64,000 bases of DNA, taken from assembly GCA_034521145.1 (NCBI GenBank), contig JAXHMX010000002.1, positions 65,670 to 129,669 of the forward strand, given 5' to 3'. The stretch is from Fidelibacterota bacterium (GTDB taxonomy: Bacteria; Fidelibacterota; Fidelibacteria; Fidelibacterales; Fidelibacteraceae). A program made the position numbers and the translations under genes. The stretch's first letter is position 1. Each line of letters opens with the position of its first letter. Under the pieces are notes generated by a model that had not been told where the DNA came from, ran no database searches, and was given only the letters and a program-made list of their open reading frames with translations. This document shows, piece by piece, positions 1 to 64,000 of the stretch.

Positions 1-283
1 AATTATCCGAATAAACAATGTTCCTTATCTCCTTTATCTCGCGCGGTGTCACACTGAAATCATGGGTAACGTAAAAACAATGATGACAAAAGACCAGCCA
101 GTTATCCAGGATGTCGTCATCAAGAGTGCGTACGCGGAAATCGCTTTCTACAATATCAACGCTGTAGATCTCTTCCGCGGCATGATTATTCACCTGCCTG
201 CCGCAAACGGGACAAACTACCGCTCTTTTATGTTCGTCCTCAAGCGATGCTTCCTGCTCATCCGTGAATTGATCGTCTTTCAT
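1..283 (-). CDS. hypothetical zinc-ribbon protein (CPVCG...CHHC), 3' end outside window
   Basis: Own translation of the minus strand: ATG at 283 with a GAGGTG RBS 6 nt upstream, 10 nt after the ssb stop, open to the window edge. Two Cys pairs ~45 aa apart. Not in the ORF track because no stop lies in the window. Confidence 0.45.
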   Translation of the reverse strand, partial: MKDDQFTDEQEASLEDEHKRAVVCPVCGRQVNNHAAEEIYSVDIVESDFRVRTLDDDILDNWLVFCHHCFYVTHDFSVTPREIKEIRNIVYSDN

Positions 284-293
284 AGCTTACACC

Positions 294-749
294 TCAAAAA
301 GGAAGTTCCTCTTCATTCTCCGGCAGTTCGGGTTCTTCATTGGTGTTCTTTTCGTTGCTCTGCCGGTTCTCTTTCTTTGGGGGCGGAGTATAAACCCCGG
401 AATCGCTCTGACTGCCACGGTCCAGCAACATGGCGGTGTCAATCAGTATTTCCGTTGAATAACGGGTTACATTATTTGAATCCGTCCATTTCCGCGTCCG
501 GATACGGCCGTCAACGTAGACAAGCCGGCCCTTGGTAAAAAAGTTGCCGATATATTCCGCCGTTTTCCCGAAAGATACACAGCGGTGCCATTCCGTGTTA
601 TCGGTATATTCCCCGTTCTGGGTTTTATAGGTCTCGTTGGTGGCCATGCTGAAGTTTGTTACCGCTGTACCGGTCGGCGTTGCACGCTGTTCCGGGTTCT
701 GACCGAGCCTGCCGACCAATATGACCTTGTTCATTGAATTTTTATGCAT
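294..749 (-). CDS. ssb: single-stranded DNA-binding protein
   Basis: OB-fold SSB sequence (NKVILVGRLG, RTRKW). Gly/Pro-rich linker and acidic C-terminal tail ending EELPF (DDIPF-like). Confidence 0.9.
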   Translation of the reverse strand: MHKNSMNKVILVGRLGQNPEQRATPTGTAVTNFSMATNETYKTQNGEYTDNTEWHRCVSFGKTAEYIGNFFTKGRLVYVDGRIRTRKWTDSNNVTRYSTEILIDTAMLLDRGSQSDSGVYTPPPKKENRQSNEKNTNEEPELPENEEELPF

Positions 750-1221
750 TGTTCTCTCCTTGAAATAGTTGAATGATATCTTCTGCTTTCACCTTGTTCC
801 CGTAAAGCAACCCCGTAACATTCTTTCCCTGATGCTTTGCGATGACCGTCTGATATACGATCTCGTCTGCCCGGGGTATATCCAGGGGTTCTTCTTTATT
901 CTGTCCGGCGCGGACGATAATATTCTTTTCGGGACTGCAGAAAGACGGGAGCTTGTAGGGATGCGACATATCGGGGAAACGCACTCCGAGATCATCATCG
1001 TTCTTTCCCCGCAGCGGGTTTTTCCCGGAAAGATTGACGTGATCCATAATGCAGTATACCGCTTTTCCCTTAACAGCGTCCGAACGCATACTCAGAAGAA
1101 GATCATTGCCTTTGCGTGCAATTTCCCGGCCCGCCAGATATTTTTGGGCATTTTCAAAATGCCAGTCCTTTGGAAGTGTTATTTTTTTCAGTTCGGGTTC
1201 TGAAAAGTCGATCCAGTACAT
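742..1221 (-). CDS. purine nucleoside phosphorylase/MTAP-family-like protein, short or degenerate
   Basis: Carries the PNP-family motif HVNLSGKNPLRG...GVRFPDMS. It is only 159 aa and lacks the N-terminal half of canonical PNPs. It is wedged between the yggS stop (1231) and ssb. Confidence 0.35.
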   Translation of the reverse strand: MYWIDFSEPELKKITLPKDWHFENAQKYLAGREIARKGNDLLLSMRSDAVKGKAVYCIMDHVNLSGKNPLRGKNDDDLGVRFPDMSHPYKLPSFCSPEKNIIVRAGQNKEEPLDIPRADEIVYQTVIAKHQGKNVTGLLYGNKVKAEDIIQLFQGENNA

Positions 1222-1230
1222 CGGTTGCTC

Positions 1231-1905
1231 CTATTCAATACGCGGACCGAAAACCGCAGTCCCGATCCGCAGCATGGTAGACCCTTCTTCCAGGGCGATC
1301 TTATAATCGTTCGTCATTCCCATGGACAGCTCCTCCATGCGCAGATTTTCCGTTTCCAGCGCCTTACCGTCTTGGAGAAGGGTGCGGAGAAGGACGAAAG
1401 AATCCCGTATCCTTTTTTCGTTATCCGTAAAAGCCGCCATGCCCATCAGACCCCGGATCTCAAGGTCCCTGTATTCCCTTATACGTTTCATAAAGAGATA
1501 AAGAGCATCCGGCGCAATTCCGGTCTTATTGTCTTCACCGGAAATATTAACTTCGATCAAACACTTAATTCGTGGTTCTTTACGGGCAATAATACGTGCA
1601 AGTTTCTCTGTCTGCAAACTATGAAGCCAATCAAAATTCTGCAAGCATTTATTTGCTTTGTTTGACTGCAGGTATCCGACAAAATGGCGGCTCACGCCCG
1701 GAAAAGGGTGTTTTGCGAATTTCTCCAGGGCATCCTGTATACGGTTTTCTCCCAGATCCCGGATGCCGGCCTCTACCCCTTCATAGATCCTTTCGACAGG
1801 CTGTTTTTTGCTGACAGCCACGAGGCGGACCCGTTCGGGATACGGACTGTATTCCCGGATATCGGTCCGGATGATCTCCAGTCTCTCCTCAATACTACGT
1901 TTCAT
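1231..1905 (-). CDS. yggS: YggS-family pyridoxal-phosphate homeostasis protein
   Basis: Full-length match to the PLP-binding YggS/PLPHP fold ([27 protein letters not shown]). Confidence 0.85.
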
Positions 1906-4372
1906 TCTTCATGTCCTGCAGTTCATTTTCTTCGTCTTCAACCACTTCCTCGCTTTCCATAACATAGCGGATGGCGGAAATATGATCATTGTCATGCAGG
2001 TTGATCAAACGAACACCCTGGGTGTTCCTTGAAAGTGTGCTGATACGGTTTATATGCTGGCGGATGAGCAGTCCTTTCCCGGTAATGATCATAAGATCAT
2101 CGGAGTCCACAACCTCTTTAAGAGCGACCATCTTGCCGATCTTCGCAGAGGTTTTCAGCGTTATGACTCCCTTGCCGCCGCGGTTCGTTATACGGTAATC
2201 CATAATATCGGAACGCTTTCCGTATCCGTTCTCGCTGACAGCCAGAACGGTGGCTCCTTCACGTTTCACCACTACCATATCCACAACGGCATCGTCCTTA
2301 CTTTCCAGAGTGACGCCGCGTACGCCGGTGGCGCTTCTTCCCATATCGCGCACATGCTTTTCATTAAAGCGGATCGCTTTCCCCTTGCGTGTGCCCAAAA
2401 TGATATCCTGCTCGCCGTTGGTGATATCCACGCCGATAATGTCATCACCTTCGCTCAGATTTATGGCGATAATACCCGTACGGCGCGGGCGGCTGTACGC
2501 GTCAAGCCGCGTTTTCTTGATCGTTCCTTTTTCTGTGGAAATGATAATATACTTATCGTCGGTGAATTCACGGACATTCAGAAAAGCCCGGACATTTTCA
2601 TCTTTTTCACATTCAAGCAGGTTGACAATGGCACGGCCGCGTGTCGCTCTCCCGGCCTGCGGGAGTTCGTGGACTTTCAGCCAGTAGACTTTACCGAAAT
2701 TCGTAAAGAACATCAGATGGTCGTGCGTGGATGCAATAAAAAGATTTTCAATAAAGTCATCATCTTTTGCGCTTGCGCCGCGCTTCCCGACCCCGCCCCG
2801 GCGCTGGGCACGGTAGACGTTGACCGGTGTGCGTTTTATAAAACCGTTATGGGTGATCGTAATAGCCATCTCTTCATCGGCGATCATGTCTTCGACAGAG
2901 AAATCCTCTGCGTCTTCGATCATCTCGGTACGGCGTTCATCATGATATTTATTCCGGATCTCCCGGGTTTCGTCAACAAGGATCTCCATGCGCTTTTCGC
3001 GGTTTTCCAGAATGAATTTTAATTTTTCGATCTGCTTCAGCACCTCTATATACTCCTGAACGATCTTTTCGCGTTCCAGACCGGTCAGTTTCTGCAGCCG
3101 CATATCCAGGATCGCCTGTGCCTGCAGTTCGGAGAATTCAAAACGCTGCATAAGGTTCAGCCGCGCATTATTTGCACTGGACGATTTCTTGATGATCTCG
3201 ATCACTTCATCAATATTGTCAAGCGCAATTTTCAGGCCTTCCAGAATATGCGCCCTTGCTTCGGCTTTGTTCAGTTCAAAACGTGTTCTTCTGGTAATAA
3301 TATTGTGCCGGTAATCAATAAAATACTGCAGGATCTGTTTCAGAGAGCTGACCTGCGGGATACCGTTAACAAGCGAAAGCATATTGATGCCGAAAGTCGT
3401 TTGCAGATTGGTGTGCTTATAAAGATTGTTCAGTACAACCTGCGGTTCGAAATCTTTTTTCAGTTCGATAACAACACGGATGCCTTCTTTATCGGATTCA
3501 TCGCGGAGATCGCTGATACCCTCAAGGACCTTGTTCCGGACGAGGTCGGCAATACGTTCCACAAGATTACTTTTGTTGATCTGATAGGGGATCTCGGTGA
3601 ACACTATCTGTTCGCGGTTCGCACGGAGTTGTTCAACGTTTGCACGGGCACGGAGTGTGATCTTTCCGCGGCCGGTGTCGTAAGCGGAAAACAATCCGGC
3701 GGCACCGTATGCCAGCGCACCGGTGGGAAAATCCGGTCCCGTAACGTATTTCATAAGCTCCGCAGTACCGATATCGGGGTTTTCCACGGTGGCACAGACA
3801 GCGTCACAGATCTCACCGATATTGTGGGGCGGAATATTGGTTGCCATTCCCACCGCAATACCCGTTGCACCGTTTATCAGCAAATAAGGCACCCTGCTGG
3901 GAAGCACCATGGGCTCGGTCAGAGAATCATCAAAATTCGGCGTGAAATCCACGGTCTCTTTATCAATATCCGCCAGAATATCTTCCGCGATCCGCGCCAT
4001 TCTTGCTTCCGTATACCGCATGGCGGCGGGGTTGTCGCCGTCGATGGAGCCGAAATTCCCCTGGCCGTCCACAACGCAGTAACGCATTGCAAAATCCTGT
4101 GCCAGCCGGGCCATGGCGTTATAGACCGATGTATCGCCGTGCGGATGATATTTTCCAAGTACATCACCGACAATACGGGCGGATTTTTTATACGGGCGGT
4201 TGTATTGCATACCCAGCTCGTGCATGCCGAACAATATTCGCCGGTGCACGGGTTTCAGACCGTCTCGGACATCCGGAAGTGCACGGGATACGATGACCGA
4301 CATGGAATAGTCCAGGTAGCAATTCTGCAGTTCCTCTTCAATATTAATGGGAATAATTCGTTCGTTAGCCAA
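1895..4372 (-). CDS. gyrA: DNA gyrase subunit A
   Basis: 825 aa. GyrA N-terminal catalytic region ([10 protein letters not shown], active-site Tyr region), C-terminal beta-pinwheel repeats and GyrA box. Intact reading frame. Confidence 0.97.
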
Positions 4373-4410
4373 TGTTTCCTCTCTTTTTTATACTTTTACC
4401 GGGATATAGG

Positions 4411-6661
<2,251 letters not shown>

Positions 6662-6838
6662 TGTTAATACTACTAAGCTATTATTATTATACTTTAATTA
6701 TTAGAGAGAGCGGTTAAAAATGCAAAAAAGAAGGGCATATAATATCATTTTCTGGTTTTTTTTCAAAACGAATTCTAAAAAGGATTTTTTGTTAAAAACT
6801 TTTTCCTTATATTTATAACAATCAAAACAAAAGAGCCG

Positions 6839-7522
6839 ATGATCACAGAAGCAAAAAATATATTTGATACAGAAGCGCCCCTTATCCGGGAACTGATCGA
6901 AGCACAGGGTTGGCAAAAGAAAAACGACACGGATAAGCTCGGCGCCATTCTTGATTATGTTAAAAACGATATTCTTTTCGGCATGAACAACAAAGGTTGT
7001 CTGCCCGCCTCGGAAGTTCTCAGAGCGGGACAGGGACAGGCACTGACAAAAAGCATCCTTCTGAAAACCCTGATCGATGCATGCGGACTTCTTTGCCGCT
7101 TTCATGCTTACCGGGTAAAAAAAGAACTTTATGAGGGACTGCCCGGAAAATTCCGCTACCGCCTGCTTCCCGATACGCTGATCAGCGCCTGGATCGAGGT
7201 TTTTCACAATGACCGATGGATCGTGGCGGATGGTGTCCTTCTTGATGAAGCCTATCTGAAAGGACTCAGCTCCCTTATCGACAACAGTGACGGTGAATTT
7301 ATCGGCCTGGGTGCGGGTATTTATCCCGGGAACAATCAGGTCCACAGCTGGGACGGAAAGCATCACAGCTACTCTCAGCGGGCAGCCATAACCCGGGATC
7401 TGGGCATCATTGACGACCTTGACTGGTTCTTCTCTGAATTCCGATCTGATTTCCGGGATCTGGGGAAAATCGGTTCAAGACATGCAAACCGCAGGATCGC
7501 CGCTATACGTCAGAGCAAATAA
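6839..7522 (+). CDS. transglutaminase-like domain protein
   Basis: Cys...His(AWIEVFHNDRWIVADG)...Asp arrangement resembling the transglutaminase-like cysteine protease core. Family assignment is tentative. Confidence 0.4.
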   Translation: MITEAKNIFDTEAPLIRELIEAQGWQKKNDTDKLGAILDYVKNDILFGMNNKGCLPASEVLRAGQGQALTKSILLKTLIDACGLLCRFHAYRVKKELYEGLPGKFRYRLLPDTLISAWIEVFHNDRWIVADGVLLDEAYLKGLSSLIDNSDGEFIGLGAGIYPGNNQVHSWDGKHHSYSQRAAITRDLGIIDDLDWFFSEFRSDFRDLGKIGSRHANRRIAAIRQSK

Positions 7523-7574
7523 GGTCCTGTTCTCTGAAGCTTCAGCGAAGGAGAATCCTTCTTTTGCTCTTCTC

Positions 7575-7688
7575 TTGGGACGGGATATACATGATAATGT
7601 TTCAGACAAGATAATCCCATCCTGAATCCCCCTTGGGGCAGGATATATATGATCATATTTCAGACACAATATCAGGGTTACCGGGGCA
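7575..7688. repeat. tandem imperfect direct repeat, 2 x 57 bp
   Basis: Units 7575-7631 and 7632-7688 both start CTTGGG...GGATATAyATGATmATrTTTCAGACA and are ~75% identical. They lie directly upstream of repeat copy A. Confidence 0.7.
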
Positions 7689-7700
7689 ATTTTATAAATG

Positions 7701-8038
7701 ATCTTCCTATGCCGCATCGCGACGACGCGTGAAAAAAATCCTATAAGTGAGCGTAAAAAAATGCAGCGGTTGAGCGGAGCGAGACTTTTCTGCATTTTAG
7801 CGAACGCAGAGGATTTTGCAGTCCGCCAGTTGGCGGAAGAGAAGCGGAGGTTTTTCTTTTGCTTACTCCCTTGGGGATCCCCTTGGGATTTTCTTTGGAC
7901 CAGCAAAGAAAAGGAAGAGACTTTTCCGTGCGAAAAGAACCACATTCCGGGCATCTTATTTATTTAAAAAAAGAAATAGTATTTAATTTTATAATATTCA
8001 ATTAATTATAACGATTTTAGTCTCATTTTCTACCATTA
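7701..8038 (+). repeat. interspersed ~340-bp noncoding element, copy A (full length)
   Basis: About 90% identical over ~338 bp to 23714-24052. Reverse-complement copies lie at 37444-37682 and 42150-42528. Reading frames are not conserved between copies (indels are not multiples of 3). Hairpins TCCGCC-AGTT-GGCGGA, GGGGATCCCC and CTTTTC-CGTGCG-GAAAAG are conserved. Confidence 0.85.
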
Positions 8039-8068
8039 ACCCTAAAATGATATTATTCTGTTTGCGGG

Positions 8069-8560
8069 TTATTTTCTTTTTCTTCTCGTACTGCTCTTTT
8101 TATTCGTATCGACATTATTTTTCTTATTGTTGTTTTCCGGTGCTCTGGAGTTCTCTTCCGTCCTGCGTGCTTTTTCGGCTTCGTATTCCGCATTTTCCTT
8201 TTCGGCTTGTTCAACTTTCGATTTCAGATAAGCCTGATATTCGTCTTTACGGGTAATGATCTTAAAAGAATCCGTAAGCCGTGAAGTTTTAAGCAGGCTC
8301 AGTAATTTTGGTCTCGGCATTCCAAGAGTGCATTGATTGCCGTGTTCCCGGGTATAGCGCCGGGCGAACATTACTGCGCTGAGCCCGTTATTGTCAACTA
8401 TCTTGACATTTTCCACATCAAGGATAATATCCTTGACATTGTATTTTTCAAGCAGGATCGCCAACTGCCGTTTATAGTGTATAATGCCGATTTCATTGAA
8501 TACGGGGTCATTGCACTTGAACAGCAATGTGCTCCCTATCATCTGATGTTTAAATTCCAT
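8069..8560 (-). CDS. STAS-domain protein (anti-sigma-factor-antagonist-like) with a Lys/Glu/Asn-rich C-terminal tail
   Basis: SpoIIAA-like pattern (IILDVENVKIVDNNGLSAVMF...LLSLLKTSRLTDSFKI). The ~50-aa low-complexity tail explains the codon-level repetition at 8047-8260. Confidence 0.55.
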   Translation of the reverse strand: MEFKHQMIGSTLLFKCNDPVFNEIGIIHYKRQLAILLEKYNVKDIILDVENVKIVDNNGLSAVMFARRYTREHGNQCTLGMPRPKLLSLLKTSRLTDSFKIITRKDEYQAYLKSKVEQAEKENAEYEAEKARRTEENSRAPENNNKKNNVDTNKKSSTRRKRK

Positions 8561-8816
8561 AAAATTCCTTGATTGATTGATAAATTATATTAAGGCCGTT
8601 CTCTTTTTTCAGGTTAATCTATACAATATTTTATGAAAAAACAATGCAATTTCTCCGGCTTCCGGCGGGCCCCGTTACACCGCACTGCAGAGGGTGATAA
8701 TCGGAAGAATCCCAGCAATAGATTTTAATTTTATCCGCACAGGCATTTCTCCGAAAAATTCCTTCGTTTTTTTGAAAAATGTGTTATATTTGCAAGCTAA
8801 AGAAAATGGAGGAATA

Positions 8817-10025
8817 ATGTCAAGACTGACAGTCAACGATGTAAACTTTGAGAACAAACGTGTATTGATACGAGTCGACTTTAATGTCCCGGTAGACAAC
8901 AACGGACGGATCAGCAATGATTTCCGTATCGTGTCTTCGCTTCCAAGTATTAAGAAAGTCCTTTCCGACGGCGGTTCCGTGATCTGCATGAGTCACCTCG
9001 GACGCCCGAAAGGTGAAGGTTATGAAGCGAAATTCAGTCTGAAGCCCGTACAGCAGCGTTTAGGTGAACTCCTGGGAACGCCGGTTAAATTTGCTCCCGA
9101 CTGTATCGGGAATGAGGCAAAAGATATGGCAGCGGAATTAAAACCCGGAGAGGTGCTCCTTCTTGAAAATCTGCGCTTTTATAAGGAAGAAAAAAAGAAC
9201 GATCCCGAATTCTCCCGAAAACTCGCATCGCTTGCCGATGCTTATGTAAATGATGCTTTCGGTACGTCTCACCGGGCGCATGCATCGACCGTCGGCGTTG
9301 CAAAACATTTTGATGAGGTTGTCTCCGGTCTTCTTCTGGAAAAAGAACTGACCTATCTGAAAGATGAACTTGAAGATCCCGAACGTCCGTATACCGCTAT
9401 ACTGGGCGGCGCCAAGATCAGCGGCAAGATCGACACCATACGGCATCTTATGGATAAGGTCGACAATCTGCTTATCGGCGGGGGTATGATATTTACTTTT
9501 TATAAAGCCATGGGGTACGGCATCGGAAAATCCCTGCTGGAAAAGGACAAGATCGATCTTGCAAAAGAACTGCTGAAAGAAGCGGAAAATTCCAAAACCC
9601 GCGTTGTTCTTCCTCCGGATATTGTCACTGCAAAAGCTTTTGAGAACGATGCACTGTCAACTATTGTAGACGCAGACGAAATACCGGACGGGCAATTTGG
9701 GATGGATATCGGTCCCCGCACCGTCAAAAAGTTCCATGAGATCATCATGTCCAGCAAAACACTGTTGTGGAATGGCCCGATGGGTGTTTTTGAAATGCCG
9801 AATTTTGCAAAAGGGACCGAGAAAATCTGTGCTGCAGTTGCAGATGCAACCGAAAAAGGAGCCATCAGTCTGGTCGGTGGCGGTGATTCTGCCGCAGCTG
9901 TTAACAAACTCGGTTTTTCCGATAAGATCAGTCATGTATCAACCGGCGGCGGCGCTTCGCTGGAATTGATCTCCGGTTTTACTCTACCCGCCGTGGCAGA
10001 GATCAGTGAAAAGCCGGGTGATTGA
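8817..10025 (+). CDS. pgk: phosphoglycerate kinase
   Basis: 402 aa starting MSRLTVNDVNFENKRVLIRVDFNVP, with a GGAGG RBS. Hinge and nucleotide-binding motifs GGGASLEL, GGGD. Confidence 0.95.
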   Translation: MSRLTVNDVNFENKRVLIRVDFNVPVDNNGRISNDFRIVSSLPSIKKVLSDGGSVICMSHLGRPKGEGYEAKFSLKPVQQRLGELLGTPVKFAPDCIGNEAKDMAAELKPGEVLLLENLRFYKEEKKNDPEFSRKLASLADAYVNDAFGTSHRAHASTVGVAKHFDEVVSGLLLEKELTYLKDELEDPERPYTAILGGAKISGKIDTIRHLMDKVDNLLIGGGMIFTFYKAMGYGIGKSLLEKDKIDLAKELLKEAENSKTRVVLPPDIVTAKAFENDALSTIVDADEIPDGQFGMDIGPRTVKKFHEIIMSSKTLLWNGPMGVFEMPNFAKGTEKICAAVADATEKGAISLVGGGDSAAAVNKLGFSDKISHVSTGGGASLELISGFTLPAVAEISEKPGD

Positions 10026-10048
10026 AATGTATAAGAAGAAAGGCTGTT

Positions 10049-10816
10049 ATGCGTAAGTTATTTATTGCCGGAAACTGGAAGATGAACCATACCGCGACGC
10101 AGACGGAGGACTTTTGCCGTGAACTGAAAGCAAAGGGACTTGAAGATCATAACGTTGATATTTTACTTTGTCCGCCGTATACGTCCATTCACGCCATGGT
10201 GTCCGTACTCGGAGATACCCCGCTTCAGGTGGGAGCCCAGAATCTGCACAAAAAAGATAGCGGGGCATTTACCGCGGAGATCTCTGCGGATATGATCACG
10301 GACAGCGGATGCTCGCATGTGCTTATCGGACATTCAGAGCGGCGCCAGTATTTTCATGAAAATGATGAAGGGGTCAATGCAAAACTGAAAAAAGCCCTGG
10401 AAAAAGATCTCTTACCCGTTGTGTGTATCGGTGAAAGTAAAGATGAACGGGAAAAGGACATTACCGAAAAGATCGTCAGAAAACAATTGCTTGGCGCTCT
10501 GGAAGGACTTACTGCCGAAGATCTTAAAAAAGTCACTATTGCATACGAACCGGTATGGGCCATCGGTACCGGACTTACCGCAAGTCCGGAACAAGCACAG
10601 GAAGTTCATCGTTTTATTCGCAAGACCCTGGCTGAAAATGTTAACAAAGAACTGGCAGCCGGTGTCAGGGTCCTTTACGGCGGAAGTGCAAAACCCGCCA
10701 ATGCCAAGGAACTTTTATCACAGGAAGATATTGACGGACTGCTGATCGGCGGTGCCAGTCTGAAAGTCGGCGATTTTTATGAGATCATTGAGATCGCAGA
10801 TAAAATAAACAAATAA
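10049..10816 (+). CDS. tpiA: triosephosphate isomerase
   Basis: AGNWKMN, GHSERR, AYEPVWAIGTG and YGGS motifs. Start taken at MRKLFIAGNWKMN. Confidence 0.95.
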   Translation: MRKLFIAGNWKMNHTATQTEDFCRELKAKGLEDHNVDILLCPPYTSIHAMVSVLGDTPLQVGAQNLHKKDSGAFTAEISADMITDSGCSHVLIGHSERRQYFHENDEGVNAKLKKALEKDLLPVVCIGESKDEREKDITEKIVRKQLLGALEGLTAEDLKKVTIAYEPVWAIGTGLTASPEQAQEVHRFIRKTLAENVNKELAAGVRVLYGGSAKPANAKELLSQEDIDGLLIGGASLKVGDFYEIIEIADKINK

Positions 10817-10827
10817 AGGAATTCAGA

Positions 10828-11187
10828 ATGTATACGTTTCTCGTAGTTTTGCTCATTTTAATATCGATCCTGCTCATCATTTCCGTATTGATGCAGTCAT
10901 CGAAAGGTGATGGAATGGCCGCTATGACTGCCGGAAGTTCGGTTCTCGGCGGACGGGGCGCAGCCACTTTTCTATCTAAATTCACACAGTGGGCCGGTGT
11001 TGCATTTTTTGTGCTGATCCTGCTCATCAACGTTGTAGTGGCGAAGCGTGATGCCCCCTCGGCTCAAAGCGTTGTACAAAAACAATCGGGTAAACAGGTG
11101 GCAACGCAGTCTTCCGGACTCCCGATGCCCGGTAATGTCGAGATCGAACAGCCGAGAAGCACACCGGAATCCGAAGAGAGCGAATAA
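10828..11187 (+). CDS. secG: preprotein translocase subunit SecG
   Basis: N-terminal TM helix followed by LMQSSKGDG...GG and a second TM. Classic pgk-tpiA-secG-tRNA-Leu arrangement. Confidence 0.8.
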   Translation: MYTFLVVLLILISILLIISVLMQSSKGDGMAAMTAGSSVLGGRGAATFLSKFTQWAGVAFFVLILLINVVVAKRDAPSAQSVVQKQSGKQVATQSSGLPMPGNVEIEQPRSTPESEESE

Positions 11188-11230
11188 AGATTTGAATTTA
11201 TAAATTCATGTGCATATATTAGCACGTTTT

Positions 11231-11316
11231 CGCCCGGGTGGCGGAATTGGCAGACGCGCATGGTTGAGGGCCATGTAACTGTTAAAGTTGTGCGGGTTCA
11301 AGTCCCGCCCCGGGTA
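11231..11316 (+). tRNA. tRNA-Leu (anticodon GAG)
   Basis: Manual fold: acceptor GCCCGGG/CCCGGGT, anticodon stem CATGG/CCATG with loop TTGAGGG, long type-II variable arm, T-loop TTCAAGT, discriminator A. CCA is not encoded. Confidence 0.85.
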
Positions 11317-11365
11317 CAGATAAAATGAGTGTAGTATTGACCATAGACTTGAAAGGAAGTTTGTT

Positions 11366-12703
11366 ATGATGGATCCAAAAAAACTCTCCATAGTGTTTTT
11401 TTGTATAATCATCCTTTTTTCATTTACTGCAGCGCAGGACACCGGTGATGCGCAGGATAAAGTTGCGCGGGCTGAACAATTGCTGGATGAACTGAATGCG
11501 CAGGCGGCAAAAGAATTGCTGGATGATGTTTTGGCGGAAGATTCCGTCAATGCGGAAGCTTTGTATACATATCACAAGGTTGAACTGATGTACGGAAACC
11601 TGACAGAAGCGCAGTCGCTGGTACGTAAAGCGATCGAATTTCAGCCTTCCAACCAGGAATACCGGGACAAATTTGATGAGCTGCGGGATATAATCAATCA
11701 GCTCAAGGATGCTCAGCGTGAAGTTGATTCCGGTAATTATGATGTTGCAAAACGTATTTTTAACGGATTGATCGAAAATAATCCCTCTATTGCCGAACTT
11801 TATTACCGCCTCGGTTTTATTGCCATCCAGGAAGAAAATTACGATGAAGCCAGGGAAAATTTTGACAGAGCAAGCATTCTGGCGCCGAATGTTGAAAAAT
11901 ATGCCAGAGCGAAAAATATTCTTGCCGGAAAGATACTTCAGGAGGCGCAGGTTTCTCTGAGCCGCGGCGACCTGAGTACCGCTCAGCACAAAACGGAAAC
12001 AAGTCTCCGCATCAATCCGGAATTCGGCTCCGCGTATGCTATTCTCGGTTATATTAAACTGAGATCAGGGGATATCAATGCAGCAATAGAAAATCTGGAA
12101 AAAGCGGTCCATTATAATCCCGACAGCCGTTCCTCCTGGTATAATCTCGGTAACATCTACCGGCGCAGACAACAATATAAGAAAGCCGAAGAAGCCTTAC
12201 TGCGCTCCATCGAACTGGATCCGAATTATTCCAAGGCATATACCGCTCTTGGACAAACATACCTGGCTGAGCGTGAATTGGAAAAAGCGGAAAAATATTT
12301 AAAAAAATCCATTGAGCTCAATCCCGATTCTCCTGCAGCCCGCGAAAGCTACGGGGAATTGCTGAATACTCAAGAGCGCTACGGTGAAGCGATCGAGCAT
12401 CTTACCGCCGCTGTAGAAATGATCAGGAATCCAAGGGATAAATATCTCACCAATTACCGCTTGGCCTTTGCCTATAACCGCTCCGGTCAGTACCAAAAAG
12501 CTCTGGATGTTGCAAAGGAAGTAACCAGTGCAAATCCGCGATTCGGCGGCGGGTGGTTTGAACGCGGTGTTGCCTATGCAAAAATGGGTGAAACACAGGA
12601 TGCTATCAATGCATTCAATAATGGACGCAGCGACAGGGACTGGCGCGGTATAATTGAACCGGAACGTGAGCGTCTGCTCACCGGAAAAGAACTGAGTTTC
12701 TGA
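11366..12703 (+). CDS. tetratricopeptide-repeat protein with N-terminal signal peptide
   Basis: Multiple TPR units (AxxxLGxIYxxxxxYxxAxxxxxxAxxLxP repeated about 8 times). Hydrophobic N-terminus. Confidence 0.75.
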   Translation: MMDPKKLSIVFFCIIILFSFTAAQDTGDAQDKVARAEQLLDELNAQAAKELLDDVLAEDSVNAEALYTYHKVELMYGNLTEAQSLVRKAIEFQPSNQEYRDKFDELRDIINQLKDAQREVDSGNYDVAKRIFNGLIENNPSIAELYYRLGFIAIQEENYDEARENFDRASILAPNVEKYARAKNILAGKILQEAQVSLSRGDLSTAQHKTETSLRINPEFGSAYAILGYIKLRSGDINAAIENLEKAVHYNPDSRSSWYNLGNIYRRRQQYKKAEEALLRSIELDPNYSKAYTALGQTYLAERELEKAEKYLKKSIELNPDSPAARESYGELLNTQERYGEAIEHLTAAVEMIRNPRDKYLTNYRLAFAYNRSGQYQKALDVAKEVTSANPRFGGGWFERGVAYAKMGETQDAINAFNNGRSDRDWRGIIEPERERLLTGKELSF

Positions 12704-12732
12704 TATAAAGAATACCACATTAAAGTAAAAAA

Positions 12733-12757
12733 GGCTCCGCATGGAGCCTTTTTTCTT
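12733..12757 (+). terminator. intrinsic terminator after the TPR gene
   Basis: GGCTCCGCATGGAGCC hairpin followed by TTTTTTCTT. Confidence 0.7.
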
Positions 12758-12949
12758 ATCTGTGTATCCGTTCGTCTTCAAAGGATCGGAAAAGCGTGAA
12801 AGCTGCATGGAGTAAATACGCCGCTAAGGAATGCTGCACGCCGGAGAGCAGAAAAAATATCACCTGTATGTGCGGACGGAAAAGCACAGGCGATTTTAAA
12901 CACTGCTTAGGCGGAAGAAAGACGCCCCTTGCAGCTTATGTCTCACAAC

Positions 12950-13384
12950 TTAATGCTCATGGAAATATGCATCTTCGAAAAGTGACAGCTCATATTTCAG
13001 ACGTGAAGGTTCCGCGAGGTCCGTCCCCTGCTTGCATTTCATTGCAGACACCAGTATCCGGTGTAAAAGTTCAAGTTTTGTGATGTAATCCGAATATCCT
13101 TTCTTATCTATGTCAACGGGTTTGATCCGCTGATGCAGGAAGTACTGGCTGATGATCTCCTGGATCTTTTCCGCATGCAGTTCTTTATTGCTGACCCAGC
13201 GGATCAGCTGGTTGTAATCCGGATGCTTGTCTTTTGAGATCCTGTTAATCTCATTCATGGATTTCTCAATGGTCTCCACATGTTCGCGGATCAGGGCAAC
13301 ACGCATGGAATCCCCGTAAATACCGCAGGGTATTTCACAATGTGCCATGAGCAAAGATGCGGAGGTCTGGCAGAGCAGAAACAC
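12950..13384 (-). CDS. sodN: nickel superoxide dismutase precursor
   Basis: A 14-aa leader (MFLLCQTSASLLMA) followed by the Ni-hook HCEIPCGIYGD (canonical His-Cys-x-x-Pro-Cys-Gly-x-Tyr). Size is consistent with mature NiSOD. Confidence 0.85.
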   Translation of the reverse strand: MFLLCQTSASLLMAHCEIPCGIYGDSMRVALIREHVETIEKSMNEINRISKDKHPDYNQLIRWVSNKELHAEKIQEIISQYFLHQRIKPVDIDKKGYSDYITKLELLHRILVSAMKCKQGTDLAEPSRLKYELSLFEDAYFHEH

Positions 13385-13732
13385 AGCAGGTCAGCAATAT
13401 TATCTTTTTCATAAACCTTTCCCTTACTTGTTGTTATTTTATCGGTTCGTAAACTTTTGGTGTTTTGGTTTCACCGCTTTTTTTCTCGCAGGTTTCCGGC
13501 AGGACCTGCGGATCCCGCGACTTGAACGATCCTTCTGAAAAACAGGAGAAAATCGCGATGTGGCTTTTCTGCCGGTCTTTCATAATTATTCTATTGTTAT
13601 ATAAAATATAAAGAAAAATCCGGCAAATGCTATCATTTTTTATGTCGCCGGAAACGCCGGTTTTTCCTTCTCTTTAAACTTGACCCAATTCACGTTGTTT
13701 TTTACTTTTTTTTAACTCTTTGACGATAATGG

Positions 13733-14452
13733 ATGTTTTTCATATATTCTTTTATGATAAAAGCAATAATACTTGATCTGGACAATACGCTGGTTGACTT
13801 TTCGCTACTGAAGAAACAGGCGGTCCGCGGAGGCGTTGCCGGCATGCGGGAAGCCGGTCTGCAGGCGGATCCGGAAGCGCTTTTCCGCCGGATCTTTGAG
13901 ATCTATGAAAAAAGAGGCTGGGAATACCAAACGGTTTTTGATGATGTGATAGCAGAATTCCACGGCAGTCACAATTTTAAGTATCTCGCAGCGGCGATCA
14001 CCGGTTACAAAAAAAGCCGCGAAGCTGCCCTGACGCCCTATCCGGGCGTATATGCGAGTCTTATCGCACTGATAAAGCAAGGAATTAAACTCGCGGTCGT
14101 TTCGGATGCGCCGGGCCGTGAAGCCTGGCTTCGTCTATATCAGCTGAACTTTCATCACCTTTTTGATGCGGTGATAACCTACAGCGACAGCGGAGAATTT
14201 AAACCCTCACCCATACCCTTTAAACTTGCACTGGACAAACTCGCTGTCCGTCCCGAAGAAAGCATGATGGTCGGGGACTGGGCCGAGCGCGATATGATCG
14301 GCGCCAAAAATATCGGTATGGTCACGGTTTTCGCGCGCTACGGAGATATTTTTAATACAAAGGACCATGGTGCGGATTACGAGATCGCAGGTTTTGACGG
14401 TATACTGAAGATCGTCCGTGAACATAACGGGGAGAAAGAAAAATGCGTATAG
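13733..14452 (+). CDS. HAD-superfamily hydrolase (HAD-IA)
   Basis: DLDNTL motif I, S/T motif II, K...GDW.ERD motifs III/IV. The start may be the internal MIKAIILDLDNTL (13754). Confidence 0.8.
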   Translation: MFFIYSFMIKAIILDLDNTLVDFSLLKKQAVRGGVAGMREAGLQADPEALFRRIFEIYEKRGWEYQTVFDDVIAEFHGSHNFKYLAAAITGYKKSREAALTPYPGVYASLIALIKQGIKLAVVSDAPGREAWLRLYQLNFHHLFDAVITYSDSGEFKPSPIPFKLALDKLAVRPEESMMVGDWAERDMIGAKNIGMVTVFARYGDIFNTKDHGADYEIAGFDGILKIVREHNGEKEKCV

Positions 14453-15989
14453 TAACAGCGGAAGCGGCGCAAAAAATAGATCATGACGCCATTAATGTCC
14501 GGGGAGTGCCCGGAGCGGAACTGATGGCCACGGCGGAAAAGCGGTGGCGGAAGCGGCACTGAAGATATGCAGGAGTGAAAAGATCACTTCGGTCCAGATC
14601 TTTTGCGGAAAAGGCAATAACGCCGGAGACGGTTATGTCGCCGCCGCCGAACTGAAGAAAGCGGGAATTCCGGAAATCGATGTTTTTGCCTTTGCAAAAA
14701 AAGAAGAGATCCGTGGCGATGCGGAATATCATTACCGCAGCATGTGTAAAACGGGCGTTAATCCCGTTCACATCAGCGATATCAGTATGCTGGAACCTCT
14801 GCTGAAAGCCCATAGCTGCTGGATCGATGCGATCTTTGGGATCGGCCTTAACCGTCCGGTGCAGGGGTCTCTCCGCGATGCAATGAACCTCATCCGTGAT
14901 CTTCATCAGGATCAGCCGGTACTTGCGGTGGATATTCCATCCGGGATCCACGGAACGAACGGACGTTTACTCGGACCCGCGTTAAAAGCACAGACAACGG
15001 TATGTATGGGTTTTTATAAATCCGGGAATTTTTTACAGGACGGGAAGGCGTATTGCGGAGATCTGCAGGGCGTTGATCTGGATTATCCCGTTGCTTCTTT
15101 CGAACACGCTATTCCGTCGATCATTCTTTGTGACCATGAAGAGATCATAAAACGTTTGCGGCCCGTAGCGGTGACGGGACATAAGTATACGATGGGACAA
15201 GTACTCTGTGTCGGCGGTTCGGCCGCCATGCCGGGCGCCGTGACGCTGGCGTCACAGGCAGCGCTGACATGCGGCGCAGGCATGCTGCGTGCATTCGTTC
15301 CCGGGAAAGTCAAGAATATCTTATTGCACCATCTTCTCGAAGCAGTCGTGGATATCGCCCACGATGAAAGTATCCTCATTGAGCGGGACCTGCCGCAACT
15401 GCGAAAACTGATGCGGGAAAAAAGTCGCGTTCTCCTCGCCGGTCCCGGATTCGGCCGAGCTCCGGAAAGCGGCAGACTGCTTCGTGCGGTCGCAGAGGAA
15501 TGTACTCTGCCGCTGGTCCTTGACGCTGATGCGCTTTTCCACTTACAACCGCAGCACATAAAAAAGATCCGCGGTCCGCGGGTGATCACTCCCCACGCCG
15601 GAGAATTCGCCCGACTTCTTCGAAAAGACGCCGACGAGGTGCTGAATGCGCCGCTTGAATACGCCACGGAATTTGCCGTCGAAAACGAATGTATCCTGCA
15701 TCTGAAAGGCAGCACAAGTCTGACAGCGCTGCCCTCCGGCGACGTGCATCTGCACGCCGGCGGAACGCCCGGCATGGCCACCGCCGGAAGCGGTGACGTG
15801 CTTGCCGGCATGATCGCCGCTTTTATTGCCCAGGGGCATTCTGCGGAAGATGCAACGCTTATTGCAGCGTATTATCACGGGAAAGCCGGTCAAGCAGCGG
15901 CCGAAACGCTGGGAAACCGTAGTACAACAGCATCCGCACTGATCGAATATCTGCCATTTGTCCTCAAAAAAGACGAGATACTTGTATGA
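14443..15989 (+). CDS. nnr: bifunctional NAD(P)H-hydrate repair enzyme Nnr (YjeF-N epimerase + YjeF-C dehydratase), frameshifted near the N-terminus
   Basis: The ORF 14544-15989 has GNNAGDG (YjeF-N) and the carbohydrate-kinase-like YjeF-C. The expected N-terminal ~35 aa (MRIVTAEAAQKIDHDAINVRGVPGAELMATAEK) is encoded from ATG 14443 in another frame. A 1-nt indel in an A-run at ~14530 separates the two. The start overlaps the stop of the upstream HAD gene. Confidence 0.8.
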
Positions 15990-16375
15990 ATTCCACTCCC
16001 CGCAGTTTTTTTTATTTTCTATTCACCGGATCGTATGCGATCTTTTTATTAACGTTTTTGCTGCTTCCTTCCGACAGCCTTCCTGAGCATAAAATTCTTT
16101 CTGCCGACAAACTCTGGCATATGCTTTCCTATTTCCTGCTTGCGCTGGGTTTGATGTTCTCTTTCCGGGAAGGCGGTTGGAAGCGCTGGTATAATCGCCG
16201 CTGGAGCCTTATTATTTCACTGGGTCATGCGGGTTTTTCCGAAGTATTGCAGGAATTTGTCCCCGGCCGCTCCGCATCTATTGACGACTGGATCGCCAAT
16301 TGCATCGGTATCGGACTAGCTTTGCTCGGTCTCAATCTTTTTCCGAAATTTTTTGAAAAATCTTCATCTCCCTGA
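15986..16375 (+). CDS. VanZ-like family membrane protein
   Basis: Small polytopic membrane protein. ATGA start/stop overlap with nnr. VanZ-like pattern (KLWHM..Y..L, DDWIAN). Confidence 0.5.
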   Translation: MNSTPRSFFYFLFTGSYAIFLLTFLLLPSDSLPEHKILSADKLWHMLSYFLLALGLMFSFREGGWKRWYNRRWSLIISLGHAGFSEVLQEFVPGRSASIDDWIANCIGIGLALLGLNLFPKFFEKSSSP

Positions 16376-16503
16376 CAGGAGACGGTAAGCGGCGATCGTT
16401 TTTTACCGTAAGAGTATTTTCCGTTTTATTCACACTTTCCGGGGCCGGAGAAGGTAAAACAATGACATTTTACGGTCTATTTCCGCCATTCGATCAGTGA
16501 TTA

Positions 16504-17346
16504 TCAGCTGTTCTTCTTCAGAATTTCCGCAGCCGGTGTTTCCAGGCATTCGGGATCAGTCAGGTACCTGCGGACAGCGGTCGCCAGCATGCCGCCCTGT
16601 GCACCGTCAAAAAGACGGTGGTCAAGTGTTGCGGATCCGGGCATGATCTTACGGATCACGATCTCTCCGTTACGCACAACGGGTTTTTCCTCGATTTTTC
16701 CGATAGCAATGATAAGGGGAATATTGGCAATGGGCATTAAGGCCGGGAAACCGTATTGCAGATCATGTGTTCCGATGTTGGTGACCATTGCGCTTCCGAA
16801 TGATCTGTGGGAAATATTCATGGATTTGAATTCATTACCCATGGTGATATGCCACCAGTGTACAAAGGAAAAAAGCCAGTTCCGGAACGGCCAGGGAAGC
16901 GAGGCCAGTACATTTTTCTTTGCGGCTGCACCTTCATCGTAATTTTTATCACGGGATCTTTCAACACGTTTATCCATTTCTTTGCTGATATCAAAAATAC
17001 TTTTGTGCTCAATATCCCGAAGAACGAATCCACTCATTTCATTCTTTCCGCCTTTATTGACGGCGGTATATAAACTGACATGATCACGGGCATAGATCTT
17101 TCCGCGTGAGATATAGGCGTTGACATCCGGGATATCCAAAGCTATCGCCCGCGCAATGGCCGCCATGGCGATCTGCGTAACCGTAATGCGTATACCTTTG
17201 TTTTTCTGTTTGCGGATATAGTCAAGTGCAGCATCCATTTCCACTTCAAAAGTTCCGTATAAACGGCCGTCGACGGACTTCTTATAAATGGCGGTGGCTG
17301 TGCGGCGCCAGGGAGTGTTGTAACGCAAGCTGGCTTTTTTTCTCAT
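16504..17346 (-). CDS. 2-oxoacid dehydrogenase E2-type acyltransferase catalytic-domain protein (stand-alone, no lipoyl domain)
   Basis: DHRLFDG active-site motif and E2 catalytic-domain architecture. Start chosen at MRKKASL after an AGGAG RBS. The track ORF extends to 17457. Confidence 0.6.
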   Translation of the reverse strand: MRKKASLRYNTPWRRTATAIYKKSVDGRLYGTFEVEMDAALDYIRKQKNKGIRITVTQIAMAAIARAIALDIPDVNAYISRGKIYARDHVSLYTAVNKGGKNEMSGFVLRDIEHKSIFDISKEMDKRVERSRDKNYDEGAAAKKNVLASLPWPFRNWLFSFVHWWHITMGNEFKSMNISHRSFGSAMVTNIGTHDLQYGFPALMPIANIPLIIAIGKIEEKPVVRNGEIVIRKIMPGSATLDHRLFDGAQGGMLATAVRRYLTDPECLETPAAEILKKNS

Positions 17347-17514
17347 TGTCATCTCCTGTGTTTTCTGAAATCTATACTTTTTCGCTCTATAAGAAAAGGA
17401 CTTTCTAACGGGAAAATATTTCCCTTCCTTTTCAAAATACCTGGTTTTTTTGTCCATAACAGCCTATATTTTTATAACACAGCTGGTTTTCTTTTTAATA
17501 AAACACGGGAGGGA

Positions 17515-18945
17515 ATGATGACACCCTGGAATTTAATACTTGATTTGAAAGAGGTTGTGCTCGATTTTACCTATTTGAGCCTTTTTCTTGTTGTGGGGAC
17601 ACTGTTCCGCCGCTATATCCCCTTTTTCCGCAAATACCTTATTCCCAACAATATTATTGCAGGGTTCATGGCTCTTTTTCTGGGTCCCCAGATACTGGGA
17701 GAACTCTGGCGCACACTCGGTCTTCCCGGTATGAGCGTTATCCCCTTTGACAGCGACCGCCTCGGCATCTATGTCTATCACCTTCTGGCGATAACCTTCA
17801 TTTCTATGGGATTGCGCAGGAAGAAAAAGCGTTTTGGCAAAGGACCCTTCAGCAAGGCCATGGCCTGCATTATGAGTTATGTACTTCAGGCAACTATCGG
17901 ACTGCTGGTCGCTTTCCTTCTGATCTATACCATTAAACCGGACCTTTTCCCCGGTATTGGTTATTTGCTGACGATGGGATACGGTATGGGACCCGGTCTG
18001 GCATATTCTATCGGACTCGGCTGGGAGCAGTACGGTTTTGAAGGCGGCGGTCAGGTGGGACTGACGTTCGCCGCGATCGGCTATCTTTTTGCTTTTTTCG
18101 GGGGTATCGGACTTATCCGTTTCGGGATCCGGAAAAGGAAATTACAGACCATCAGCAGCATGGATGATATTACTCACGATATTCGTACCGGTATTATTCA
18201 CGAGGAACATCATAAAAAGGAAAGTGCGGGTAAGCTTACAATGGCGCAGGAAGCCATCGATACTCTCTCCTTTCAACTGGCAATGGTTGGACTGGTTTAT
18301 CTGGGAACCTATGGGATAACCAAGCTGATAACCGGATGGCTGCCGCCGGATCTGGCCAATACACTCTGGTCCTTCCATTTTATGATCGGTATTCTGCTTT
18401 CCCTGCTGGTACGCAATGTCCTGGATAAAATGGGTAAAAGCTATATGATCGATGAGGGCTTGATGAGCCGCCTCAATGGTGTGGCTATCGATTATCTTGT
18501 CGTGGCGGCTATTGCCGCAATTTCCCTGCCGGTCCTGAGTGAATACTGGCTTCCTATCGTTCTTATGTCCGGACTGGGCGGACTGGGGACGATCTTTATG
18601 CTTTACTGGATCTCTTACCGTGCTTATGATGATTATCCCTTTGAGCGATTCGTTTCGGTTTTTGCGGAAATGACCGGCACCATAAATTCTTCCCTTACCC
18701 TGATACGGGTTATGGACCCGAATTTTAAAACGGTTATTGCCGATGACTCCATTTACGGTGCCGCGATCACTATCGGTCTGGCATTCCCGATGCTTTTCGT
18801 ATTGAATATTCCCACGATGTTCTTTTCGGATAATTTGTTTACCGGCTACTGGATATCCATTGCCATTATTCTTGTCTATACACTGTTTCTGGTCATCATC
18901 TGGCGGGCTGTCGGATACCTGAAATTCAAAAAACAACTGGATTGA
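17515..18945 (+). CDS. polytopic membrane transporter, possibly sodium/glutamate symporter GltS family
   Basis: About 12 predicted TM segments. The N-terminal region resembles GltS (KYLIPNNIIAGF...). Assignment is tentative. Confidence 0.4.
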   Translation: MMTPWNLILDLKEVVLDFTYLSLFLVVGTLFRRYIPFFRKYLIPNNIIAGFMALFLGPQILGELWRTLGLPGMSVIPFDSDRLGIYVYHLLAITFISMGLRRKKKRFGKGPFSKAMACIMSYVLQATIGLLVAFLLIYTIKPDLFPGIGYLLTMGYGMGPGLAYSIGLGWEQYGFEGGGQVGLTFAAIGYLFAFFGGIGLIRFGIRKRKLQTISSMDDITHDIRTGIIHEEHHKKESAGKLTMAQEAIDTLSFQLAMVGLVYLGTYGITKLITGWLPPDLANTLWSFHFMIGILLSLLVRNVLDKMGKSYMIDEGLMSRLNGVAIDYLVVAAIAAISLPVLSEYWLPIVLMSGLGGLGTIFMLYWISYRAYDDYPFERFVSVFAEMTGTINSSLTLIRVMDPNFKTVIADDSIYGAAITIGLAFPMLFVLNIPTMFFSDNLFTGYWISIAIILVYTLFLVIIWRAVGYLKFKKQLD

Positions 18946-19146
18946 TCAGGGACTACCCTGTTGCCAATGAACACACCGGGTTGTTCATCCGGGGATTGCC
19001 GATCTGCCGTATATTGCCGTGTTCCATTATATATGTGCGCCCCCGGTGCTCAGGGAAGATCCGTCTGAAGAATATTTCTGTGATTTTTTTATTCGCAAAA
19101 GATACTTAAATTTGCTACATTCCGGTGAAAGATTGATATCTTAACT

Positions 19147-19773
19147 ATGAAACATAAATTTATCGGTATTGCAGGAAATATTGGCGTCGGGAAAACCACT
19201 TTCACTAATTTACTGTGCAAACGTTTTGACTGGGACCCGCATTATGAGATCGTTGTTGATAATCCCTATTTGAAGGATTTTTATCACGATATGCTGCGCT
19301 GGAGCTTTAATCTTCAGATCTATTTTCTCTCCAAGCGCTTTCAGGTGCAAAAAAAGATCCAGCAGCTTACGGATACCATCGTTCAGGACCGGACGATCTA
19401 TGAAGATGCCAAGATCTTTGCACGCAGTATTCATGATATGAAAAAAATGGATGACCGTGACTGGGAAAATTATCAGGAATTATTCAAAGAAATGACTTCC
19501 TATCTGCGTCCGCCGGACCTCATTGTCTATCTGAAAGCCTCTACGGATTCCCTGATCTCACGCATTAAAAAACGCGGTCGCGACTACGAACAGAACATTG
19601 ATCCGGAATATCTGCATCGTCTGAATATTTATTACGACCGCTGGATCAATGAACTGCTGGAAAGCGGAGAGATCCCGGTATTAGTCATTAATACCGACGG
19701 AAAGGATTTTCTTTCCGATGACAACTACTGTGAGAAGATCTACCGGGAAATATATCAAAAATTAAATTCATGA
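19147..19773 (+). CDS. deoxynucleoside kinase (dAK/dGK/dCK family)
   Basis: P-loop GNIGVGKTT, the ERS/DRTIYED-like motif and LID region typical of the dNK family. Confidence 0.85.
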   Translation: MKHKFIGIAGNIGVGKTTFTNLLCKRFDWDPHYEIVVDNPYLKDFYHDMLRWSFNLQIYFLSKRFQVQKKIQQLTDTIVQDRTIYEDAKIFARSIHDMKKMDDRDWENYQELFKEMTSYLRPPDLIVYLKASTDSLISRIKKRGRDYEQNIDPEYLHRLNIYYDRWINELLESGEIPVLVINTDGKDFLSDDNYCEKIYREIYQKLNS

Positions 19774-19780
19774 GGTTAAT

Positions 19781-20849
19781 GATGAAAATCACAAAACGCT
19801 CCGAAAGCAAACTGCCGGAAATTGACTTTAATAATCTGGGCTTTGGTAAGTATTACAGCGATCATATGCTTGTAAAATTCTATGAAAAGGGAGAGTGGAA
19901 AGATTCCGAGATCGTCCCGTATGAAAATTTTATCATCAGTCCCGCCAACATCACCCTGCACTACGGGCAAAGTATTTTTGAGGGGATGAAAGCTTTTCGC
20001 GGTGAGGATGGTATTGTCCGCCTTTTTCGTCCCGAAGAAAATATCGCCCGCTTGAACCGTTCCGCCGAGCGCATGGCAATTCCACAGTTTGATGAAGAAA
20101 AGGCGCTTGCGGAGCTTATTGAGCTGGTGACGCTGGACCAGGATTTCACACCCCCGCATCTGGGTTCCTCATTGTATATCCGTCCCTTTATTTTTGCCAC
20201 GGATCCTACACTTGGTGTAAAGATAAGCGATACCTACCGTTATATGATCATAACAACACCTGTCGATGCGTATTACGGAAAAAAGCTTCAGACCCTGAGC
20301 ATTTATGCCACAAAATATTTTACCCGCGCCGCACTTGGCGGTACGGGCCATGTGAAGGCATCCGCAAATTATGCCGCCAGCCTGTATGCCGCAAAAAAAG
20401 CCCAGGAAAAAGGATATAAACAGATCATGTGGCTGGATGCCAGAGAGCATAAGTATGTCGATGAGGTCGGCACCATGAATATTATGTTCGTTATTAACGA
20501 TACTCTCATTACTCCCACCCTTAAGCAGGGCACCATACTTGAGGGCATTACCCGGAAAAGCGTTCTGCAGCTTGCAAAAGAGCTGGGCTGGAAAACCGAA
20601 GAGCGCCGCATTTCTTTCAAGGAGATCATTAAGGCTTCCAAAAAAGGGAAACTTCAGGAATGTTTCGGGACCGGCACTGCAGCGACTATCGCACCGGTCG
20701 GCCGGATCGGCCATGATGACGGGGAAGATATTATCGTAAACAATAATGAAGTTGGACCCTATGCGAAAAAGATCTATGATGAACTTCTGGGCATCCAGTA
20801 CGGAAAAATAAAAGACCGCCATGGCTGGACGGTGGAAATAAAGAAATAG
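19781..20849 (+). CDS. ilvE: branched-chain amino acid aminotransferase
   Basis: Fold-type IV aminotransferase, BCAT-like, full length (~355 aa), with the characteristic Lys region. Confidence 0.85.
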
Positions 20850-20878
20850 ACCATTGATAATAACGGCTCGGAAATACT

Positions 20879-21899
20879 ATGATCGATCCGCATGTACATC
20901 TTCGGGATGGAGAAGAACGGCATAAGGAAACCGTTCGGCATGGTCTGATGCTTGCCGGAAAACTCGGACTGAGTGCCGTATTCGATATGCCCAATACCCG
21001 CCCGCCGGTTCTGCGCCGGGATGACGTTCTTCGCAGACTTGCCACGGCGAAGGCCGCCGCAGGCAATGTGTTTTACGGTTTATACTGCGGGTTGACCGCT
21101 GATCCCGAACAGGTCGCCGGCGCCGTAGATTGTGTGCGGGAGTTTGAACAGGTTGTGGGACTGAAGCTTTACGCCGGCCAGTCGACGGGGAATCTTGCCG
21201 TTCCGGATAGCAGCTCGCAGAAAAAAATATTCCGTATGCTTGCGGAAAAGAATTATCGCGGCGTCTTGGCGGTTCACTGCGAATCCGAAGAATTCTTTCA
21301 GCCCGAATTGTGGGACCGGGATCATCCTCTGACCCACACGATGGTGCGCCCCCCGGCTTCGGAGTTGCATGCAGTTAACACGATCCTCGAAACGGCAATA
21401 CAGAATTCTTTCGAAGGCATACTGCATATCTGTCATATTTCCCTTCCCGAAAGCGTGAAAATGCTCGAGATCGCCCGTGAAAAAGCGGATTTTCCCATTA
21501 CCTGCGGGGCAACACCGCATCATCTGCTCCTGCACGATATGATGATGGAGAACCCGGAAGGTCTGCTCCTGAAAATTAATCCGCCGCTCAGGAGCAAAAA
21601 GGACCGGGAGGGACTGATGCAGCTGCTGCTTCAGGGCCGTATCGACTGGATCGAAACGGACCACGCCCCGCATCTGAAAAGAAAAACTCGGAGAACCTTA
21701 CGCCTCCGGTGTGCCCGGCTTCCCCGTTTTGCCGCATTTAATACGTGTCCTCCGCGAGCAGGGCGCAGATGATTCTCTGATCAGAAGGATCACGCATGAA
21801 CGGATCTGTTCCGTATTCGGGCTCTCTTTCCCCTACCGGGAAGTCAACAATATTGATATCTTTGATGAATATGAGGTAAATGCTTATAAAATGCTGTGA
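20879..21899 (+). CDS. pyrC: dihydroorotase (frameshifted)
   Basis: DPHVHLRD and PNTRPP motifs. The ORF 20879-21772 ends in out-of-frame residues after TDHAPH. The conserved C-terminus (GVPGFPVLPHLI...) continues in the other frame (21711-21899). A 1-nt insertion in an A-run at ~21676 explains the break. Confidence 0.75.
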
Positions 21900-21956
21900 C
21901 AGCCGGTTTCACAGTTAAAATATATCCGTAACAATTTTTCACAGGCAGGAGGGAAA

Positions 21957-22706
21957 ATGCTGAGAGAACAACTTCAACAATTTCAATATGAAAAAACCAT
22001 TCCGCTCTTCGGACCGGATCATCTGAGCTATCTGATCATAATACTTGTCGTTTGTACCGCCTTCCTTATATATGCGAAAAGATCCCTGAACACGGAACAG
22101 GCGGAAAAAACCGGAAAGATCCTGGGAGTTATTGCACTGGTGCATTTGTTCCTGGAAATTCCGACACTGCGTCTGCTTCTGGGACTTCCTCTGGCGACCA
22201 GCCTGCCCCTGCATCTGTGTAATTTCGGTATGATCATGGTGGGTATTCTGCTGATCACCCGTAAACAATGGGCGTTTGACCTTGCCTATTTCTGGGCGAT
22301 CTGCGGCGCAACACAGTCCCTGCTTACTCCGGATCTGCGGCATGTTTTTCCGCATCCGCTGGCAATAACTTTTTTTACGGCACATACGATCGAGATCGTT
22401 GGTGTCCTTTATGCAGTGATCATACTTAAAATGCGTCCCTACTGGTCTTCCATCCCGAGAGTGTTTTTCGTTACGTTGGTACTTGCCGCCCTCATTTTTC
22501 CCGTCAACTATATTCATCCGGATGCAAATTATATGTTCCTGAAATTTGCACCGGTCGGCGGGTCACTTATTGATTTTCTGGGTCCGTGGCCCTGGTATAT
22601 ACTTTCTCTCGTCGGTGTTGCCGCGCTGTTTTTTGTAGCTGCCTATCTGCCTTTTGCGATCTCCGATGAACGGAAAAAGAAAAGAAGCGCAGAAAACGCA
22701 CAATAG
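21957..22706 (+). CDS. integral membrane protein (YwaF/TIGR02206-like, tentative)
   Basis: Seven hydrophobic segments. Strong GGAGGG RBS. Confidence 0.4.
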   Translation: MLREQLQQFQYEKTIPLFGPDHLSYLIIILVVCTAFLIYAKRSLNTEQAEKTGKILGVIALVHLFLEIPTLRLLLGLPLATSLPLHLCNFGMIMVGILLITRKQWAFDLAYFWAICGATQSLLTPDLRHVFPHPLAITFFTAHTIEIVGVLYAVIILKMRPYWSSIPRVFFVTLVLAALIFPVNYIHPDANYMFLKFAPVGGSLIDFLGPWPWYILSLVGVAALFFVAAYLPFAISDERKKKRSAENAQ

Positions 22707-22758
22707 TGCCTCCGGCGACATTAACTTTACAAAATGAAAAAAATATGTAACTTGTTGT

Positions 22759-23424
22759 ATGACAGAAAAAACCATCAGTTTGACAGCGACAACACGGGCC
22801 GGGGAATCCGGTCACTATCAGATCATACTTTCCCTCTGTTATGAACGGGCTATCAGCGCGGCATTATTGACATTCATACTGATCTTTACCCTTATCTACG
22901 GTACACTGGAAGATCCGTTTATATATTCTTTCAGCAATATCGGAAATTATTTTCCCTACCGTGAATTATATATCTTCTGGGGCTTCATTACCGGATTTAC
23001 CTTATATTTTTCCGTAATATCCCTTTTTAAACTGGAAAATTATCAGGAAACGTACGCACGACTCAGCATTCTGGGAGTACCGTTCTTTATTACCGTAACC
23101 GCCATGATACCTTCTCTTGGGTCAATGCCTTTCTGGAGAGATGTCCACCGCTGGACTACCTTTTTCTTTGTTATGTGTATGATCTTCAGTATACATCCCT
23201 TTCTTCTTGACCTTGCGGACCGTAAACCCTATTTGAGCCCGCTGCTTATGAAATGGCAGTTCACGATCCTCGCCGGCTGCATGCTTCTGCTTATCCTTCA
23301 GGGACAAACGGGAATGTTTGAACTGTGGTTCTTTGTCATGACCTGTTCACTGCTCATATACCTCGTATGGTTTCTCTTTAGTGAGGCCCTTGAGAAAATC
23401 AATGTCAGTCCCGGTGACGGATAA
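22759..23424 (+). CDS. hypothetical integral membrane protein
   Basis: Polytopic and hydrophobic. No recognisable family motifs. Confidence 0.4.
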   Translation: MTEKTISLTATTRAGESGHYQIILSLCYERAISAALLTFILIFTLIYGTLEDPFIYSFSNIGNYFPYRELYIFWGFITGFTLYFSVISLFKLENYQETYARLSILGVPFFITVTAMIPSLGSMPFWRDVHRWTTFFFVMCMIFSIHPFLLDLADRKPYLSPLLMKWQFTILAGCMLLLILQGQTGMFELWFFVMTCSLLIYLVWFLFSEALEKINVSPGDG

Positions 23425-23477
23425 ACACAATTTATACGTAAAAAGATCCTTACGGTAAATAACGTTTTTAGTCTAAG

Positions 23478-23707
23478 AACTTGAGCCAAGTTTTTGTACA
23501 CGTCATCAACCCATCTGCTCAACTATCAAATAAATATAACCAACAATATCTTGGGTCAAGTTTTCAAACAACCCACACCTCACGATCAAACATAAATCAT
23601 TGTATTAAATAGAGATATACTTACCAAGTGTTCTTGTGAATTGTAACAATAACGTACATTATACCGAATAATTGTCATTTATTGTCCGTAATAACTTGAG
23701 CCAAGTT
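23478..23707. repeat. three copies of a 6-3-6 palindrome: AACTTGAGCCAAGTT (23478-23492 and 23693-23707) and the variant ATCTTGGGTCAAGTT (23548-23562)
   Basis: Exact 15-bp palindromes 215 bp apart. The segment immediately abuts repeat copy B (start 23714) and contains AACGTTTTTAGTCT, which resembles the element's 3' end. Confidence 0.6.
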
Positions 23708-23713
23708 CCTGGT

Positions 23714-24052
23714 ATCTTCCATGCCGCATCGCGACGACGCGTGAAGAAAATCCGATACGTGAGCGTAAAAAAATGCAGCGGTTGAGCGGAGCGAGGCCTT
23801 TCTGCATTTTAGCGAACGCAGAGGATTTTGTAGTCCGCCAGTTGGCGGAAGAGAAGCGGAGGTCTTTCTTTTGCTTATCCCTTGGGGATCCCCTTGGGAT
23901 TTTCTTTGGACAGGCAAAGAAAAGTTAGGGACTTTTCCGTGCGAAAAGAACCATATTTCGGGCGTCTTTTTATTGGAAAAACAAGAAATCGTATTCAGTT
24001 TTATGATATTCAATTAATTATAACGATTTTAGTCTCATTTTCTATCATTAAG
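23714..24052 (+). repeat. interspersed ~340-bp noncoding element, copy B (full length)
   Basis: See copy A. Collinear with 7701-8038. Confidence 0.85.
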
Positions 24053-24156
24053 CCACAATACGGATACATCTCCCGTTTCTGTGCAACGAAAAATATTGCG
24101 CTCCGGAGTCCGGAATGTATTGAGAATGGAAGTTTTTCTTTCCCGCTTATTGCAAT

Positions 24157-24492
24157 TTACCGGGCAAGCATTTCTTTCTTCAGCGCTTTAATGATCTCGT
24201 CCAGATCATCTTCTTCATAGTCGATCTTTTTAAGATAACGGTGGATATTGACAGCAAGAAAAGGCCATACGACAAGGCAGAGGATCCCCAGTGCAAAAGA
24301 GAATGATCTAACGGGATTATTCATAATATTTCCCAGTCCGAAACCCAGCAAAATAACACTTTCAAAAAAGATGAATACGATCTGTTTAAGGCGGGTCTTA
24401 CGCACCCATTTTTTTATATCTTCTTTCGTGATCTGTTCTTGTTCTTTTTCGTTGAATACGCGCTGTACTTCCTTTTTCAAAAACTCATTCAT
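24157..24492 (-). CDS. small membrane protein (2 TM)
   Basis: 111 aa with a central hydrophobic hairpin. No homology recognised. Confidence 0.35.
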   Translation of the reverse strand: MNEFLKKEVQRVFNEKEQEQITKEDIKKWVRKTRLKQIVFIFFESVILLGFGLGNIMNNPVRSFSFALGILCLVVWPFLAVNIHRYLKKIDYEEDDLDEIIKALKKEMLAR

Positions 24493-26482
24493 TAGTCTCT
24501 CCTTGTCCGTAAATCAATCCGGAGGGACCGTTATCGTGCCCGTGGCGCAAACGGCTGTCCTTCCGGCATAGCCCAGCATGCGGACAGTAATTGCAGGCGG
24601 TTTCAAAGGTTCTGTCCGTAATATAATAAGATCCGCCGGAAATAAGAGAAAAAAGTTTTTCAAGCAGCCGGTGGAATGTCAGAACATTAATTGCCGTGGA
24701 CAATTCCTCTCCGTTTTTCTTCATTTTCCCGAACTTTCCATCTATGTGCGTATAAAGGAAAAGTCCCTCTCCGCCACCGTGGATCTTTGGTTTCTTTATT
24801 TGCTCATATGCGGCATCCGCAGTATAGCCGGGATACATTTCCAGCGATTTACGGGTGTACAAATACAGCTGCGCACGCATGTATTCTTTAAAATCCGATT
24901 GTATGTTGCCGGTTTTATAATCGGAAACAATAACGTTCTTCAAGGTTTCGTTGATCATTATCTTATCAATGATCCCGCTGATGCTGACCTCCACATCGGC
25001 GAATTTCAGCTGAAGCGGGCACCGGTCTTCCGGGAAAATCTTTTTCAAATGAAACCGCCCGGTAATTTGACAGTTTTTTCTGTTCCATTCCAACAGTGAT
25101 ACAAGACAATTTTCCTTGCTGTTCTTCTCCAGATTCAGAATATAGTAGCGGAAGCGGTCACGGATCAAAGGATCGTTCCTGTCAATATTCGCCTCAGAGA
25201 ATACCTTTTCAATACTGGTTCTCATAAGTTCGATCGCCTGCTCTTCCGAAAGTGAGAACCCTCCTTCCTTGCCGAAATCTTCGAGAACAGCATGAATGAG
25301 TGTGCCGGCAATTTTCGCGCGGTAAGCCGATTCATCTTCATCACCCGGCTGTACGCGCAGGATCCGGTCGTAATAAAACCGCATCGGACAGGCTAAAAGC
25401 GTATCAACGGCAGATACCGGTATTTGGAAAATATTTCGCCGCTCGCGGACCTGTCCGGAAAAAACATCCATTTTACCGCTAAGGATCTCGTTATGGCGCT
25501 GTGCAAGGAGAAAATTTCCTTCAATAGGCCGGTTTTCATAATATAAAAGTTTATACCGCCGGCTTCCGCTTGTCCCCGCACTGATCATTTTTAAGCGAAG
25601 TTCTTCAAGAAAGGCGGATCTCTGCTGTTCACTGCCGTCTTCGCCGTGGCGCGCATACGAAAATGTCACCTTGTCCCCGAGCTGCAGCCAGTTTTTCATG
25701 AAATGGCGGTTCAATATCAGGGAATAATGCCGGTCGGGAACGAAATACGGGTTACCCGTTTCCCGCCGCGGGATATCTCCTTCCGCCATACCCATAACAA
25801 AAAGCTTTTTTGGGTCAAGTCCCAGACTGTCAAGATAGCCGACGACCGGGATTCCGTTCTCATGCGTTTTGCAGCGGATATTTTTACTTTGCAGCCGCGT
25901 ACACATTTCCCGGTATATAAAACGGATATCGCCCGGGAATCCCAAAAGCTCCATATCCCGGAGAACCTCTTTCAATGTGTTGTAAAAACTTTCCATTGCA
26001 GAAACGGTATTGTCATCATCTTTGAGATCACATTGTACGGTTTCAAGAAACGCGTCCACAAGATCCGGAAGCTCATTGATATCCGGAGCGGTAATTTTTT
26101 TCATTACGGCACGTATACTGTCCGGCGGGGGACAGTCGTTTTCCGGATGACGGCGGCGGAATATATCATATTCCCATAAACGTTCATCCGGACGGCAAAG
26201 CGGATGCAGAAAGAGAGGCGCAATATCATCCCAGTCCGGATCAGTAAGCGAAACGACATGCAAAAGATCGAGTAAAAGTGTAACAACGGGAATCGTGTCT
26301 GCCGTGGGACTGTCAATAAATCGGACAGATAATCCAAATTGCGGAAAAAGACGCTTGATCAGCTCGGCATATTTGTCCATACTGGAAACCGCAATAAGGA
26401 TATCCGCTTTCTCCAGTCCCGAACTTATGATCGCTTTTGCCACGGCAATCACTTCTTCCCGGGTGAAAAAGCTTCGATGCAC
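24485..26482 (-). CDS. addB: AddB/RexB-type nuclease subunit, C-terminal portion
   Basis: PD-(D/E)XK nuclease motifs (GIIDKI...DYKTG, QLYLY) and the AddB Fe-S cysteines (LLACPMRFYY ... CNYCPHAGLC = C-x2-C-x5-C). The expected N-terminal ATPase-like region is not in one frame. Confidence 0.7.
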   Translation of the reverse strand: MHRSFFTREEVIAVAKAIISSGLEKADILIAVSSMDKYAELIKRLFPQFGLSVRFIDSPTADTIPVVTLLLDLLHVVSLTDPDWDDIAPLFLHPLCRPDERLWEYDIFRRRHPENDCPPPDSIRAVMKKITAPDINELPDLVDAFLETVQCDLKDDDNTVSAMESFYNTLKEVLRDMELLGFPGDIRFIYREMCTRLQSKNIRCKTHENGIPVVGYLDSLGLDPKKLFVMGMAEGDIPRRETGNPYFVPDRHYSLILNRHFMKNWLQLGDKVTFSYARHGEDGSEQQRSAFLEELRLKMISAGTSGSRRYKLLYYENRPIEGNFLLAQRHNEILSGKMDVFSGQVRERRNIFQIPVSAVDTLLACPMRFYYDRILRVQPGDEDESAYRAKIAGTLIHAVLEDFGKEGGFSLSEEQAIELMRTSIEKVFSEANIDRNDPLIRDRFRYYILNLEKNSKENCLVSLLEWNRKNCQITGRFHLKKIFPEDRCPLQLKFADVEVSISGIIDKIMINETLKNVIVSDYKTGNIQSDFKEYMRAQLYLYTRKSLEMYPGYTADAAYEQIKKPKIHGGGEGLFLYTHIDGKFGKMKKNGEELSTAINVLTFHRLLEKLFSLISGGSYYITDRTFETACNYCPHAGLCRKDSRLRHGHDNGPSGLIYGQGETNE

Positions 26483-27597
26483 GAATAGCTGTTTGTGCCT
26501 GATGAACGCGGTAGCAGGGATGCGGAAAAATGTTCTGTCTTCTCTTTGATATGTTCTTCCAGTTCAGCTTGCAGAGGCGCCGGCGGCTGCAGATCAATAA
26601 ATCCCACTTTCGTACCTCCGGGCAAATCCCAAAGAGCAGGATCTTTGTAACGTTCCGCTTCGGAGGCAAAACCGGCTGCAGAGCGCAGACCGGAAATACG
26701 CTGATATAAGCCACGGAACTCCGGCTGTAATTTTCCTTTGGATAATTCGGTATTGCTGATCGCTACGGCCATCAGTTCGCTGAAACCGCGGCTTGCGTTA
26801 ATGCTTTCCTTCAGGATCATCATACGCAGATGATCACCGGACAGGCAGCTGATCGTGCTGCGCTGCAGCCATTTACCGGGTGTGGTGATCCGGATCGAAG
26901 GCCGCATCATCCTCTGCCGCGCCAGTGAAAGAAATACCTGCTCGGCATGGTAGGCGCTGGGACAGAAAAGGATCGTCTTTTTCCCGTTAAGCTCCGGTAT
27001 CAGGATTTCCGCTTTTACCCGGGCGCGCGGTAATCGCGGACGGTAGCCGGTTCCCTGCGGAAGATCATCGAAGTAATTGCTGTCCTCTTCCACATCAATA
27101 TGCCTGTCATGACGTACAAAGTATAATTTTCCCGCTGCATCAATGCCGTAGACCTGCTTGATCATCCATTGATAAGTACGTATCTGCCGCTTATAGCTGT
27201 CCAGATTTTCAGTACCGGCATCTGTTTTAAAATCAAGGATGAACCATTTTCCTTCGTGACGGTATAGAAGGTCGATCTTTCCGTTTACACGTAAAAGATC
27301 ATTTCCCTTTCCCAGCCATCCGCTGAGCGAAAGCTCCTGATATTTTTCGATATGCGGGTCGTTCAGTATTTTGTAAAGGGGATTCCGTATCGTTCTGTCC
27401 AGAAGGATACCGCATTCTTCCAGTATCTTTTCTGTTCTTACTTCAGGGAACTCCTCGCGTAAGCGGTTTTCAAGCTCTTCCCGGTGTGCCTTTATATCAA
27501 ACCATCCATATTCCAGACACCAGTGATAGCAGCTTCCCGTCGCCAGGCCGGCTTCTCCCCTTCCGGCAGTGATATTCTCCATGGGTCCGCTGTTCAT
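26449..27597 (-). pseudogene. addA: AddA/RecB-like C-terminal PD-(D/E)XK nuclease domain fused in frame to downstream sequence (fragment)
   Basis: Nuclease motifs GKIDLLYRHEGKWFILDFKTD and YQWMIKQVY lie in the first half. The second half may be the addB N-terminus. Confidence 0.6.
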
Positions 27598-27766
27598 CAG
27601 ATCATGAGGTGTGCAGTACCGGTAGGAGCCGGTCCCGGAAAATGAAGGAGCCTCGATCCATTTACTTTTTTCCGTCCGAACCGCTTTCTCCCCTTCCGTA
27701 ATTACTTCAGAAGCGTTATGAACATGAATGCCTTTTTCTTTCCATTTCTCCGCGTCATCGTTTTCA

Positions 27767-28423
27767 TCAAGCTTGTGGATCTTGTAAATAAATGTATTCC
27801 ACCAAGGTGTTTTTTGAATGGCGTTCCGTTTCCTCCCCTAAAAAACAGACCTTGTGAACGGCCCGGGTGAATGCAACATAAAAGACCCGTTTCTCCTCGG
27901 CTGTTTCCTCATTCTGCGCACTTTTTTTCAAGCCGTATAAAATACCGGATCTTTCCCTTCCGGGAAGCGAGAGTGACATTTCAAAATAACCGTCCTTACG
28001 TCCGAACTGAAAACTTTCGGTACCGGAACCGCCGGAAGCATTCATCTCCGGCATGACCACCACCGGAAATTCCAGTCCCTTTGCCTTATGCACGGTCAGA
28101 ATATGTACTTTCGCCGTCTCGGAGTATAACGCCTGTGCTTCGTTTTTATTATCATTCACGCGGTAATGGAAATGCTCGCGTATCGCACGTAAATTGCTGC
28201 CTTTCCGTACCATTCCGCGAATAATATTGATGGCTTTGTCCATATTCGCCAGACGCTGGCTGGGCATTAGTTCGCTGACATATCCCAGTTCCCGGTCATT
28301 TTCCTCAATGATGTGCGTCAGCAGTATATCCGCGGACAGGTACCGGCTCCTGCCGATCCATGAAAGTATCAGTTCTCTCTGTTTTTTGCAGGAGGGGGTC
28401 CGCTGCCTTCCCCATCGCTTCAA
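27767..28423 (-). pseudogene. addA: UvrD/AddA helicase C-terminal domain fragment
   Basis: Helicase motifs V/VI (VHILTVHKAKGLEFPVVVM, YVAFTRA). Confidence 0.65.
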
Positions 28424-29439
28424 AGAGATAGACCTTTATCGCGGTCCGCCAGCAGATGGATCTTCGGGTCCGGCAGAGCGATCAGGGGACTCCGGAGAAG
28501 TCCGGCCAGCGCATGATCATCAAAAGGATTGTCAAGTACGGACAGAAAATGAAAAACATCTCTGCTGACACCGCTCTGATAAAAACCGCGTCCGCCGATA
28601 ATACTGACCGGAATATCCAGCATACGGAAAGCCTGAAGATAATCTTCAATATGCGTGAATTTTCGCAGCAATACACCGATCAGGGGTTTATCTTCGCTCT
28701 CTTCCATTCCGGCCTGCTGAAGTTCCCGTAGTTTTTCACGCACACAAAAAGCCGCGTGCTGCGCCGGAAGATAAACACCGGATTTCCTCTCTTCCGCACT
28801 GCACCAATGTGTCTCTACGGCGGGAGAAAGTCGGTTTTTTACCTTTCCTTTATAAACCGTGGGGCCAAAAGCTTCATAGGCCTTTTTTTCTTCCCCTTTC
28901 TCCGGCATGATATCCGTTCCGCCGAAAGTTCGCATTAATGCCCTTATCAATAAAATCCGGCGATGAATGGTAATTATCATTGAAATCCAGAATCTCACCG
29001 TTCTGTTGACGGACCAGTTTTCGGCATCGTCCATGACCGTTACATCTGCATTATTGAACCGGTAGATCGATTGCTTGCGGTCCCCTACGATAAACAGCTT
29101 AATGGCATCCGCATCTTTCGCGGATCGAAAGATCGATCTGATGATATCCCAGCGCACCGGATTCGTATCCTGAAATTCATCCACCATAATGATGCCGGCA
29201 CCGTCTCGCAAGGGTTTTTCGAATATCCGGATTATCCTGCAGTAATTGATGCGTAAAAAGAATAATATCGGAAAAATCCAGGACATTTTTCTTTTTACGC
29301 ACATCCAGATAAGAGGCATCAAAATCCCTGTACAGATCGAACAGTTTCCGCAACAGGGGAATAATACGATAATCTTCGGGTCCCGGTGTCGCCATAAGAT
29401 CTTCGATTGTATACTGTTTTTCAGCGTTTCAAACCACAT
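28420..29439 (-). pseudogene. addA: UvrD/AddA helicase fragment (motifs II-III)
   Basis: IIMVDEFQDTNP and VGDRKQSIYRF. The first ~75 aa are out of frame. A separate frame (29177-29395) carries LDFSDIIL...NPDIRK. Confidence 0.65.
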
Positions 29440-29855
29440 AACAGCTTCTTTTTTTCATCGGACCAGTTCTCTTTCACACCGTTGATCTTTTGCCGGTATT
29501 CATCCTTACCGGTTACCAGTGGACTGTTCCGTATGACCCGGGTCAGAAAAGCGGACCTGAATTCCAGGGGGTCCTCATGCTGAATTTGGATATAATTTGC
29601 ATACATCTGCTGCAGCAGCTTATACAGTTTATCGTTTTTATCCGCACATCCGTGTTCCGCATTTTTGCACAAGGATTCAAAACCGCCGATAATAATATCT
29701 TCATCGTAGTCGGGCGTATAGCGCTTCAGCCAGTCCCGCCATATATCCTCATCACGCTGCGAGCTGAACTGGAACAAGTGTCCCTGAAGGATTTCCCGGT
29801 GTTGGTAAATGCCGGTAATATTCTTTCGGATCCGGTAAACGCTCATGTTTTCCAA
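29421..29855 (-). pseudogene. addA: AddA domain 1B fragment
   Basis: Collinear fragment between the Walker-A fragment and motif II. Confidence 0.45.
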
Positions 29856-29967
29856 AAGCGCATTTAATTCATCGGCTGTTCATCTCCGCTTTCTTTTTCA
29901 GCCAGCGTTCAAAATGCAGCTCCAGAAGCTGTTCGCACTGCGCTTCATCCTGACCGGAACCTGTGGG

Positions 29968-30408
29968 TTAAGTCCGGCCCGGTGTGCGAATTCCCGAAGA
30001 TACCGGCGCAAAAGAATCAATGGTAGCGATCGCATGCTGCGAAAAACGTTCTTTCAGGTATTGTGCGTAATTCCTGACCGAAGCATCCGGAACCGTCCGG
30101 AGAACAGGACAAAGATCTATATTTTGAGATTCCATTCCGGGGATCTTCTCGCCGGAAAGCAGTTTGTTAACGTTCTTCGTAGATCCGGGAGGCCATTTCG
30201 CCGGCTGCTTTTTTGTAAAGGTAATGACCAGAGTACGCCGGGGATCAATATTCTCAAAAGGAACGCCGGACTGTGCTTCCTTTGCGAACTGATCAAGTAT
30301 GGCCGCATAGCGTTTTGTCAGGGAAAAGGTCTTTCCCGCACCTGCACAGGCCTGTATAAAGACGGACTGGTGCACATTCAGGGCGCGTTTGAGAGGCGAA
30401 TGATTCAT
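29968..30408 (-). pseudogene. addA: UvrD/AddA N-terminal Walker-A fragment
   Basis: QACAGAGKTFSLTKRYAAIL (motif I) and TLVITFTKK (motif Ia). Confidence 0.65.
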
Positions 30409-30520
30409 AAATTACCTTTTTCGTGATAAATCCTTACGTTTTCAAATAAAATTACAAAATATATATCATATTGATAAATATTTTTTACATTAAAGCGAAA
30501 ACGAAAAACGGAGGAAAATT

Positions 30521-31476
30521 ATGGCAAATGCAGGAGAATTCAAAGGAACCGTCGACCTTAATATGAAAAAAATCATTAAGGGTGCAATCGCACTTATCGT
30601 GATCGTGCTTATTGCAAGTGGGTATATGTTGTTCAGACCGAAAATGTCGGTTTGATCCTGCGCTTCGGTAAATACACAAAAACAACATTGCCGGGACTGC
30701 ATATTAAGATCCCACTTATACGATAAAGTCTATCAGGTACCGGTAGAACGGCAAATGAAGGAAGAATTCGGTTTCCGCACAACCCGTGCAGGTATCAGCA
30801 GTCAGCATACTCGCAATTACGAAAGCGAATCAATGATGCTCACCGGAGATCTGAATGTTATCGTGTTGGAATGGATCATCCAGTACCGGGCTGAAGACCC
30901 TTATAATTTTCTGTTCAAAGTACGGAGTCCGCAGGTCACGCTTCGCGATATGAGTGAAGCCGTTATGCGTGAAGTTGTCGGAGACTCACGCTGGATGAGG
31001 TCCTGACCGTAGGACGTGAAGAAGTTGCTTTGCAAGTTCAGGATAAATTGCAGGTACTCTGTGATGAGTATCAGAACGGAATACGCATTAAACAGGTCAT
31101 TATGCAAAACGTTAATCCGCCTGATGCAGTAAAAGCATCGTTCAATGAGGTCAACCAGGCTCAGCAGGACCGGGAAAAGTTCATCAATCAGGCACGTGCC
31201 GAATACAACCGCGTGATACCGCGCGCAAGAGGACAGGCACTGCAAACCATCCAGGAAGCAGAGGGATACGCTTCCGTGCGTGTGAACGGTGCCATGGGAG
31301 ATGTTGCCCGCTTTAACGCCGTTTTTAAAGAATACCAGAATGCGCCCGAAATAACCAGTAAGCGTATTTATCTTGAAACAATGAACCGGGTATTGCCCCG
31401 GGTGGAAAAGAAATTCATTGTCGATGAAGAAAGCGGTGGTGTTTTACCTCTCTTAAACCTGAACAATGATCAATAA
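30521..31476 (+). CDS. hflK: HflK (SPFH/band-7) with at least three frameshifts
   Basis: The N-terminal TM (MANAGEF...IALIVIVLIASGYML) and then VGLILRFGKYTKTTLPGLHIKIPLI, DKVYQVPVERQMKEEFGFRT..., ...VVGDS, and LDEVLTVGREEVALQVQDKLQ... all lie in different frames. Shifts occur at ~30628, ~30712 and ~30985. Confidence 0.7.
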
Positions 31477-31486
31477 GGAGGATATC

Positions 31487-32432
31487 ATGAAAAATAAAAA
31501 TCTGTTAATTGTCACATTAGTTGTTGTTGCTATCCTTATTGTCGCCAGTATGGGTCTTTTTGTACTTGATGAGACCAAACAATCGGCTGACCACCCGTTT
31601 TGGGAAACCCATTCGTACCATTACCGACCCGGGATTGCATTTTAAGATCCCTTTTGTTGAAACCGCTCATATTTTCGACAAACGTTTTCTGGAATGGCGC
31701 GGAGACCCCAGCCAGGTAACAACGGAGGATAAACGGTATATATGGGTTGATACCTACGCTCGCTGGCATATTACCGATCCGCTTCTTCTTTATAAACGCC
31801 TTCGTGATGAGACCGGAGCAATGTCCCGGCTTGATGATATCATTGACGGTGAAACTCGTACAACGATCGCCAGTCATCTGCTGATCGAACTGGTGCGGAC
31901 AACAAACCGTGATGCTACTGTTGATCCAATTCTTGATCTCGACTCCAATCAGCTGGAAAGTATTGAATACGGCCGACGGGGAATAAGTAAAAAGATCCTG
32001 AGCTCTTCCGCTGAACGTGTTAAAGATCTGGGTGTTGAAATACTTGATTTCCGCATCAAACGCCTCAATTATGTCGATGAAGTACAGGCCACGGTATTTG
32101 AGCGTATGATCACGGAACGAAAACGTATCGCGGACCAGTACCGTTCCGAGGGCCAGGGAGAAGCATCCCGCATCAGCGGTGAAAGACAGCGTGAACTCAA
32201 CCGTATCCAGTCGGAAGCAAAACGCACCGCCCAGGAGATCAAGGGCCGTGCAGATGCTAAAGCCGCCGCGATCTACAGCGAAGCCTATAACCGTAATTCC
32301 GCTTCGCGTGAATTCTATGCTTTTACAAAGACCATGGAAACGTATGAGGAAACGCTTGACAGTACCACCAGTCTGATCCTGTCAACGGAAAGTGATTTCT
32401 ATAAATATCTGAAACGGCTGCAGCCCGAATAA
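31487..32432 (+). CDS. hflC: HflC (SPFH/band-7), frameshift near the N-terminus
   Basis: ATG 31487 after a GGAGG RBS gives the TM helix. The conserved TTRFGKPIRTITDPGLHFKIPF continues in another frame from ~31590. Confidence 0.7.
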
Positions 32433-32473
32433 ATACTGTTATTAAAGCAGGTACTCAGACAGATCCCTTTCCC

Positions 32474-32509
32474 GTTGCATAACGGGAAAGGGATTTTTAC
32501 AAATGTGAG
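32474..32509 (+). terminator. intrinsic terminator after hflC
   Basis: TCCCTTTCCCGTT-GCAT-AACGGGAAAGGGA hairpin followed by TTTTTA. Confidence 0.8.
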
Positions 32510-32713
32510 ATTGTATGTTCGGATAATATAAACAGACGATTGTTGATCCGTTTTTTACACATGGAAAAATGCCATTACCGCTTAACTGTATTTCATTTCC
32601 TGCACACCTTCGAACTTCCGTTCCCGGGTTTTTCACGCTCTCTTCCGGATCTTTTCTTCTCGCAGTCCCGTGTGCCGGTAAATAAAGACGGTCGCCCGCA
32701 GCAGTCAGCAGTA

Positions 32714-33346
32714 TTACTCTCCTCCGATCCTTCCGATATACACCAGCCTGTCTTTACCGGAAAGGAGAAGTTCAAAATTACTGACCGCTATACCATCCGT
32801 TGATCTATGCGAACCGAAGATCCTGGCTTTGTATATATTACCCGTGTTGTCGGAATGCAGCGATTCGATCAGTGAAGCATGCCCAAACCACGTACCGTCG
32901 CTCCGCTGTTTCCAATATTGAATAAAGTCACCGGGCCTCACTTGCGACATATCCGTGATACGCGTTCCCAGATCATATTTTTCAATGGCGTATACCACCC
33001 CTGCAAAACGCGGGTCAGCGGGATCGGGGCCCTCCTGAATAATATCACGGTCATGGAAGGAATGAATGATCATTACATCCCTGCGTATTTCCGGCGTATA
33101 GGTGATATTCAGGCGGGCAAGTATTGTATCCATGACCGCCGATATAAATGACGTACAATCCAAATGTTTCTCCGCACTGCTGTACGCTCCGTAGCTCCAG
33201 CCGTGAAAAACGCCGTTATCCAGCTCATGCGCCACACTCAGGGCATCAACAGATGTTCTTGTCGCTTCCCTTATCGTTGCGGAACCGCCAAATGCCACAG
33301 CGAATATACCGCAGACCGTCAGTATCCTGCGTAAAAATAATCTCAT
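32714..33346 (-). CDS. secreted hypothetical protein, possibly NlpC/P60- or CHAP-like cysteine hydrolase fold
   Basis: Signal peptide (MRLFLRRILTVCGIFAVAFGG). Conserved Cys (HLDCTSF) and downstream His (GHASLIES). Assignment is weak. Confidence 0.3.
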   Translation of the reverse strand: MRLFLRRILTVCGIFAVAFGGSATIREATRTSVDALSVAHELDNGVFHGWSYGAYSSAEKHLDCTSFISAVMDTILARLNITYTPEIRRDVMIIHSFHDRDIIQEGPDPADPRFAGVVYAIEKYDLGTRITDMSQVRPGDFIQYWKQRSDGTWFGHASLIESLHSDNTGNIYKARIFGSHRSTDGIAVSNFELLLSGKDRLVYIGRIGGE

Positions 33347-33425
33347 TTTCTTCCTTTCGTTAAAACCGTATTTTCTGGAGGTGATCATATCTTCCCGTTT
33401 CTTTCTTTCTTTTTATTTCCCAACT

Positions 33426-33905
33426 TCAGTTGAAGAACAATTCCTTTCCGAAAAGCCATAACATGATCCCGGAAGTAATAAGCTTTAAAATGGTTCCGGT
33501 CAGAAAACCCATAAAAGATCCGAAGCCGGACCGCAGAGCGGAGTTTGAATCTTTTCCCGAACTGAGTTCTCCGATAACGGCACCGACAAAGGGCCCGATA
33601 ATGATCCCCAGTGGAAATAAGAAAAGTCCCGCGATAAGTCCGATCACACTTCCCCACACGCCGCGTTTACTCCCGCCCGAACGGCGGGTGCCGAATGCCG
33701 GAATTGCAAAATCCAGGGCATATACCACTGCCGTAATAATTCCCCAGGTGATCAGAATGTTCGGAGCAAAGTGATAGTTTTCCGTAAAATGCAGTAGCAA
33801 TAATCCTATATAACTCAGGGGTGGTCCGGGTAAGACCGGCAATATACTTCCTATTATACCGCTGAGCATTAAGACGACCCCGAGAATAATGAATACATAG
33901 TCCAT
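33426..33905 (-). CDS. DUF456-family membrane protein
   Basis: MDYVFIILG...ILPVLPGPPLSYIGLLLL pattern, 4 TM. Start taken at the internal Met. Confidence 0.5.
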   Translation of the reverse strand: MDYVFIILGVVLMLSGIIGSILPVLPGPPLSYIGLLLLHFTENYHFAPNILITWGIITAVVYALDFAIPAFGTRRSGGSKRGVWGSVIGLIAGLFLFPLGIIIGPFVGAVIGELSSGKDSNSALRSGFGSFMGFLTGTILKLITSGIMLWLFGKELFFN

Positions 33906-34170
33906 AGAGCTTCCGGTTTTATGAATTTTTGCGGACCAGCGGACCTTTATTAAGCCCAATGGTCCGGCAGTAAAAATTTATTATAATCCATCTGTATTTG
34001 CAATGCGTTTCGAATAAACATTCCGTTGCCGTTTTTCTTTTGTTGTGACAAATTAATTGCATTTAACAATTGAAAACGGTCTTTTATTATATTACTTTAT
34101 TTTACTTCATTTTTGATCGTGGGATAGCAAAAATGAAATATAAATTTTCTAATTATGAAAGGCGAAAATT

Positions 34171-35013
34171 ATGCTAAAGCCCGGTGTCATTCCATCTGCG
34201 GAACCCAGAATCAGGGTGGGGATCGTACTTCCAAAGGATGATCAGAAAAAGATAACTGCCTTTTTTTCCAACATGTGTGATTTTGAAATGGCAGTCGACA
34301 CGCTAACGTTTTCGACTTGCGAAGTCCCGAGTATTCTTTTTAAAGCCGAAAATAATGGTATTACTTTCACGATCGACGGAAAACAATATGATAAAGTGCA
34401 TAAGGTTGTTTTCCGGCCGATAAAGGAAACCGCCTATATCACGCTGGACCCTGTGGTATCGGGCCGTGAATTCCACTGGCGAAAATATATCAGTGTCAGA
34501 GTGCCGGAAAAAGTGGAGATCTTCCTTTCCGGAGGAAGTCTGCTGGTCGTTAATGAACTCCCGCTGGAAAAATACCTGTCCTGTGTGGCAACTTCCGAAA
34601 TGGGCGCCGCCTGTCCGCCCGCACTGATCGAATCACAAACGGTCGTGGCTCGCTCCTGGATGCTTGCCAATGTTGAACAAAAGCATGTCCATCTCGGTAT
34701 TGATGTCTGTAACGACGACTGCTGTCAGCGATATCAGGGATTGAATAATCTCACCGAAAACAGTAAGAAGGGCGCGGAATCCACCCGCGGCAGGGTCATC
34801 ACGTATAAGAATGAGATATGTGATGCGCGTTATTCGAAATCCTGCGGCGGAAAGATGGAGGTTTTTGAAAACCTCTGGGAAGACACTCCGCTGCCCTATA
34901 TGCAGAACATTCCCGATATGCCGGAAGGGCATACTGTTCCGGATCTGACAATAGAGGAAAATGCCAGAAAATGGATCATGTCCACACCCAGGGAAGCTTT
35001 CTGCAGTTCTTGA
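34171..35013 (+). CDS. SpoIID/LytB-domain protein, N-terminal fragment (frameshifted gene)
   Basis: LEKYLSCVATSEMGAACPPALIESQTVVARSWML matches the SpoIID core. It ends prematurely at ~34990. Confidence 0.65.
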   Translation: MLKPGVIPSAEPRIRVGIVLPKDDQKKITAFFSNMCDFEMAVDTLTFSTCEVPSILFKAENNGITFTIDGKQYDKVHKVVFRPIKETAYITLDPVVSGREFHWRKYISVRVPEKVEIFLSGGSLLVVNELPLEKYLSCVATSEMGAACPPALIESQTVVARSWMLANVEQKHVHLGIDVCNDDCCQRYQGLNNLTENSKKGAESTRGRVITYKNEICDARYSKSCGGKMEVFENLWEDTPLPYMQNIPDMPEGHTVPDLTIEENARKWIMSTPREAFCSS

Positions 35014-35494
35014 TACCGTACCGGAAAACACATTGAAAAAATATATCGGTGCCTGTGATGAAGAAGGGGAATACTTTCGCTGGACCGTAGAGATCAGTAA
35101 TGGCGATCTATCTGCCAATCTCCGGGATAAACTCGGAATTGAGGTCAAAGATGTACTGGACATGCAGATCCGGAAACGCGGCGGAAGTGCCAGATCCCTG
35201 GAATTAGTGATCGTCTATCTTGATTTCAACGATAAACAGCATGAAACCGTTGTTTATAAAGATTACAATGCGCGCCTTGTGCTTCATCCGAAATTTCTCT
35301 ACTCCTCCGCGGTGATCATCGATAAGATTGGAAGCGGAGAGATCCCGAAACGTTTTATCTATCACGGCGCGGGATGGGGACACGGTGCGGGCATGTGCCA
35401 GATCGGCGCTCTCGGCATGTCACTGAAAGGGTATTCCACCGAAGAGATCCTGGAACACTATTATCCGGGAAGCACATACACGAAGATCTATTAA
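34961..35494 (+). CDS. SpoIID/LytB-domain protein, C-terminal fragment
   Basis: GHGAGMCQIGALGMSLKGYSTEEILEHYYPG (SpoIID C-terminal signature) in the +1 frame relative to the upstream fragment. Confidence 0.65.
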   Translation: MPENGSCPHPGKLSAVLDTVPENTLKKYIGACDEEGEYFRWTVEISNGDLSANLRDKLGIEVKDVLDMQIRKRGGSARSLELVIVYLDFNDKQHETVVYKDYNARLVLHPKFLYSSAVIIDKIGSGEIPKRFIYHGAGWGHGAGMCQIGALGMSLKGYSTEEILEHYYPGSTYTKIY

Positions 35495-35506
35495 TAAGGA
35501 TGATCT

Positions 35507-36565
35507 ATGAGTAAAAAAAATGTTGAGAACAAAAAACGCCATCCTTTAAGCTGGGTTCCGTCTCTCTACTTCATTGAGGGTGTTCCTTATACCATCGTGA
35601 TGGTCGTTTCCGTCGTTATGTACAAAATGCTGGGTATCTCCAACACCGATATTGCCCTCTACACCAGTTTGCTCTACCTCCCCTGGGTGATCAAACCCCT
35701 CTGGAGTCCTGTAGTTGACAATCTGAAAACTAAGCGCTGGTGGATTTTGATCATGCAGTTCATTCTCGGTGTGTTATTCGACTGTATTGCTCTTACCATT
35801 CCCACAACAAATTTTTTCCGGATCACGATCGCGATCTTATGGCTCATGGCTTTTACCTCCGCAACACATGATATTGCTGCGGACGGTTTTTATATGATCG
35901 GTCTTAAAGAAGGGGATCAGGCTCTTTATAACGGCATACGTTCCGCATTTTACCGGGTGGCAATGCTTACCGGCCAGGGAGTTTTCGTTATCCTGGTCAG
36001 CCTGCTGATCAATGCATCCGGTATGGACAAGGTCACTATTGAGGTCAATGCGGTTCCGAAGGACGGAAAAGCGCTGATCGAGGTCCCCGAAGAAGTGGCA
36101 ATACAGGAACAGCCGGGCGAGATGTATCTGATCAATCACCCGGATGAGTTGAATATCCCTATTGAACGTGTCGATAAGGCATATGCGGATTCCGTGATCA
36201 AATCTGCCCGGGAATGGAATACCGCCCAAGGTCAGCCGGACCCGGATGAAAGCCAGAGAGAAAAAAGAGTACGCTTAAGTAAGACAGAGGATGACGGAAA
36301 TCTGGAAAAAGAAGTGCGGCCGAAAAAATTCGAGGCCTGGATCCGTTCAACTTTCGGTGTGGAAAAACCCCCGGTCACCGATTATGAGGGGAATCTGGCT
36401 ATTATCTATTTTCATCTTTCGAAGAAACCCGAAACGGATAAACCGGTCATTGTTACCTTTGGCCAGGATCGCGGTGACAGGAGCATCAAACTGGTTGAGG
36501 GCATGCGTTTTGAATTCGACGCGGGAAAACTGGAACAAACCGGTTATGGCCGTTATTCAGCTTGA
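35507..36565 (+). CDS. AmpG-like MFS permease, N-terminal fragment with a large hydrophilic insertion
   Basis: The N-terminal 6 TM resemble AmpG/PAT-family MFS (LSWVPSLYFIEGVPYTIVMVV, LYLPWVIKPLWSPVVD). Residues ~165-350 are a soluble insert. Confidence 0.6.
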   Translation: MSKKNVENKKRHPLSWVPSLYFIEGVPYTIVMVVSVVMYKMLGISNTDIALYTSLLYLPWVIKPLWSPVVDNLKTKRWWILIMQFILGVLFDCIALTIPTTNFFRITIAILWLMAFTSATHDIAADGFYMIGLKEGDQALYNGIRSAFYRVAMLTGQGVFVILVSLLINASGMDKVTIEVNAVPKDGKALIEVPEEVAIQEQPGEMYLINHPDELNIPIERVDKAYADSVIKSAREWNTAQGQPDPDESQREKRVRLSKTEDDGNLEKEVRPKKFEAWIRSTFGVEKPPVTDYEGNLAIIYFHLSKKPETDKPVIVTFGQDRGDRSIKLVEGMRFEFDAGKLEQTGYGRYSA

Positions 36566-37391
36566 TAAAAAACTAGATGAACCCAGCAGTGCCCATTTTG
36601 ATGCCAAATCCGGAAATGTAAAAATGGCCTGGTCTGTTCTGTTTTTCTGCCTTTCCGGCATGTTCTTTGTTTTCTATGTGGCGCATCGTTTTACTTTGCC
36701 AAAGGTGGAGGTTGAACGTGTTGAGCGTTCTCCCGGAGAAGCATTAAAGGATTTTCTGGCCACTTTTACCACTTTTTTCAAGAAAAACAATATCGGACTT
36801 GCACTTGCTTTCTTATTGCTATTCCGGCTTGCGGAATCCCAGCTGGTCAAATTGTCCGCTCCGTTCATGCTTGACACCCGTGAAGTAGGCGGTCTGGGAT
36901 TGACGGCCGGTGAATACGGACTGACTTACGGTACGATCGGACTGATTTTTCTCACCCTGGGAGGCATACTGGGAGGCCTGGCAGTGTCTAAAAACGGATT
37001 GAAGAAATGGATCTGGTGGTTCGCTATTGCGATCAATATTCCCAATGCCGTCTATATCTATCTTTCCTATGCACAGCCTTCAAGTCTTGCCATTATCGCT
37101 CCGGCCGTTGCCTTTGAAACCTTCGGCTACGGTTTCGGTTTTACAGCCTACATGATGTATATGATCTACTTTTCACGCGGGAAATATAAAACATCGCATT
37201 ATGCTATCTGTACGGCATTTATGGCTCTCGGCATGATGCTTCCCGGTATGATCAGCGGCTGGCTTCAGGAACTTATCGGCTATCAGCACTTCTTTATCTG
37301 GGTCATGATCGCTACGATCCCGGGATTTATTCTCCTCAAATTCCTGAAGATCGATCCGAAGTTCGGAAAGAAAGTGAAACAAACGGAATAA
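36291..37391 (+). CDS. AmpG-like MFS permease, C-terminal fragment (true junction ~36555)
   Basis: C-terminal 6 TM in the +1 frame. The first ~88 aa of this track ORF are out-of-frame overlap with the upstream fragment. Confidence 0.6.
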   Translation: MTEIWKKKCGRKNSRPGSVQLSVWKNPRSPIMRGIWLLSIFIFRRNPKRINRSLLPLARIAVTGASNWLRACVLNSTRENWNKPVMAVIQLDKKLDEPSSAHFDAKSGNVKMAWSVLFFCLSGMFFVFYVAHRFTLPKVEVERVERSPGEALKDFLATFTTFFKKNNIGLALAFLLLFRLAESQLVKLSAPFMLDTREVGGLGLTAGEYGLTYGTIGLIFLTLGGILGGLAVSKNGLKKWIWWFAIAINIPNAVYIYLSYAQPSSLAIIAPAVAFETFGYGFGFTAYMMYMIYFSRGKYKTSHYAICTAFMALGMMLPGMISGWLQELIGYQHFFIWVMIATIPGFILLKFLKIDPKFGKKVKQTE

Positions 37392-37411
37392 GAAGATCAA
37401 TACAAAAAAGC

Positions 37412-37444
37412 AAAGCCTTTCCGGATCCCGGAAAGGCTTTTTTA
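37412..37444 (+). terminator. intrinsic terminator after the ampG-like gene
   Basis: AAAGCCTTTCCGG-ATC-CCGGAAAGGCTTT followed by TTTT. Confidence 0.8.
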
Positions 37445-37682
37445 GCTTAATGCTAAAAAATAAGATTAAAACGTTATAAATAATAGAATGTCAGGGGAAT
37501 ACAGGGAATTTGATTTTATTGAACTAATAATAAAAAATTCCTGTCCGAAATGTGGTTCTTTTCACATGGAAAAGTCCCGGGGGGATCCCCTTGGGAGAAG
37601 CAAAAGAAAGACCGCCGCTTCTCTTCCGCCAACTGGCGGACTACAAAATCCTCTGCGTTCGCTAAAATGCAGAAAGGCCTTG
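37444..37682 (-). repeat. interspersed element, copy C (inverted, 5'-truncated, ~240 bp)
   Basis: The reverse complement matches element positions ~85-340. It lacks the first ~80 nt and the TTTTCTTTGG...CAAAGAAAA module. The 3'-end homology (TTATTTATAACGTTTTAATC...GCATTAAGC) runs into the terminator. Confidence 0.75.
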
Positions 37683-37908
37683 ATCTGCCGATTCGAATAA
37701 TTGTTCGCCGGTATGTGAATAAAACTTACGGGAACCGTTCAGAAGACAGGGAAAAAGCAGAGGGAGTACACGGGTACCGGACTTATTTCCGGATCCGGAA
37801 TATTACGTAACCTTACAGGAAAAATCCCATGAAGACAGAGGCATTTATCTTCGTGATTCACAAACGTAACTTCTTGACAGATGGCAAATTAAGCCTTATC
37901 TTTCCAAG

Positions 37909-38463
37909 ATGAAACGGACCTGCTACATTCTGCTGATCATGCTGTTTTTCCTGAACGGCTGTTCCCGCTATGAGAACATTAAGGGGGTGCATGTCATTCT
38001 GCAGGATCCCGAGATACGCCAGCGATACGGCGGCGAAATGGGTGCACTTGCCGACGAACTGAAAGAAGCGGGGGTAAACCTTGTCATAACTCCCGTTATG
38101 GAAGATGGTACTGCTTTTTATCCTTCGGATGTTCTCCCGCAGCGCCGTGACCACGGCACACAGCTATTGGCTTTTCGTCATGAACTTCGTCGCAGGAATA
38201 TCCGCTTTGCCGCATATATACCCATATTCACCGATGCCTATAGTTACCGTTATCAGCCCTCCCTTCGTGCCGTTAACGATTTCGGCAACAGGGAGAACCA
38301 TGAACATATGTACCCTGTTTGTCCCGGCGATGCGGAGTACCGAAATTATAAACGTGAGGCGGTTAAGGAAGTCCTGCTGATCTTACAGCCGGATATGCTT
38401 TATTTTGATGACCTCTCTTTTCCTCTCGATAAGGATATCCTGTGCGGCGGGAAATACCCGTGA
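37909..38463 (+). CDS. lipoprotein, putative glycoside-hydrolase-like TIM-barrel family, N-terminal fragment
   Basis: Lipobox LFFLNGC. Continues in another frame at ~38455. Confidence 0.35.
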   Translation: MKRTCYILLIMLFFLNGCSRYENIKGVHVILQDPEIRQRYGGEMGALADELKEAGVNLVITPVMEDGTAFYPSDVLPQRRDHGTQLLAFRHELRRRNIRFAAYIPIFTDAYSYRYQPSLRAVNDFGNRENHEHMYPVCPGDAEYRNYKREAVKEVLLILQPDMLYFDDLSFPLDKDILCGGKYP

Positions 38464-38804
38464 ATCGGCGATCTTATTGTTTTTGCGCTGACTGCAGAAA
38501 AGCTTTTTCGGAATACAGTTCGATTGCAATACCGCCGCAACTGTCAACTTCCGAAGCTGCAGCATGGATCCTCGAACATCATGAAGATGAATGGACCGGA
38601 TGGAAAAGTGATCTCATTACCTCCTATGTAAAAGAGCTTGAAAACAGTACACATGATATCATGCCCGATTGCAAGATCATGCTTGTAACCCTTCCCTGGG
38701 GTGAAGCGGAACATCATGACGGCCGGCAGCGGCTTGCGGGACATGATCTGAAGGACCTGAGTGACTATGTCGATTATTTCGTGTCCCGCCTTGTCCGCAT
38801 CTGA
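38442..38804 (+). CDS. C-terminal fragment of the same lipoprotein
   Basis: CFCADCRKAF motif. Collinear with the previous ORF after a 1-nt shift. Confidence 0.35.
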   Translation: MRREIPVNRRSYCFCADCRKAFSEYSSIAIPPQLSTSEAAAWILEHHEDEWTGWKSDLITSYVKELENSTHDIMPDCKIMLVTLPWGEAEHHDGRQRLAGHDLKDLSDYVDYFVSRLVRI

Positions 38805-39020
38805 GCGAAGAAGATCATTCCCGGCGCGTGGAACTTCGTGCCGCCTCCGAAAATCCGAAAAAATATATTATCCCTTCCTTGACGTTAAGTGTCGGGCATA
38901 AGAGTGAAAACAGTTTCAGAGAGAGTTTGGACTTTTTCAAAAATAAAGTTATTCTTTACAGCTGGACTTCTTTACTCAAGAACAGATCTTATTTAAATAT
39001 CTATTCCACGGAGTTTTGAT

Positions 39021-40262
39021 ATGAATGAAACTTCTATGATCTATCAGCTGCTCAAAGATAAAAGTCAAAAACAAGAACTGCATCCTGCACAAAAAATTGT
39101 GGTTTCGCCGGATTATGTGATTCTGAGCCATCGTTCCCTTGATAAATTATCCGGTTTTATGAAAGAAGGGGCCTGTGCAGTACCCACGATCCTGGTCAAC
39201 AATCATCTTCCAATGGAAGGAAGCAGTACGCCGGAAGATCTGGCGCTGATGGAGTCCCGCGGCGTACGGTATTACGAGATCGGACGTGGCGGAACTCCCG
39301 CAATGGTGGCAGCTGAAGAAGGTTTTGCCGTACCGGGAAATATTATGATCACCAATGACAGAAATCTTCTGGAATTGGGTGCTCTGGGTGCCTGTGTTCT
39401 GCTTGCCGAACCGGAAGATATTGCAGCGCTTCTCAAAAGCGGAAAAATAGAGATCACGGTTCCGGTGCCTTTCGGTATTGAACTCCTTGGTGAAACCGGA
39501 AAATGGACCGGCGGTATCGATATTGCTCTTTATCTGCTGGAATATGCAAACCTTCCTGAAGACCATTCGGCCGCTCTGGAAATTTATGGTGAAGGTCTTA
39601 CCGCATTATCGCTCCCGGAACGCCATAATTTACTTCGGGTGCTGATCGATCTGGGATATGAGAATGTCCTTTGCAGAGTCGATGAAAATGTCATGGCTTT
39701 CCTGCAGGACCGCAGTGAAGCGGAAGCACAATTCTATTTCCCGGCTGCCGGGAAAAAACCGGAACACCGCAGTATCCGCGTGGATCTTTCGAATATACAT
39801 CCCATGCTGGCCTGGAAAGAGAACAATGAAGTGAAGATCGGGAGTCTGACCGATAAATACGAGCTTCCCGTTCAAAATGTATTTATCGGCGGGGATACTG
39901 CCTGCCGTTTTCCGGATATTGAAGCCGGATTAACGATCACCGGCTACCGTCCGCTTCCGCCGCATGTCACTGCCAATATCCTTCCCGGCTCCCAGCTGGT
40001 TCATAACGATCTTATGGATATGGGTATTGCCGGCATTTATACTGAGATCGGTTTTACGCTGATGCCCCCGGCCTTTCTGGCACTTTTGGCCGACCACCCG
40101 GACACGGAGAGAACCAGCTTGGGGACATCAGTCAGGATACTTTTGTCCGGAGGTATGCTTGCCGGTGCATTGAATTGCTTTGCCGCTGCAATGACCGGAA
40201 AAATAACACATCCGCTCGAACTTGAATCGATGCTGAAGCACGAAGCGGAACAAGAGGATTAA
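39021..40262 (+). CDS. aconitase/3-isopropylmalate dehydratase large-subunit family homologue lacking the Fe-S cysteine ligands
   Basis: Collinear with archaeal-type LeuC/HacA (VVSPDYVILSH ~ DLALAH; ILVNNH ~ VLDHIVP; NVFIGGDTACRFPDIEAGL ~ QVFIGSCTNGRLEDL). The positions of SCTN and CGPC have no Cys. Confidence 0.55.
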   Translation: MNETSMIYQLLKDKSQKQELHPAQKIVVSPDYVILSHRSLDKLSGFMKEGACAVPTILVNNHLPMEGSSTPEDLALMESRGVRYYEIGRGGTPAMVAAEEGFAVPGNIMITNDRNLLELGALGACVLLAEPEDIAALLKSGKIEITVPVPFGIELLGETGKWTGGIDIALYLLEYANLPEDHSAALEIYGEGLTALSLPERHNLLRVLIDLGYENVLCRVDENVMAFLQDRSEAEAQFYFPAAGKKPEHRSIRVDLSNIHPMLAWKENNEVKIGSLTDKYELPVQNVFIGGDTACRFPDIEAGLTITGYRPLPPHVTANILPGSQLVHNDLMDMGIAGIYTEIGFTLMPPAFLALLADHPDTERTSLGTSVRILLSGGMLAGALNCFAAAMTGKITHPLELESMLKHEAEQED

Positions 40263-40265
40263 TGG

Positions 40266-40745
40266 ATGTCCAAAAACAAGAAACATCTGATCCTGATGAA
40301 GATATATCTGGTATTGATCATTCTGATGACCATTCCCATTTCGAACGGATGTATGCTGTTCCAGAAACGTATCAGACCGCCGTTCATGAAACGCCCCAAG
40401 ATCGTTACGATGCAGGTAACAGCGTACTGCGCCTGTCAAAAATGCACCGGCTGGGAATATAACTGGCTGGGGCGGCGCGTTTATGCCTACGGACCGCAGA
40501 AAGGGAAACCCAAAGAGATCGGATTAACCGCCGGCGGGACCAAAGCACGCCGCGGGACCATTGCAGCGGACACGAATATTTATCCGATGGGCACTATTAT
40601 GTTTATCGAAGGATACGGTTTCGGACGTGTCGAAGATCGCGGCAGTGCCATTAAAGGGCATCATATCGATCTTTTTTTCAAAAGTCATGACCGTGCAATG
40701 GAATGGGGAAATAAAATAATGAAAGTAAAAGTATGGAAACCATAA
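40266..40745 (+). CDS. 3D-domain (MltA/YocH-like) lipoprotein
   Basis: Lipobox ISNGC. 3D pattern VTAY..C..CTGW...G...A.D......G......G..GRVEDRG..I.G.HIDLF. Confidence 0.7.
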   Translation: MSKNKKHLILMKIYLVLIILMTIPISNGCMLFQKRIRPPFMKRPKIVTMQVTAYCACQKCTGWEYNWLGRRVYAYGPQKGKPKEIGLTAGGTKARRGTIAADTNIYPMGTIMFIEGYGFGRVEDRGSAIKGHHIDLFFKSHDRAMEWGNKIMKVKVWKP

Positions 40746-40760
40746 AGGCACACGTTCCGT

Positions 40761-42062
40761 TATGAAGAAAAAACCGCAAATCTCTTTTTATACATTAGGC
40801 TGTAAATTGAACCAGGCGGAAACAGCCGCCCTGAAAAATGCCGCTAAAGAAAAAGGCTATACCATTGTTCCGTTTTCCGATGCATCGGATATTATGGTCG
40901 TTAATTCCGTACCGTGACCGGCCGTGCGGACCGCAAAACCCGGCAGGCATTGTATCAGGCGCGGCGGCGCTCACCGGAGGGTATTCTTGTTCTGCTCGGT
41001 TGCTATCCCCAGGTCGATCCGGAGCAATCAACGCTTTTTAACGGCGTTGATATTGTTCTCGGTACACATGATAAATTTGATATTTTTTCGGCAATTGAGA
41101 CCTTTACGGAAACGGGCGAACAATATGTCCTCATTTCTCCCGTTGATAACAACAAACGTCCTGATTCCACTTTTATTGCGGCCACGGAGAGGACCCGTGC
41201 TTTTCTGAAGGTCCAGGAAGGCTGTGATAATTTTTGTACTTTCTGTATTGTGCCCTATGCCCGGGGAAACCCTGTCAGCAGGAATTTTCAGAATACCCTT
41301 AGCGAAGCCCGCCGGCTTGTGGATGCGGGCTATAGGGAGATCGTTCTCAGCGGTATTGATATAGGGGCGTATAAAGATGACGATAAAGATCTTTTGGAGC
41401 TGATCCGTGCACTTGAAGATATTAAGGGACTGGATCGTATCCGGATCTCTTCAATAGAAATGAATACCTTAGATGATGAACTGATCTGGCATATCGGCAG
41501 TTCGAAAAAAGTGATGCCGCATTTCCACCTGTCCCTGCAGTCCGGATCGGACACGATCTTACATGCCATGGGACGAAAATATCTCAGCGGGGATTTTACC
41601 CGTAAAGTGGAGACAATCCGTCATTATATTCCTGATGCGTCCATCGGCACCGATGTGATCGTCGGATTCCCCGGTGAAAGCGATGCCTTGTTCATCGAGA
41701 CCATGAGCTATATCAATAAGATCGCCTTTTCCTACCTTCACATTTTTCGTTATTCGGCCCGTAAGAGAACACCCGCAGCAACCATGAAAGAACCGGTGTC
41801 CGAAAATCGTAAAAAAGAGCGCGCTTCCCTGCTTAATGATACGGACCGTCTGCTCCGGGAAAAATATGCCACCGGTTTTTACGGAACCCGCCAGCCGGTA
41901 CTCTGGGAAAATTTTGAAGAAGGAATGCTTTACGGGCATACGCCGCATTATCTTCAGGTGCGGATACCGGGACAGGCCAAACGAAAAACACCGTTTCAGA
42001 GATCATGCTGGAACGTGATAACATCCTTTTGTAATTCCTTTATCAAAAATTGTATTGCATAG
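40761..42062 (+). CDS. mtaB: MiaB-like tRNA methylthiotransferase (MtaB/RimO type), frameshifted
   Basis: An N-terminal MTTase fragment (ISFYTLGCKLNQAE...VVNS) ends at ~40905. The rest, including the radical-SAM CDNFCTFCIVP motif, lies in the -1 frame. A deleted T in CTGT restores NSCTVTGRA. Confidence 0.75.
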
Positions 42063-42063
42063 A

Positions 42064-42090
42064 AAAAAACCGGGATCCCGGTTTTTTTAT
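42064..42090 (+). terminator. intrinsic terminator after mtaB
   Basis: AAAAAAACCGGGATCCCGGTTTTTTT. Confidence 0.8.
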
Positions 42091-42149
42091 TTTCAGCGCT
42101 TTTTTTCGGGATCTATTACGTAATTGATTCCTGATGGTAATTTTGTAAG

Positions 42150-42528
42150 CATAAAATCGTTATAATTAATTGAATATCATAAATCTGAATACGATTTCAT
42201 TGTTTTTCCAATAAAGATGGACAAAATGCTTTCAAATGTGGTTCTTGTGAGACAAAAGAATGGAAAAAAGAGTAAACAACGTTACTACTGTAATATTTGA
42301 CATTGCATCTGTCGCAAATGAAAATAGCCTACAAGCTAGATGAATCTTCCTTGTCCAAGGGAAAGGAAGCAAAAGAAAGACCGCCGCTCCTCTTCCGCCA
42401 TTGGCAGACTACAAAATCCTCTGCGTTCGCTAAAATGCAGAAAGGTCTCGCTCCGCTCAACCGCTGCATTTTTTTACGCTCTCTTATCGGATTTTCTTCA
42501 CGCGTCGTCGCGATGCGGCATGGAAGAT
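42150..42528 (-). repeat. interspersed element, copy D (inverted, central module replaced)
   Basis: The reverse complement matches the element's 5' ~165 nt and 3' ~100 nt. The central ~75 nt is replaced by an unrelated ~120-nt segment (42245-42345). The TCCGCC/GGCGGA hairpin is degraded (CCGCCATTGGCAGA). Confidence 0.75.
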
Positions 42529-42544
42529 CTTGTATAAATCAGCC

Positions 42545-43513
42545 TCACCTTTTTACCATTAACCTGTAATTCAGTTCTTTTGCCTCTTCTTTCCCGGTGG
42601 TCCGGAATAAATATGCAAATGCCAATGCGCCGGCACTGATATTGGCAATGAAGGCGGACCAGAAAACACCTTCGAGCGCAAAGAAGTGCGCACCCAGTAA
42701 AGCCAGCGGTACATACAGGCCGAGCGTCCGCAGCATGGAAAAGAATACCGCGGGGTGCGGCTTGTTCATACCGTTGAAACTCTGCGTGCTCAGTCTCACC
42801 AATCCCTGAAAGCCATAACTGAATCCGACAATAAGCAAATATTTTACCGTTACATCGATAACGTTGGGATCACTGCTGAAAACAGAGGCAATGCTCTTGC
42901 CAAAAAGCAGAACGATAATAAAAACTAACGTTCCCCATGTAAGGGAAAAACCTGCTGCGTATTTATAAGCTTTATACATTCGCGGGAATTTTAATTTACT
43001 GTAATTTTGTCCGATAAATATTATAAGCACAGAACCAAGTGCATTAATGACCATCAGGGCGAACATCTCGATTCGCGAGGCAACCCCGAAACCCGCGACG
43101 GCTTCTTTTCCGAAATCGGAAATTATTCTTGTGACCACTCCTATGGAAACGGGAGTGATCAGCAAACTCAGTGCGGCGGGACCCCCAATATACAGGACTT
43201 TCCACCATGTTGAGAAGATCTCGCGGAAATGACCGACTTTTACAGTGAGCAATTTTTCTCTTCCGATCAATATGATCAAAATAATGCCAAAACTGACGCT
43301 CCGGGAAATGACGGTTGCAAGTGCTGCGCCTTTTATTCCAAGTTCGGGAAAAGGACCGTATCCGAATATAAACAGCGGATCAAGGATAACATTCACGAAA
43401 GCGGAGATCACCATGATCATACCGGGCACAAACGTATCACCGGTCGCTCTGACAATATTATTTCCGACCATTGGCATCAACACAAAAGGAACACCAAAAT
43501 ACCAGACACTCAT
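42545..43513 (-). CDS. MATE-family efflux transporter, C-terminal fragment
   Basis: TM7-12 of a NorM/DinF-like MATE protein. Confidence 0.7.
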   Translation of the reverse strand: MSVWYFGVPFVLMPMVGNNIVRATGDTFVPGMIMVISAFVNVILDPLFIFGYGPFPELGIKGAALATVISRSVSFGIILIILIGREKLLTVKVGHFREIFSTWWKVLYIGGPAALSLLITPVSIGVVTRIISDFGKEAVAGFGVASRIEMFALMVINALGSVLIIFIGQNYSKLKFPRMYKAYKYAAGFSLTWGTLVFIIVLLFGKSIASVFSSDPNVIDVTVKYLLIVGFSYGFQGLVRLSTQSFNGMNKPHPAVFFSMLRTLGLYVPLALLGAHFFALEGVFWSAFIANISAGALAFAYLFRTTGKEEAKELNYRLMVKR

Positions 43514-43517
43514 ATAG

Positions 43518-43922
43518 TCAGTGAATATATCCGATTATTTCCCGTTGGGCACCGAGAGCCATAAAAAGCGGACGAATTGTCAGTAATCCCAGAGTGACGA
43601 ACAATATGACAACGGAGATACCCAAAAAAATAGCACGGCTGGCGATCATTCTGACCTCATGGCGGTCCGCGACAATAAAATTCCGCGATACGAGCGAACT
43701 CGTTCCAATACCGATACCCAGGGAAAGGCTGTTGATGAACATAATGACCGGAAAACAGAAACTGATCGCCGCAAGTTGATTTACCCCGAGCTTACCGACA
43801 AAATAGGTGTCTACAAGGTTGAATATCACCATACCCAGCATACCGAATATCATGGGCCATGTCAGGCTGATCAGTTGTTTTGCAATATTTCCCTGTGTGA
43901 GATTCCTGCTTTTACGATCCAT
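43518..43922 (-). CDS. MATE-family efflux transporter, N-terminal fragment
   Basis: TM1-4 (LISLTWPMIFGMLGMVIFNLVDTYFVG). A 1-nt indel at ~43505 in a T-run separates it from the C-terminal fragment. Confidence 0.7.
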   Translation of the reverse strand: MDRKSRNLTQGNIAKQLISLTWPMIFGMLGMVIFNLVDTYFVGKLGVNQLAAISFCFPVIMFINSLSLGIGIGTSSLVSRNFIVADRHEVRMIASRAIFLGISVVILFVTLGLLTIRPLFMALGAQREIIGYIH

Positions 43923-43928
43923 TATCTA

Positions 43929-44378
43929 TTATTTCCCGTATCTTTTCTTGGCATTCCCTTTTACTTTCTCCAGAAGTAAAAAAAGTTGTTCCCTTTCTTC
44001 CTCACTGAGGTCCGCAAGTAATGTATCCGTCCATGATGTAAAAACGTTATGAAGCGGGGATTCGATCGTTCTTGTTTTTTCGCTTATGTATATCTTTTTT
44101 ATCCTGTTGTCGTCTTTCGCGGCGATCCGCACAATATATCCGTTCTTCTCAAGCGTATGGAGCTGAGAACTGACTGAAGATTTATCTAAATTCAGGAAAT
44201 GTGTAAGGTCTGACTGGGTAATACCGTTATGGCGGGAGATAAAATGCAGTGTTGTGACCTGTGAGGGACCGATATCGTACCTTTTGAATTGCTTCTGGAA
44301 ATACATACCGGAAAGACGGGAAAGTTCTGAAATAATTTTCCCGAGCGAACGGTCCCGCTTTTCTTCAAGCTCTTTCAT
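43929..44378 (-). CDS. MarR-family transcriptional regulator
   Basis: Winged-helix MarR pattern (ITQSDLTHFLNLDKSSVSSQLHTLEKNGYIVR). Confidence 0.8.
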   Translation of the reverse strand: MKELEEKRDRSLGKIISELSRLSGMYFQKQFKRYDIGPSQVTTLHFISRHNGITQSDLTHFLNLDKSSVSSQLHTLEKNGYIVRIAAKDDNRIKKIYISEKTRTIESPLHNVFTSWTDTLLADLSEEEREQLFLLLEKVKGNAKKRYGK

Positions 44379-44696
44379 GTCATAAGTTCTAAACTATTAG
44401 TTTGAATTCCAACTGTTTTTTCCAGACATAGGAAGTTTTAACCGAACCGGATCTTCGGCAGTTGATTGGGGAATAAAAATTATTCTGCTCTTCGTTCGAA
44501 CAATTGCGGCCATTACCTTCGGAAAGTATTTCCTTGAACTAACAGTACTATTGTTATAAATTTAATTATCAGTGAAACATATTTTTAATCAACGAAGGAT
44601 GTATTCAATCTTTCAAAAAAGTTCATGCTTTATATCTATAACAAACAATTAATTGGAACAATACGTTCCGGTTGTTTTTTTTCGTGAGGTGCTCGG

Positions 44697-47093
44697 TTGA
44701 GAAGTAAATATGCCCGTGTCAGGATCAGAAAAAATGCCCAAAGCAAAAATGTGAAGATTTCGTCGGACCTCAAACCCGAAATAAGTGATCCCCTGATAGA
44801 AAAATGGCAGTCCCTTCTGGATATTACCGCAAAAACCGCAAAAATCCCCGCTGCACTTATTATGAAACTGAATGAAGACAATATTGAGGTCTTCCTGGAA
44901 AGTCATACGCCGGGAAATCCATACAAAAAGGGAGAAAAAGCGGAACTGAGATACGGACTGTATTGTGAAACGGTGATCGGTACTCAGAAGGATCTGCTTA
45001 TTCCCGATGCGAGAAAGGATGCCTTATGGAGAAAAAACAATCCGGACATTGATCTGAACATGGTCGCTTATATGGGTTTTCCCATTAATTGGCCGGACGG
45101 AGAAGTTTTTGGTACGATCTGTCTTCTTGACAACAAAGAAAACCACTTCAGCGATTATTACAGAGAACTCCTGGACCACGTCAGGGAAAATATTGAAAAT
45201 GACCTTAATTCGCTTCTTATAAACAATAAATTGAGAGAACGCCTTAAAGAACTAAACTGCTTATATGAATTACAGAACATCTTCGAGAAAAAATTTTCCG
45301 AAACCGAAACGCTTGCCAGATCATTGTTAACAATAATACCGCCGGCAATGCAGTATCCCGACCGTACCTGTGTCCGTTTAACCCTGAACGGAAAGGAATT
45401 CCTCTCAAAGGATTTCCAGGAAACCCCCGTAAAGATATCGCAGAATATCCGGACCGGCAGCATGAAAAAGGGACAGCTTGAGGTCTTTTATAAAACCGGA
45501 AAGAAAGAAAGCTCTGCGGTTTCCTTTTTAGAAGATGAAAAAAAACTTCTTGCTGCCATTTCCCATAATATCGGTCAATATTTGGCCCGTATCCAAACAG
45601 AGAACGAACTGAAAAAAAGTGAAGCCTTTCAGAAAACGATCATAGAAAGTTCTCCTTTGCCCATATTCTCTCTCGATACCGAAGGAAGGGTCCTAAGCTG
45701 GAATCCTGCCTCCGAGAAGGTATTCGGCTGGACATTTGAAGAAATAAAAGGAAAAACACTGCCGATCGTCCAAAAAGAGAAGAAACACGAATTTCATTCC
45801 TTATTGAACAGAGTGATCACTGAAGGAGCTTTTTCGGGTAAAGAGCTTGTGCGCCAAAAGAAAAACGGACAACTTATTGACATCAGCCTTTCTGCGGCAC
45901 CTATCCACGGTCCGGATAATAAGGTCATTGGAATAATGTCGACCCTGGAAGATATCACCGACAGTAAAAAATTGGAAAAAGCCATTATCGAAAGCCGAAA
46001 TAATCTGCGCATCACTCTGGATTCCATCGGAGACGGTGTTATTACCACTGATAAGAACGGCATGGTCAACGGCATCAATCCCGTGGCTTCGGAGCTGACC
46101 GGTTTCACATTACCTGAAGCTAAGGGGAAACCCCTTGCTGATGTTTTCTCTATTATGAATGAAAAAACGGGAGAAGCCGTAGCAAACCCCGTACAGAAAG
46201 TCTTAAGAACCGGCAAGATCGTTGGCCTTGCAAATCATACCAAACTTATTTCAAAAAACGGCAAAGAACATCAGATTGCCGATTCCGCTTCTCCCATCAT
46301 AAATGACAGAAAGGAAATTACCGGTGTTGTGCTGGTCTTCCGTGATGTCACCAAAGATTATCACATCCGCCGGGCATTGATCGAAAGTGAAAATAAATTC
46401 CGTTCACTTGTAGATCAGGCGGCGGAGATGCTATTCCTTCATGACCTGAACGGAAATATTATTGATGTCAACAGGGCAGCTGAGATCAATACCGGGTATA
46501 CAAAAACGGAATTGAAAAAAATGAAGGTTTCCGATATTGATCCCGGTTCATCCAAACGCAAAGACGAAAATGCCCACTGGAAACCTTTGCGTCCGGAAGA
46601 AGATGCAGTCACAATTGAAGCCGCGCATCGGCGTAAAGACGGCACTGTCTATCCGGCAGAGATCACTCTTTCCAAAGTGACACTCAGCGGTAAAAACTAC
46701 ATTCTTGCTCTTGCACGCAATATAACGGAACGCAAACAGGCGGAAGAAAAATTAAAAGAAAGCGAAGAAAAATACCGGCTTATCGTTGAAAATGCCAATG
46801 ACGGTATCGAGATCACCCAGCAGGATAAGATCATTTTTGCCAATGCGCGATTTGCTGAAATGCTGGGATATACCATTGATGAACTCAAGAACATTCCCTT
46901 CAAAGATATATTTACCGAAACGGCTATACGGGAACTCTACGAACGCCGGGAAAAACGCCTGGCCGGACAAAGGGAACAGCGCCAATATGAAACCACTTTC
47001 AGGAAAAAGAACGGTTCGCATATTCATGCCAATGTGAATTATGAAATAATCAATTACAAAGGGGAACCGGCAACTTTTGCCGATCATCCGTGA
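44697..47093 (+). CDS. sensor protein, GAF + multiple PAS domains (N-terminal part of a hybrid histidine kinase)
   Basis: GAF domain and at least 4 PAS/PAC units. The ORF ends in a TTTT run. Deleting one T fuses it in frame to the next ORF (…GEPATLPIIRDITEQKK…). Confidence 0.8.
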   Translation: MRSKYARVRIRKNAQSKNVKISSDLKPEISDPLIEKWQSLLDITAKTAKIPAALIMKLNEDNIEVFLESHTPGNPYKKGEKAELRYGLYCETVIGTQKDLLIPDARKDALWRKNNPDIDLNMVAYMGFPINWPDGEVFGTICLLDNKENHFSDYYRELLDHVRENIENDLNSLLINNKLRERLKELNCLYELQNIFEKKFSETETLARSLLTIIPPAMQYPDRTCVRLTLNGKEFLSKDFQETPVKISQNIRTGSMKKGQLEVFYKTGKKESSAVSFLEDEKKLLAAISHNIGQYLARIQTENELKKSEAFQKTIIESSPLPIFSLDTEGRVLSWNPASEKVFGWTFEEIKGKTLPIVQKEKKHEFHSLLNRVITEGAFSGKELVRQKKNGQLIDISLSAAPIHGPDNKVIGIMSTLEDITDSKKLEKAIIESRNNLRITLDSIGDGVITTDKNGMVNGINPVASELTGFTLPEAKGKPLADVFSIMNEKTGEAVANPVQKVLRTGKIVGLANHTKLISKNGKEHQIADSASPIINDRKEITGVVLVFRDVTKDYHIRRALIESENKFRSLVDQAAEMLFLHDLNGNIIDVNRAAEINTGYTKTELKKMKVSDIDPGSSKRKDENAHWKPLRPEEDAVTIEAAHRRKDGTVYPAEITLSKVTLSGKNYILALARNITERKQAEEKLKESEEKYRLIVENANDGIEITQQDKIIFANARFAEMLGYTIDELKNIPFKDIFTETAIRELYERREKRLAGQREQRQYETTFRKKNGSHIHANVNYEIINYKGEPATFADHP

Positions 47094-49059
47094 TATCACT
47101 GAACAAAAGAAGGCAGAACAAACCCTGATCGAAAGCGAACAAAAGTACCGCCGCCTTTTCGAAACGATGTCCCAGGGAGTGGTCTATCAGGATGCGGAGG
47201 GGAAAATATTTTCCGCCAATCCCGCCGCGCAACGCATTCTCGGTCTGAATCTGGACCAGATGAAAGGCAGAACGTCCATTGACCCGAGATGGAAGTCTGT
47301 TGATAAAAACAAGAACGAACTCCCCGGAAATGAACATCCTGCAATGCGCGCATTGAAAAGCGGGGAAAAAGTGGAAAATTTCATTCAGGGTATCTTCAAT
47401 CCGCGGCTGAACGATTATGTGTGGATCAACGTTAGCTCCACACCTTTGTACCATAAAAATGGAAGTCGCCCTTATCAGGTTTACTCAACATTCCTGGATA
47501 TTACCGAAAAAAGAAAGACGGAATTACGGCTTCAGGAAAGCAACCGCAAATTCAATACCATGATCGATAATCTGAATGGCGTTGTCTACCGCTGCAAGCT
47601 TGATCAGGCATGGACAATGGAATATATGAGTAATGCCGTAGAAGAGATCAGCGGGTATCCGGCATCCGATTTTATCAATAATGCGCGACGTACTTATGAT
47701 TCCATCATTTTTGCAAAGGACCGGAAACGCGTTCAGGACGAGATCCGGGAATCGGTGAAACGGAAAAAGCCGTACACCGTGGAATACCGTATCCATACAG
47801 CTAATGACGTAATACGCTGGGTGTGGGAGCGTGGAAGATACATTTACCACGATAAGGATACAATTCTGCTTGAAGGTTTTATCGTTGATATTACGGGTCA
47901 TAAAGAAGCAGAAAAAGAATTACGGAAAGCAAAAGAAAAAGCGGAAGAGAGCGATCGTCTGAAATCCGCGTTTCTGGCAAATATGAGTCATGAGATCCGA
48001 ACGCCCATGAACAGTATTATGGGCTTTCTGAACCTTCTGCAGAAGCCGGAGCTTTCCGATGATAAAAAAGACAACTACATCGATATCGTTAAAAAAAGCA
48101 GTGTGCGGCTTCTCAATACCATTAATGATATTATTGAAATAGCTAAAATCGAATCCGGACATGTTGATATTCATCCCGAAAATATCCATATCAGCAGACT
48201 CCTTGACTATTTTTATCATTTCTTTAAACCGGAAACGGACCAGAAAGATCTGCAATTCCGTTTGAAGAATACGGTTGGAAAAGACAGGGATGTTATCAGA
48301 ACCGACAGGAACAAACTTGAATCCATATTGAACAATTTCATAAATAATGCCCTGAAATTCACGGATAACGGTTTTATTGAGCTGGGTTGCAGCATTAAAA
48401 ATGATCATATTGTTTTCTATGTTGCCGACAGCGGAACCGGGGTCTCTCCGCAAAAAATTGAAGCGATCTTTGACCGGTTCGTTCAGGCTGATATGGCGAT
48501 AAGCCGTTCATATGAAGGATCGGGACTGGGGTTGTCTATCGCCAGAGCCTATGCAGACATGCTTGGGGGAAAAATACATGTTGAATCCACACCCGGCCGT
48601 GGAAGTACATTTTATATTTCACTTCCTTTGGACACCGCAGGATCGAGGAACACAACAGATGACATAAAAAGATCATCTGCAGCGGTCCGGGGCAGCGGGA
48701 AAAATAAAACCCTCCTGGTTGCAGAAGATGACGACGCCAGCTTCATCTATATCGAGGCGGTTCTTCAAACAAAGAACTTCACCGTTTTACGTGCCGAAAA
48801 TGGCAAAGAGGCGGTAAAACTCTGCAAAGAAGATCCGAATATCGATCTTGTTCTTATGGATCTGAAAATGCCTGTTATGAACGGTTATGAAGCTTCAGAA
48901 AAGATACGTGAGTTCAATAAGAGCATACCCATTGTCGCACAAACCGCCTATGCGCTGCAGGGTGACGAAAAAAAGGCCCTGGCGGCCGGATGCGACGATT
49001 ATGTCACTAAGCCGATAACGAGTGAAGATCTGTTAACATGTATAGGGAAATATCTATAA
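47077..49059 (+). CDS. PAS-PAS-HisKA-HATPase_c-REC (C-terminal part of the same hybrid histidine kinase)
   Basis: H-box SHEIRTPMNSIMGF, and N, G1/G2 boxes. Receiver domain with DD...D...K (LLVAEDDDASFIY...LVLMDLKMP). Confidence 0.85.
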   Translation: MPIIRDITEQKKAEQTLIESEQKYRRLFETMSQGVVYQDAEGKIFSANPAAQRILGLNLDQMKGRTSIDPRWKSVDKNKNELPGNEHPAMRALKSGEKVENFIQGIFNPRLNDYVWINVSSTPLYHKNGSRPYQVYSTFLDITEKRKTELRLQESNRKFNTMIDNLNGVVYRCKLDQAWTMEYMSNAVEEISGYPASDFINNARRTYDSIIFAKDRKRVQDEIRESVKRKKPYTVEYRIHTANDVIRWVWERGRYIYHDKDTILLEGFIVDITGHKEAEKELRKAKEKAEESDRLKSAFLANMSHEIRTPMNSIMGFLNLLQKPELSDDKKDNYIDIVKKSSVRLLNTINDIIEIAKIESGHVDIHPENIHISRLLDYFYHFFKPETDQKDLQFRLKNTVGKDRDVIRTDRNKLESILNNFINNALKFTDNGFIELGCSIKNDHIVFYVADSGTGVSPQKIEAIFDRFVQADMAISRSYEGSGLGLSIARAYADMLGGKIHVESTPGRGSTFYISLPLDTAGSRNTTDDIKRSSAAVRGSGKNKTLLVAEDDDASFIYIEAVLQTKNFTVLRAENGKEAVKLCKEDPNIDLVLMDLKMPVMNGYEASEKIREFNKSIPIVAQTAYALQGDEKKALAAGCDDYVTKPITSEDLLTCIGKYL

Positions 49060-49085
49060 GGTACCGGTTTTTTATCAAACAGGAA

Positions 49086-49117
49086 GGTGACTCCTCTGTC
49101 ACTCCCTTTTTCTTTTC
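49086..49117 (+). terminator. possible intrinsic terminator after the kinase gene
   Basis: GGTGAC-TCCTCT-GTCACT hairpin (one wobble) followed by CCCTTTTTCTTTT. Confidence 0.4.
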
Positions 49118-49150
49118 ACCGGTGCCGTCAAAAAAGGAAAGAACAATCGG

Positions 49151-49666
49151 ATGAAAGGACGCATCCATCTATATACCGGCAACGGAAAGGGCAAAACCAC
49201 CGCTGCTCTCGGTTTGTCGCTTCGTGCCGCCGGGGCGGGAAAAAACGTATTCTTTGCACAATTCATAAAAGGAAAAAAGTACTCCGAGATCACGGCCATA
49301 GAAAAATTTTTTTCTGCGATCACGGTAAAACAATATGGTCTGGACTGTTTTATTATCAATGAACCGACACCTGCGGATATAGATGCGGCACGGAAGGGAC
49401 TGAAGGAAGTTGCTCATATCATCGCTTCCGGAAAGTATGGTATTGTTGTGCTGGATGAGATTTGTATCGCTGTTTTTTATAAGCTCATTTCACTGCAGAA
49501 ACTCATTGATGTTCTTAATACAAGGGCGCAGTCCGTGGAAATTGTCCTGACAGGCCGGTATGCTCCCTCCGAACTTATCGAACTTTCCGATCTGGTGACG
49601 GAAATGCAGGAAGTAAAACATTACTATCATAAAGGCGAAAAAGCACGTGAGGGTATTGAATTCTAA
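49151..49666 (+). CDS. cobO: cob(I)yrinic acid a,c-diamide adenosyltransferase (CobA/CobO/BtuR family)
   Basis: IHLYTGNGKGKTTAALG P-loop and full-length CobA-family match. Confidence 0.85.
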   Translation: MKGRIHLYTGNGKGKTTAALGLSLRAAGAGKNVFFAQFIKGKKYSEITAIEKFFSAITVKQYGLDCFIINEPTPADIDAARKGLKEVAHIIASGKYGIVVLDEICIAVFYKLISLQKLIDVLNTRAQSVEIVLTGRYAPSELIELSDLVTEMQEVKHYYHKGEKAREGIEF

Positions 49667-49707
49667 GGATCGAATTAACCCCGAAGTCATAAAAAAAGGA
49701 GTGTATT

Positions 49708-50511
49708 ATGGAAACTGCTGTGAACAACAAAAAGGGAAGTATTATCATGTCCGTGATCAATATTGTGCTTTTCCTGGGAATGGTCACGGTTAACGGACTG
49801 GCGAACGGACTGCCGCTTAACGGGATCAACACCGGAGAGTTATCCGCTCTTTATCCCAATTTATTTGTTCCTGCGGGAATCACCTTCTCGATCTGGGCGC
49901 TGATCTATTTACTGCTGCTGCTGTTTGTCGCCAATAATCTTTATCTCTCCCTTACCGGTAAAGAAGAAGTTCTGATCCCGGTAAAGGCACAGATCGCATT
50001 TGCTCTTACCTGTTTGTTCAATGCCGGCTGGATCTTCTTATGGCATTATAAGCTCATTTTCTTTTCTTTACTTGCCATGCTGGCTTTACTTGTCTCTCTG
50101 ATATATCTTTTCCTCAGGATCGATGAAATGCATATTAAAAACATCTGGAATCGCATTGCCGTTCAGTTACCGGTCAGTATTTATCTCGGCTGGATCTCCG
50201 TGGCCACCATTGCAAATGTTACCGCTCTGCTCGTTTCACTGAACTGGGGCGGCTGGGGAATTTCAGAAAATGTCTGGACCATTATTATGATGGTGGCCGG
50301 GCTGATATTAGCGATATTAATGCTGGCAAACCGGAAATGTATTGCATATTCCCTTGTATTTATCTGGGCATATACCGGCATCATCATAAAACGGGGCGGT
50401 CAGGAAATCATTCACAAGGATATTGTTTTTACCGCCTATGCAGCCATTGTAATACTTCTTATACTTGTGATAAGCACGGTATTGAAATACCGGAAAGAAG
50501 CCGTGAAATAA
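49708..50511 (+). CDS. tspO: TspO/MBR-family tryptophan-rich membrane protein (extended)
   Basis: LANGLPLNG..TGE.S..YP.LF.PAG.TFSIWALIY pattern and multiple Trp-rich TM segments. Longer than the canonical ~160 aa. Confidence 0.5.
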   Translation: METAVNNKKGSIIMSVINIVLFLGMVTVNGLANGLPLNGINTGELSALYPNLFVPAGITFSIWALIYLLLLLFVANNLYLSLTGKEEVLIPVKAQIAFALTCLFNAGWIFLWHYKLIFFSLLAMLALLVSLIYLFLRIDEMHIKNIWNRIAVQLPVSIYLGWISVATIANVTALLVSLNWGGWGISENVWTIIMMVAGLILAILMLANRKCIAYSLVFIWAYTGIIIKRGGQEIIHKDIVFTAYAAIVILLILVISTVLKYRKEAVK

Positions 50512-50661
50512 TTGTTTAAAAGTTAAGCGGAAAGCGTTTTTCCACCAAAGCGGCGCAGTGCTGCCGTACATGCCGTTCGGCATGGTGCAATGCGGAAAAT
50601 GCAGCAAAATATTCTAAAGGACCGTTTTGTATCACCGCTTATGACCGTTAAAGGAGCAGCA

Positions 50662-51630
50662 ATGAAAAAATGTGCAAGTGTATTTTTGACGCCTGTTGTC
50701 TTGTTCTTATGCGCCGCAAGCATATATTCCTGCAATTGTTCATTCGAAAAGAGCCGCGCACAGAACTATAATGACTTTCAATTTCTCGAATATGATATCG
50801 GGGAATTCCGGCAGGCATATAATGCCGGCGACCTCAGCGTTCAGGAGGTGACGCGGGCCTATCTTGACCGTATAGAAATGATCGATAACAACGGACCCGC
50901 GCTGCAGGCATTTATCCGCGTTAATCCGGATGCCATGGAGATTGCAAAAGAACGCGATGCGGAAAAAGCGGCGGGTAAACCCTGCGGCCCCCTGTTCGGC
51001 ATACCCGTGGTACTCAAGGACAATATTGATACGCACGATCGAATGCCCGCCACAGCCGGCTCAAGAGCATTAAAAGACGCTTATCCGCTGCAGGACAGTT
51101 TTGTCGCCAAACAACTCCGGGATGCCGGAGCGGTCATTCTCGGGAAAACGAATTTAAGCGAGTGGGCGAATTTTCGCGGGGAACTCTCCACCAGCGGATG
51201 GAGCGGACTGGGCGGCTTAACCAAAAACCCTTATGCGCTTACGCGTAACCCCTGTGGCTCAAGTTCCGGTTCCGCTGTTGCCGTTTCGGCAAACCTTACG
51301 GTACTTGCCCTCGGTACCGAGACCAACGGTTCCATTGTCTGTCCGGCCCATGCTAACGGGATCGTAGGGATCAAACCCACGGTGGGACTTGTCAGCCGTT
51401 CCGGCATTATTCCCATCTCCCGAACGCAGGATACCGCGGGTCCCATGGCGAGGACCGTCCGCGATGCGGCGATCTGCCTGAGTGCGCTTGCCGCTGCGGA
51501 TCCCGCCGACGTAAAGACAATGAGCCGGGAAAGAACATATACAGAAAGATTATACGGCGTTCCTGCACGAGAACGGTTTGCCGGGAAAACGTATCGGCTA
51601 TTACACCGCCTTCAGGGGCATCAACTATAA
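50662..51630 (+). CDS. amidase-signature family enzyme, N-terminal fragment (lipoprotein/signal peptide)
   Basis: Signal peptide with Cys. AS signature GGSSGGSAVAVSA and the catalytic Ser/Lys region. Ends after an AAAA run at ~51590. Confidence 0.75.
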   Translation: MKKCASVFLTPVVLFLCAASIYSCNCSFEKSRAQNYNDFQFLEYDIGEFRQAYNAGDLSVQEVTRAYLDRIEMIDNNGPALQAFIRVNPDAMEIAKERDAEKAAGKPCGPLFGIPVVLKDNIDTHDRMPATAGSRALKDAYPLQDSFVAKQLRDAGAVILGKTNLSEWANFRGELSTSGWSGLGGLTKNPYALTRNPCGSSSGSAVAVSANLTVLALGTETNGSIVCPAHANGIVGIKPTVGLVSRSGIIPISRTQDTAGPMARTVRDAAICLSALAAADPADVKTMSRERTYTERLYGVPARERFAGKTYRLLHRLQGHQL

Positions 51631-52264
51631 AGTGGATACTTTGATGGATTCCGCAGTTGCCTTTATGAAAAATAAGGGTGCGGTGATCGTGGAGATCGAC
51701 AGTATTCTGGCCGACAGTATCGGCCATTACTCTTTTGAGGTTATGCTTTACGAATATAAGGACGGACTGAACAACTATTTTCGGTCCCTGGGCCCCGGCG
51801 CTCCCATCAGCGATCTGCAACAACTTATTGCTTTTAATAAAAAAGACAGCGTGGAATTGAAATATTTCAATCAGAAATACCTGGAGATGGCAGCGGAAAA
51901 AGATGATCTGGATTCTCCGGAGTATAAAAGGGCTCTGAGTAAAATGCTTGCAGGAAGTCGGGAAAACGGACTTGACCGCATAATGGATAAGCATAATCTT
52001 GATGCCATTATTGCACCCACCGGAACTCCCGCCTGGAAAACGGACCTTATTAACGGTGACAGCTTTCAGTTCGGCAGTTCTTCGCCGGCCGCACAATCCG
52101 GATACCCGAATATTACCGTACCGATGGGATCTATCGGGGAGTTACCCGTGGGGATATCGTTTTTCGGACGGGCCTGGAGCGAACCGCTGCTGCTTGAGAT
52201 CGCCTACGCATATGAGCAGGGCAGCAAGCGGCGCAAAATACCGCACTTTCTGCCTCTTTACTAA
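51578..52264 (+). CDS. amidase-signature family enzyme, C-terminal fragment
   Basis: Continues (GKRIGYYTAFRGI...) in the +1 frame. Removing one A in GGGAAAACG joins the two fragments. Confidence 0.75.
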   Translation: MPGKRIGYYTAFRGINYKVDTLMDSAVAFMKNKGAVIVEIDSILADSIGHYSFEVMLYEYKDGLNNYFRSLGPGAPISDLQQLIAFNKKDSVELKYFNQKYLEMAAEKDDLDSPEYKRALSKMLAGSRENGLDRIMDKHNLDAIIAPTGTPAWKTDLINGDSFQFGSSSPAAQSGYPNITVPMGSIGELPVGISFFGRAWSEPLLLEIAYAYEQGSKRRKIPHFLPLY

Positions 52265-52538
52265 AATCGCCGGAAATAATACCTGCCTGATAACGCTTCT
52301 TGGGTGTTCCGCTTGATCTGTTGAAAAAAGCATATCACCCCTGCCGAAGCTCCCGGAACTGTCTGTTCCGCATTGGCATTTATCTTCTCGTCCTTCTTTA
52401 TCTTGATTTCCAGATATTGTTGTTGTAAAATCTCAGCGGGAGAGCAAACTGTACTAATCATATCGTGAAAGCAGCAGATGAGCCCCTTTCCGTAGTTCGA
52501 ACATGACAGACTTTTATTCATAACCAGAGGTCGAATTT

Positions 52539-53393
52539 ATGATCAAGGTAAATAACCTTTTCTATTCGTACACAAAGCATGGTGATCCCGCCGTTAATGA
52601 CATCAGTTTTGATATTAAAAAAGGCGAGATATTCGGGTTTCTCGGTCCGAGTGGCGCAGGGAAATCAACTACCCAGGCGGTACTGTCGGGCTTACTGAAA
52701 TTGCAGAAAGGTTCGATCATCATTGACGGGATCCCCCGCGAAGGAACTCCCGGTAAGGCCTTTTTTAACCGCATCGGTGTCGGTTTCGAGCGTCCGAACG
52801 TTTATAAAAAGCTTTCCGGATATGATAATCTGAAATTTCATGCAAGTTTGTACGACCGTGAGACCGAAGATCCCATGAAAGTTCTTGAAATGGTCGGTCT
52901 CGCCGATGAGGCAAAGAAAAAAGCCGGTGCGTATTCCAAGGGAATGATGCAGAGACTTGGGTTTGCGCGTTCGATGATCAATAAGCCCGATATCTGGTTC
53001 CTTGATGAACCCACCATGGGACTTGACCCGAATACGGCCAATAGTATTAAGGGAATAATCCGGAAAAAACAGAAAGAAAAAACAACAATTTTTCTGACTA
53101 CGCATAATATGTTCGTAGCGGATGAGCTCTGTGACCGGGTAGGCTTTATTGTCGACGGAAAGATCGTTGCTGTGGACAGTCCCAAAAACCTCAAACTGAA
53201 ACACGGTAAAGCGGTGGTAAATATTGAATATTCCGATGGAAATGTACTGCGGTCGAAACGTTTTGAGATGAACGGAAAAAGCAAGGCGGAGATGCAGAAA
53301 TTTATCGGAGAACATGATGTAAAGACCATTCATTCCGGAGAGCCCACATTAGAAGAGATCTTTATACAACTCACCGGCCGCGGACTTGAGTAG
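52539..53393 (+). CDS. ABC transporter ATP-binding protein (ABC-2 type)
   Basis: Walker A GPSGAGKST, signature LSGYD../MMQRLG, Walker B IWFLDEPTMGLD. Confidence 0.9.
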   Translation: MIKVNNLFYSYTKHGDPAVNDISFDIKKGEIFGFLGPSGAGKSTTQAVLSGLLKLQKGSIIIDGIPREGTPGKAFFNRIGVGFERPNVYKKLSGYDNLKFHASLYDRETEDPMKVLEMVGLADEAKKKAGAYSKGMMQRLGFARSMINKPDIWFLDEPTMGLDPNTANSIKGIIRKKQKEKTTIFLTTHNMFVADELCDRVGFIVDGKIVAVDSPKNLKLKHGKAVVNIEYSDGNVLRSKRFEMNGKSKAEMQKFIGEHDVKTIHSGEPTLEEIFIQLTGRGLE

Positions 53394-53403
53394 GGGGACC
53401 GAT

Positions 53404-54465
53404 ATGCGACGAATACTGAACCTCTTAAAAAAAGACGTGCTGCTGGGCATCAAGGATGTATTCATCCTTCTGGAGATCATTTTTTCCGTAGTGATCGTGC
53501 TGATAATCCTCTTCCTTATACCGCAAAATATCGACAGTGAAGAAACGGTTTTCATTTACGACAGGTCGGGCGTTATAAACCGGTTCACGGACCGCTTCGG
53601 AAGCCAGAACATTGAGATGGATAATGAATTGTTCGTTGACAGCCGGCAAGAGATCATTGACGGTATGAAAGAGAATAAAACCGCACTTGGCGTGATCATC
53701 ACCGCAAATGATGACCGTACTTTTCACGTTGAATTATTAACCCAGCCGTACACTTCCGAAACCATGACAGAATACCTTGAAGTGAACCTCGAAGATCTGT
53801 TCTCGATCTTTACCGGTACTTATCCGCCCGATGTCTACCGTTCGGTGCGTGTTACGGCCCTGCAGGAAAACATCCGGGATGAGATCCCTTTCAACAAACA
53901 GCTTCTTCCTGCGATCATGCTGATGATGGTCGGCATGGTTGGACTTTTTGCAATGATCTCCGTTACCGGCCAAGAACATTCCGAAGCCACTATCCGTGCC
54001 TTCAGAGTATCACCGGCATCGATGACGGAATTTTTACTCAGTAAACATCTGATGCTTCTGGGGGTGAGTCTCATTACCTTCTCCATACTCTATATCCCCG
54101 TTATCGGACTGAGCGGATACTTTCAGGGACTGCTCATTATTCTGCTTACCGTGATTCTGGGGTCCTCAATTGGAATTATTCTCAGCGCATTCTTTGATTC
54201 GCCGATGAGCTCTGTCGGATGGGTCCTTATACTTATGCTGGTATTTTCACTTCCGGCGGTCTCGTTGTTTGCACCGGTCTTCTCGCCCGGGTGGCTGAGG
54301 CTGATCCCTTCCTATCACACGTTGTTCGGACTGGATGCGGCGATGTTCCCGGATAATAACGCACAGATCATATGGCAAAGCGCAGGACTTCTTGCCGGTA
54401 TCGATATAGTTCTGCTCTTTTTTTCCACATGGATCTTCAGACTGCGGATACAGAGGGAGTTATAA
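53404..54465 (+). CDS. ABC-2 family transporter permease
   Basis: An N-terminal TM, a large extracytoplasmic loop, then 5 TM. Immediately downstream of the ATPase. Confidence 0.7.
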   Translation: MRRILNLLKKDVLLGIKDVFILLEIIFSVVIVLIILFLIPQNIDSEETVFIYDRSGVINRFTDRFGSQNIEMDNELFVDSRQEIIDGMKENKTALGVIITANDDRTFHVELLTQPYTSETMTEYLEVNLEDLFSIFTGTYPPDVYRSVRVTALQENIRDEIPFNKQLLPAIMLMMVGMVGLFAMISVTGQEHSEATIRAFRVSPASMTEFLLSKHLMLLGVSLITFSILYIPVIGLSGYFQGLLIILLTVILGSSIGIILSAFFDSPMSSVGWVLILMLVFSLPAVSLFAPVFSPGWLRLIPSYHTLFGLDAAMFPDNNAQIIWQSAGLLAGIDIVLLFFSTWIFRLRIQREL

Positions 54466-54466
54466 G

Positions 54467-55513
54467 ATGAAATATTTGCTGCGCATGTTCATTTTCGATA
54501 TAAAAATGTCCTTCCGGAGTTTTATGGGAACCTATATCGCCGTTGTTCCCCTGTTCGTGCTGCTCATCCTCCGTTTTTTCATTCCCGGCGTGGAAAGCTC
54601 CTCGTTCACTATTGCGGCAGTAACGGAAGGACCGAACGCCGTTCCCGAGGAAATGCTGAATGTGCTTGATGATTTTGCGGATATAAAAACCTATCCCGGT
54701 ATCGAGAAAATGGAGAAAAAGCTCCGTGGGACCGGAAGTGCGGAGGGACTCTACCGTGATCCGGATAACGGGCAGTACGTGTCCGTCATGGAGCGGAACA
54801 TCGGAGGGAATAGGAATTTTTCACTTTCGGCACAAGTGATACGGCAGCATTACTACCAAAAACATTATCCGGACGCTTCAGAGGTGAGCACCTTCCACGC
54901 CGGCGTACCCGGGGAACTTTCCGGGCGTACCGCAACCTCGCCCGTTGCAACAATGGGCGGTGCGATCTTCTTGGTTTTTATGATCATTATCTCTTCATTT
55001 ATTATCGGACTTGGCGTTGTTGACGACAAAGAATGCGGCGTTGATCAGGCCTTCCTTGTATCTCCCGTCAGTAAAAGTGATTACTATATCGGGAAAAGCA
55101 TTTATCCGTTTTTTGTCATACTCTTCTATACAATTATCGGCTTACTGGTCCTGGACCTGATGCACGTTGATATTCTTCAGGTATATCTTCTGGTGACACT
55201 TTCCTTCAGTATTACTCTGCTGGTGGGATTGCTTATCGGTGCGATCGCCAATAATGAGAATGAAGCGGTCGGCATCGGAAAAATGCTTGCGATGATAATG
55301 CTCTTTTCCATCCTGGGCGGCACTCTGCTTTCCGGCCAATGGCAATGGGGTGGTCTGGTGGTCGCCATTTTACTGGATGTACAGCCTCCTTGAAGAGATC
55401 TTTACGCAAACCGCCGCATGGAACACATTTGCATGGAAATCGGCACTTATGCTCGCCCTTTGCGGTTTTTATTTTGCACTGCTGAGAAAGAAGATTGTAA
55501 AGGGACTTTCATA
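54467..55513 (+). CDS. second ABC-2 family permease (frameshift near the C-terminus)
   Basis: Same topology as the upstream permease. The track ORF stops at 55393, but the last TM (YWMYSLLEEIF...ALCGFYFALL) continues in another frame to 55513. The shift is a T-run indel at ~55368. Confidence 0.65.
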
Positions 55514-55546
55514 ACCGTTCCTCATATCAAACCGGAGAGGTGAACA

Positions 55547-55759
55547 ATGCTATATCTTGGGATTTTTCTGCTTTTATACGGAATACTTGTATTCTGGATC
55601 ACGCTTTCCAAGCCCGGGAAGATCTGGGATATGGGAAAGATCCAGGCCTTTGTGAAAATACTGGGAAAAACGGGCACGGAGATCTTTTTCCTTATCTTCG
55701 GAGCCGCTGCTCTCGGTATCGGGATCTGGCTTATAACAGAACACTGGCCGGCCGCTTAG
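55547..55759 (+). CDS. small membrane protein (2 TM, 70 aa)
   Basis: GGAGAGG RBS and two hydrophobic helices. No homology recognised. Confidence 0.4.
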   Translation: MLYLGIFLLLYGILVFWITLSKPGKIWDMGKIQAFVKILGKTGTEIFFLIFGAAALGIGIWLITEHWPAA

Positions 55760-56028
55760 TGTAAGATCTGAAATCGCACGGAGATGATCTGTCCTGTCTT
55801 TACGCCGTTTCCCGGTTTTCTTTTTGTAATTCCCCGGGTGCCTAAATCTCTTTTCTTGGTTTTCCTGCCTGTTGGCATTATATTCGTCATACAATGCTTG
55901 CTTAGATGTTCTGAAGTATATTAACCGGAAAAGAATAGTCTCCTTTTTTCCCGCATTTACTAGTGTTAAAGCAAGCATGGAATTAATGGGACAATATATT
56001 TAATCTCAAAAAATCGAATGTAAAATAA

Positions 56029-56679
56029 ATGAAAGAACTCCATACAGAAAAACACGAACTCATTAAACAATTATTCCGCGAGAACGAGGGACTGAAAAAG
56101 ATTTTTGATAAGGCTTCCGCTCCCACGGCGCTTAGAAAACATTTACTGGACTATTTCTCCGGTATTGAGTGGGATTATTTTCACGTCCCCTCCCTTGAAT
56201 TTCCCGATTCACTGCATATTATTGAAAAAAACATCGCAAAAGAATGCATCCGGGTCCTCAAAAATATCCTGCAGACAGAAAACGAGACCCTTTGTGAATT
56301 TTCTGCCCTGAAAACATTATTTAACCTTTATCATGCCGATAAAAAAACGATCGCTGAGACAGATAAAGGCTTTATACTTGAGTTCCTGTACCTGTTCCGG
56401 GCGTATCCGGAAGATCATTCCTGCATCATAAACAAAACATCTCTTCCGAAGATATCAATGCTGAAAATTCCGGGCGAATCCTTGACGGGTTCGCAGAAAA
56501 GATGTCCGCTCACTTTACCGCATTCCGTAAGGGCACCGATCTGGAATGTATTAGCGCCCAAAAAGAACAAAAAGAAAAGATCCTTAATTATTTTTCTGCA
56601 ACGGAAGAGGACTGGAAAGATCACAACTGGCATCTTAAGCACATCATTAAGGATAAAAAAACACTTTCGGAGCTTGTGA
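56029..56679 (+). CDS. hypothetical protein. Its 3' 178 nt overlap the KamA-like gene out of frame, so it may be an N-terminal extension joined by a frameshift
   Basis: The track ORF is open through 56679. The KamA frame is open from ~56390. A shift at ~56440 would fuse the two. Confidence 0.35.
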   Translation: MKELHTEKHELIKQLFRENEGLKKIFDKASAPTALRKHLLDYFSGIEWDYFHVPSLEFPDSLHIIEKNIAKECIRVLKNILQTENETLCEFSALKTLFNLYHADKKTIAETDKGFILEFLYLFRAYPEDHSCIINKTSLPKISMLKIPGESLTGSQKRCPLTLPHSVRAPIWNVLAPKKNKKKRSLIIFLQRKRTGKITTGILSTSLRIKKHFRSL

Positions 56680-57824
56680 AGCTAGAAGATGATGAGATCC
56701 GGGGAATAGAGGCGGCGGAAAAGTACGGCATTCCTTTTCAGATCACTCCCCATTATCTGACATTATTCAATGGCGGCGGCCGCGACCGTCACGATCGCAT
56801 CGTAAGAGCACAGGTCATTCCGGGTGAGGAATACTGCCGCAACGTACACCGCAACCGGACACAGAATATAAACATGGATTTCATGGGAGAAAAGGCGAAC
56901 AGCCCCGTTCCGGCGATCACCCGCAGATATCCGAATATCGTTATCTTAAAACCTTTTGATTCCTGTCCCCAAATCTGTGTTTATTGCCAGAGGAACTGGG
57001 AAATTAAAGAATATCAATCCACAACTGTCTCCCGCAAAGACGTCGACAATGCCGTCGAATGGATCAGGAACAACCATAATATCACTGAAGTACTTGTTAC
57101 CGGCGGCGATCCGCTGACGTTGAATAATGACTATATTCATTCCCTGCTGAAAAAACTGCATAAGATCGAACATGTTGAACGCATCCGTATCGGTACGCGG
57201 ATACCGGTGACCATTCCCTTCCGGATAGACGATGAATTGATACATATCTTCCGGCAGTTTAATATTCCGGGTGAAAAAGAGCTTTGTGTCGTCACACACA
57301 TCGAAGACGCTCTTGAAATAACTCCCGATGTCATTCACGCCGTCAGGAAGATCAAAAATGCAGGCATTAATGTCTATAACCAGCAAGTATTCACGTATTA
57401 CAACAGTTTCAAGTTCAAGACCGCTTTTCTCAGAAAGGTCCTGAAGTTGTCCGGCATTGATCCGTATTATCTTTTCAACACCAAAGGCAAAGAAGAGACG
57501 ATCGATTTTCGTGTTCCCATCGCAAGGATCGAACAGGAGCAAAAGGAAGAGGCCCGTTTTCTGCCGGGACTTATCCGCACCGATGAACCCGTTTTCAATG
57601 TTCCCAAGATCGGGAAATCCCATCTTCGTTCATGGCAGAATCACGAAATCATCATGATCCTTCCCGACGGAAGAAGGGTCTACCGCTTCTATCCCTGGGA
57701 ATCAATGTCGCTGTTAATTGAAGATTATCTTTATACGGACGTTTCCATCTGCACGTATTTACAGCGTCTGGAAGCGGATGGTGAGGATCCCGAAAAATAT
57801 AAAAGTATATGGTATTATTTCTAA
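56502..57824 (+). CDS. KamA-family radical SAM protein (lysine-2,3-aminomutase-like)
   Basis: CPQICVYCQR (CxxxCxxC). N-terminal W...W motif (EEDWKDHNWHLKH). ITPHYLTLF. PLP-fold region. Confidence 0.8.
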   Translation: MSAHFTAFRKGTDLECISAQKEQKEKILNYFSATEEDWKDHNWHLKHIIKDKKTLSELVKLEDDEIRGIEAAEKYGIPFQITPHYLTLFNGGGRDRHDRIVRAQVIPGEEYCRNVHRNRTQNINMDFMGEKANSPVPAITRRYPNIVILKPFDSCPQICVYCQRNWEIKEYQSTTVSRKDVDNAVEWIRNNHNITEVLVTGGDPLTLNNDYIHSLLKKLHKIEHVERIRIGTRIPVTIPFRIDDELIHIFRQFNIPGEKELCVVTHIEDALEITPDVIHAVRKIKNAGINVYNQQVFTYYNSFKFKTAFLRKVLKLSGIDPYYLFNTKGKEETIDFRVPIARIEQEQKEEARFLPGLIRTDEPVFNVPKIGKSHLRSWQNHEIIMILPDGRRVYRFYPWESMSLLIEDYLYTDVSICTYLQRLEADGEDPEKYKSIWYYF

Positions 57825-57996
57825 GCACCTTTATTCCGCCGGCCGTAACTTGCGAAGATTCCCGATATGAAATATTCACTGATCCAACCTTGTCCTCTTA
57901 ACTTTTTCCCTGCATTTCTCTCCTTTGAAAAATTGTATTTTTCATTTATATTAATTCCACTTAAAAAATACTACCGCTGCCGGCGGTGAGGGAATT

Positions 57997-58806
57997 ATGA
58001 ACAGCGAGAACATCTTGTTTGCTTTCGGTCTGACGCTTTTTGCGGGTTTGTCAACCGGTATCGGCAGTCTGATGGCTTTTTTCTCAAAGAAATTCGACCC
58101 GAAATTTCTTGCGGGTGCCCTTGGTTTTTCAGCCGGTGTCATGATCTATGTTTCTTTGGTCGAGATATTTCCCGAAGCAAAAGATTCATTGTCCGCAACG
58201 CTTGGAGATAAAAGCGGATATATTCTTACCGTGATCGCTTTTTTTACCGGTATCGGTCTTATCGCCCTGATCGACAGGCTTATTCCCGACTTCGAGAACC
58301 CGCATGAAATGAAGAACCTTGATAAAAAAAAGTTCGTGCGCACAACGGAAGATAATAAGCTGTACCGCATGGGAATGTTCTCCGCACTGGCTATTGCCGT
58401 GCATAATTTTCCCGAAGGTCTCGCCACCTTTGTGGGAGCAATGACCGACCCCGCTCTGGGGATCAGTATTGCGGTTGCCATTGCCATTCATAATATTCCC
58501 GAAGGCATTGCCGTTTCTGTTCCGGTCTATTATGCCACAAAAAGTAAAAGAAAAGCGTTCTGGATATCCCTTTTATCAGGACTTGCGGAACCGGTTGGCG
58601 CCGTTGCCGGTTTTTTCCTTTTGAGAACGCTATTCAGCGATCTGACCTTTGGACTTCTTTTTGCGGGCGTTGCCGGTATTATGGTATATATTTCACTTGA
58701 TGAATTACTCCCCGCCGCCGAAGAATACGGCGAACATCATATTGCCATCGGGGGGCTTATCAGTGGCATGGTGGTGATGGCGGGCAGCCTTCTGTTTTTT
58801 GCCTGA
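57997..58806 (+). CDS. zupT: ZIP-family zinc transporter
   Basis: Eight TM with conserved HNxPEG motifs (VHNFPEGLA, IHNIPEGIA). Confidence 0.85.
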   Translation: MNSENILFAFGLTLFAGLSTGIGSLMAFFSKKFDPKFLAGALGFSAGVMIYVSLVEIFPEAKDSLSATLGDKSGYILTVIAFFTGIGLIALIDRLIPDFENPHEMKNLDKKKFVRTTEDNKLYRMGMFSALAIAVHNFPEGLATFVGAMTDPALGISIAVAIAIHNIPEGIAVSVPVYYATKSKRKAFWISLLSGLAEPVGAVAGFFLLRTLFSDLTFGLLFAGVAGIMVYISLDELLPAAEEYGEHHIAIGGLISGMVVMAGSLLFFA

Positions 58807-58920
58807 TATCTTATCACGTTCGCACGCGAATGTGCATCCGGATACCCTGTGAGTTTAGGTCTCCGTATGGATATTCCGAAAAGGGACCGTGAAAAAAGAG
58901 GATTTACAAAAGGGGAACAC

Positions 58921-59556
58921 ATGAAAAAAAGGGCAACTATCAGCGACCTTGATAATGTTATGCTGGAATGCGGCATGCAATGTCTGCATCCCGGGGGCCT
59001 CGAAACGACAGATAAAATGCTGCGGGAATGCGGTATTGCAGAAGATAAGAAAGTCCTGGAACTGGGGTGCGGAAAAGGTCTCACCGCCGCCCACATCGCC
59101 GAAAAGTACAACTGCCGGGTTACGGGCATCGATCACTCGCAGGATATGATCGCCGAGGCAAGGATCCGGGCAAAACGGCTTGGCCTTCATGAACGCCTGC
59201 ACTTCTTGCGATCCGGCGTGATCCCGCTTCCTTTTCCGGAGGACAGCTACGATATCATTATTGCCGAATGCGTCACAACCCTTCTGGAGACGGAAAAGAT
59301 ATTTCCGGAGATCCTCCGGGTCCTGAAACCAGGCGGCAAAATGGGAGACATCGAGATCATTTGGCGGCAACGTCCCCCTATAAAAGTTATACGGGGAGTC
59401 CGGAACCTTTGGGATGGATTTCATACTTTCACCCTGAAAGAATGGAAAACATTGCTGACAAAAAGCGGCTTTCCGCCTCCTCATACGGTTGATTTTTCCA
59501 TGCCGTTGTCAGAAATGGAATCCAATATGGTGAAAACCCTGGGAACCCGCGGATGA
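58921..59556 (+). CDS. class I SAM-dependent methyltransferase
   Basis: Motif I VLELGCGKG and the acidic motif II. Start taken at MKKRATISDL after an AAGGGGA RBS. The track ORF starts at 58849. Confidence 0.7.
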   Translation: MKKRATISDLDNVMLECGMQCLHPGGLETTDKMLRECGIAEDKKVLELGCGKGLTAAHIAEKYNCRVTGIDHSQDMIAEARIRAKRLGLHERLHFLRSGVIPLPFPEDSYDIIIAECVTTLLETEKIFPEILRVLKPGGKMGDIEIIWRQRPPIKVIRGVRNLWDGFHTFTLKEWKTLLTKSGFPPPHTVDFSMPLSEMESNMVKTLGTRG

Positions 59557-59711
59557 TGAAACTTACTTACCGGTTAATGTCCGATCCATCCCTGCGCCGT
59601 GCGATGTACGACTATTGGCGTGTTTTCCGTGATTATGAGGAATATTTCGGTTATGCTTATCTTATCGGTGAAAAGCCGCGGAACGTAAACCGTAAGGCAT
59701 GACGGGAGTTC

Positions 59712-60611
59712 ATGTCCGGACATAAAAAAACCACGGGGACTGTAAGAATGAAAGATGAAAAACTGCAATATGCCCTTGATTCCCAGAGAACGGAAATAAC
59801 GGAACATTTCATTTATCTCAGACTTGCGAAGAGAGCGAAAAAGAAAAAGAATGCGGAGATACTGAGAAAGATCGCGGAACAGGAAAAAATGCACGCCGAT
59901 TACTGGAGATCCAAAACGGGCCGGACAATAAAACCGCGGAAATTCATGTTGTATAAAACCGTTTTTCTTGCCCGTTTTCTTGGCCTGACCTTCATGCTCA
60001 AGCAAATGGAAAAACGTGAGGGAACCGGTTCCCGGCGCTATTCGGACCTCGGCGAGGTATTTCCGGAAGCAAAAAATTTTGCCGAAGAAGAGCGGGTCCA
60101 TGAAAAAGAGATCCTCTCCATGCTTGATGAAGAACGGCTCCGCTATGTTGGATCCATTGTGCTGGGACTGAATGATGCGCTGGTGGAGCTGACAGGTGCT
60201 CTTGCGGGGTTCACACTTGCTCTGGGTGAAACGCGTGTCATCTCTCTGGCCGGTCTCGTTACCGGCATTTCCGCAGCATTTTCCATGGCGGCCTCCGAAT
60301 ATCTGTCCGCAAAGGCCGATGGAAATCCGCGCGCCAAAAGATCTGCAATGTATACGGGACTATCGTATTTTATTACCGTCATTCTTCTTATCCTGCCTTT
60401 CCTTCTTTTGAGCAATAAATTTATTGCACTCGGCATTGTACTTGCCGTTGCGGTGCTGATCATTTTCCTTTTCAATTACTATATTGCAACGGCAAAAGAT
60501 CTGAATTTCAAAAAACGTTTTCTTGAAATGGCCGCGATCAGCCTCGGTGTTGCCGCCTTCTCCTTCCTGGTGGGTTATGTGCTGCGAACGCTGCTCGGCG
60601 TGGATATCTGA
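59712..60611 (+). CDS. mbfA: membrane-bound ferritin-like protein: rubrerythrin/ferritin-like domain fused to a VIT1/CCC1 iron-transporter domain
   Basis: N-terminal ferritin-like E..H pairs (EITEHFIYLRLA, EQEKMHADYW, EERVHEKE). C-terminal 5-TM VIT1 domain (LNDALVELTGALAGFT, SMAASEYLS). Confidence 0.75.
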   Translation: MSGHKKTTGTVRMKDEKLQYALDSQRTEITEHFIYLRLAKRAKKKKNAEILRKIAEQEKMHADYWRSKTGRTIKPRKFMLYKTVFLARFLGLTFMLKQMEKREGTGSRRYSDLGEVFPEAKNFAEEERVHEKEILSMLDEERLRYVGSIVLGLNDALVELTGALAGFTLALGETRVISLAGLVTGISAAFSMAASEYLSAKADGNPRAKRSAMYTGLSYFITVILLILPFLLLSNKFIALGIVLAVAVLIIFLFNYYIATAKDLNFKKRFLEMAAISLGVAAFSFLVGYVLRTLLGVDI

Positions 60612-60761
60612 TAACCACCGTTCGCGAAACAGCGGAATGAAGGATTAAAAAGTTTCTCTATTATGACCGCCAGGAAAGAAAAACTGTTGTTCCGGGAGAA
60701 TTAATTTTATATGTGGACTTTAATTCTTTAGTTTAGAGAAGTTAAGCAAGGAGAATATGTT

Positions 60762-61628
60762 TTGGATAAGAATTATGAAAAAATGATGAACGATCTTCAT
60801 CGTTTGCTGGAGAAAAAGGACTTTGCAGACAAAGCGGAAGCAGAAGCTTTCATTGATCAGTATTTGCGGAATGAACTGCCTTCCGAACCGAAAAGTAAAT
60901 TGACAGCGGAAGAAAAGGCCGTTGATCTTGTTTTTGATGCCTATGATAAAGACCCGGTTGAAGCCATGGATAATATTACCGAAGCGCTTCGTCTGGACAG
61001 AAACTGTATTAACGCTTATGAATATCTCGGTATGACGGAACCGCTGACCGAACTGGCAATACTTTTCTTTGAAAAAGGCATCCGCGTGGGAAGAAAAAAA
61101 TTCGGCGGCAACTATCTCAAAGAAAATAAGGGTTATTTTTGGGGATTGCATGAGACACGCCCTTTTATGCGCTGCCTGCATGGATATTGCGACTGCCTGC
61201 TGATGTTTGGAGAAAAGGACGAAGCTCTTGCCGTCATGGAAGAAATGATAGAGCTGAATCCGGGTGACAACCAGGGTGTGCGCTATCAGCTTCTTAACCT
61301 GCTGCTGGAAACCGGCAACTATGATAAATATGAAAAGTACCATGATATGTACAAGGACGATGTCACTGCATTTATCCTCTATCACCACGCCCTTTACTCT
61401 TTTATTGTCTCGGGCGTCACCCGAAGCACCAATAATAAATTAAAAAAAGCGATCGCCGCCAATCCCCATGTTCCCGGACTGATAATTTCAAAGAAAGCCA
61501 TCAAGGAATTCCCGGAAAGGTACACTCCCGGAGAAGAAAGTGAAGCGCTGTTCTACATTTTTTACGGTAAAGATCTCTGGCGGAACACGCCGGGTGCTCT
61601 CAAGTGGCTCAAAAGCATAAGCGGATAA
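60762..61628 (+). CDS. hypothetical cytoplasmic protein
   Basis: AAGGAGA RBS 7 nt before the TTG start. No confident family assignment. Confidence 0.4.
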   Translation: MDKNYEKMMNDLHRLLEKKDFADKAEAEAFIDQYLRNELPSEPKSKLTAEEKAVDLVFDAYDKDPVEAMDNITEALRLDRNCINAYEYLGMTEPLTELAILFFEKGIRVGRKKFGGNYLKENKGYFWGLHETRPFMRCLHGYCDCLLMFGEKDEALAVMEEMIELNPGDNQGVRYQLLNLLLETGNYDKYEKYHDMYKDDVTAFILYHHALYSFIVSGVTRSTNNKLKKAIAANPHVPGLIISKKAIKEFPERYTPGEESEALFYIFYGKDLWRNTPGALKWLKSISG

Positions 61629-61776
61629 AAGGATCCTGCAGCTGCCGGAAATGCAGGGTGACATTTTTTCGGTACATTCTTTTGCTTACCCTGTCCCTGA
61701 TTTTGAGGATATTCCAATTCGCTGTTTCATTTCCCCGCAATAATTCGTATAATTTCCTAAAACAGACGGGAAGCCT

Positions 61777-62659
61777 ATGTTAGAACACAGTATTCATCAT
61801 ATTCAGCCCTATCTTTTCGAGATCAGGAAATTTTCAATTACGGTATTACGGACTTATGTATGTCCTTGGGTTCGTATTCTTTGCCCTCTGGATGCGCCGG
61901 CAGATCAAACGCAACAAGGTTAATATGACAAATGAGGAATTTGATTCCCTTTTTTCCTGGCTGATCATTGCGCTCCTTATCGGTGCCCGCCTGGGCTATG
62001 TGCTTTTTTATAATTTACCTTACTATATACAGCACCCCCTGGAGATTATCTGGCCTTTTTCGGGCGGGAAACTTGTCGGGTTCTCGGGTATGTCCTTTCA
62101 CGGCGGCCTGATCGCCTGTATACTGGCCGGCTGGTTGTGGACCCGCAAGTATGAAAAAAACTTTTTTCATGTCGGCGGACATGTGGTCACGGTCGTTCCG
62201 CTGGGACTCTTTTTCGGCCGGCTGGGAAACTTTTTGAACGGTGAGCTCTGGGGCCGTATCAGTGATATAAAATGGGCGCTGTATTTTCCCGGTGAGGCGG
62301 GACTTGATTATTCCACTCCGCTCCCGGTGGTACGGCAGTATATCCAAGCGGGCTATATACATCCGCGGCATCCATCACAGCTCTATGAAGCCCTGCTTGA
62401 AGGACTGGCGCTTTTTCTGATCATGCTCTGGCTGCATAAGAAAGATGCTCCGGGATCAATACGTATGGCCGTTTTATTGATAGGATATGCCGTATTCCGT
62501 ACCTTCTGCGAGTTTTTCCGGCAACCGGACCCGCAGCTCGGTTTTCTTTTTGGATGGGTAACAATGGGACAACTGCTGAGCTTTTTCATGATCCTTGCAG
62601 GGATCGCACTCATTGTCTATCATCTGAAAACGGAAAAGAAAAAAACATTAAATAGCTGA
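61777..62659 (+). CDS. lgt: prolipoprotein diacylglyceryl transferase (frameshift near the N-terminus)
   Basis: Lgt signature GRLGNFLNGELWGR and HPSQLYEAL. The N-terminus MLEHSIHHIQPYLFEI... (ATG 61777) is in another frame. An extra A in AGGAAATTTT at ~61832 separates it from ...YYGLMYVLGF. Confidence 0.8.
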
Positions 62660-62688
62660 ACCGCTTTTCTGTTCAAAGGAGTAAAAGC

Positions 62689-63219
62689 ATGAAATTTCTA
62701 AAAGTACTGGGTATTGTTCTTATCGCCGCCTTGGCTCTCTTTATCGTTATCGGTATCTTTCTGCCGAAAACGGCGCATCTTGAGAAGGAGATAAGCATAC
62801 AGGCTCCTTCACAGGCCGTCAAAGATAAGATCGTCGAACTTTACGAGGACCGTTTCTGGCCGATCTGGGGTAAGGACGACACCACGATGGTCTTCACGCC
62901 CCTGAAAAATGCAAACGGCTATCGCTGGGAGGGTGAGAAGGTCTCCCGCGGTCAATGTGAATATACCCTCGGCCAGGGCAATACCGTCCGTGACAAGATC
63001 CGTTTCCAGGGGAAAGATATCGCCGAAACCACCTGGAGGCTCGATGGCTCTTCTCCCACTGAATTACATCTGCGTTTTACGGTGAATGCCGGCGGGAATC
63101 TGGGTGCCCGCTGGACCAACCTTTTTATTGAGACCCTGAGCGGACCCCAGATCGATGCCATACTGAAAGACATGAAAGCGGACCTGGAATCGGACGACAA
63201 GAAGCAAGGTACGCTGTAA
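62689..63219 (+). CDS. SRPBCC-fold (polyketide-cyclase-like) protein with an N-terminal TM anchor
   Basis: TM helix followed by a ~150-aa beta-rich domain. Tentative assignment. Confidence 0.35.
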   Translation: MKFLKVLGIVLIAALALFIVIGIFLPKTAHLEKEISIQAPSQAVKDKIVELYEDRFWPIWGKDDTTMVFTPLKNANGYRWEGEKVSRGQCEYTLGQGNTVRDKIRFQGKDIAETTWRLDGSSPTELHLRFTVNAGGNLGARWTNLFIETLSGPQIDAILKDMKADLESDDKKQGTL

Positions 63220-63251
63220 GGATCTTATAAACCTTTTTTTCGGGTATAGCT

Positions 63252-64000
63252 ATGAAAAAGAAAATATTCTTATCCCGCCGCTTACCGAAAGCGGGAATGG
63301 ATCTGCTGACCGGCTCGGAATTCGAGACGGACGTTCACGACAGCGACACGGTATTGTCACCCGCCCGGCTTCGTGAACGTGTCAGGGATGTCCACGGTCT
63401 GATCTGTTTTCTTGATGACAAGATCAATAAATCGCTTATTGATGCCGCACCGGGGCTGGAAGTGATATCCAATACCGCGGTGGGATTCAATAATATCGAT
63501 ATCGATCACGCCGGATCAAAGAATATCGCGGTCTGCAACACACCGGGGATCCTTACCGAAACCACGGCAGAACTTGCCTGGGCTCTTCTTTTTTCCATTA
63601 CCCGCCGCATTCCGGAATCCGATGCCTTTGTGCGGGAAGGAAAATTTACCGGCTGGCAGCCCATGTTGATGCTGGGATCCGATATCCGGGAAAAAACCCT
63701 CGGCGTGATCGGCGCAGGACGTATAGGGACCGCTTTCGCACTAATGTCCAAAGGTTTCAGGATGCGCGTGCTTTACAGCGGAAAACCCAATCCCGTACTG
63801 GAAAAGGAAATAGGCGCCGAGAATGTGGACCGGGATACGCTGCTGAGGGAAAGCGATTTTGTAAGCCTGCATATTCCGCTGAGGGAAAGCAATTACCATT
63901 TGATCGGGGAAAAAGAATTCTCCGTCATGAAGAAGAGCGCATATCTCATCAATACCGCTCGCGGACCTGTTGTGGACGAAAAAGCATTGATCGAAGCACT
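63252..64000 (+). CDS. D-isomer-specific 2-hydroxyacid dehydrogenase (glyoxylate/hydroxypyruvate reductase-like), 3' end beyond window
   Basis: NAD-binding GVIGAGRIG, catalytic region with NTARG, and the HIP motif. No stop before 64000. Confidence 0.8.
   Translation, partial: MKKKIFLSRRLPKAGMDLLTGSEFETDVHDSDTVLSPARLRERVRDVHGLICFLDDKINKSLIDAAPGLEVISNTAVGFNNIDIDHAGSKNIAVCNTPGILTETTAELAWALLFSITRRIPESDAFVREGKFTGWQPMLMLGSDIREKTLGVIGAGRIGTAFALMSKGFRMRVLYSGKPNPVLEKEIGAENVDRDTLLRESDFVSLHIPLRESNYHLIGEKEFSVMKKSAYLINTARGPVVDEKALIEA

Follow-up and report, generated by a model that had tools for sequence, protein, structure and literature searches.

Four copies of a repeat, A to D, are scattered through the window, the 64-kb stretch of DNA analysed here, and each is located at or near the 3' end of a gene. 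Copy C adjoins the terminator of an MFS/AmpG-like gene, and copy D lies inside the last codons of matE. An earlier note on this DNA had reported four related segments near these places, with A and B about 90% identical over their whole length and C and D on the opposite strand. Repeat searches, profile searches and alignment bear out each of these points. The repeat search paired 7709-7891 with 23721-23903 at 90% identity (A and B) and gave inverted matches of 83-97% identity at 37571-37688 and 42402-42528. A 33-mer taken from the core of the repeat matches the window four times at no more than one mismatch; the expectation from 100 dinucleotide shuffles is 0.00. Profile searches of the 64 kb return exactly these four copies and no others, the match of nhmmer to B spanning 23659-24068 with E = 1e-116.

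The note placed the copies correctly but drew their boundaries too narrowly; they are wider once their ends are counted. Copy A (about 7676-8042, + strand) begins with the inner remnant of a 5' terminal inverted repeat (TIR) at about 7679-7703, followed by a conserved 118-nt 5' core at 7700-7817 that matches our covariance model with 134.9 bits. The 3' half of the core (7818-7943) contains three purine/pyrimidine hairpins and two optional GC palindromes, and the AT-rich tail (7944-8042) carries the 3' TIR (match 8042->8000) and ends ...CCATTAACCC. Neither the outer 5' TIR nor a target-site duplication (TSD) is recognisable at A. Copy B (about 23660-24054, + strand), which like A is full-length in the alignment, has a 5' TIR that has diverged; its core lies at 23712-23829 and its 3' TIR, ending ...TCATTAAGCC, at 24011-24054. 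Copy C (37444 to about 37690, - strand) is a 5'-truncated fragment. About 150 nt are missing from its 5' side; what remains is the 3' arm of the central hairpin, together with the core's 3' half, the tail and the 3' TIR (37444-37486). Copy D (42128-42565, 438 bp, - strand) has both TIRs, the 5' one at 42526-42565 and the 3' one at 42128-42172, and a core at 42413-42529. Its limits were set by comparison with an empty site in a relative. The other intact copy, L004, measures 399 bp (1120-1518 of its contig).

The host belongs to the Fidelibacterota, since a Fidelibacterota MAG, GCA_046482575.1, encodes proteins that share 91% and 89% identity with MtaB and Nnr of the window. Over 60% of its length, Nnr also shares 72% identity with a protein on a 1.63-Mb contig of the Ca. 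Neomarinimicrobiota MAG JAXHNS01, assembly GCA_034520235.1. Fidelibacterota (Marinimicrobia, SAR406) form a large phylum known nearly wholly through metagenomes, and Fidelibacter multiformis is a cultured relative. Where else does the repeat occur? Exact-pattern scans for the core covered 185,579 species genomes (GTDB), JGI metagenomes and IMG/VR. They found three copies in one MAG, JAXHNS (loci L001 and L002), and one metagenome locus, L004, present on two JGI contigs; L003 is a cut copy. The scan of the IMG/VR viral contigs found no core, and BLAST against plasmids and phages gave no match to the element. When run over 145 kb, the covariance model of the core, R1, recovered only the seven cores used to build it. 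Copies L001 and L002b are truncated at the 3' side, unlike C. The two copies at L002 (5168-5800) stand head to tail with their cores 367 bp apart, and the second has no recognisable 5' TIR. A literature search returned no paper describing mobile elements of Fidelibacterota.

Does the repeat move? Three contigs from relatives are syntenic with the window over 1-26 kb and 34-44 kb. L005 and L009 come from the closest MAG, which is 87-90% identical to the window in nucleotide sequence, and L010 from the JAXHNS MAG, which is 76.6% identical over mostly coding DNA. At site A the window has the element and flanking repeats, where in L009 and L010 the transglutaminase-like and STAS genes are 125 bp apart. 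Site B occupies about 730 bp in the window against 34 bp in L010. At site C the MFS terminator of L005 directly abuts the sequence that flanks copy C in the window. At site D the mtaB-matE gap is 483 bp in the window and 83 bp in L005. Profile searches of L005, L009 and L010 found no element in these syntenic loci. The element is thus mobile: it is present in the window and missing at all four orthologous sites of the nearest relatives. The comparison also dates the insertions, the copies being missing from a relative at about 87-90% nucleotide identity.

The two intact copies are bordered by short direct repeats. Copy D lies between 8-bp TSDs, TGAATTAC and TCAATTAC, which match at 7/8 positions. 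Read on the + strand, the left one (42120-42127) is GTAATTGA, present singly, as TAATTCA, at the empty site in L005; the right one (42566-42573) is GTAATTCA and falls within the last matE codons. L004 has CTTTTAAT on both sides, a perfect 8/8 duplication. The duplications at L004 and D differ in sequence (CTTTTAAT vs TGAATTAC), and both are AT-rich. No TSD is recognisable at A and B, whose 5' ends are rearranged, or at the truncated copy C.

The earlier note saw no terminal inverted repeats. That claim fails: the element ends in imperfect TIRs of about 40 nt with the pattern GGCTTAATGGTAA-N4-TGAGGCTA-...-GTTATAA. The pattern comes from an alignment of nine ends, namely the 5' ends of D, L001, L002a and L004 and the reverse-complemented 3' ends of A, B, C, D and L004. 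When an HMM was built from the 3' ends only, the inverted 5' ends of L002a and D were among its three best non-self matches. The third, top-ranked, is a remnant upstream of B (23478->23459, E = 2.3). Across copies the cross-end score lies 4.3 standard deviations above shuffled sequences (z = 4.3). Within a single copy, 14/28 positions match in D (P = 0.026) and in L004 (P = 0.015), compared with 9.4-9.7 ± 1.8 in random windows. Local alignment of each 5' TIR with the sequence downstream is too insensitive in DNA this AT-rich, and it failed to pick up the 3' TIRs already known from D and L004; the TIRs were therefore assessed by the profile and fixed-register tests instead. Given the profile matches, the z of 4.3 and the 14/28 matches within copies, we regard the TIRs as real but poor.

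The note had offered two readings, a structured small-RNA family or a non-autonomous IS200/605-like element. Of the second, the non-autonomous mobile part agrees with the empty sites, TSDs and TIRs, while the IS200/605 flavour is contradicted by the latter two. A PATE of the IS200/IS605 type, transposed in single-stranded form by the Y1 transposase TnpA, would have prominent hairpins and no transposase of its own, as the element does, and copy D happens to come after TTAC. TSDs and TIRs are, however, foreign to IS200/IS605, the left flanks differ between copies (CTTTTAAT vs TGAATTAC) and the IS605-related Rfam models give no match. A PATE is thus very improbable here.

Insertion of copy D has altered a gene. 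The MatE protein of the window ends ...ELNYRLMVKR*, whereas that of L005 ends ...KLNY*, so the 5' TIR of copy D now provides the matE stop codon (42545-42547) and lengthens the protein by six residues (RLMVKR). The note had all copies in intergenic DNA at gene ends; the placement at gene ends holds, but D is an exception to the rest, because its insertion took the place of the matE stop codon. The element thereby accounts for changes at gene ends, the six-residue MatE extension among them. Two short-read contigs from Logan, L006 and L007, whose MtaB is identical to that of the relative represented by L005, both end 11 nt past the mtaB stop, just before the site that copy D occupies in the window. 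This could be a repeat-induced assembly break or a coincidence. The element may break short-read assemblies of such genomes.

The surroundings of A and B are more complex. Directly 5' of copy A, at 7575-7690 (+ strand), are two tandem units of 57-58 nt (TTGGGRCRGGATATAYATGATMATRTTTCAGACA...) that duplicate target-region sequence. Each unit, like the 3' flank of A (8046-8060), is similar to GGATATGGTGATAATGTTCTG, which the empty site of L009 and L010 contains once, and the target region is therefore present three times. A single 8-bp duplication does not account for this. Upstream of copy B (23437-23505, 23550 and 23692-23707) we find an inner 5' TIR-like sequence, GTAAAAAGATCC, an inner 3' TIR-like sequence, ATAACGTTTTTAGTCT, and the 5' TIR once more, and AACTTGAGCCAAGTT occurs twice, 213 bp apart. 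These TIR-like fragments are probably the remnant of another insertion, earlier or nested.

Small differences in the window need to be read with care. In alignment with L005 and L009, 59 isolated gaps of one nucleotide appear in the window, many within genes. Single-nucleotide indels (for example at about 35012, 36517, 43520 and 47082) split the MFS/AmpG-like gene (627 aa in L005 vs three ORFs), matE, a PAS histidine kinase gene (>1300 aa) and a UvrD-like helicase gene; the ORFs concerned are at 27767-29855, 34961-37391, 42545-43922 and 44697-49059. These isolated indels are either assembly errors or widespread pseudogenes. Because the genes of the window carry so many of them, single-base indels between copies of the element are weak evidence.

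What does the element encode? The note judged it noncoding, with short ORFs that are not conserved, and saw no adjacent transposase; our searches agree on both counts. No reading frame is open across copies, and the variable sites of the core are spread over the three codon positions as 8/8/6, without periodicity. A search of 5.8 billion proteins with the six-frame translations of the core, aimed at ORFs called over the element or at a transposase with the same first codons, yielded 1942 word candidates, of which none reached E <= 1. Neither hydrophobicity nor a conserved frame is seen in the short ORFs (MPHRDDA*, MQRLSGARPFCILANAEDF...); a type I toxin-antitoxin repeat was rejected on these grounds. 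Among the genes on either side of each copy, and in the remainder of the window, Pfam scans recognised housekeeping families only, and no transposase lies in the window or beside any copy. TIR profile searches over 145 kb found no autonomous partner with the same ends.

Could the copies be independent internal-deletion derivatives of a full-length IS, with the core as its 5' UTR and first transposase codons? An ATG does follow an A-run in the core (TAAAAAAATGCAG). The 3' parts are also mosaic, the window, JAXHNS and L004 types differing by whole modules, a pattern that independent deletions would produce. Yet no core frame matches any of the 5.8 billion proteins. In L004, which has an 11-nt insertion, and in the MAG copies the frame stays open for no more than 16-19 codons, and the variable sites lack codon periodicity. 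Moreover, the TIRs, which the parent would also need, are far less conserved than the core. We consider such an origin improbable, though conservation of the core could come in part from a conserved region of a parent IS rather than from a function of the core itself.

An RNA-guided or RNA-mediated element is the least credible of the readings considered. The core is long and structured, as a bridge-RNA or omega-RNA-like guide would be; the 5' truncation of copy C would suit a SINE-like retrotransposed RNA, and TSDs are expected from target-primed reverse transcription as well. But no recombinase, TnpB/IscB or reverse transcriptase gene lies near any copy, no loops co-vary with the flanks, and in L001 and L002b the truncation affects the 3' side. 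Since the core stays constant while the targets and the ends of the element vary, it cannot serve as a guide RNA.

The core is the most constant part of the element. Over about 115 aligned nucleotides, it is 87-96% identical in every pair among seven copies from three hosts. Pairwise identity falls to 61-95% in the 3' half of the core and to 19-87% in the tail and 3' TIR. For the 5' TIR it is 40-72% between distinct lineages or rearranged copies and 90% for L001 and L002a, which come from the same MAG. The core thus changes at a lower rate than the remainder of the element, and also than host genes, which are about 77% identical.

The core is predicted to fold into a short helix, P1 (CTTCACG/CGTGAAG), and a bulged hairpin of 95 nt (AAAATCC..GCGT..AAAATGCAG-tip-CTGCATTTT..ACGC..GGATTTT) that does not appear in the earlier note. 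Folding z-scores are -6.2 (L004) and -3.7 (A). Every copy retains the 28 pairs of the central hairpin (28/28), and the five one-sided changes within it lead to G·U or C-G pairs, with the exception of one in D. L004 carries an 11-nt insertion at the tip of the hairpin that adds a perfect 7-bp stem, and a 39-nt hairpin insert in the loop of P1. In the 3' half there are three purine/pyrimidine hairpins, named Ha, Hc and Hd. One A-U to U-A swap, L004 and L001 vs L002b, was read in Hc directly from the sequences. Statistics over the whole alignment give no covariation signal, which with eight near-identical copies is uninformative rather than negative: 87% of cells are paired, compared with 45-57% for slid partners, a value equal to that of the shuffle control, and three pairs show double changes where 1.8 are expected.

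The predicted fold favours one strand. In 7/8 copies the + strand folds more stably than the - strand, by 7-17 kcal/mol, because the hairpin contains 3-4 G·U pairs. This bias points to an RNA, or to single-stranded DNA of the + strand, as the form in which the structure would act.

Not all of the structure is constant. The note listed three conserved stem-loops, and two of these, TCCGCC-AGTT-GGCGGA and GGGGATCCCC, prove to be optional: they are present in A, B and C, degenerate or absent in D and found in none of the four copies outside the window (0/4). Their absence from all four of those copies marks them as optional inserts. TCCGCCAGTTGGCGGA and GGGGATCCCC are GC palindromes situated in loops. 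Copy D, without the GGGGATCCCC hairpin, has an extra module of about 75 nt in common with L002a (GCTATTTTYATTTGCGACRGAT...; window 42250-42330, L002 5395-5445) that all other copies lack. The family is thus a mosaic of optional modules. Short, perfect GC-rich palindromes, TCCGCCAGTTGGCGGA, CCTTGGGGATCCCCTTGGG and CCCCGAATTCTCGGGG, are present or absent as units (A 7833-7848 and 7868-7888; L004 1273-1288). Terminators of neighbouring genes, at 42070-42081 and 37416-37436, also have stems centred on GGATCC. Such GGATCC-centred palindromes are not significantly over-represented in the window: 4-5 occur where about 1.6 are expected, a count that 6-8 of 100 shuffles attain.

How might the core be transcribed? 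The note took a TATAAA or TATACA box upstream of the conserved 5' end as a hint of independent transcription. The box does keep its position in five copies; a sigma-70 scan detected no promoter on the + strand. The box sits in the 5' TIR and is mirrored in the 3' TIR, where the same scan scores the mirror as an inward promoter on the other strand (TAGAAA-16-TATAAT). No convincing terminator was found in the element; the sole terminator-like site is the optional GGGGATCCCC palindrome. The orientation of the copies is suggestive in another way: 5/7 point in the same direction as the upstream gene. The core of D must be on the matE mRNA, since the matE stop codon lies in the TIR and the shared terminator beyond the element. 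These two observations favour read-through, with the core as a 3'-UTR module. That the core acts as an RNA is a guess; an independent small RNA is possible, and read-through is favoured.

The same data bear on the other reading in the note, an independently transcribed family of structured small-RNA genes, copied by duplication, for which the likeness of the ends and the flanking repeats would be incidental. Such genes would explain the stable, strand-biased fold and a core that is invariant across hosts, unpaired nucleotides included. They would also explain why a -10-like box (TATAAA, TATACA or TGTAAA) stands at a fixed distance upstream of GATCTTC in 5/7 copies. The box belongs to the TIR, however, with its mirror image at the 3' end, and presence and absence at four orthologous sites, 8-bp TSDs and inverted ends show transposition. 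Rfam gives no support either. Searched against Rfam 15 at the gathering threshold, the window yields only a tRNA (11232-11316), and permissive searches of copy A and L004 give matches at chance level; the Rfam check that the note proposed has thus turned up no known family. Nor does covariation exceed the shuffle control among the eight near-identical copies. As an explanation of the repeats, a family of small-RNA genes is unlikely, if slightly less so than derivation from an IS by deletion. A small RNA carried as the cargo of a MITE is compatible with the explanation that we prefer.

That explanation is that the repeats are probably a non-autonomous DNA transposon (MITE) of about 400-440 bp, apparently limited in public data to a small clade of Fidelibacterota (Marinimicrobia). 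The description of a MITE applies because mobility, TSDs and TIRs are combined here with a lack of coding capacity and of a transposase: the element is smaller than 500 bp, has no ORF and is polymorphic for presence and absence. Three facts count against it. The TIRs are only about 50% matched, far below those of typical MITEs; A and B, with rearranged 5' ends, lack a clean TSD; and no autonomous partner sharing these ends turned up in 145 kb. The family is newly defined, and the type of element is ordinary and already known. The analysis gives the poorly studied Fidelibacterota a MITE family whose boundaries and target duplication are defined.

We envisage that the MITE would be moved in trans by a transposase, presumably of the DDE type, encoded elsewhere in the genome, with cuts staggered by 8 bp at AT-rich targets. 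The 118-nt core, with P1 and the 95-nt hairpin, would be under constraint beyond the needs of TIR-based mobility. It would most likely act as an RNA from the + strand of the element, transcribed either by read-through of the upstream gene, which is inevitable for D, or from a weak promoter in the 5' TIR, or by both routes. As for its role, we can guess at a cis-acting structured 3'-UTR module that stabilises the transcript or directs its processing, or at a module needed for propagation of the element. A stronger version of this idea takes the core to be a structured RNA with a function of its own, representing a new class and kept by purifying selection in all copies, with the MITE as the vehicle that carries this RNA gene or module through Fidelibacterota genomes. 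Dispersal of a functional RNA would account for a core conserved better than the transposition signals; we think this reading doubtful. If conservation of the core does reflect function, the family would clearly exemplify a transposon that spreads a structured RNA module.

How does the element compare with known systems? IS200/IS605 elements make no target duplication, have no TIRs and insert beside a fixed short motif. PATEs of this type resemble our element in being non-autonomous, hairpin-rich and placed at gene ends; they differ in that our element has TSDs and TIRs and lacks a fixed target tetranucleotide. The IS1595 and ISL3 families make 8-bp duplications and have ends that start with GG. 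Judged by these general features only, the element shares with them an 8-bp AT-rich duplication and ends starting with GG(C/G), and the two families are leads only. Multi-copy structured noncoding RNAs of bacteria in Rfam are similar to the predicted RNA in size (about 120-250 nt), multiple hairpins, tips of variable length and invariant loop nucleotides, and different in that the predicted RNA has no Rfam 15 match and is embedded in a mobile element. Searches of plasmids, phages and Rfam revealed no sequence similarity to described elements.

The closest parallel is with prokaryotic MITEs. Neisseria Correia elements, the enterobacterial ERIC/IRU elements and Bacillus cereus bcr1 are MITEs with structured transcripts. 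As a class, prokaryotic MITEs are shorter than 500 bp, have TIRs and direct repeats that fade with age, insert at AT-rich targets and give rise to structured transcripts; Coxiella QMITE2 is one example (PMC10969869). Our element is likewise below 500 bp, AT-rich, bounded by TIRs and without an ORF. Its 8-bp TSDs correspond to the direct repeats of 7-9 bp, fading with age, that accompany such elements. It too inserts at AT-rich gene ends, is predicted to form stable stem-loops if transcribed and has altered one C-terminus. It departs from them in two respects. Its TIRs, about 50% matched, are unusually poor, and its 118-nt core surpasses those TIRs in conservation across hosts that are about 77% identical.
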